Shown: positions 1 through 32,000 of the stretch, in pieces | Position numbering within the stretch: position 1 is the first letter of the stretch | Layout of the letters: every line of letters starts with the position of its first letter | Source: Promethearchaeum syntrophicum | GTDB lineage: Archaea > Asgardarchaeota > Lokiarchaeia > Sigyniarchaeales > Promethearchaeaceae | Direction: 5' to 3' | Assembly (NCBI RefSeq): GCF_008000775.2 | Contig: NZ_CP042905.2 | Location: forward strand, 3,300,001 to 3,332,000 | DNA length: 32,000 nucleotides | Notes under the pieces: generated by a model | What the model saw: the letters and a program-made list of their open reading frames with translations, nothing else | Told to the model about the DNA's origin: nothing | Database searches by the model: none | Position numbers and translations under genes: made by a program

Positions 1-11
1 GAGAGAATTAA

Positions 12-1013
12 GTGATAACCGTGAAATCTACAATCAGCAGTCATTTTTTGGGCACAAAAGGATTAAGTGAAAAGGAAATTCGCAAGTATTATAAAAATCT
101 TAAAAGTTTGCGCCAAATAATTCACAGTAGTAGTTCCAACGATCGAATGTCTTCAGAATTTTTTTTTGAATTAAATGGTGGACTTAGATTTTTCTACCAA
201 GAGTGGCCTGCAATACTTAAAGGGACGGAAAAAACGCCAAAAGTTCTAATTTTCACATTTCACGATACATATAATTGTTCCGATACATTTTATCCGCTAG
301 CAGACGCATTAACACCACTTGGTGCAACGATCATAGGTTTAGATTATCGTGGTCATGGAAGAACAGGAGGATATGCGGGAGGAAATACGGGAGATCTACG
401 ATCGTTTCAAGATATTTATAATGATATCAAAAAATTAGTGATATTTTATAAACAGAAGTATCAAATACCAGTTTACTTCTTCGGATATGATATTGGGGCT
501 CTTATTGCCATGCAAGTGGCATTAAAAAATAAAGATTTGGAAATCAATGGAATAATTTTAGCATCTCCGATATGGCGGCTTAAAAGTTCCCTAAAACATG
601 TCTTTCTCTATCCTTTTATTACTATTGGGCAGATTTTCTCAAAGGGTAATCCTGTACATAGGGTTTTAGGAGAAAAATTGGAAGAAACATACTTTGAGGA
701 ATATAAAAACTACGCAAATAATAATCCTTTTCGATTAAAAGAAATGTCTTTTAGAATGTTTAGGAAAATCTTAGATCTTATTAATAATTCTCATTTATTG
801 GTGCCTCGAACAAAAATTCCATGTTTAATCTTACAAGGTACTTCAGATCCCATAGTAGACCATGTTGCAGTGCATAGATTGTATAAAAATTGGAGACATC
901 AAAATAAATTTATCCGGTTTTATGAGAATGCAGGTCATAATTTATTTGTTGATAAGTTTACTCAAGAAATTTATGACGAAATCGTACTTTTTATAAAAAA
1001 TCTAAGAGAATAG
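12..1013 (+). CDS. Alpha/beta-fold hydrolase, lysophospholipase/monoacylglycerol-lipase-like, with Asp at the nucleophile elbow
   Basis: 333-aa ORF with a GTG start at 12; an in-frame TAA at 9-11 closes it upstream. It is collinear with the paralogue at 19807-20772. Motifs are DYRGHGRTGG, the nucleophile elbow FFGYDIGA (Asp where the GxSxG Ser is expected), the acid region LQGTSDPIVD and the His region ENAGHNLF. Confidence 0.7.
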   Translation: MITVKSTISSHFLGTKGLSEKEIRKYYKNLKSLRQIIHSSSSNDRMSSEFFFELNGGLRFFYQEWPAILKGTEKTPKVLIFTFHDTYNCSDTFYPLADALTPLGATIIGLDYRGHGRTGGYAGGNTGDLRSFQDIYNDIKKLVIFYKQKYQIPVYFFGYDIGALIAMQVALKNKDLEINGIILASPIWRLKSSLKHVFLYPFITIGQIFSKGNPVHRVLGEKLEETYFEEYKNYANNNPFRLKEMSFRMFRKILDLINNSHLLVPRTKIPCLILQGTSDPIVDHVAVHRLYKNWRHQNKFIRFYENAGHNLFVDKFTQEIYDEIVLFIKNLRE

Positions 1014-1043
1014 TAAAAAAGCTAAAAAATCGAAGGTTAACGC

Positions 1044-2372
1044 ATGGATAAAAAAACGAAGGAAAAACTGCAAGATCCAAAAATTCAAAAGATAAATAGC
1101 TCAAAATTGATGTGGAAATTTAGATTTTATGGATTTTTCAAAAATCTACGCTTTTTTGAACCTTTCTTATTAATTATGTTATTGGATCCGAGCATAGGGC
1201 TAAGTTTATTTGAAATCGGACTATTAATATCGATTAGAGAAATTTTTACCTACACCTTTGAAATTCCTTCAGGGGTAATTGCAGATAAATTTGGAAAAAA
1301 GAGAGAACTATTAATATGTTTTGTATTTTACATCATTTCTTTTGTTTTTTATTTTTTTGGATTAGATCCAGATATTGCGGTTTCAAACCTTATATTTTTA
1401 GTTAGTGCCTCGATTTTCTTTGGTTTAGGTGAATCTTTTAGATCGGGAACTCATAAAGCGATGGAATTACTTTGGATGGAAAATGAAGATTTAATGGATT
1501 ATAAAACTCATGTATATGGAAGTACCCGGGCTTATTCTCTACTTGGTTCAGCCCTTTCAGCAATTCTTGCAGTTTTTCTAAAAATATTTATTCCTGCAAA
1601 TAAATGGATATTTTTAATAACAATTATCCCATATATATTGGATTTCATCCTTATTGCTTCTTATCCAAGTTATATGAACGATCATCAACCAATAACAGGG
1701 GGTTATTGGAATCAGTTAAAAATTGGTTTTAAAGGCGTAGGTCCAACACTAAAGTCGAAAAAAATCCGCAAAGCTATATTTTCTTCTGCAATTTATGATG
1801 CTATCTATAAAACTCTTAAGGATTATATTCAGCCGATCATGGTCATTTTTATTTCTATTTTCCTGATTCAAATAGGTAAAGATGAAACAGATACTGAAAC
1901 AGCAAATATCTATATCTCGATAATTCTTGGAGGCATATATTGTATTTTCTATCTTATTTCTTCATTATCATCCCAGAATGCATTTAAACTAAAAAAATTA
2001 TTTCACCATGCAAAAACATCAATGGATATTTTATTTGATCTTTTTGCACTTATATTATTATTAGAAGCGTTATTTATGTGGATTGAAATCCCGATGGTCA
2101 TAATTTTCTTATATTTATTGATATATGTGTTTGAGAATTTTAGAAGACCACTAGCTGTTGATTATATGGGAGAAGTAATCCCTAAAGAAGAGCGCGCAAC
2201 TATTCTCAGTATTGAATCACAAATAAAATCCATTTCAGTCTTAATTTTTGCCCCTCTTTTTGGTTTTATTGCTGATTTTTCAATACCATTGCTATTTTTA
2301 ATATTAGCGATTTGTATGGTAATAATAAATCATGTATTTCTTACTGGCCGTCCACGTTTGGAGGAAAAATAA
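1044..2372 (+). CDS. MFS-type membrane transporter
   Basis: 442-aa ORF with hydrophobic segments throughout. It carries the MFS loop signature GVIADKFGKKRE (G-x3-D-[RK]-x-G-[RK]-[RK]). It starts 30 nt after the hydrolase gene, with an AAGGT Shine-Dalgarno-like element upstream. Confidence 0.8.
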   Translation: MDKKTKEKLQDPKIQKINSSKLMWKFRFYGFFKNLRFFEPFLLIMLLDPSIGLSLFEIGLLISIREIFTYTFEIPSGVIADKFGKKRELLICFVFYIISFVFYFFGLDPDIAVSNLIFLVSASIFFGLGESFRSGTHKAMELLWMENEDLMDYKTHVYGSTRAYSLLGSALSAILAVFLKIFIPANKWIFLITIIPYILDFILIASYPSYMNDHQPITGGYWNQLKIGFKGVGPTLKSKKIRKAIFSSAIYDAIYKTLKDYIQPIMVIFISIFLIQIGKDETDTETANIYISIILGGIYCIFYLISSLSSQNAFKLKKLFHHAKTSMDILFDLFALILLLEALFMWIEIPMVIIFLYLLIYVFENFRRPLAVDYMGEVIPKEERATILSIESQIKSISVLIFAPLFGFIADFSIPLLFLILAICMVIINHVFLTGRPRLEEK

Positions 2373-3135
2373 TTCGATCTCCATCATGAGCTACGAATAG
2401 ATTAGGAAAAATAGTTTTTGCCGTAGATACAAATCCTTTTTCTTCATTTTCATCAATATCGGGGACATGGTAAAGATACACTTGTTTAATCCCATTATCG
2501 TTTGCAATTTTTGCAACATCTGAAGGTGTGCTATGATTTAATTTATGAGCTAACTCAAAATCTTCATCGGAAAACGTGGCTTCGTGAACTAAAATTGGGA
2601 TATTTTTAATGAATTCATTAAAGTCCAAGAATGGAGCTGTGTCGCCTGAAATAATTACTTCATCATTGAAATTGAACGCATAGCAAATAGGAGAATGCAT
2701 TGTTTTCACCCATTTTATATGATATAATTTGTTATTAATCGTTATTTCAAGATAGTTATCTTGATTTAACTCTAATTCAATGATTTTAATTCTGAAATTT
2801 CTGTTTAAAAAATTCGAATATGTTGCTTCTATTATACGTTCCAAATGAATTTTCATCCCTTTGGGAACATATATAGGAGGATATTTTTTGATTGAAGAAT
2901 CTTTGTTATAATTTCCAATTTTAGATAGAAGTGTAATTAAACCCAAAATATGATCAGGGTGGACATGAGAGATAAAAATCGCTTTAAGTGCTTGTACCTC
3001 ACAATTATATTTGTATAAAGAATTTAAACAACCTTCTCCACAATCAACTAAAATGCATTTATCTATTAATATGGAAGGTAAATTTCTAGTAGCTGTAATC
3101 CCATAACCTGATGTCCCTAAAAAAATTATCTCCAT
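2341..3135 (-). CDS. Metallo-beta-lactamase-fold hydrolase (RNase Z/ElaC-like family)
   Basis: 264-aa ORF. The N-terminus MEIIFLGTSG and the metal motif ISHVHPDH (HxHxDH) are typical of the MBL fold and RNase Z-like enzymes, and VDCGEG lies upstream of the motif. The exact substrate cannot be called from sequence. Confidence 0.75.
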   Translation of the reverse strand: MEIIFLGTSGYGITATRNLPSILIDKCILVDCGEGCLNSLYKYNCEVQALKAIFISHVHPDHILGLITLLSKIGNYNKDSSIKKYPPIYVPKGMKIHLERIIEATYSNFLNRNFRIKIIELELNQDNYLEITINNKLYHIKWVKTMHSPICYAFNFNDEVIISGDTAPFLDFNEFIKNIPILVHEATFSDEDFELAHKLNHSTPSDVAKIANDNGIKQVYLYHVPDIDENEEKGFVSTAKTIFPNLFVAHDGDRIIFPPNVDGQ

Positions 3136-3175
3136 TGTTAAAAATCATTAAAATTCGCAAAAAAAAGCTTCTAAT

Positions 3176-3382
3176 TTAGATAGATATTTTAGTTTCTTTA
3201 TTTTGGGCTATCGGTTTACTTGGCACTTTTTCAATAAATTGAGACTTACTTACTAATTTTTTAATTGAACCAAATATTGCAAAAACTAATAATGCTGGCC
3301 ATAAATACTGTATAAAGGATAACCCGATTATTGCTAGTAGCCATAATATTGACTTTTTATCTTTTTTATCTTGTTTTTCCAA
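3176..3382 (-). CDS. Small hydrophobic membrane protein (hypothetical)
   Basis: 68-aa ORF with a TTG start. A basic N-terminus (KQDKKDKK) is followed by the long hydrophobic stretch ILWLLAIIGLSFIQYLWPALLVFAIFGSI. It lies 40 nt upstream of the MBL gene on the same strand. Support comes only from ORF shape and hydrophobicity. Confidence 0.4.
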   Translation of the reverse strand: MEKQDKKDKKSILWLLAIIGLSFIQYLWPALLVFAIFGSIKKLVSKSQFIEKVPSKPIAQNKETKISI

Positions 3383-3574
3383 TATATTTGCACCTATATA
3401 ACAAAGTCATTTGTTTTATTTTAAGTAATATTTTTCAAAAAATTCCAAAAGAAAATTAAGATTTTTCTTAATCGACTAAAAATTTATTGAAAACTAATTT
3501 ATATAATGAAATCAATTACTTAAAATTATCCAGCTCTTTCAGAAGTGGAATGATAAGATCAAAAAAAATAAAAA

Positions 3575-4324
3575 TTAGATTTCTTCGGTTTTTTTAATAA
3601 TAGATTTTATTGTAGCGAGATGATGCCCCATATTCACTCTTTCTTGCTCGGGAAGGCAAATAGCTAAGATCCTCTTTGGATCATATTGAATAATAATTAC
3701 AAATGCTTCATCTCCTTCAATTATGCAATAATCCAAAGATGATTTCATCATAACTTGTGTTAAACTTGAAACAGATGAAACCATCGAGGAAACCATCGGT
3801 TCCGACATATTATTAAGTCCAATCGATTTGATTGGCATCCCCTCAATAGATGTCAAAATTATGGATAAAGCCGTCGGAAGGGCTTGAGAAATTTTAACGA
3901 ATGAATCTTCTTTAAAATCTGAGGTTTCAATATGGGATGCAATTTTCTGCATTAAAGTTTTAAACTCAGATTGAATATTATGGATTCCTTCGAGTTCGGC
4001 GAATTTTCGATCCAGAATCGCAGCGCCTGAAACATCTTTCACAATAATCATAATTATTATATAATTATCAACTGAAACAAAGCTAGAATTGATTTCACTT
4101 TTTGTTAATTGATGTAAAAGAGAATTCGCGATATTTTGAAAACTAGTTGCGCTCGCGATTAATTGACTACCAGAAAAATTTTCTAACTCTGGATCTAATT
4201 TACTATAAAGGTTCGTTCCCATATTTGTTCCTACACTGATACCTTTTATAATACTCTTTTCTTTTATTTTTTCATCAATTAAAATCGAAATTCTTTCAAT
4301 CAAATCTTTTTTAGAAGAACTCAT
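3575..4324 (-). CDS. Tandem Roadblock/LC7 (MglB-like) domain protein
   Basis: Two consecutive halves of about 115 aa each fit the Roadblock pattern. The first half reads IIKGISVGTNMGTNLYS...ASATSFQNIANSL...NYIIIMIIVKDVSGAAIL. The second reads IILTSIEGMPIKSIG...VSSVSSLTQVMM...EAFVIIIQYDPKRILAICL. I prefer the ATG at 4324 (MSSSKKDL...) over the track start at 4342, which would add the implausible MCLILL. The family call rests on pattern recognition, not a search. Confidence 0.55.
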   Translation of the reverse strand: MSSSKKDLIERISILIDEKIKEKSIIKGISVGTNMGTNLYSKLDPELENFSGSQLIASATSFQNIANSLLHQLTKSEINSSFVSVDNYIIIMIIVKDVSGAAILDRKFAELEGIHNIQSEFKTLMQKIASHIETSDFKEDSFVKISQALPTALSIILTSIEGMPIKSIGLNNMSEPMVSSMVSSVSSLTQVMMKSSLDYCIIEGDEAFVIIIQYDPKRILAICLPEQERVNMGHHLATIKSIIKKTEEI

Positions 4325-4408
4325 TAATAGAATTAAACACATAAAAAACCTAAAATTCTTTCGATCCTTTCCGTAAAAATAAAAAGAAATTTTAGTCTTT
4401 GCGAGAAA

Positions 4409-4422
4409 ATTTTATTAATATA
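4409..4422 (+). promoter_or_regulatory. TATA-like box upstream of the 4448/4517 coiled-coil ORF
   Basis: TTTATTAATATAA is centred about 26 nt upstream of the GTG at 4444-4446. This spacing would suit a leaderless transcript. The AT-rich background limits confidence. Confidence 0.3.
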
Positions 4423-4516
4423 ATTAAAACTAATTCGCTTAAGGTGAAGTCTTATCGCTGAAAAACAGGTAGAAGATTTAAAAATAAAAAATAAAAGCTT
4501 AGAAGAAGAACTGGAA

Positions 4517-5017
4517 TTGTTAGCTCAAGATCTTGATGCTGCAGATGAAGAAGTGGAAACGCTAAATCAAAAATTAGAAAATTTCGAAAAAAGAGCAAAA
4601 GAAGGTTTTTATCTTTCAAAAGAATCTGTGTTAAATGAAATAAAATCAATATTAATGAAAGGTTTACATTCCGTAATTATAACAACACCTACAATTGAAA
4701 ATTTAAGAGATTTGGATCTATATGAAGTAAAACCATCAGTTAATATTAAGGTTGCAACATGGATTGACCCTTCAAATCCTGATCATCAAGAAATTTTAAG
4801 AGAATTAACCTTTGACAACATAATGATAAGAATTGATGATTTTAAAGATAGATATTGTATATTAAGTGATGGAGCAGAACTGTTTCTAGGTATTGAGGGA
4901 AAAAACGAGAATGAAATACTAACCTTGCGAACAAAAGATAGTAAGCATATCAAATTTCTCAGTTCATTAGTAATGGAAAGCTGGCTTCGAGCAAGAAAAC
5001 TACAAAATTTAGATTAA
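4517..5017 (+). CDS. Coiled-coil protein with a C-terminal alpha/beta domain (possibly TrmB-C/PLD-like); start uncertain
   Basis: 166-aa ORF from a TTG start. A heptad-like N-terminus (LAQDLDAADEEVETLNQKLENFEKRAKE) is followed by HSVIITTPTIENL...IKVATWIDPSN...RYCILSDGAELFLGI. The frame stays open, with the same coiled-coil character, back to 4448, but no ATG, GTG or TTG occurs there (see findings). Confidence 0.55.
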   Translation: MLAQDLDAADEEVETLNQKLENFEKRAKEGFYLSKESVLNEIKSILMKGLHSVIITTPTIENLRDLDLYEVKPSVNIKVATWIDPSNPDHQEILRELTFDNIMIRIDDFKDRYCILSDGAELFLGIEGKNENEILTLRTKDSKHIKFLSSLVMESWLRARKLQNLD

Positions 5018-5096
5018 AATTCAATTTTTTGAAGGTTTTCTTATTAAAAAGATTTTTCTACAGTCAGTTATTCTTAGAAAGGTGTATTAAAAAACT

Positions 5097-5654
5097 ATGA
5101 AATTACCAGCTATCACCACTAAACGATTAATCATTAGACCTCTCAAAGAATCTGATATAAAATTTTTTGAACGCCAGTATTCAAATCCTCTTGTTCAAAA
5201 GTACACATTACTTCATTTTCAGAATCAAGATGAAATTCGTGATTTCTATTTAAGAGGTTGTGATTTAACAACCCCTGACCAATTTCGCTTGATGTTGGTT
5301 TTTAAAGATACGCTCCAAGAGATAGGATCGATAGTTTTTGAACATTGGGATAGGCATCATCATTCAGTTGAAATAGGTTATGATTTATCTCCTGAATTTT
5401 GGGGAAAGGGACTGATGGCTGAAGCTCTAAATTCAATTTTAAATTTTGTTTTTTCACAAATGAAGGTAAATCGCTTAGAAGCAACATCAAATCCAACAAA
5501 CCATCGTTCAATCAACCTATTAAAAAAGATTGGATTCATTCAAGAAGGAATGCTTCGACAAATATACTATTTCAATAGTAAGTATTATGATGAATTGATC
5601 TTTAGCATGCTGAAAGAAGAATGGAACAAGAAGAAGAATGGTTATTTAAATTAA
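5097..5654 (+). CDS. GNAT-family N-acetyltransferase (RimJ/RimL-like)
   Basis: 185-aa ORF. It has the typical N-terminus RLIIRPLKESD and the acetyl-CoA-binding region GYDLSPEFWGKGLMAEALNSILNFVF...NHRSINLLKKIGFIQEGMLR. An AGGTG Shine-Dalgarno-like element lies upstream. Confidence 0.85.
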   Translation: MKLPAITTKRLIIRPLKESDIKFFERQYSNPLVQKYTLLHFQNQDEIRDFYLRGCDLTTPDQFRLMLVFKDTLQEIGSIVFEHWDRHHHSVEIGYDLSPEFWGKGLMAEALNSILNFVFSQMKVNRLEATSNPTNHRSINLLKKIGFIQEGMLRQIYYFNSKYYDELIFSMLKEEWNKKKNGYLN

Positions 5655-5676
5655 ATTGTTAAAAAATGACGCTTTT

Positions 5677-6285
5677 TTAAGTTTTCTCAGCATTTTTTAT
5701 TTTTTTGGGAAAAAATCTCTTTATTAATTTAGCTACATGAGTATCTTCATCAAAATTTATTAGTTCTGCTCTATTTAATTCATGAATAGCTCTTAAAATC
5801 GCAACTCCGCCAATGCCACTCGCACCTTTCAATTGGTCGACTGTCATCTCATCTGTAGCACCATGAAGCAAAAAAAGCACTTTAAAATGAGGTTGACTGG
5901 AATAAATTTCTTCTAAAAGTACCCTGTAAATTGATAATGTTGCCCGCATATCTTCTATTCGAAATTCATCTTCGCCACTAGCCATACGCGTAATTTTTTC
6001 CAATTCTTCTTTTACACTTTCATATTCCTTTAAAAGTAGCATTTGATCATTAGTTAATCCAGATATTTCCTTCGCTTGTTTCTTAGCTTTTTGTTCAAGC
6101 TCAATTTTTTGATCCTCTAAAATTTTCTTTTGGTGTTCCAGCGAAATGAAATTGTTCTTGGTATTGTTGATAATATTTACTAAACCATCGAAGAGTCCTT
6201 TCATATTTGATTCAGCATTAAACACAAGATCTAGAGCAGCTTCTAATTTTCTTAAAATTTCCTCATCTGGATTATCGGTCTGCAT
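5677..6285 (-). CDS. Coiled-coil protein with a probable C-terminal winged-helix domain (hypothetical)
   Basis: 202-aa ORF. The centre is coiled-coil (KILEDQKIELEQKAKKQAKEI...EYESVKEELEKI). The C-terminal segment MTVDQLKGASGIGGVAILRAIHELNRAELINFDED resembles a wHTH. No function can be assigned. Confidence 0.5.
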   Translation of the reverse strand: MQTDNPDEEILRKLEAALDLVFNAESNMKGLFDGLVNIINNTKNNFISLEHQKKILEDQKIELEQKAKKQAKEISGLTNDQMLLLKEYESVKEELEKITRMASGEDEFRIEDMRATLSIYRVLLEEIYSSQPHFKVLFLLHGATDEMTVDQLKGASGIGGVAILRAIHELNRAELINFDEDTHVAKLIKRFFPKKIKNAEKT

Positions 6286-6524
6286 TTTATTTCTACATTT
6301 ATAAATTAGAACTTAGGTTTTTTAAATATGCCTCTTATCTGGGATTTTTATCACAGTAATGGATTATAAAATTTAAAATAACTTCTTTAAGATACCTCGA
6401 AATTTTTCACTTTCCAATTAAATAACCCATAGTGCATGAATAAGGGTGTAATGTCGGAATATTTGATTTTTGTATTTAAGATTTAACAAGTTATCAAATA
6501 ACTTTTTTATTCTAAAATTATTCT

Positions 6525-6540
6525 GATAAAATATAAATTT
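6525..6540 (+). promoter_or_regulatory. TATA-like box upstream of glnA
   Basis: GATAAAATATAAATTT is centred about 24 nt upstream of the glnA ATG (6555). This implies a leaderless or near-leaderless transcript. AT-rich background makes such matches common. Confidence 0.3.
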
Positions 6541-6554
6541 CACAGCTGAAAAAA

Positions 6555-7910
6555 ATGTCATTTAATCAAGATAAAAAAGAAAAAATTGAAGAAGTACTGA
6601 ATGAAATTAAAGAGAAGAATATTAAATTCTGCCTTTTGCAATTCTTAAGCATAGAAGGAACATTAAAATCTATCGGAATCAATTCAAATCGCATAGAAGA
6701 AGTATTATACTCGGGAGAGGGTTTTGATGGATCCAGTATTACTGGATATGGAAGATTAGAAGAATCTGACATGGTTGCAGTTCCTGATCCAAACACATTC
6801 GGCATTATACCTTGGACAAATGAAAAAGAAACCGATGGAAGATTTATTTGTGATATTTATAATCCGGACGGGACTAGGTTTGAAGGAGATCCCAGATATA
6901 TTCTCCAGAGAACATGCCTGAAAGCCAAAAAAATGGGATATATATTGAAGGTGGCTCCCGAACTTGAATTTTTCCTTTTAAAACAAAATGGAAACGATGT
7001 ACCCAAAGCAACTGATACGCGAGGATATTTTTCTGATGATGCAGCTAATCAAGATCATGCAATTAGGAAAGAAATTGCTCTTAATGCAGAAAAATTTCCT
7101 TTTCTAGAAGTAGAAACAGTTCATCATGAAGTTGCACGGTCTCAACATGAAATCGATATTAGGTATAATGAAGTTTTGCATATGGCTGATGCTTGTATGA
7201 CTATGAAAATGGTAATTAAAGCAACTGCAGCAAAACATGGCTATTTAGCAACATTTATGCCAAAACCTTGGGCAAATCACAATGGTTCCGGAATGCATGT
7301 ACATCAAAGTCTTTGGTCAATTGAAAAAGGAGAAAATGTTTTCTACGATCCTAATGATCCAAATAAAATCAGTGATATATTACGTTATTTCATAGGGGGA
7401 CAATTAAAACATGCGCATTCTATGACTGCAATTTTAAATTCATGGCCAAATAGTTATAAAAGACTAGTTCCAGGTTATGAAGCACCTACTCTCATAGCAT
7501 GGGGATTTAAAAACCGCTCTATGTTAATCCGTGTTCCAAATTTCTTTGAAAAAGCAAGCGCCGCACGAATGGAAATAAGGAGCCCAGATCCAGCTGGAAA
7601 TATCTATCTTCAATTCGCAGCTCTATTAAATGCAGGTTTAGATGGGATTGAAAACAAAATTATCCCACCAAAACCTGTTGAAGTCAATTTATTTAAAATT
7701 TCTAAAGATGAAAGGAAGAAAATGGGTGTTGAAGAATTACCAGAAAGTCTTGGTGAAGCTCTATCTCATATGCGGCATTCTACTTTTACACGGGATATGC
7801 TTGGAGAAGTTGCATATAAAGCATATTCAGATTCTAAAATGAAAGAAAATCAACTTTATAATACCCAAGTCAGTGAATGGGAGTTAAATCGTTATTCCAC
7901 TGTGCTTTAG
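6555..7910 (+). CDS. glnA: Glutamine synthetase, type I
   Basis: 451-aa ORF collinear with GSI. Motifs are FDGSSITG, EVETVHHEVARSQHEIDIRY, NGSGMHVHQSLW and ARMEIRSPDPAGNIYL. Confidence 0.95.
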   Translation: MSFNQDKKEKIEEVLNEIKEKNIKFCLLQFLSIEGTLKSIGINSNRIEEVLYSGEGFDGSSITGYGRLEESDMVAVPDPNTFGIIPWTNEKETDGRFICDIYNPDGTRFEGDPRYILQRTCLKAKKMGYILKVAPELEFFLLKQNGNDVPKATDTRGYFSDDAANQDHAIRKEIALNAEKFPFLEVETVHHEVARSQHEIDIRYNEVLHMADACMTMKMVIKATAAKHGYLATFMPKPWANHNGSGMHVHQSLWSIEKGENVFYDPNDPNKISDILRYFIGGQLKHAHSMTAILNSWPNSYKRLVPGYEAPTLIAWGFKNRSMLIRVPNFFEKASAARMEIRSPDPAGNIYLQFAALLNAGLDGIENKIIPPKPVEVNLFKISKDERKKMGVEELPESLGEALSHMRHSTFTRDMLGEVAYKAYSDSKMKENQLYNTQVSEWELNRYSTVL

Positions 7911-7914
7911 AGAA

Positions 7915-7945
7915 TTTTTCGTTTTGATTTTATTTTATTTTTTTT
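7915..7945 (+). terminator. Oligo-T terminator region after glnA
   Basis: Successive T runs (T5, T4, T3, T4, T8) begin 5 nt after the glnA stop. This fits archaeal intrinsic termination at oligo-T. Confidence 0.45.
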
Positions 7946-8212
7946 AATTTCTTTATCATCCTTCATTACAGACTGATATTTTTTTTTATCCGAAAATTTT
8001 TATCTATCTAGTGTCAATAAGGATATTAAAACATCCTAGTATTTTTCGATTTTTTAATTTGTATTTAGTGCTTTGTTAAATAGAGAATGGTTGTTTAATT
8101 CTACATTATTTCGAATAGAATGTTAAAATTTTAACAAATTTCATAAAAAAGTAATAGAAAAGTTGATTATAAGAACATTTGGGTCATTTGGATTTTGTTA
8201 GAAATTACTAAT

Positions 8213-8224
8213 AAAAAAAAAAAA
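8213..8224 (-). terminator. Oligo-T terminator after the 8243-8764 gene
   Basis: The A12 run on the plus strand reads as T12 on the minus strand. It lies 19-30 nt downstream of the minus-strand stop codon. Confidence 0.45.
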
Positions 8225-8242
8225 TAAGAGATTGTAAATCAT

Positions 8243-8764
8243 TTATGAATATGTATAAACAAAAAGATTCATATCACGAATAACTGCATTAGTACCCAAA
8301 CCTATAGCTTCAATACTAATAATATGTGGTCCAGCACTTAATCCTGTAGCTACATGCTGTGTTGATAGTTCGATTACGTGAGTAAAAATTGAAGTTACAA
8401 TACCATCTTCCTGTCTTCGTGAAGAATCTATAGCTGTATTATCTATAGCAATTTGTGCACCTGCCAAACCAAATCCATCGGCTGTCATTGCCCACTGGCC
8501 ACTAAATGAAATGTAGACTGATTCACCTTCTTCTACAATGATATTTATTTCACAATCTGGGACTTTCTCATAATCTAAAGCAGGAGTATAGTCCGTATCT
8601 CTACTAGCATACATTATTCTATTTATTGAATTTTCACCAACTTCATTTGAGCTACTACCTTGTATTGGGAGAATTCCAAAATACATAGTTAAACTCAAAC
8701 CTAGACTGATAATTGCAATCAGGACAGCAATTAACACTAAACCTTGATTATTATTTTTTCCCAT
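8243..8764 (-). CDS. N-terminally membrane-anchored or secreted protein, beta-rich ectodomain (hypothetical)
   Basis: 173-aa ORF. The N-terminus MGKNNNQG is followed by the hydrophobic helix LVLIAVLIAIISLGLSLTMYF. The remainder has alternating beta-strand-like patterns (VYISFSGQWAMT, AQIAIDNTAI, HIISIEAIG, NLFVYTYS). A jelly-roll fold is only a weak impression. Confidence 0.55.
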   Translation of the reverse strand: MGKNNNQGLVLIAVLIAIISLGLSLTMYFGILPIQGSSSNEVGENSINRIMYASRDTDYTPALDYEKVPDCEINIIVEEGESVYISFSGQWAMTADGFGLAGAQIAIDNTAIDSSRRQEDGIVTSIFTHVIELSTQHVATGLSAGPHIISIEAIGLGTNAVIRDMNLFVYTYS

Positions 8765-9067
8765 AATTTTTCACATCCAAAATTTTTAATTAGAAATTAT
8801 ATGGGAGAAGAGCTTTAAAATTCTTTTTCTAAACAATTTTAGTGAGTTGATTTCATTGGTGGAGACTCTAAAAAAAAAATCTAATTGTGAAATAAAAAAC
8901 TATTATGTTCATCTCTCTTTCATAGCGAATTATTAAAGAATACTTAGAATAATATCTTTTTTTCGAATTGGTTATATATTTTCTTAAACATCATTTTTAA
9001 AAATTAAGAATTATTATCATATATTTTAATATATAAGAGTTTAACAAGAATTCAATGATGAAAATCT

Positions 9068-10744
9068 ATGACAAAATATGTGTTCGTAACCGGCGGTGTA
9101 ATGAGTGGTATAGGAAAAGGCGTTACAACCGCATCTATAGGCAAAATTTTCCAATTTCGTGGATTCAGAGTATCTGCTATAAAAATTGATCCTTACCTCA
9201 ATGTCGATCCTGGGACATTGAATCCGATAGAGCACGGAGAGTGTTTCATAACAGATGAAGCTTGGATGTTTAATCCAACTAATGATCAGAATAATCCATA
9301 TGTTTCAACGAAAATTGCAGAGTTAGATCAAGATTTTGGAACATATGAGAGATTCTTAGGTGATTTTATACATCCTTCACATAATATTACTAGTGGGCAG
9401 ATTTACTTTGAAACCATACTCCGCGAAAGAAAGGGAGATTATCTGGGAAAGACAGTTCAAATAATTCCACATTGTACTAATATGATTAAAGAAAGGATAG
9501 TTAGAATTGCGAAAAGCGAGGATTTAGATGTTTTAATTATAGAATGTGGAGGAACAGTCGGTGATGTTGAGTCAATTATTTTTCTGGAAGCTTTCCGTCA
9601 ACTTAAGTTAGAGTTACCCACAAACGATACGGTACTAATTCATGTTACAGTTGTTCCATATTCAAAAGCTGTTGGAGAACTAAAAAGTAAACCTACTCAA
9701 CATTCAGTAAAAGCGCTTCAAAGTGCAGGATTACAACCTGATTTTCTAATTTGTCGTTCAGAAATACCTATGGGTAAGGAGATAAAACGGAAAATTTCTT
9801 TATTTTCAAATGTTCAACCTCAATTTGTAATTTCAAACCCAGATATTCAATCAATTTACTCGCTACCTTTAATTTTTGAAGAGCAGAAATTAGGAGATTT
9901 AATCAGTGACATTTTTGACCTTAAACCCAGATTAGTAGAATTTAGTTCGGTTAACAATTATTCTGAATGGAAGAAAACCGCACAGTTGTTTATAAATAAA
10001 AATATAAATACCGTAAAAATTGGTATGCCCGGAAAATATACCGATAATAAAGATTCCTATGTGTCTATTAATGAGGCACTTAAGCATGCTTGTGCGCACG
10101 AGCAAGTTAATTTAGAAATTGTTTTCATCAATGTGGAAAAAGAAGGTTTCCAAGAAAATTTAAAAGAATGCGATGGAATATTGTTGACTCCTGGATTCGG
10201 AACGCGAGGTATTGAAGGTATGATTAGTTCTGCAGAAATTGCGATGGATGAAAAAATTCCGTATTTAGGCATATGTTTTGGAGCACAGCTCTTTTATGTA
10301 GCCTTTATGAGGCATATAATGGGAATTAAAAACGCACATTCTACCGAAATAGAACCCAATACACCTAATCCTGCAGTGAGTATGATGGATGAACAGCATA
10401 AAATTGTTAATTTAGGTGGAACAATGCGATTAGGAGCCCATAAAATAGTAATAAAGGAAGACACAAAACTTTTCAAAGCATATAATCAAAAGGAGATAAG
10501 AGAGAGATTTCGGCACAGATTTCATATTAATGAGAATTACATGACTTCTGAAACAGAACATAAGGGATTGAAAATATCCGCCTATGATGAAACTGGAAAA
10601 ATTGTAAATGCAATTGAATTATCTGATCCGGATCATTGGATGCTGGGAACGCAATTTCATCCTGAATTCACCAGCCGTCCTTACCGACCGAGTCCAATTT
10701 ATCTGGCTTTTATAAAAGCAATAAAGAAATACAAGAATCTTTAA
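9068..10744 (+). CDS. pyrG: CTP synthase
   Basis: 558-aa ORF. The N-terminus is YVFVTGGVMSGIGKG, with IDPYLNVDPGT and GGTVGDVES following. The glutaminase domain has the GICFGAQ nucleophile Cys and QFHPEF. Confidence 0.95.
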   Translation: MTKYVFVTGGVMSGIGKGVTTASIGKIFQFRGFRVSAIKIDPYLNVDPGTLNPIEHGECFITDEAWMFNPTNDQNNPYVSTKIAELDQDFGTYERFLGDFIHPSHNITSGQIYFETILRERKGDYLGKTVQIIPHCTNMIKERIVRIAKSEDLDVLIIECGGTVGDVESIIFLEAFRQLKLELPTNDTVLIHVTVVPYSKAVGELKSKPTQHSVKALQSAGLQPDFLICRSEIPMGKEIKRKISLFSNVQPQFVISNPDIQSIYSLPLIFEEQKLGDLISDIFDLKPRLVEFSSVNNYSEWKKTAQLFINKNINTVKIGMPGKYTDNKDSYVSINEALKHACAHEQVNLEIVFINVEKEGFQENLKECDGILLTPGFGTRGIEGMISSAEIAMDEKIPYLGICFGAQLFYVAFMRHIMGIKNAHSTEIEPNTPNPAVSMMDEQHKIVNLGGTMRLGAHKIVIKEDTKLFKAYNQKEIRERFRHRFHINENYMTSETEHKGLKISAYDETGKIVNAIELSDPDHWMLGTQFHPEFTSRPYRPSPIYLAFIKAIKKYKNL

Positions 10745-12987
10745 ATGTTTTCTGTTCCCTTTTCGATAATTTCTTTTAAAGTCATTATCGTAGTATCCGG
10801 GCTGTAAGTGTCAAATTCAAAGATTTTTGCAGCGTTTTTAAGGAAACTTTTCTGAATACGTTCCACAGAAAATTGATCGATGCCTAAATAACGTGTAGCC
10901 CAAGATTTTTTAGGTTTCATAATAATGACCATTATTTGTTTCTTGCCTATGTTATTTGCAATTTCATCTAACTCGTCTGAGATAATTTGAAATTCGTGTG
11001 ATGAAGTGGCATTCAAACCGGGATATTTCAGTGATATATTCGCACCCAAATCACTTAAAATTATGATAATAGGTAAATTGAACCCTTTAATCTTCTCTTG
11101 TTGAATCATCGTCAGTGTTTTCTTCAAAGCAGATGCAAGGGGAGTATAAGATGTAGCTTCAAGATTTTTAAGCTCAGTCAATCCTACAGAAAAAGAAACA
11201 GCAGGTCTTTGAAGTATGGTACTCTCTTTTCCTTGGAACGAAATCACAGAGATTTTATCTTTTTTTTTATAACCTTCTGCATGCACGCTCTGAATAATTT
11301 TAATTGTCTGATCCAAAGTTCGTCTCATCGAAGCACTTGCATCCACTATGAAATAGAGTGAAATTGGAGCTTTGACAACATTGATTTTTTCTTGTATATC
11401 ATCAATATTTAGATTTACAGCTAGGTTTGAATTATAAGATCTCTCTTGCAGAACAGTTTGTATAGCTTTTGTGTTATTAATAAAATGCGATTTAATTGAC
11501 GCATCAAACGCTATAGAATGGGGTTTTCCTCTGGGTTTTTGTGCATATATATATCTTCCTTTTGATTTAGTATTAAGACGAACCCTGGTTCCCCGCCCAG
11601 TATAGTTAACAATTTTTTGTTTCTTTTTTAAATATCGAAAAATTGGTGATACATCAAGGTTGATTGGTTTTTCTGTTCGATAAAATAGTAGATTGTCTGG
11701 ATCAATAATCCTTTTCTTTACATTGGTCTTTTTACTACTGGCTTTAAATCCATGAGAAAAATCTTCATCTGAATCAAAATTGGAATATCTATCTTGAGAT
11801 TTTCGATCTTTATCATCAACTTCTGGTAAATCTTCGTTTTCCTTATTTAATGGATTTTCTCGGTATTTTTCTTCTAAATCTGGAGAGGATTTAAAGGTAT
11901 TCATCATTTCTTTATCAGTTCCTTTATACAAAGTTGGATCTTCAAAAGATTTTGGAATTTTATGCCAGAGTTCTTCAAAAGTTGTTCCTAAATAATCATT
12001 GTTCAATTCGGGATTAATATGAGCGAGTTTATACTTAAAAACTAAATTGAGGGCTTGTTTTAAATCTTCTTTTTCAATCTTCGTAGAATTTCTGAAAGCC
12101 GCATGGGCTCGAGCACAATGAAGATAAGTAATTTCAGTCCTTTGGGATATTAATCCGAATTTTATAACAAGTTCTGAAGCAAAATTATAGATTTTGGGAG
12201 AAATTTTTATAGAAGATAGATTTTTTTTTGCAAATATTATATTTTCTTTGAGCTTTATTTGAAGAAGTTTGTAGTTTTCAATAAATTTTTGAGGATCGTC
12301 TTGAAATTCGATAACTCGGTTGGTAATTTCGGCACGTATACTGGGATCAATAGGTGCTTTGATTCCAATTTCAAGCCCCAACCGATCTGAAATCTGGGGA
12401 CGTAATTCACCCTCTTCAGGATTCATCGAGCCTACCAATATAAAAGAAGAGAGGTGAGTAATTGATATTCCTTCTCTTTCGATATGGTTAATCCCAGAAG
12501 CAGAAGCATCTAATAGGATATCGACTAGATGGTCTGGTAAAAGGTTTATTTCATCAATATACATTATGCCTCGATTTGCTTTAGCGAGTAACCCAGGTTG
12601 GAATTCTCTTTTCCCTTCCTTTATTATTCGTTCAATATCTAAAGAGCCTATTACCATTTCTTCGGTGGCACCTAGAGGCAAATTAACAAATGAAATGGGT
12701 TTCTTGATAGTTTTTTCAGGTTTTTTTTCCCCTTTTTCTTTACAATAATCACATAATTTTTCTGGATCTTCTAAATTGCATTGAAATGGACACCCTTCGT
12801 AAACTTCAATTTCAGGGAGTAATGCAACCAAGGAACGCGCAGCTGTACTTTTTCCTGTTCCCTGTTGTCCTGTAAGTAAAACACCACCAATCTTAGGATC
12901 TATCACATTTAAAATTAGAGCAAGCTTCATATCATCTTGGCCTAGTATCGCAGTAAATGGAAAGTTTTGAATCTTGATTTTTTTCAT
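10741..12987 (-). CDS. ChlI/BchI-type AAA+ ATPase fused to a C-terminal von Willebrand factor A domain
   Basis: 748-aa ORF. Residues 1 to about 340 are collinear with the Mg-chelatase I subunit: FPFTAILGQDDMKLALILNVIDPKIGGVLLTG, Walker A QQGTGKST, LPEIEVYEGCPFQC, Walker B MYIDEINLL, NPEEGELRPQISDRLGL. A charged linker follows, then a vWA domain with the MIDAS motif IVDASASM. The stop codon shares the palindrome TTAA with the pyrG stop. Confidence 0.85.
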   Translation of the reverse strand: MKKIKIQNFPFTAILGQDDMKLALILNVIDPKIGGVLLTGQQGTGKSTAARSLVALLPEIEVYEGCPFQCNLEDPEKLCDYCKEKGEKKPEKTIKKPISFVNLPLGATEEMVIGSLDIERIIKEGKREFQPGLLAKANRGIMYIDEINLLPDHLVDILLDASASGINHIEREGISITHLSSFILVGSMNPEEGELRPQISDRLGLEIGIKAPIDPSIRAEITNRVIEFQDDPQKFIENYKLLQIKLKENIIFAKKNLSSIKISPKIYNFASELVIKFGLISQRTEITYLHCARAHAAFRNSTKIEKEDLKQALNLVFKYKLAHINPELNNDYLGTTFEELWHKIPKSFEDPTLYKGTDKEMMNTFKSSPDLEEKYRENPLNKENEDLPEVDDKDRKSQDRYSNFDSDEDFSHGFKASSKKTNVKKRIIDPDNLLFYRTEKPINLDVSPIFRYLKKKQKIVNYTGRGTRVRLNTKSKGRYIYAQKPRGKPHSIAFDASIKSHFINNTKAIQTVLQERSYNSNLAVNLNIDDIQEKINVVKAPISLYFIVDASASMRRTLDQTIKIIQSVHAEGYKKKDKISVISFQGKESTILQRPAVSFSVGLTELKNLEATSYTPLASALKKTLTMIQQEKIKGFNLPIIIILSDLGANISLKYPGLNATSSHEFQIISDELDEIANNIGKKQIMVIIMKPKKSWATRYLGIDQFSVERIQKSFLKNAAKIFEFDTYSPDTTIMTLKEIIEKGTENI

Positions 12988-13064
12988 TATTAAAAGTATT
13001 AATCATCAATAATTTGAAAATTATTTGAAAACTGATTAAAAAAAGTTTATGTAGGTTGAATTAA

Positions 13065-13694
13065 TCAATTATCGAAAAATTCGAAGGGGAAAAGTTTTCT
13101 TACATTACAATATAGATAATTTTCTGATAAATTCTCAACTTGAACTGTAAAATTACTGCTCTCTGGAGTATTGTCTGCGCTTTTAGTAATATTTAAAACT
13201 TGGACCCAAAAGTAGAGAATAGTACCATCAGCATAACCGAGAATTTCATCACCAGTGTCATCATCGAATCCATCTTGAGGATCAACATCAGTTTCTTTAT
13301 CGATTACGAATTCAAGGATTTCTCCAATCTCACTATCAAGGAGTTCATAATAGAATCCATTAATTAAACTACCTTTTGTAACTTCTGTAATAAAATTATT
13401 AGGGGGCTTGGACTCTTCGTCAGGTTCCTCACTTGTATCAAGATCACCAATGTCATCAATTCTCCATAGTTTATAATGAAGTTCGGCCGTATCTCCATCT
13501 TCAATATATAATTTATCTCCGTGTCCATTAGTGGATTCTGGTAAAAGAACTGCGAGAAGAACAACCCCAGTAATAGAGATCACAAAAATAAAACCCATAG
13601 CGAAATATTTTATTGGTATCTTCTGTTCATTGTATTGTTTCTTTCGAACGTAAAATTCCTTTTTCGCATGTTTAGGATTTCTTTTAGGGGACAC
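13065..13694 (-). CDS. Membrane-anchored FKBP-type PPIase-like protein with an acidic insert
   Basis: 209-aa ORF with a GTG start. A basic N-tail (SPKRNPKHAKKEFYVRKK) precedes one TM helix (FAMGFIFVISITGVVLLAVLL). The ectodomain follows FKBP order: EDGDTAELHYKLW ... KGSLINGFYYELLDSEIGEILEFVI ... GTILYFWVQVLNI. The family call is by eye only. Confidence 0.45.
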   Translation of the reverse strand: MSPKRNPKHAKKEFYVRKKQYNEQKIPIKYFAMGFIFVISITGVVLLAVLLPESTNGHGDKLYIEDGDTAELHYKLWRIDDIGDLDTSEEPDEESKPPNNFITEVTKGSLINGFYYELLDSEIGEILEFVIDKETDVDPQDGFDDDTGDEILGYADGTILYFWVQVLNITKSADNTPESSNFTVQVENLSENYLYCNVRKLFPFEFFDN

Positions 13695-13789
13695 GATCTC
13701 TGTATAATTAGCGGAATTAAAAAATTTTTTAGATCGTTTTTTTTTACATCAATATTATGAAATGTTTCTTTGCTACATAATTCAACAAA

Positions 13790-14419
13790 TTAAATATATA
13801 AATGAGATGTTGAATTTTTTAGTTCATCCTTCTCTATTGTTGATTTTAATCTCATTTGCAATTTGGGGCTTATATTTTTCATAAAGTAATCTATAGCAAA
13901 TATAATCGAAAAATAACTGAGCTTAAAAGATTCGAAGTCAGCTGAACATGGAACATCAGCTTGAGCCCATACTGACTTATTTTCAGGATCTAAAGAGTAA
14001 ACAACAGAGTTTAAAAGGAAATTACCTTTTAAAATTTCGGAAAACAAGTTTAGAAGTGCTTGTTGATTCAATTTTCCAGGTTCAATCTCGTAAATAGAAG
14101 TTTTTATAAGAATCCACTCAGTGGAGATAACGACGTGACTTAAAAATGTAAATTCTTCATATTCAAAGGGTATTGTAATAATTAGTTTTTCTACATCCAC
14201 TTTCATATCAACTATGCCAATATCCGAGAGATATTTCTCTATTTTAGAAAGATTTTCCTCCATTTTTTCTCTCTCCTCCTTAGTCAAGAGTTTTTGAAGG
14301 TTTTTATCTAGAGCTTTTGCAGGATATGGAGCAATTTTATCTTGCGAATCTTCTTTAATAGATTTAGGGAGATCAATTTTGCTCGTCTTTTTTTTTGTCG
14401 GGGATTTTTTCTTTCCCAT
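13790..14419 (-). CDS. YbjN-like (T3SS-chaperone-like fold) protein with a lysine-rich N-terminal tail
   Basis: ORF with an ATG at 14419; the track begins 2 codons earlier at a TTG. The N-tail is GKKKSPTKKKTSK and a short coiled coil follows. The pattern SHVVISTEWILIKTSIYEI...QALLNLFSEILKGNFLLNSVVYSLDPENKSVWAQADVP resembles the YbjN family. This is a low-certainty call by pattern. Confidence 0.4.
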   Translation of the reverse strand: MGKKKSPTKKKTSKIDLPKSIKEDSQDKIAPYPAKALDKNLQKLLTKEEREKMEENLSKIEKYLSDIGIVDMKVDVEKLIITIPFEYEEFTFLSHVVISTEWILIKTSIYEIEPGKLNQQALLNLFSEILKGNFLLNSVVYSLDPENKSVWAQADVPCSADFESFKLSYFSIIFAIDYFMKNISPKLQMRLKSTIEKDELKNSTSHLYI

Positions 14420-14556
14420 AACCAATATAATATCGTAATTTTAGTTTTTATATGTTTTTAATTTCAACCTAATGGATTGATAGGAAATTTTTAAACCTCA
14501 ATTATATAGATTACATAAACGAGTTCGAAAAAAGAATACATGAGGCATACTATTAA

Positions 14557-16461
14557 TTGAGCAATTCTTCCGATTATTTTAGAAACAAAGTGTGGTATAT
14601 CATTAATACAATTCAAGCTAACCAACTTTTTGTGCATTCTGCAAACTTAAAAGTGCGTTATTCTGAAAATCAAATGCTCTTTGTAAGTAAGACAAGAAGA
14701 AGTAAGAAGAAAAGTTCAAAAAAAAAAAAAACAAGAAAGTTAATCACTAAAAATCTTCCTGAAATACTCACAATTTGTGTTTTAAATACATTAATACCTA
14801 ACTCAGCAATGCTATTAGTTGGAGGACATGGGGGTGGAAAAACCTCAATCGTAAAATATCTTGGTAGAATGTTTACAGGAATGACATTAGATGAAGCAGA
14901 GGAATGCATAATTCGTGGACACCCTCAATTAACGGAAGAAAAAATAATTGCTACATTAAATATTAAGAAATTGATGAAAGATGGGGAGGAAGAAGTCATA
15001 TGGAGAACCTTTTCTTCAAATTTTTGGAAAATTATTGATGAAGTTAATCGCTGTAGCCCCTATACACAAAATATCTTACTATCACTGCTCGCTGAAGGTA
15101 AAATCAAATATTATGATAGTGTATTAAACGTTTCAAAATATTGTTTGTTTGGCACCTTAAATCCCAATGATGTAGGTACATTTGAGATGTCAGCACCATT
15201 TTTAGACCGGTTTGGAATTTCCGTCCCAATTTCAATGCCAAAATCACAAGATCTCGCTGTAATTTTAGAAAGTCAAGATGAAAAACTTGGAGGATATGAT
15301 GAATTAATTCAAGTGCCTCAAGTTCTATCGGAAGAACAACTATTAAGTATTTGGTATGAGGTTAGCACAATTATCTGCTCAAAAGAAGCAGAAAATTTCA
15401 TTCATGCGATTATTAGAGAATATACATTATGTGAACGAGTAGATAAAGGGAATTCAGATTATTTAAAACCCAGCTCAGGACTTTGTAGCGGATGCCATTT
15501 TAACGTTCCCAACAAAGTACCTTGTAGCAATTCGGATTCGATTTTATCTGTAAGAGTTGCTAAAGATTTACTCCGTTATTCTCGCGCATTAACATGGTTA
15601 TTGGGGTTAAAAGAAGTTTCGGTAAACATTGTATTAACTGTTGCCCCTTATGTGATTTCTCATCGAGTAATCTATCTCGAACGAGCATTAAACAAGGACC
15701 CTTATTGGGGATCAAAATATGAATTTACAAAAAACATTCTAGAGATGGTATTGAAACGCTTTCACAATCGCGTAGAAGCATATGATATTATAGACAAATT
15801 CAGAGAAGGAAAGGGTAATGAAACGGAAAGGGAGAAATTGGAGCTGATGGCTAGAAATGATCTCATAGTACGTATAGATCTACTTCCTTTAGCAGAATCT
15901 CTGTCAAATCCCGAGTATATTGATATTGTAAATGAAATAAATGAATCAACCCAACAAAAAAATATAACACAAATCTCAACTTTAAGAAGAAGATTACTTC
16001 AAGAAATGGATTTTCCTAATCGAGGCGAACTAATCGCACGGTTAAATGGGATTTTACGTGTCCTAACTTTGAATACTTATAATTCCTCAATGGAACTTTG
16101 GAACTCAATAAGATTTACTATAGACGGTTTAATTCCTCAATTTTCAGCAAAATTAAAAGAAACTACACTGAATAGGGGAACTTATCGATTACGCACTGAA
16201 GATTTAGATATGGAAATTAATGTAACCGGTATTCATGAAAGCGATATTGTTAATTTTAGTTTTTATGGTGGCGATAGTGCTGAAAATTTGAAAGAAGCTA
16301 TTGAAAAGCAGCACAAAAACGCTTTTAAATCAATGGATGATTTAATCGAGGAATCTAAAATTGCTCGCGAAAAGGTTGAAAACGAATTTGGTTTATCAAA
16401 TATTGAAGTTTCTGAGAATATTAAAGAAGAAGAATATTTTGATGATGAAATTTATGACTGA
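14557..16461 (+). CDS. MoxR-family AAA+ ATPase with a basic N-tail, a Cys-cluster insert and a long C-terminal extension
   Basis: 634-aa ORF. The track start is a TTG at 14557, and the GTG at 14590 or the ATG at 14673 are alternatives. Motifs are Walker A GGHGGGKT, Walker B IIDEVNR, PYTQNILLSLLAEGKI, GTLNPNDVGTFEMSAPFLDRF and the lid SVRVAKDLLRYSRALTWLLG...VISHRV. A CSGCHFNVPNKVPC cluster precedes the lid. About 250 aa follow the AAA+ module. Confidence 0.85.
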   Translation: MSNSSDYFRNKVWYIINTIQANQLFVHSANLKVRYSENQMLFVSKTRRSKKKSSKKKKTRKLITKNLPEILTICVLNTLIPNSAMLLVGGHGGGKTSIVKYLGRMFTGMTLDEAEECIIRGHPQLTEEKIIATLNIKKLMKDGEEEVIWRTFSSNFWKIIDEVNRCSPYTQNILLSLLAEGKIKYYDSVLNVSKYCLFGTLNPNDVGTFEMSAPFLDRFGISVPISMPKSQDLAVILESQDEKLGGYDELIQVPQVLSEEQLLSIWYEVSTIICSKEAENFIHAIIREYTLCERVDKGNSDYLKPSSGLCSGCHFNVPNKVPCSNSDSILSVRVAKDLLRYSRALTWLLGLKEVSVNIVLTVAPYVISHRVIYLERALNKDPYWGSKYEFTKNILEMVLKRFHNRVEAYDIIDKFREGKGNETEREKLELMARNDLIVRIDLLPLAESLSNPEYIDIVNEINESTQQKNITQISTLRRRLLQEMDFPNRGELIARLNGILRVLTLNTYNSSMELWNSIRFTIDGLIPQFSAKLKETTLNRGTYRLRTEDLDMEINVTGIHESDIVNFSFYGGDSAENLKEAIEKQHKNAFKSMDDLIEESKIAREKVENEFGLSNIEVSENIKEEEYFDDEIYD

Positions 16462-18319
16462 AACGGCTGAAACAAAGCGGAGATATTATAGGAAAAAAAA
16501 ATCAAAATCAAAAAAAAAAACTAGTAGAAAGAAAAGTAAATCAAATGAAACGAAAAGAAATTTCGATATTTTAAAAAAAAAAAAAATTTTTACAAAAGAA
16601 GAAAAAAAAATACTTGATATTGGAAAAACGGCTTATAATAAGGCGCTAACTCATTATTTTATACCTTCACTTCCTGATCCGGATTTAATTTTCGATTATT
16701 CTAAAACAAAAGGATTTTTTATTGATACTTTCAGTTGGCGTGTAACCTTAAATCTCGCGAATACTCCTTTTTTGCATTTGGATCAAGAGTTCTTAGATTA
16801 TTTCTTTTCTTTAAGTCTTCATGAAATAGCTCATTATGTATATTGCCCATATGACAATCTAACTAATTTGCGCTTACTAGCGGCAGCTATAAAAGGAGGA
16901 GTTTCAAAGAACCATGCTCCAATGATTGTAAATATTTTTTCAGATCTTTTAATCGATAACCGAACACACAGAAAATTTAAAGATTTAATGAATTGGGAAC
17001 TGCAAATTACAGCGGAACAAGCTCTTCAAGAAAGCAAAAGGAATAAACTTAGCAAATTATGGAAATTACTGGTAAGATGCTATGAAATTCTTTGGGATAT
17101 TGAAATATTACCTAAAACAATGATATCGGATGAATTAAATAAAATAGCTGGAAAAACTTGTGATATAATTCTAAAAAATTATGAGAATGAAAGCCTTTGG
17201 GAAAAAAAGGTTCAAAAAATTGCTAAAATTCTGAAAGATCTTTTAAAAGAGGAATGCAAATTAGCCAATACTACGGAAAATATGGAAGGGAAAAATAGAT
17301 CCAAAAACGGTGATAAACAAGGAAATCCTTTTTCCATTCCGAATGATGTTTTGGAAACATTTGGGGATATTTCGGAAGTTAAAAACATTGATATGATAAA
17401 AGGTGGAGATTCAGGTAATAAAAAATCAAGAGGACCGAATGAGATATCTGAAATAGAAAATGCAGCTGAAGAACTTGCGCAGGAAATAGATTGCAAAACT
17501 TTTTTGGATGTTCTAAATCTTTATGGATTGGGTTCTCTTAATGAAAAATTGGGAATTTGGTATAGGAGTAGAGCAAAAAATTTACTTAGATTTAATTATT
17601 ATGAAAGTAAACCAAGTGGAGCAATCCCCTTATACCCAGAAACTTGGAGAATTGGAGATTCGTTAGAAGAACTAGATCCCGTTCAAACACTTTTAGCAAG
17701 TCCTTCAATAATTCCAAATATAACTACTCGTAAGTGGTCCCATCAAGAAGGTCCAAGTCATAGAATATCAAAAGAGCTTCCGGATATGATGATTGTAATA
17801 GACAGTTCAGGTTCGATGGATTGGGACTTTAAACGAAAAAAAATTTCTGGAAGATATCACATCTCCCTTTTAGCTGCATTCGCAGCCCTTCACTATGCAA
17901 TTAATAATGGAAGTCATGTTTCAGCAATCAATTTTTCAAATCGTGTCAAAAAAACTACATGGACAAACAATTTTTATAAAATAGAGCAAATTTTATTGAG
18001 TTATATTGGCCAAGGAACTGTTTTACCTACAAAAACTATGATACAAATGGCAAAATCGGCCGATCGTCCATCACTTATTATTTTGATATCTGATTTAGAA
18101 CTTTATAATTGGGAAAACGCACTAAAAACATTTAAAATCTTAATGCAAAGGGGGCATACTCTTATCGCTTTTTTTATTGATGGAGATGAAGAATTATTAG
18201 AACAAGAGGATTTTCAAGAGCTTATTGCAAGAGGTGCGAAATTTTATTGTGTTCACAAAATGAAAGATCTTATCGGACTTGTTATTTCTGAGGTGCAAGA
18301 AGTCTATACTAATCTATAA
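16442..18319 (+). CDS. HExxH metallopeptidase-like plus vWA domain protein (DUF2201-like partner of MoxR)
   Basis: In-frame ATGs lie at 16442, 16445 and 16454. The last gives ATGACTGA, overlapping the MoxR stop (16459-16461). A lysine-rich tail (RKKKSKSKKKTSRKKSK) comes first, followed by LSLHEIAHYVYCPYD (HExxH) and NIFSDLLIDN. The C-terminal vWA domain has the MIDAS motif IVIDSSGSMDW. Confidence 0.8.
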   Translation: MMKFMTETAETKRRYYRKKKSKSKKKTSRKKSKSNETKRNFDILKKKKIFTKEEKKILDIGKTAYNKALTHYFIPSLPDPDLIFDYSKTKGFFIDTFSWRVTLNLANTPFLHLDQEFLDYFFSLSLHEIAHYVYCPYDNLTNLRLLAAAIKGGVSKNHAPMIVNIFSDLLIDNRTHRKFKDLMNWELQITAEQALQESKRNKLSKLWKLLVRCYEILWDIEILPKTMISDELNKIAGKTCDIILKNYENESLWEKKVQKIAKILKDLLKEECKLANTTENMEGKNRSKNGDKQGNPFSIPNDVLETFGDISEVKNIDMIKGGDSGNKKSRGPNEISEIENAAEELAQEIDCKTFLDVLNLYGLGSLNEKLGIWYRSRAKNLLRFNYYESKPSGAIPLYPETWRIGDSLEELDPVQTLLASPSIIPNITTRKWSHQEGPSHRISKELPDMMIVIDSSGSMDWDFKRKKISGRYHISLLAAFAALHYAINNGSHVSAINFSNRVKKTTWTNNFYKIEQILLSYIGQGTVLPTKTMIQMAKSADRPSLIILISDLELYNWENALKTFKILMQRGHTLIAFFIDGDEELLEQEDFQELIARGAKFYCVHKMKDLIGLVISEVQEVYTNL

Positions 18320-18357
18320 AAGAAAAATAAAATAATAAGGAATAATTTGGTGATATT

Positions 18358-19044
18358 ATGGTATTAACTGAAGAAAAAGAAAAAGATTATCAAGAAATTG
18401 TATTAAATGGTGCTAAAAAGATTTTTGAGGGTAAGCTCGTTGAATTTGGAGAAGGAAATGTATCAATTCGAGTGAAAAAACAGGATGAAATGTTTATTAC
18501 CCCTACACAAAATGATTATTCTACATTAAAATCACAAGAAATTGTACATATTCAGTTTGATGGAATTCAATTAAGTAAGGGACGTCCTGCATCATCTGAA
18601 TACCGTTTACATACCTCAATTTACCGTGCGCGTCCGAAAGCAAATTGTATCATTCATACTCATTCAGTCTATGCAAGCATGTTAGCAACAGTTAAACAAA
18701 AAATTCCCGTCTTATTAGAGGAAATGATTTTCTTCTTGGGAGGTGAAATAGAAGTTGCTGATTATACGCCGGCGGGAACCCAAGAAATTGGAGAAGTTGC
18801 CCTAAAAGCAATGGGTGATAAAAATGCAGTTCTGTTAACAAATCATGGAGTTTTAGTATGCGGAAGAGATATGAAAACTGCAGTTAAAAATGCAAAGTTA
18901 GTTGAAAAATTATCTAAAATATATTGGGGGGCTACTCAAATTGGAAAAATTCAAACAGTGAAACCAGAACAATGGCAAAAATGGTTGGATTTATTTAAAG
19001 CAATGCATAGCACAGTTCCTCGAAAAAAAAAAGTAAGCAAATGA
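18358..19044 (+). CDS. Class II aldolase/adducin-family protein (L-fuculose-phosphate aldolase / MtnB-like)
   Basis: 228-aa ORF. Motifs are GEGNVSIRV, PSSEYRLHTSIY, CIIHTHSVYASMLA and TNHGVLVCGRDMKTA. A GGTGAT Shine-Dalgarno sequence lies 5 nt upstream. The gene begins 38 nt after the vWA gene. Confidence 0.85.
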   Translation: MVLTEEKEKDYQEIVLNGAKKIFEGKLVEFGEGNVSIRVKKQDEMFITPTQNDYSTLKSQEIVHIQFDGIQLSKGRPASSEYRLHTSIYRARPKANCIIHTHSVYASMLATVKQKIPVLLEEMIFFLGGEIEVADYTPAGTQEIGEVALKAMGDKNAVLLTNHGVLVCGRDMKTAVKNAKLVEKLSKIYWGATQIGKIQTVKPEQWQKWLDLFKAMHSTVPRKKKVSK

Positions 19045-19078
19045 AGCAGGGATTTTTAAATTTAAATAGGTTCAGAAA

Positions 19079-19090
19079 TTTTTTTTTTTT
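19079..19090 (+). terminator. Oligo-T terminator after the aldolase gene
   Basis: A T12 run lies 35 nt downstream of the stop codon at 19042-19044. Confidence 0.5.
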
Positions 19091-19184
19091 AAACCTCAAT
19101 TTGTTTTTCGATAGTGTATGGATCATTCCTAGATATTATTAATATATTATATTACTGAGATTTTAGTTAAATTCGAAGATTAAT

Positions 19185-19757
19185 ATGCAGCAATTAAATA
19201 TACCAAATTTTGAACAGAAGATGCATTTAGAAGCCATACTTTTTTTATCAAACCAAGGGATATCAATTGCTGATCTGTCAAAGAAGATGAATCTTTCTCC
19301 TAAAACGATTAGAAAATTAGCCACAGAATTAATAGAAGATTATCAAAATCAATCAGATTCTTTGGAAATTTATGAAAATGAAGAAATAATTTATATGAAA
19401 GTTAAACCAAAAATTATGCGTGACCCGAAATTAGCGAAATTCCTTCATTCCCCGAAATTAAAACCAGGAGAAATAAAAACTTTAGGCTATATTGCAATCA
19501 ATCAACCAATAGAACAACAAGATATTATCGATTTTGTTGGTATCAGTGCAAAACGCTCCATTCAACAATTATTTAAACAAAATTTTATTGCAATATCAAA
19601 AATTCAAAATAAATATTTAGACGAAAATGGGAAAGAAAGAAAAAAAACAACTAAAGAATTTAAAACAACACAATTTTTTGCAGATTATTTCGGAGTAGAG
19701 AATAATATTAATGAAATTCAAGAAAAATTAAATGATTCGATATCAAAACTTTCATGA
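19185..19757 (+). CDS. scpB: Segregation and condensation protein B
   Basis: 190-aa ORF. The first winged helix has LEAILFLSNQGISIADLSKKM. The second has LGYIAINQPIEQQDIIDFVGISAKRSIQQL. The C-terminal part has TTQFFADYFGV. This order matches ScpB. Confidence 0.8.
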   Translation: MQQLNIPNFEQKMHLEAILFLSNQGISIADLSKKMNLSPKTIRKLATELIEDYQNQSDSLEIYENEEIIYMKVKPKIMRDPKLAKFLHSPKLKPGEIKTLGYIAINQPIEQQDIIDFVGISAKRSIQQLFKQNFIAISKIQNKYLDENGKERKKTTKEFKTTQFFADYFGVENNINEIQEKLNDSISKLS

Positions 19758-19806
19758 AATAAATTTAAAATTAATCTTTTAAATAAGTCTTGTTCAATTT
19801 AATTTG

Positions 19807-20772
19807 ATGGAAAAAATTTATAATAAAAAAAAAACAATATCGAAGGGAGAATTTCTAAAAAAATCTAAAGAAATTAATCCACTTTTAAAAAAAATACAGA
19901 AAAACATTAACGTTGATGCAGGTTATGGAAGTTTTTTTATTACATCCACGAATTTTAAACTGTTTAATAGAGAATGGGTTCCAAAAAATATTACTCCATC
20001 ATCAAAGGTGATTATTTGCATTCATGGAATGCATTCTCATGGAGAAAAATTTGTTTTACTTGCAGATAAATTTGTAAATTTTAATTGGGTAACAATTGCC
20101 GTTGATTTAAGAGGACATGGGTTGAGTTGGGATAAATTTGAAGAGCGGGGAGATATTGAAAATTATTCTCTTTGGATTTCAGATTTAAAAGAATTCTTCA
20201 AATATATTTCTGAAAAATATAAAAATCTACCACTACACATCATTTCTGAAAGCATGGGGAGTGCGATTTCAATATTAGTGGCAATAAAAAATCCTTCTCT
20301 ATTAAAATCTTTAATATTACTCTCCCCTGCTTTAAAACCTTGGGCTGTTACTGAAATTAGTTTAATTCAAAAAGCATTTACATATGGATTGATTGGAGGA
20401 GCAGAGAAGCAAATTATTTTAAACAAAGCTAAAGGTAGATTTTCTACTAATTCTGAAGAATACATACAATATCAATTAAATGATCCATTCCGTTTAGATA
20501 AAGTGTCCCCACGGTATTATTTTCAAATAATTAAGATGATTCATCAATTAAAAGCATTAGATTTTAATAATTTTTATCCTACCTTAATTTTTTTTGGGGG
20601 TTCAGACCATATTATAGATTTTACAGGGCTTAAGGAATTAATTTATCGTTTGAAAATTCGTGATAAGGGTTTACACTACATCCCGAAAGCATCTCATGAA
20701 TTATTAACTGACCATCAGGCAATAAAATATAATCTCTATAAAAAAATAATATCTTGGATTCAAATGCATTAA
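19807..20772 (+). CDS. Alpha/beta-fold hydrolase, lysophospholipase/monoacylglycerol-lipase-like
   Basis: The ATG is at 19807; the track starts one codon earlier at a TTG. Motifs are CIHGMHSHGEKF, DLRGHGLS, the nucleophile elbow IISESMGSA (Ser present), GGSDHIID and the His region KASHELL. It is a paralogue of the gene at 12-1013. Confidence 0.8.
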   Translation: MEKIYNKKKTISKGEFLKKSKEINPLLKKIQKNINVDAGYGSFFITSTNFKLFNREWVPKNITPSSKVIICIHGMHSHGEKFVLLADKFVNFNWVTIAVDLRGHGLSWDKFEERGDIENYSLWISDLKEFFKYISEKYKNLPLHIISESMGSAISILVAIKNPSLLKSLILLSPALKPWAVTEISLIQKAFTYGLIGGAEKQIILNKAKGRFSTNSEEYIQYQLNDPFRLDKVSPRYYFQIIKMIHQLKALDFNNFYPTLIFFGGSDHIIDFTGLKELIYRLKIRDKGLHYIPKASHELLTDHQAIKYNLYKKIISWIQMH

Positions 20773-20861
20773 AAAACCTGATTTAAACAAAAAACAGTAA
20801 AAAGTAAAATGAGAATAGGTAAAAGAAAAAAAATCTAAGAATATATTTTTATTTAAGTATC

Positions 20862-22013
20862 TTATTTATTTTTTTTCTTTAAAATTGAAGAAGTTATAGC
20901 AGTTGCTGCAATAATTGCAACACTGCTACCTCCAATAATCCATGGCACCAACGATGAAGAAGTTCCAGAAAGTATGTAGTCATCTACTAAGTCTTCAAAT
21001 GGAAAATAACCAGCACCAGAGGTAACCACTACTAAATTCTCAGCAGGTAATACTAGAATATTTTGATTGAGCGATCCACGCGCACTGAAGCTATCTTTCC
21101 AGTCATATATCCACCATTTATAACCATACCCTACTCCAAAATTTCGTGCAAAATCAAGTTCGATATGAGAGCGCGTAGAATTTTCAACCCATTCTTTAGA
21201 AATAAGTTGCATTCCATCCCAACTCCCATTATTTAGATATAAATATCCAATTTTTGCCATATCTCTGGGGATTAAATTTAACAAAGTTCCTCCATTTGGG
21301 ACACCAAACCTATCTCCAGTCCACAGATAATTAGCAATACCTAATGGATCAAACAATGAATTTTTTGCAAGGTTTGCAGTTCCATTTTCAAAAACAGTGT
21401 TAATGATTGTTGAGAGCACATGGGAGCAACCAGTATTATAGTTCCATTCTTGCCCCGGTTCTGAATCCATTGGTTTACTGAGCACATATTCAGCAGGATT
21501 TCCAGAATCCATCATTGAGTAATAATCTGTCTCATCGATCCATTCTAATCCTGAAGTCATTGTTAGAAGGTGTCGAAAATTAATTCTCTCTTTCATTGGA
21601 TCCATATTTTGAATATTTAAATCAGGTAAATAATCCAATATTGGATCTTCAAGAGAATTGATATATCCTTCTTCAAGACAAATCCCCATCAATGATGAAG
21701 TGATAACTTTAGTGCAAGAATATATATTACTAGGGAAAGTTTGGGTGAATTCAAAACGATATTTCTCGTATACAATGTATCCATTTCGAATGACTAATAA
21801 AGATTTTAGATTATTAGTCCAATCACTGGACTCTATGTAATTATCCAAATCTTGTATTCTATTATTTATCATCCCTTGTTCTTCTGGAGTGGAAATCTGC
21901 CATCCATCTGTTGGCCAATAATCAGGAGTCCAATCATTATCCGAAACAGTTAAATGAATAGGTGAAATTGAGAGTGTGCATAATAATAAAATAATATAGA
22001 ATGAAAATTTCAT
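20862..22013 (-). CDS. Beta-lactamase-family serine hydrolase (class C / PBP4*-like), secreted with a C-terminal membrane anchor
   Basis: 383-aa ORF. The N-terminal signal-like segment is MKFSFYIILLLCTLSISP. Motifs are SxxK (YSCTKVITS) and Y-x-N (WNYNTG). The C-terminus has a Ser-rich linker, the TM helix VPWIIGGSSVAIIAATAITSSIL and a basic tail KKKNK. Confidence 0.85.
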   Translation of the reverse strand: MKFSFYIILLLCTLSISPIHLTVSDNDWTPDYWPTDGWQISTPEEQGMINNRIQDLDNYIESSDWTNNLKSLLVIRNGYIVYEKYRFEFTQTFPSNIYSCTKVITSSLMGICLEEGYINSLEDPILDYLPDLNIQNMDPMKERINFRHLLTMTSGLEWIDETDYYSMMDSGNPAEYVLSKPMDSEPGQEWNYNTGCSHVLSTIINTVFENGTANLAKNSLFDPLGIANYLWTGDRFGVPNGGTLLNLIPRDMAKIGYLYLNNGSWDGMQLISKEWVENSTRSHIELDFARNFGVGYGYKWWIYDWKDSFSARGSLNQNILVLPAENLVVVTSGAGYFPFEDLVDDYILSGTSSSLVPWIIGGSSVAIIAATAITSSILKKKNK

Positions 22014-22138
22014 GATGTGATCAATAATGAAAAACAGATTTATATATATATTGGTTTTGCATAAAGTGCAAAGTATTTTATATAGGTTGAATTATCTATA
22101 AAAATCGTATTTTTATTTAAATTGATTGAAAAGCATTA

Positions 22139-22335
22139 CCCATAATTTAAATTTGCCTTAAAACGTTTGTAATTCGTAAATTAATAATAGAAGTTACTCC
22201 TTAATATTTGAGACTTTTAAAAGATGAGTAACTCTAACCAATGTAACATCACGATTGGTTATGATGAAAAACTGAGATTTTTCCGTTAATTTTTTGGCCA
22301 TATCACCGACAATATTAAAACACCGATTAAAGATT
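22139..22335 (-). pseudogene. Decayed duplicate of the smc 3' end, with a few nt of its 3' flank
   Basis: 22163-22310 aligns with 23512-23660 (offset 1349-1350). A hand count gives roughly three-quarters identity with one 1-nt gap. The minus-strand translation is GDMAKKLTEKSQFFIITNRDVTLVRVTHLLKVSNIKE(stop). After the frameshift it reads GVTSIINLRITNV. The intact SMC reads ADMVKELSEKSQFIIITHRDVTMARVDHLLGVSNIEGVTSVINLSIRNV. The fragment has no start codon and no upstream SMC sequence. Confidence 0.8.
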
Positions 22336-22371
22336 TTTATCCCGAATTTCAATATAATATTAGAAAAAAAA

Positions 22372-23331
22372 TTAGATATTTATTTTTTGGAAAATCAGGG
22401 GCCAAAATACAATCCCAAATAGTAATGTTAGCATGTGCATTAGAGTATTTTGCCAGAAAACTGATGAAGACAGAAATAGATCTAATCCCATAAAAAAACA
22501 TAGAATCAATATTAATCCAAGGATCAATCGAATTAAGCCCTTCCACCATTTTTTTTCACGTATGTTTTCATTAAAATTAATATACTTCTGTTCAACATAA
22601 AATCCAATACTCATCCCTAAAAGCTGTCCACATGGAGTTCCTATATTATATGTAGAATTATATAAGATTTCCGTTAAAATTAAAATTATAATCGCTAAAA
22701 TTATTCCACAAATAGAGAGTACTCCTTGATTAATTGCTTTTTTTTCAAGAAATGAATATATTGGGTTTCGCAAAATTAACACTAAAAGAAGTATAATCAT
22801 TCCAAACAACCATCCTGTCAATACATCTCCCAACCAATGAACGCCTAAATAATTTCTTGACAATCCTACAAGGATTATTATAATAATTGAAGTAACCCAC
22901 ATCCACCATTTTTTTAAATAAATTGCAATATATCCCCACCATACAGATGAAGACATTGCATGCCCACTTGGGGTGCTCAAATGTCCTGCACCGATTAGAA
23001 TCCACAAAGATTCATCAGGTCTTCCCCTATTTATCAAAGCTTTTGAATAAAAATTTACAAAATTTGAACCAACATAGACTCTAAACAGTGATTTAGCATA
23101 TTGCTTATTGATTCCCCAGTAGAAAATAAAAAACATACCATAATATACATAGGTTCCTCCAAATTCTGTTATAAATCTCCAAATATAATCAGTCCCAGGG
23201 AAAATATCTCTTAACCACTCGTTCCACCAAAAATCATATAAAATTGGAATAATGAGAAGAATAGAAATCAATATTACACAAATTATTATCGAGGTAATTT
23301 TAATCCAGATTAATTTATTTTTTTGATCCAT
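22372..23331 (-). CDS. PAP2-family membrane phosphatase with extra C-terminal transmembrane segments
   Basis: 319-aa polytopic ORF. All three PAP2 motifs are present: KALINRGRP (KxxxxxxRP), PSGH and SRNYLGVHWLGDV (SRxxxxxHxxxD). Confidence 0.85.
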   Translation of the reverse strand: MDQKNKLIWIKITSIIICVILISILLIIPILYDFWWNEWLRDIFPGTDYIWRFITEFGGTYVYYGMFFIFYWGINKQYAKSLFRVYVGSNFVNFYSKALINRGRPDESLWILIGAGHLSTPSGHAMSSSVWWGYIAIYLKKWWMWVTSIIIIILVGLSRNYLGVHWLGDVLTGWLFGMIILLLVLILRNPIYSFLEKKAINQGVLSICGIILAIIILILTEILYNSTYNIGTPCGQLLGMSIGFYVEQKYINFNENIREKKWWKGLIRLILGLILILCFFMGLDLFLSSSVFWQNTLMHMLTLLFGIVFWPLIFQKINI

Positions 23332-23465
23332 TCAAACCACTTATATAATTGTTAGCTTATTCCCCTAAAAAATACTATTATGGAAATAAGGATTTCTTCT
23401 TAATGCTAGGTGGAATTTAATCATCAAATGTTCTGAATAGTAATATTGTTTATTCATAATTTAGA

Positions 23466-26400
23466 TTAAGCAGATTGAACAGCACTATTTTTACTTTCTA
23501 ATTGCTTCAATACGTTTCTAATTGACAAATTAATAACAGAAGTTACTCCCTCAATATTTGAAACCCCTAGTAGATGATCAACTCTAGCCATTGTAACATC
23601 TCTATGGGTTATTATAATAAATTGAGATTTTTCCGACAATTCTTTGACCATATCTGCAACTAAAGCTGCATTAACATCATCTAGCGCCGCATCAATTTCA
23701 TCAAGGATGTAATAAGGAGAAGGAACATGCATTTGAATACCCAGAATTAAAGCAATAATTGTTAAAGTTTTCTCTCCTCCACTCATTGCTTGAGTTAAGC
23801 ACCATTTCTTTTCTCCTGGTCGTGCCAAAATCAGAACACCTCCTTCAAATGGATCTTCTAAGTTTTCTAATTCTAACTTTGCTTCTCCGCCTTTGGACAG
23901 TCTGGAAAATATATATCCGAAATTTTTATTGATGGCATTAAATGTGTTTAGAAATACCTTTTTCTTTTCTTGTTCAAGAGATTCAATGAAATCCAAAATA
24001 GCTTCTCGTTCTTTTATGACACGCTCGTTTTTTTCTCCGAGTTCTTTGAATCTTTCTTCAATGTCAATATATTTATCTATTGCTCTAAGGTTTACAGCTC
24101 CTAATTGATTTTTTTGAAGCTCAATTTTCACAATTTCTTTTTGATGATTTGATTCTGATATTTTCAACAAATCTTCAGAAACTTCAATCTCTGGATTAAT
24201 AAAACATCCCCATTCGAGTATTTTTTGTTTGAACTCTGTGGTTTTTATTTCAAATGTATTTAGATTCATTTTAAGTGGGTAAACTTCATTTCCAATCTGC
24301 CCTACTTTTAATTGATTCTCTGACATGTTCATGGTTAAATTTTTCTTTTCATTCATTAATACAGTCAGTGCTTTACTTTTATGACTAATTTTCTCTTCTA
24401 GAACTTTGACTTTTACTTCATAGTCTTTTAAATCGTTTGAAAGTTCTTGAATTGAATTTGTAGTTTCTGCAATATCATGATTTCTTTGATTTAGTTGCGT
24501 TTGAGCTGTTGCTCTATTAGAACTAATAGTTTCGGTCAGTGAAGTGGATTTTTTGGTAAATTCAATTTCAATTTGAGTTGCTTCTTTTTGTAGATTTTTA
24601 AGCTGATTTTCATTTTGTTTTAATTGTTGTTTTATTGAAGATTCTTCTGATGAATCTAATTTTTCTTGAATTTCATTTTCTTTATTAATTAGATTAGTAA
24701 GAATTTTCTTGATTTTATCAATACCTTGCTCTAATTTTTCTTTTTGACTACTTTGACCATCAATTTCTTTGATAATCTCTTCAATTTCATTCTCATTATT
24801 ACTAATTGTCATTAACAATTGCTCAATACTAGCTTTACATACAGCGATTTGTTCGCTAATTTCTTTTGTCTTATTTGCGCCAGTTATTTTCAATTTATAC
24901 AAACGCGATATTTCTACACGATGAGCATTTATTTTAATGTCTAATTCACTGATTTGCCTATGGATTATTTGATGTGCACTTTCTAATTCTTTAATTTTTT
25001 GTTGGTCATTATTGTTATCAAAACCTAATCCTTTAGATTTCGTTTTCTGTCCACCAGTCATTAAATTCGACCCTTCCACTACATCTCCTTCTAATGTGAC
25101 TCTTTTAGCAGGAATTTTTAAACCACGGGCAGTTGGAATATCTTCAACAATAACACATCTTCCAAAGACATATTCAAAAGCATCTCTATATTTTTCAGAA
25201 AATTCGATCAAATCTACAGCCCGACCAATTATTTTTGAATCTTCAGGTAATCGAGAGATAAAAGGTTTATAATGAATGTTTTCAAGTGGGATAAAGGTGG
25301 CTCTCCCTAATTTGTTCTTTTTAAGATGATTTATACACTTTTCAGCAACTATTTGGTTTTCTACTACAATGAAATTGAAGCGATTTCCAGCAGCATATTC
25401 CATTGCAGTGTAATATTTTTTTGAGGTTGAACCTAACTGCGAAATTGTTCCAAAAATTCCTTTAATTTTCCCGGTTTTACTTAAATTTAATATTGCACGT
25501 TGAGCCCTGTTATTTGAAGTTATATGGTTAAGTATTTTTACCTTTGATTTTAATTCAAAAAGTTCTTTTTGAGTTTTATTTGAAATTGAGGTCATTTCTT
25601 TACGGTTAATATTCCACCCTTCGATTTCTTTTTCCATTCGGTTTATTTTTTTCTCAATTCCGTTTTTTGAGAAGTCTATATCCTCCAACCCAAGTTTTTG
25701 TTTTCTTTCAATCTTTAGATTCTCAATTTTAATTTTTAATCCAGCTAAAACATTGTGACTATCGAATATTTTTTTCTCAAGTTTTGATTTAGACTCGGTT
25801 AAACCTTCAATTTTCTGTTCAATTAACCGTAGATCACCAGAACACTGATTTTTCTCCTCTTTAATTTGATCAATTTCGATTTGTAATCTTTTTGAATTTT
25901 CTTTTATTTGAATGTATTCAACATCAATTGTTGACAGTTTTTTTTCTAAATCTTGAATAATTTGTGTTTTTTCATTGATTTGCGCAATAATTTTTTGTTT
26001 CTTGGCTTCTATCTTCTTAATTTCTTTTTTTAAATTTTCTTCTTGTTCATTTATTTGGTTTAGCCGTTCTTGAAGTTCCAATTGTTCTTGCTGGTAAGTT
26101 TTTAGGTTCTTTTTAGCATATGATAAAGATGTTTTTAACTCTGTCACTTTATTTTTCAAATCTTTAAGCTTGTTTGTCATTTGAAGTAATTCAGAATCCT
26201 GCAATTTTTGAATTTTTGGCTCCAATTCTTCTATCTTTTGCTTAAGGGTCTCAATTTCCTCTTTTAATTGCACTTCTTTTTTTTCAATTTCAGCAATTTT
26301 AATGTTGACCTCTATTTTTTCTTCAGCCATTTTTTCAATTTTTTCCTCAGACGTTTGGATCTTCACTTTATATAGTGCATTTGTTCTGATTTTCTCTTGG

Positions 26401-27059
26401 GACGTTAATTCAAGATATTTCTCAGCATTAATTTTCTCTTTTTTTAAATCTTCCAATTGAAGGTAAACTTCATTAAGCAATAATGCAATCTGTCCGAGAT
26501 TTGTCTGAACCTGCATTAATTCATCTTCAGCTGATATCTTTTTATCATTATATGACGCGATCCCTGCAATATCTTCAATTAACTCGCGACGTTCATTTGA
26601 ATTCATATTAATTAAGCGGAATAATTCACCTTGCATAATCATATTTGATGAGTTTGGAAGTATTCCGGATAAATCTAACAAGTTTATTATAGCTTTACGG
26701 GTTGATCTCTTTCCATTGAGTTTATATATTCCATTACCTTTACGATCTATTTTTCTAAGGATGCTAATTTCTGGTAGATCCAAAGAAAATGAACGATCGG
26801 CATTATCAAAGAGAATTTCGACCGAAGCCGTATCTGATGGTCCCATTCCATGACCACCGTTTGAGATCAAATCTTTAATATTATTAGCTCGAAGAGATTT
26901 TGCAGAAAGAGCCCCCAAAACGAAAACAAAAGCATCTATTATATTAGATTTCCCCGAACCATTTGCTCCAACTATAGCGCTGAAACCCTCATCAAAATTT
27001 ATTACAGTTCTCTTTCTAAAACTCTTAAAACCGATACAAATCATTTTTTTAATAGCCAC
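23466..27059 (-). CDS. smc: Structural maintenance of chromosomes protein (SMC)
   Basis: 1197-aa ORF with a GTG start, giving MAIKKMICIGFKSF, as in SMC N-termini. Motifs are Walker A GANGSGKSN, long coiled-coil arms, the hinge GIFGTISQLG...YAAGNRFNFIVVEN, the signature MSGGEKT and Walker B YYILDEIDAALD. Confidence 0.95.
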   Translation of the reverse strand: MAIKKMICIGFKSFRKRTVINFDEGFSAIVGANGSGKSNIIDAFVFVLGALSAKSLRANNIKDLISNGGHGMGPSDTASVEILFDNADRSFSLDLPEISILRKIDRKGNGIYKLNGKRSTRKAIINLLDLSGILPNSSNMIMQGELFRLINMNSNERRELIEDIAGIASYNDKKISAEDELMQVQTNLGQIALLLNEVYLQLEDLKKEKINAEKYLELTSQEKIRTNALYKVKIQTSEEKIEKMAEEKIEVNIKIAEIEKKEVQLKEEIETLKQKIEELEPKIQKLQDSELLQMTNKLKDLKNKVTELKTSLSYAKKNLKTYQQEQLELQERLNQINEQEENLKKEIKKIEAKKQKIIAQINEKTQIIQDLEKKLSTIDVEYIQIKENSKRLQIEIDQIKEEKNQCSGDLRLIEQKIEGLTESKSKLEKKIFDSHNVLAGLKIKIENLKIERKQKLGLEDIDFSKNGIEKKINRMEKEIEGWNINRKEMTSISNKTQKELFELKSKVKILNHITSNNRAQRAILNLSKTGKIKGIFGTISQLGSTSKKYYTAMEYAAGNRFNFIVVENQIVAEKCINHLKKNKLGRATFIPLENIHYKPFISRLPEDSKIIGRAVDLIEFSEKYRDAFEYVFGRCVIVEDIPTARGLKIPAKRVTLEGDVVEGSNLMTGGQKTKSKGLGFDNNNDQQKIKELESAHQIIHRQISELDIKINAHRVEISRLYKLKITGANKTKEISEQIAVCKASIEQLLMTISNNENEIEEIIKEIDGQSSQKEKLEQGIDKIKKILTNLINKENEIQEKLDSSEESSIKQQLKQNENQLKNLQKEATQIEIEFTKKSTSLTETISSNRATAQTQLNQRNHDIAETTNSIQELSNDLKDYEVKVKVLEEKISHKSKALTVLMNEKKNLTMNMSENQLKVGQIGNEVYPLKMNLNTFEIKTTEFKQKILEWGCFINPEIEVSEDLLKISESNHQKEIVKIELQKNQLGAVNLRAIDKYIDIEERFKELGEKNERVIKEREAILDFIESLEQEKKKVFLNTFNAINKNFGYIFSRLSKGGEAKLELENLEDPFEGGVLILARPGEKKWCLTQAMSGGEKTLTIIALILGIQMHVPSPYYILDEIDAALDDVNAALVADMVKELSEKSQFIIITHRDVTMARVDHLLGVSNIEGVTSVINLSIRNVLKQLESKNSAVQSA

Positions 27060-27098
27060 GGAAATAATTTACCCCTTAATTTAAAAATTTGAAAATCT

Positions 27099-27151
27099 TG
27101 ATGATATGGATATTATTTGCATAACTAAGACAAAAAATGGTGATGATATGG
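27099..27151 (+). repeat. Perfect 11-nt direct repeat TGATGATATGG (two copies, 42 bp apart) in the smc/27269 divergent intergenic region
   Basis: The copies lie at 27099-27109 and 27141-27151. A partial third copy, TGATGAT, lies at 27190-27196. Function is unknown; an operator is only a guess. Confidence 0.5.
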
Positions 27152-27268
27152 GAGATACATCTAAATATTATTATGATAATTAACATTTTTGATGATTTTG
27201 AGTTAAAAAATAAATAAACATATTTTTAACAATATTAAACCAATTAATTAAATGAGGGAAGAAAGAAC

Positions 27269-28126
27269 ATGAGTGAAAAAGTAGTCTCAATAAAATGTCC
27301 GACTTGTTCGAAAGAGCAAACGATTAAAGTTCCAACATCGGTTTTTGAAGAGAAGAAAGGAGGAGGAACAATAAAAATTCAAATTCATCAAGGAATTTGT
27401 TGCGAACATTCTTTTCTTAGCTTCTTCAGTTCGGAAGGAGATAATAGAGGTTATGAAACATTCGATGCTGCAATAGATCTTACGAATTATCAAGATTCGA
27501 AGATTGAAATATTCTTAAAAGACATTTTGAAAAAATTTGGGGATCATACAATTAATTTAATGTTACATGCAATTTTAATTGATGCCAATATCATTGTTCT
27601 GCATGATAAGTATGTTCCTGATGATAATGTTAGCACCAAAAGATTGAATATTTTCCTTAATAAATGTTTACCTCCAGAGTATCAAAAACCATTATTATTC
27701 ACTTCAATGTTAGACAGAAACTATTATAAAACCCAAATTGATACAGCATTGGTTATTAATACGACTGGTATAGTTGAAGTTCAGCCTTGGGAAACCATTG
27801 AATTGAGTTGTGAGAAAAGAGTAATTTCTGAAGCTCTTAAAATACTCGACCCGCAATTACAGCCGGTTATCTTACAAGAAGAATTCAGACAGATTTTTGA
27901 AAAATGTAAGTATTTTTATGAAGTTTTAAAGGAGTGGCACTCGATTTACTTTCAAGACTTAATTAATCTTTTTAAAGCGCGATTCCCACCCAAGTTCAGT
28001 GAATATGATTATGCATTGTATGAACAAATTGTGAAATCGAGATTTAAAGGGGATACATCAAGAATCAAATCACCTGAAAAAGCCAAGAAAAAAAAGCAGC
28101 CATCATCAACGATTTACTTTTTTTAA
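27269..28126 (+). CDS. Hypothetical protein with an N-terminal zinc-ribbon-like Cys/His cluster
   Basis: 285-aa ORF. It has a GAGGGA Shine-Dalgarno-like element upstream. The N-terminus is KCPTCSKEQTIKVP...IHQGICCEHSF (CxxC ... CCxH). The rest is alpha/beta with no motif I recognise, and the C-terminal tail is basic (KAKKKKQ). Confidence 0.6.
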   Translation: MSEKVVSIKCPTCSKEQTIKVPTSVFEEKKGGGTIKIQIHQGICCEHSFLSFFSSEGDNRGYETFDAAIDLTNYQDSKIEIFLKDILKKFGDHTINLMLHAILIDANIIVLHDKYVPDDNVSTKRLNIFLNKCLPPEYQKPLLFTSMLDRNYYKTQIDTALVINTTGIVEVQPWETIELSCEKRVISEALKILDPQLQPVILQEEFRQIFEKCKYFYEVLKEWHSIYFQDLINLFKARFPPKFSEYDYALYEQIVKSRFKGDTSRIKSPEKAKKKKQPSSTIYFF

Positions 28127-28150
28127 TATATTTTCTCAGAGATATCTATA

Positions 28151-28963
28151 ATGTTGAAGATTTCTGAAATTCCAACTGAAATTGTTAACAAAATAGAAAT
28201 TATTTTCTGCGATATTGATGACACCCTAAGCTTTAAAGGGAAAATTCTACCTGAGACCTATTCTTCTCTATGGGATTTATTTAATAATAATATAAAAATT
28301 GTGCCAATTACAGGGCGATGTGCAGGTTGGGTCGATCACATTGCAAGATTTTGGCCTGTTTTTGGTGTTATTGGAGAGAATGGGGCATTGTACATGTATA
28401 TGGATAATAATAATAAATTAAGGAAAAGATATTTTCTAGAAAATCAAAAAGTTCCAGAAACGAAAAGAAAATTGGAATTGATTAAAAACAAAGTGCTAAC
28501 ACGGTTTCCCACTTGTAAAGTAGCTTCAGATCAACCTTATCGAGAGTTTGATTTAGCAATAGATTTTTGTGAAGATGTTCCACCACTTCCTATGGAAGAT
28601 GTCCAAGAAATTGTTAAAATTTACGAAAAATACGGTGCTACAGCAAAAATAAGCTCGATACACGTTAATGGATGGTTTGGTGATTTCGATAAGCTTAAGA
28701 TGACCAAACTTTTTGCAAAAGAAGTTTTGAAGTATGATTTAAAGGAAAATATGGATAAAATTCTTTTTGTAGGAGACTCCCCAAATGATCAACCGATGTT
28801 TAACTTCTTCAAGAATTCTGTGGGAGTTGCAAATATAATAAATTTTTCTGATCTAATTACGCATCCTCCAATGTATATTACTAAGAAGAAATCCGGAAAG
28901 GGGTTCACTGAATTAGTAAATATAATATTATCTAAAAGAAAGAAATTCATCTTAAAAAATTAG
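28151..28963 (+). CDS. HAD-superfamily phosphatase, subfamily IIB (Cof / sugar-phosphate phosphatase-like)
   Basis: 270-aa ORF. Motif I is FCDIDDTL (DxDxT), motif II is VPITGR, and motif IV is VGDSPNDQPMF. A cap-sized insert lies between motifs II and IV. Confidence 0.85.
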   Translation: MLKISEIPTEIVNKIEIIFCDIDDTLSFKGKILPETYSSLWDLFNNNIKIVPITGRCAGWVDHIARFWPVFGVIGENGALYMYMDNNNKLRKRYFLENQKVPETKRKLELIKNKVLTRFPTCKVASDQPYREFDLAIDFCEDVPPLPMEDVQEIVKIYEKYGATAKISSIHVNGWFGDFDKLKMTKLFAKEVLKYDLKENMDKILFVGDSPNDQPMFNFFKNSVGVANIINFSDLITHPPMYITKKKSGKGFTELVNIILSKRKKFILKN

Positions 28964-28968
28964 GTTGA

Positions 28969-29427
28969 TTAATCTGAGTCTTCAGCAATTTTTAACATTT
29001 TCATCAAGCTTTTTTGAATCTGTGATTCGATTTTTGAAGTAATATTATCTTCTTTAACGCTTATTATTGGTTTAATTACATCAAATTTTAAATAGGATAG
29101 AAGATCTTGAAGAGAATTAGCAGCATCCCCTCCACCACCATGAGTAATGAATCCAATAGCAGGTTTACCTTTAAAATTTTTTTTATATTCAAGAATTTCA
29201 TCAAAGAAAATTTTAATTTGGCCAGCTACATAGCTGTAATAGTCAGGACTTCCAACAATTATGCCAATGGATGCCCGTAAGGATTCAATATTCATCTCTT
29301 GTGCTTTCATCATCTCAATTTCATATCTATTTGGAATAAATTCACGAAATATATCCCAAAAACGTTTTGCGAGTTGATGAGTATTGCCATCTTTTGAATA
29401 ATAAAGAATGATAAATTTTTTTTTCAT
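28969..29427 (-). CDS. Flavodoxin-like fold protein (WrbA / multimeric flavodoxin / FMN reductase-like)
   Basis: The ATG is at 29427; the track starts 3 codons earlier at a TTG. Motifs are KKFIILYYSKDGNTHQLA, VGSPDYYSYVAGQIKIFFD and GFITHGGGGDA, matching the FMN-binding loop order of flavodoxin-like proteins. Confidence 0.7.
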   Translation of the reverse strand: MKKKFIILYYSKDGNTHQLAKRFWDIFREFIPNRYEIEMMKAQEMNIESLRASIGIIVGSPDYYSYVAGQIKIFFDEILEYKKNFKGKPAIGFITHGGGGDAANSLQDLLSYLKFDVIKPIISVKEDNITSKIESQIQKSLMKMLKIAEDSD

Positions 29428-29497
29428 ATAACTCAATTTTTGTAGTTTTACCTTATTAATTATTTCATGAATAAAATAGCAAATACGAAATATAATT

Positions 29498-30589
29498 TTA
29501 TTTATATTGATTTTTTGAAATTAACAAATGATCAACTAAAACTATTGCAGTAATTGCTTCAATTGCAATCAAAACACGGGGGACAATACAAGGATCATGA
29601 CGACCGATTATTTTTAAATTAGTTAATTTTTTTGTCTTAAAATTCAGAGTTTTTTGAGTTTTACCTATTGATGCTGTTGGTTTTATTGGCACATTAAATG
29701 TTATTGGAGTACCTATTGATATGCCGCCAATAATACCACCACAATGATTTGTTTTTGTTGATATAATCCCGTTTTTTAAAATATATAGATCGTTGTGTTC
29801 GGATCCTAGCATGTTTGCAGCTTTAAAACCTGTGCCGAACTCAATTCCTCTTGTTGAGGGTATTGAAAGAATAGCTGCAGCAAGATCACTTTCCAGGGAA
29901 TGAAACCATGGATCACCTATTCCGGGAGGATAATTTTTTATTTGAATTGTAACAACTCCTCCTACTGAATCTTTTTGTTTAATGAGATCTTCAATTAAAT
30001 TGATCATTCTTTTATCAAGGTCTGAATTCATTCCCCGTACAATGCTAGATTCCACTTTTTTTTGAATTTGCATTATAGAATAATGGTTTTCATCTTTTAT
30101 TGAACCAATCTGAGAAGTAAATCCTGCAATGTTAACACCGTACTGTTTTAAAATCATTTTTGCAATTGCACCTGCTGCAACTATTGGTGCAGTTAATCTA
30201 CCAGAAAACCTTCCGCCCCCTTTTAAATTGATTTTAGATCCATATCTCAATCGAGCAGGATAATCTACATGAGAAGGACGGTAAATATCTTCAAATTGTA
30301 AATAATCTTGGGAATGAGTGTTAATATTTGGGATGGCTATTCGTATATTTTCCCCTGTAGTAGTTTTATCTTTTACTCCATTAGTAAAATTAAATTTATC
30401 TGGTTCATCTCTCGTAGACATTAAATCATTCTGACCAGGTCTTCGTCGGTCCAATTCGTATTGAATAAAATCAAAATCAAGTTTTATATTTTTTGGCACT
30501 CCTTTTATTATAACTCCAATTTCCTCACTATGAGACTCTCCAAACAATTCAATCTGAAATAAACGACCAAAAATATCTCGATTTAACAT
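29498..30589 (-). CDS. aroC: Chorismate synthase
   Basis: 363-aa ORF. Motifs are LFGESHS, LDRRRPGQ, GGGRFSGRLTAP and IGRHDPCIVPR, collinear with AroC. Confidence 0.95.
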   Translation of the reverse strand: MLNRDIFGRLFQIELFGESHSEEIGVIIKGVPKNIKLDFDFIQYELDRRRPGQNDLMSTRDEPDKFNFTNGVKDKTTTGENIRIAIPNINTHSQDYLQFEDIYRPSHVDYPARLRYGSKINLKGGGRFSGRLTAPIVAAGAIAKMILKQYGVNIAGFTSQIGSIKDENHYSIMQIQKKVESSIVRGMNSDLDKRMINLIEDLIKQKDSVGGVVTIQIKNYPPGIGDPWFHSLESDLAAAILSIPSTRGIEFGTGFKAANMLGSEHNDLYILKNGIISTKTNHCGGIIGGISIGTPITFNVPIKPTASIGKTQKTLNFKTKKLTNLKIIGRHDPCIVPRVLIAIEAITAIVLVDHLLISKNQYK

Positions 30590-30600
30590 TAATTTTTCTC

Positions 30601-31170
30601 CTATTCTGATTTTTGGACAAATGAAAGAAGATAATTTCTAAGACTATTTACTGCTATTTGTAAATCTCCACTATTATCAATGATTATATCTGCATCGGGA
30701 TAATTTTGATTTTTTTTAGCACGATTGACACGCAATTTAAACATTTCATCATTTTCTGCTTCTCTCCCTCGTGATTTAATTCGAGCTAAAGTAATTTCAA
30801 AAGGGACTTTAACAAAAACTACTTTTAATTCAGGAAATAATCGGCGAGCATGCGGAATAATTGTTCGGCTAACGTTAATAATAACAATTTTTCCCTCAGA
30901 AAGCCATTGTTCTACTATTTTTGGAACTCCATAATCAAGATCATATATATGCCATGTTAGTGAAAATCTATTATTATTCTTCATTTTTATAAATTCTTTT
31001 GGAGTTACTGAGAGAAAGGGCTCTGTTTTGTGAGAAGGACGTGTTATATATCTCTTTGGAACTTTGATTGGAGTAATTTCTTCAGACCAATTTGATAAAA
31101 TTGCATTTAGTATAGAGTCCTTACCGCTTCCAGAATTACCAATTAATAAAAAAAGAACCCCATTTTTCAT
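30601..31170 (-). CDS. phnN: PhnN-like P-loop kinase (ribose 1,5-bisphosphate phosphokinase / guanylate-kinase-like family)
   Basis: 189-aa ORF collinear with PhnN. Motifs are IGNSGSGKDSILNAI, RYITRP, SLTWHIYDLDYGV, WLSEGKIVIINVSR, RIKSRGRE and IDNSGDL. It ends 11 nt upstream of aroC on the same strand. Confidence 0.7.
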   Translation of the reverse strand: MKNGVLFLLIGNSGSGKDSILNAILSNWSEEITPIKVPKRYITRPSHKTEPFLSVTPKEFIKMKNNNRFSLTWHIYDLDYGVPKIVEQWLSEGKIVIINVSRTIIPHARRLFPELKVVFVKVPFEITLARIKSRGREAENDEMFKLRVNRAKKNQNYPDADIIIDNSGDLQIAVNSLRNYLLSFVQKSE

Positions 31171-31176
31171 TTAAAT

Positions 31177-31968
31177 TCACTTTTCTTTTGTTGTTTCTTT
31201 ATTTCCTGTAGTAATTAAATTGATAGAATCTTGCAAACCATTAGATTTAAGTAGTGAATCTCGAAAATTTTGCTGTTTAGTATAATATTTCGCAAAATAC
31301 AACATAGTCTTAGCAAACCATTTGGAACGAAAAGAACGTTTAAATTCGAATTGTTCGTCCTTATATTCTTCTGGGGGTAATTTTTGTAGTTTATAACGTT
31401 TGAAAGTGAGACCTTTATAAAATACTTTCCACATATATTGATTTAATTTACTAAGAGTTTCTGGGCGATATTTATATAATTGTTCATAGATTTCAAAATC
31501 TGATATCGGAAAAAACTCAATCCATCTATTTTCTTTCCCATCTTTCTGTTTTTCTTTTGATATTAATTTTAGATTCCAATCTTCTTTCACCAAATCAGAA
31601 ATAATTGAAGGGATTCGTTTAACGGGTATCTTAGTTGCCTTTTGAATTTCTCCTGCAAATTCAGAAATATTTATTCGGAATTCTTTGGGATAATCTATAA
31701 TTTCAGTTATTCGTTTCAAATATTCAGTACGGACCAAATTTAATACTAAATCATGCTCATCTTGCGTAATTGCTTTATGAAGGATTTGTTCCTTTTCTTC
31801 TTGACTTTTTAAGAACGAAGCTTCATCTTTTATTTTTTTTCCGTATTGAACTGAAAGTGATTGAATGAAATAAGAAGCTTGATTTTTTGAAGAAGTATAA
31901 GAACCATTTCCAAAATTCATTCTTTTTCTTTGCTTCTTTCGAATCAAAGTTGAAAATCGATCTTGCAT
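31177..31968 (-). CDS. Hypothetical basic protein (possibly 5'-incomplete at the window edge)
   Basis: 263-aa ORF from the ATG at 31968. The same frame stays open for the remaining 32 nt to the window end (..REDELKAKKY-MQDRF..), so the true start may lie outside the window. The protein is Lys/Tyr/Phe-rich with no recognised motif. Confidence 0.55.
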   Translation of the reverse strand: MQDRFSTLIRKKQRKRMNFGNGSYTSSKNQASYFIQSLSVQYGKKIKDEASFLKSQEEKEQILHKAITQDEHDLVLNLVRTEYLKRITEIIDYPKEFRINISEFAGEIQKATKIPVKRIPSIISDLVKEDWNLKLISKEKQKDGKENRWIEFFPISDFEIYEQLYKYRPETLSKLNQYMWKVFYKGLTFKRYKLQKLPPEEYKDEQFEFKRSFRSKWFAKTMLYFAKYYTKQQNFRDSLLKSNGLQDSINLITTGNKETTKEK

Positions 31969-32000
31969 ATATTTTTTAGCCTTTAATTCATCTTCTCGTG

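Follow-up and report, generated by a model that had tools for sequence, protein, structure and literature searches.

The five genes that lie between pyrG and a class II aldolase gene in Promethearchaeum syntrophicum, an Asgard archaeon, are as a whole probably best explained as three independent units that stand side by side through the inherited chromosome order of the Lokiarchaeales. Comparison of gene content and order indicates that only two of the five, encoding a MoxR-type AAA+ ATPase and a protein with an HExxH motif and a vWA domain (P5), behave like a module of two genes whose conservation extends across the Asgards, and the best reading of this module is a putative, uncharacterised Asgard-wide MoxR-vWA remodelling pair. 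A sequence-only reading of the region had proposed one multi-component system made up of all five genes. That tempting but unsupported five-gene "system" is set aside here, and a testable module of MoxR and the HExxH-vWA protein is isolated. Two further features are flagged: a ChlI/ChlD-type motor that lacks a neighbouring CobN gene, and a protein of chaperone fold whose conserved tail is of proteasome-docking type. Eukaryotes have no closer known relatives than the Asgard archaea, hence the interest in conserved Asgard genes of unknown function, and two cultured species, P. syntrophicum and L. ossiferum, allow MoxR-P5 to be studied.

All five ORFs are present in the stretch of DNA analysed, a window of 32,000 nt. 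Three lie on the minus strand: a fusion of a ChlI-type AAA+ ATPase with a vWA domain (ChlI-vWA; 10741–12987, 748 aa), the small protein p2 (13065–13694, 209 aa), and p3 (13790–14419, 209 aa, or to 14425 and 211 aa with an alternative start). On the plus strand the MoxR-type ATPase (14557–16461, 634 aa) is followed by P5 (16442 or 16454 to 18319, 625 or 621 aa). The block is flanked by pyrG (9068–10744) on one side and by the class II aldolase gene (18358–19044) and scpB (19185–19757) on the other; ORFs and flanks stand where the sequence-only reading had placed them, and its coordinates are confirmed. The divergent intergenic region between p3 and MoxR (14420 or 14426 to 14556), read directly, measures 131–137 bp depending on the choice of p3 start codon, such that the 131 bp originally given holds with a p3 end at 14425 and rises to as much as 137 bp with an end at 14419. 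Direct reading also bears out the reported overlap of the MoxR and P5 reading frames, which share 8 nt at 16454–16461 (ATGACTGA). Oligo-T runs and AT-rich stretches separate p3, p2, and ChlI-vWA, making separate transcription of these three genes plausible. Neither an Rfam nor a tRNA scan gave a match in the window. The window holds 27 ORFs of at least 100 aa, and among the 25 that were scanned, all except those of 155 aa and 189 aa, genes for CobN/ChlH, RuBisCO, Nor, or gas vesicles, previously said to be missing from the vicinity, are indeed lacking.

The ATPase encoded at 14557–16461 belongs to the MoxR/AAA_5 clade of AAA+ ATPases, as had been proposed, and this assignment is strongly supported. 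It matches Pfam AAA_5 at 56 bits (cut-off 22), and the window protein scores 24 bits against AAA_3 (cut-off 27), a family listed in the precomputed Pfam annotation of most orthologues. The nearest solved structure is MoxR 2r44 (E=2e-10). An affinity with midasin or dynein was considered and rejected, a profile search up to E 10 finding only MoxR 2r44 and BchI/ChlI. The Walker A, Walker B, and Arg finger motifs are intact, with GGHGGGKT, IIDEVNR, and LDRF invariant in the orthologue alignment. An invariant Cys/His cluster (C292, C310, C313, H314, and C323) is also present, and about 230 aa at the C-terminus form a conserved extension. A polybasic insert (aa 47–61) is common to some orthologues and not to all. 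Orthologues are 52–56% identical across Loki-, Thor-, Hod-, Hermod-, and Odinarchaeia. The best 80 genome loci for MoxR are all from Promethearchaeota, and every named protein match to MoxR or P5 comes from Asgard archaea or unclassified archaea.

The N-terminus of P5 is polybasic and is followed by a largely helical domain of about 330 aa, which carries an invariant HExxH; the C-terminal part is a vWA domain whose MIDAS (DxSxS, T, D) is complete. Across 42 sequences H123, E124, H127, P132, Y133, D134, N160, D164, and D168 are invariant, as are the MIDAS residues D450, S452, S454, T522, and D547. Pfam VWA_2 is matched by all 18 orthologues examined, and in the same 18 sequences the N-terminal domain matches no Pfam family, DUF2201_N included, at E values up to 1. 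The HExxH-plus-vWA description given to this protein is borne out by the motif and the MIDAS. In the AlphaFold2 model (pLDDT 79) the HExxH lies on a predicted helix (residues 110–129), with the invariant D134, D164, and D168 as candidate third metal ligands. A Foldseek search of P5 against the PDB returned vWA domains only, among them NorD (9qhd_G); this was a whole-chain search in which the vWA domain dominated the matches, which accounts for the lack of a fold match to the N-terminal domain. A profile search against the PDB yielded one vWA-domain protein and otherwise spurious weak matches. The best reading of the N-terminal domain is a candidate zincin-like domain not covered by Pfam.

An arrangement of this kind has a bacterial parallel. 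COG3864-type proteins of bacteria consist of a DUF2201_N putative metallopeptidase followed by a DUF2201 vWA-like domain, and they pair with MoxR ATPases. P5 shares with them the domain order, HExxH at the N-terminus and vWA at the C-terminus, as well as the position of its gene beside MoxR. The likeness is confined to architecture and the HExxH motif, however, with neither PF13203 (DUF2201_N) nor PF09967 (DUF2201) listed for the 18 orthologues at E up to 1. A literature search found nothing on Asgard MoxR-vWA proteins or on MoxR with DUF2201.

MoxR and P5 are proposed to form a two-gene operon, and their coupling is widely conserved. Of 77 informative Asgard genome loci, 67 have P5 immediately after MoxR and 8 more have it near MoxR on the same strand. 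In other Asgards the gap from MoxR to P5 is typically about 17 nt or less, compared with about 127 nt between MoxR and its upstream neighbour. MoxR-clade ATPases, the chelatase sub-clade included, have been described as working with vWA co-chaperones (PMC7159879), and the traits of such a chaperone pair are found here: an adjacent vWA gene, a complete MIDAS, and conservation of the pair. As in RavA-ViaA, NorQ-NorD, CbbQ-CbbO, and CoxD-CoxE, a MoxR-clade ATPase gene stands immediately upstream of a MIDAS-vWA gene, with ATPase and MIDAS motifs intact. Unlike these pairs, the window MoxR is about twice the usual MoxR length and carries the Cys/His cluster and the C-terminal extension, its partner has an invariant HExxH domain outside Pfam, and no client gene is linked to the module.

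The analysis shows gene structures, motifs, folds, and phyletic and synteny patterns. The mechanism proposed for the remodelling pair is a prediction as regards its oligomeric state, the capture of a substrate, the peptidase activity, and the partners. MoxR, with its intact ATPase motifs, would form a hexameric ring and drive conformational work on P5. The MIDAS-vWA domain of P5 would catch a client protein by one of its acidic residues, and the HExxH domain would be a zincin-type metallopeptidase that clips this client or, alternatively, a metal site that loads it. The overall role of MoxR-P5 might thus be the maturing or remodelling of some protein complex.

Under an unlikely, though not negligible, alternative, MoxR-P5 would serve as a chaperone that inserts metal cofactors, as CoxD/CoxE, NorQ/NorD, or CbbQ/CbbO do, with the HExxH holding or handling metal and no peptide being cleaved. 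Such a function would fit the pairing of AAA+ and MIDAS, which is the same in those systems (PMC7159879), the presence of NorD among the structural matches, and the failure to find a peptidase family for the N-terminal domain of P5. The invariant Glu of the HExxH is, however, typical of a catalytic base rather than of a pure set of metal ligands, and the recurrent neighbours of MoxR-P5 are GatC, dUTPase, an HAD hydrolase, and a peroxiredoxin-like protein, with no cofactor-enzyme gene as a conserved neighbour in the Asgard loci compared. The presence of a MoxR-vWA pair could also recall anti-virus or conflict systems of the vWA-MoxR ternary type, a reading so improbable here that it is rejected. 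PADLOC gave no match for MoxR, P5, p2, or p3 and weak generic AAA+ matches only for ChlI-vWA, and no VMAP, iSTAND, FtsH, or beta-propeller third component occurs in the window or the compared loci. Defence loci are mobile and patchy, whereas this pair is highly conserved across Asgard classes, and its housekeeping neighbourhood is stable.

The case for one system of five genes rests on their adjacency, which is restricted in range. The block recurs in about nine genomes, all Lokiarchaeales-level relatives (L002–L009 and L. ossiferum, L169), so the neighbourhood is conserved as the sequence-only reading would have it among these relatives and absent beyond them. In the same genomes glnA, pyrG, scpB, and SMC are collinear too, and the block is therefore taken to reflect inherited gene order. 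Selection for adjacency is nevertheless possible, since the five genes are still together where MoxR orthologues fall to 62–68% identity and where the right flank is rearranged, the aldolase gene being present only in Promethearchaeum and insertions occurring beside scpB in L. ossiferum. Also at odds with fully separate units is the occurrence of p2 upstream of MoxR, without ChlI-vWA or p3, in five loci outside the clade (L051, L054, L055, L061, and L073), three of which have 3–4 genes between p2 and MoxR. One could suppose that all five proteins form a single machine in which two AAA+/vWA motors act on the same client, helped in the cytosol by p3 (chaperone or adaptor) and outside it by p2 (foldase), the genes being co-regulated from the divergent region. 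This would agree with retention of the block in these genomes, with the constant position and 62–91% identity of p3 within the clade, and with the chaperone fold of p3 (below). Against it, unrelated housekeeping genes share the synteny, MoxR-P5 is kept without ChlI-vWA or p3 in about 70 more distant Asgard loci, relatives of ChlI-vWA and p3 occur elsewhere without MoxR-P5, and T-runs lie between the minus-strand genes. A single machine is accordingly judged very unlikely, and the proposal of a five-gene system is not upheld. Three independent units are preferred, with p2 and p3 best read as lineage-restricted small proteins.

In ChlI-vWA a linker joins an AAA+ ATPase of ChlI/BchI type to a vWA domain of ChlD type, whose MIDAS (DASAS) is invariant in seven orthologues. 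The sequence-only reading had recognised this fusion, and the assignment is strongly supported. Searches against the PDB match it to ChlI (E=3e-88) and to the vWA domain of BchD (3e-7), and it scores 363 bits against BchI-ChlI and 42 bits against Mg_chelatase (cut-off 20.3). Its architecture is that of class I chelatase ChlI/ChlD (BchI/BchD) and of the ID fusion TIGR02442, a 'putative cobaltochelatase' in NCBIfam: residues 9–675 are collinear with this model and score 547 bits, which is below the equivalog cut-off of 779. It further differs from that fusion in having no CobN/ChlH gene nearby, none being found in the window or within 10 kb in eight orthologous loci. The nearest orthologues outside the clade (L087 and L082, 42–45% identity) adjoin an ATP-grasp gene, with JAB genes also upstream in L087, and neither has p2, p3, or MoxR nearby. 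Of 80 loci with more distant relatives (31–37% identity), 30 have CobN next to the gene, and ABC transporter genes accompany it. The best reading of ChlI-vWA is that of a class I chelatase-type motor, probably a separate unit from MoxR-P5 and with no CobN nearby. Such a motor would be self-contained, combining ChlI and ChlD functions in one chain, and might act with a partner encoded elsewhere, whether a CobN-like subunit or another. Nothing on a chelatase in Prometheoarchaeum was found in a literature search, and for CobN in Asgard archaea it gave two papers with a single mention each.

The N-terminus of p2 is basic and contains a conserved NPK motif; the protein also has a single transmembrane helix and a domain with weak likeness to FKBP, in which there is an acidic DxDxDGxDD loop. 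The weak similarity to FKBP-type peptidyl-prolyl isomerases includes a segment of the form ...I.GF..ELLG..G... and a terminal beta-strand, and p2 departs from them in its membrane anchor, its acidic DxDxDG insert, and a score below the Pfam cut-off. As to the FKBP-like label attached earlier to p2, five of 13 orthologues match FKBP_C (best E=4.4e-5), and the window protein itself reaches 14.9 bits against a cut-off of 21.1. The assignment is weakly supported, and p2 may be described as a putative membrane-anchored FKBP-like protein.

p3 is built of a Lys-rich, disordered N-terminal tail, a chaperone-fold core, and a conserved C-terminal [L/F/M/I]-Y-I. Its AlphaFold2 model has a pLDDT of 74 overall and of 80–93 over most of the core, with low values in the C-terminal tail. 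The fold seen in this model is that of type III secretion chaperones and YbjN, the predicted alpha-beta3-alpha-beta2-alpha core matching that of the superfamily (CesT, ExsC, AmyR) with a Foldseek probability of 1.0; the PDB matches are CesT, ExsC, AmyR (YbjN family), 2plg, and 4h5b (E=4e-6 to 1e-3). The earlier description of p3 as YbjN-like thus holds for the fold and for an indirect link, a profile search from p3 reaching the distant relative P0253, which scores 26.6 bits against PF10722 (cut-off 22). It does not hold for a direct match to Pfam YbjN (PF10722), which neither p3 nor any of 24 close homologues shows. The UniRef name for a protein identical to p3 is 'Bacterial sensory tran...'. 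Relatives with 30–50% identity occur outside the clade in four unrelated neighbourhoods, on short contigs of 1–6 kb.

Both tails of p3 are additions to the YbjN/type III secretion chaperone fold, and the C-terminal one is of HbYX type. p3 ends in LYI, and the [L/F/M/I]-Y-I ending is found in every full-length sequence of an alignment of 24 homologues (23, the remaining one being truncated), as well as in six of seven distant relatives read, the C-terminus of P0248 diverging. A hydrophobic-Tyr-X ending on a flexible tail accords with the definition of the HbYX motif (PMC12352868) and makes p3 a candidate for proteasome binding. In the proposed scheme p3 figures as a basic-tailed protein of chaperone fold that ends in an HbYX-like motif. 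A joint reading, in which MoxR-P5 is a near-universal Asgard housekeeping machine and p3 was recruited in the Lokiarchaeales, is regarded as quite unlikely. Under it, a zinc-cluster AAA+ motor would be coupled in trans to a MIDAS adaptor with a previously unclassified metallopeptidase domain, MoxR-P5 would process or mature a core cellular complex, and the HbYX-type tail would link p3 to the 20S proteasome.

The sequence-only reading had described the two small proteins as basic-tailed. With 7 K/R in 15 residues, the N-terminal tails of p2 and p3 are equalled by three other window ORFs and are therefore rejected as distinguishing. The outstanding polybasic tracts of the window are instead MoxR aa 47–61 and P5 aa 8–22, each with 11 K/R in 15.

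The MoxR ATPase gene (P4; 14557-16461, plus strand) and the gene for an HExxH-plus-vWA protein (P5; 16454-18319, plus strand) form the best-supported functional unit among the five genes of the locus. The start of P5 lies 8 nt inside the 3' end of the MoxR gene, at ATGACTGA. When genomes were scanned with the MoxR alignment, one genome per species, the best 80 loci all belonged to Promethearchaeota. P5 is encoded directly 3' of MoxR in 67 of the 77 informative loci, farther downstream on the same strand in 8/77 and is missing in 2/77, with intergenic gaps that are typically ~17 nt or less. In other Asgard classes, the neighbourhood of the pair differs from that in the window and includes genes whose products, as labelled from their sequences, are GatC, a HAD hydrolase, a small CxxC protein, and proteins resembling acetyl-CoA synthetase, peroxiredoxin, and PAC2. 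The CxxC protein (~117 aa; cluster 2) is found in 63 loci and the HAD hydrolase (cluster 8) in 41. In most Asgards other than Lokiarchaeales (loci L011-L081), both genes lie upstream of MoxR in the same orientation, with ~127 nt separating the HAD gene from MoxR. No client gene linked to MoxR-P5 was found in these neighbourhoods. Genes for ScpB and SMC, located in the window at 19185-19757 and 23466-27059, respectively, follow MoxR-P5 directly or nearly directly on the 3' side in several Lokiarchaeial lineages (L005, L007, L009, L045, L051, L054, L055, L061, L073, and L169), an arrangement that is probably plain synteny.

P4 is an AAA_5/MoxR ATPase (56 bits) whose nearest solved structure is MoxR 2r44 and whose ATPase motifs are invariant among aligned orthologues. 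Affinity to midasin/dynein was considered and rejected, no signal emerging at E-values as high as 10. The invariant residues C292, C310, C313, H314, and C323 (15430-15525, aa 292-323) are located between the AAA+ core and the lid; judged by sequence, this cluster looks like a zinc-binding insert absent from canonical MoxR proteins. A conserved C-terminal extension of ~230 aa follows. In P5 the HExxH motif (H123, E124, H127), the residues P132, Y133, D134, N160, D164, and D168, and the complete MIDAS are invariant in 42 Asgard sequences. All 18 P5 orthologues tested against Pfam match VWA_2, with no family match for the N-terminal part of ~330 aa. The AF2 model (pLDDT 79) comprises a small beta-hairpin, the HExxH helix, a helical bundle, and then the vWA domain, and Foldseek against the PDB returned only vWA domains, including those of Rpn10, TFIIH p44, and NorD and the MIDAS domain of Mdn1. 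Bacterial DUF2201-type proteins have an HExxH-then-vWA architecture, which P5 shares, although it failed the sequence test for the DUF2201 family. The sequence-only reading had singled out the two small proteins of the locus as basic-tailed; the strongest tracts reside instead in MoxR (14695-14739, aa 47-61) and P5 (16475-16519, aa 8-22), each with 11 K/R in 15 residues, compared with a maximum of seven in the other ORFs of the window. The MoxR tract sits in an insert absent from Thor-, Hod-, and Hermodarchaeial orthologues, while a short basic N-terminus is found in most P5 orthologues.

MoxR-clade ATPases, including the chelatase sub-clade, are described as partners of peptide-binding vWA co-chaperones (PMC7159879). 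By analogy, MoxR would act as a hexameric motor pulling on P5, the MIDAS of P5 would hold an acidic residue of a client, and the invariant HExxH domain could carry out a proteolytic or metal-handling step. An unlikely alternative reading of the same pair is that of a metal-insertion chaperone that lacks peptidase activity. Far more remote is the idea that the locus is a vWA-MoxR conflict system, since PADLOC gave no match for MoxR, P5, or either small protein, the third component is absent, and the conservation of MoxR-P5 resembles that of a housekeeping gene. MoxR-P5 would work like known MoxR-vWA pairs, from which it differs as a variant because of its long MoxR with a Cys/His cluster, its unclassified HExxH domain, and its apparently Asgard-restricted distribution.

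The five ORFs were confirmed at the positions first read from the sequence, as were pyrG, the class II aldolase gene, and scpB on the flanks. A Logan contig of run DRR199588 is identical to the window, GC content is ~30% along its whole length, and the YbjN-like p3 (locus tag DSAG12_03500) and P5 match proteins of Promethearchaeum syntrophicum at 100% identity. The proposal that all five genes constitute one system was not supported. The ChlI-vWA fusion (P1; 10741-12987), the FKBP-like p2 (13065-13694), and p3 (13790-14419), all on the minus strand, accompany MoxR-P5 only within a syntenic clade, namely loci L002-L009 (MoxR at least 62% identical) and the complete L. ossiferum genome. In these same genomes glnA, pyrG, scpB, and SMC are also collinear with the window; the shared presence of the five genes thus belongs to a syntenic chromosomal block spanning 20 kb or more and has no weight of its own, and a single five-component machine is improbable. 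Oligo-T runs and AT-rich stretches between p3, p2, and ChlI-vWA are compatible, as weak evidence, with separate transcription units.

P1 belongs to a known family, within which it is divergent. NCBIfam TIGR02442 ("putative cobaltochelatase") aligns collinearly with it at 547 bits, under the cut-off of 779, and BchI-ChlI also matches (363 bits). Solved ChlI structures match at the N-terminus (E=3e-88) and the BchD vWA domain at the C-terminus (3e-7), and the Walker motifs and DASAS MIDAS of P1 are invariant in seven orthologues. The pyrG and ChlI-vWA genes are convergent and their 3' ends share 4 nt (10741-10744). A scan of metagenome contigs with the ChlI-vWA alignment gave as the nearest orthologues outside the clade, and outside Lokiarchaeales, L087 and L082 (42-45% identity, GC ~31%), with p2, p3, and MoxR all absent from their vicinity. 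An ATP-grasp_3 gene lies 30-45 bp downstream in both (L087:12239-13486; L082:2265-3506), and three JAB/MPN genes lie upstream in L087, which may represent a different ChlI-vWA partnership. Among more distant relatives (31-37% identity), CobN adjoins in 30/80 loci, and FecCD-type, periplasmic-binding, and ABC transporter genes are also found. The fusion most likely acts as a chelatase-type motor whose partner gene lies elsewhere.

No evidence was found that connects p2 or p3 with one of the two motors. p3 has no Pfam match; its AF2 model matches CesT, ExsC, STM2138, AmyR (YbjN family), 2plg, and 4h5b. Short archaeal relatives were reached when 1.84 billion representative proteins were searched with a profile, and one of them (P0253) exceeds the Pfam YbjN cut-off. 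Relatives at 30-50% identity occupy four unrelated neighbourhoods. The predicted disordered tail of p3 ends in SHLYI (13790-13810, minus strand), and an [L/F/M/I]-Y-I ending is present in 23 of 24 aligned homologues (all those of full length, the remaining one being truncated) and in six of the seven distant relatives (30-50% identity) whose sequences were read. Proteasome activators dock on the 20S alpha-ring via the HbYX motif; the p3 ending fits the definition of this motif given in PMC12352868, as a lead only. p2 is built from a basic N-terminus, in which an NPK motif is conserved, a single transmembrane helix, and a domain that is weakly FKBP-like; it scores under the Pfam cut-off for FKBP_C, a family that 5/13 orthologues match (best 4.4e-5). 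An acidic loop within this domain, DxDxDGxDDxTG (13250-13300, aa ~132-148), resembles a calcium-binding motif, and one orthologue has weak EF-hand matches. Five loci that do not belong to the five-gene clade (L051, L054, L055, L061, and L073) also have p2 on the upstream side of MoxR, with 3-4 intervening genes in three of them.

Elsewhere in the window, a 173-aa ORF between glnA and pyrG (8243-8764, minus strand) has a hydrophobic N-terminal segment, MGKNNNQGLVLIAVLIAIISLGL; it had no match in a Pfam search and no counterpart in related loci save the contig identical to the window. The same 32 kb also contain two genes for S33-type alpha/beta hydrolases (Hydrolase_4; 12-1013 and 19804-20772), which may be paralogues.
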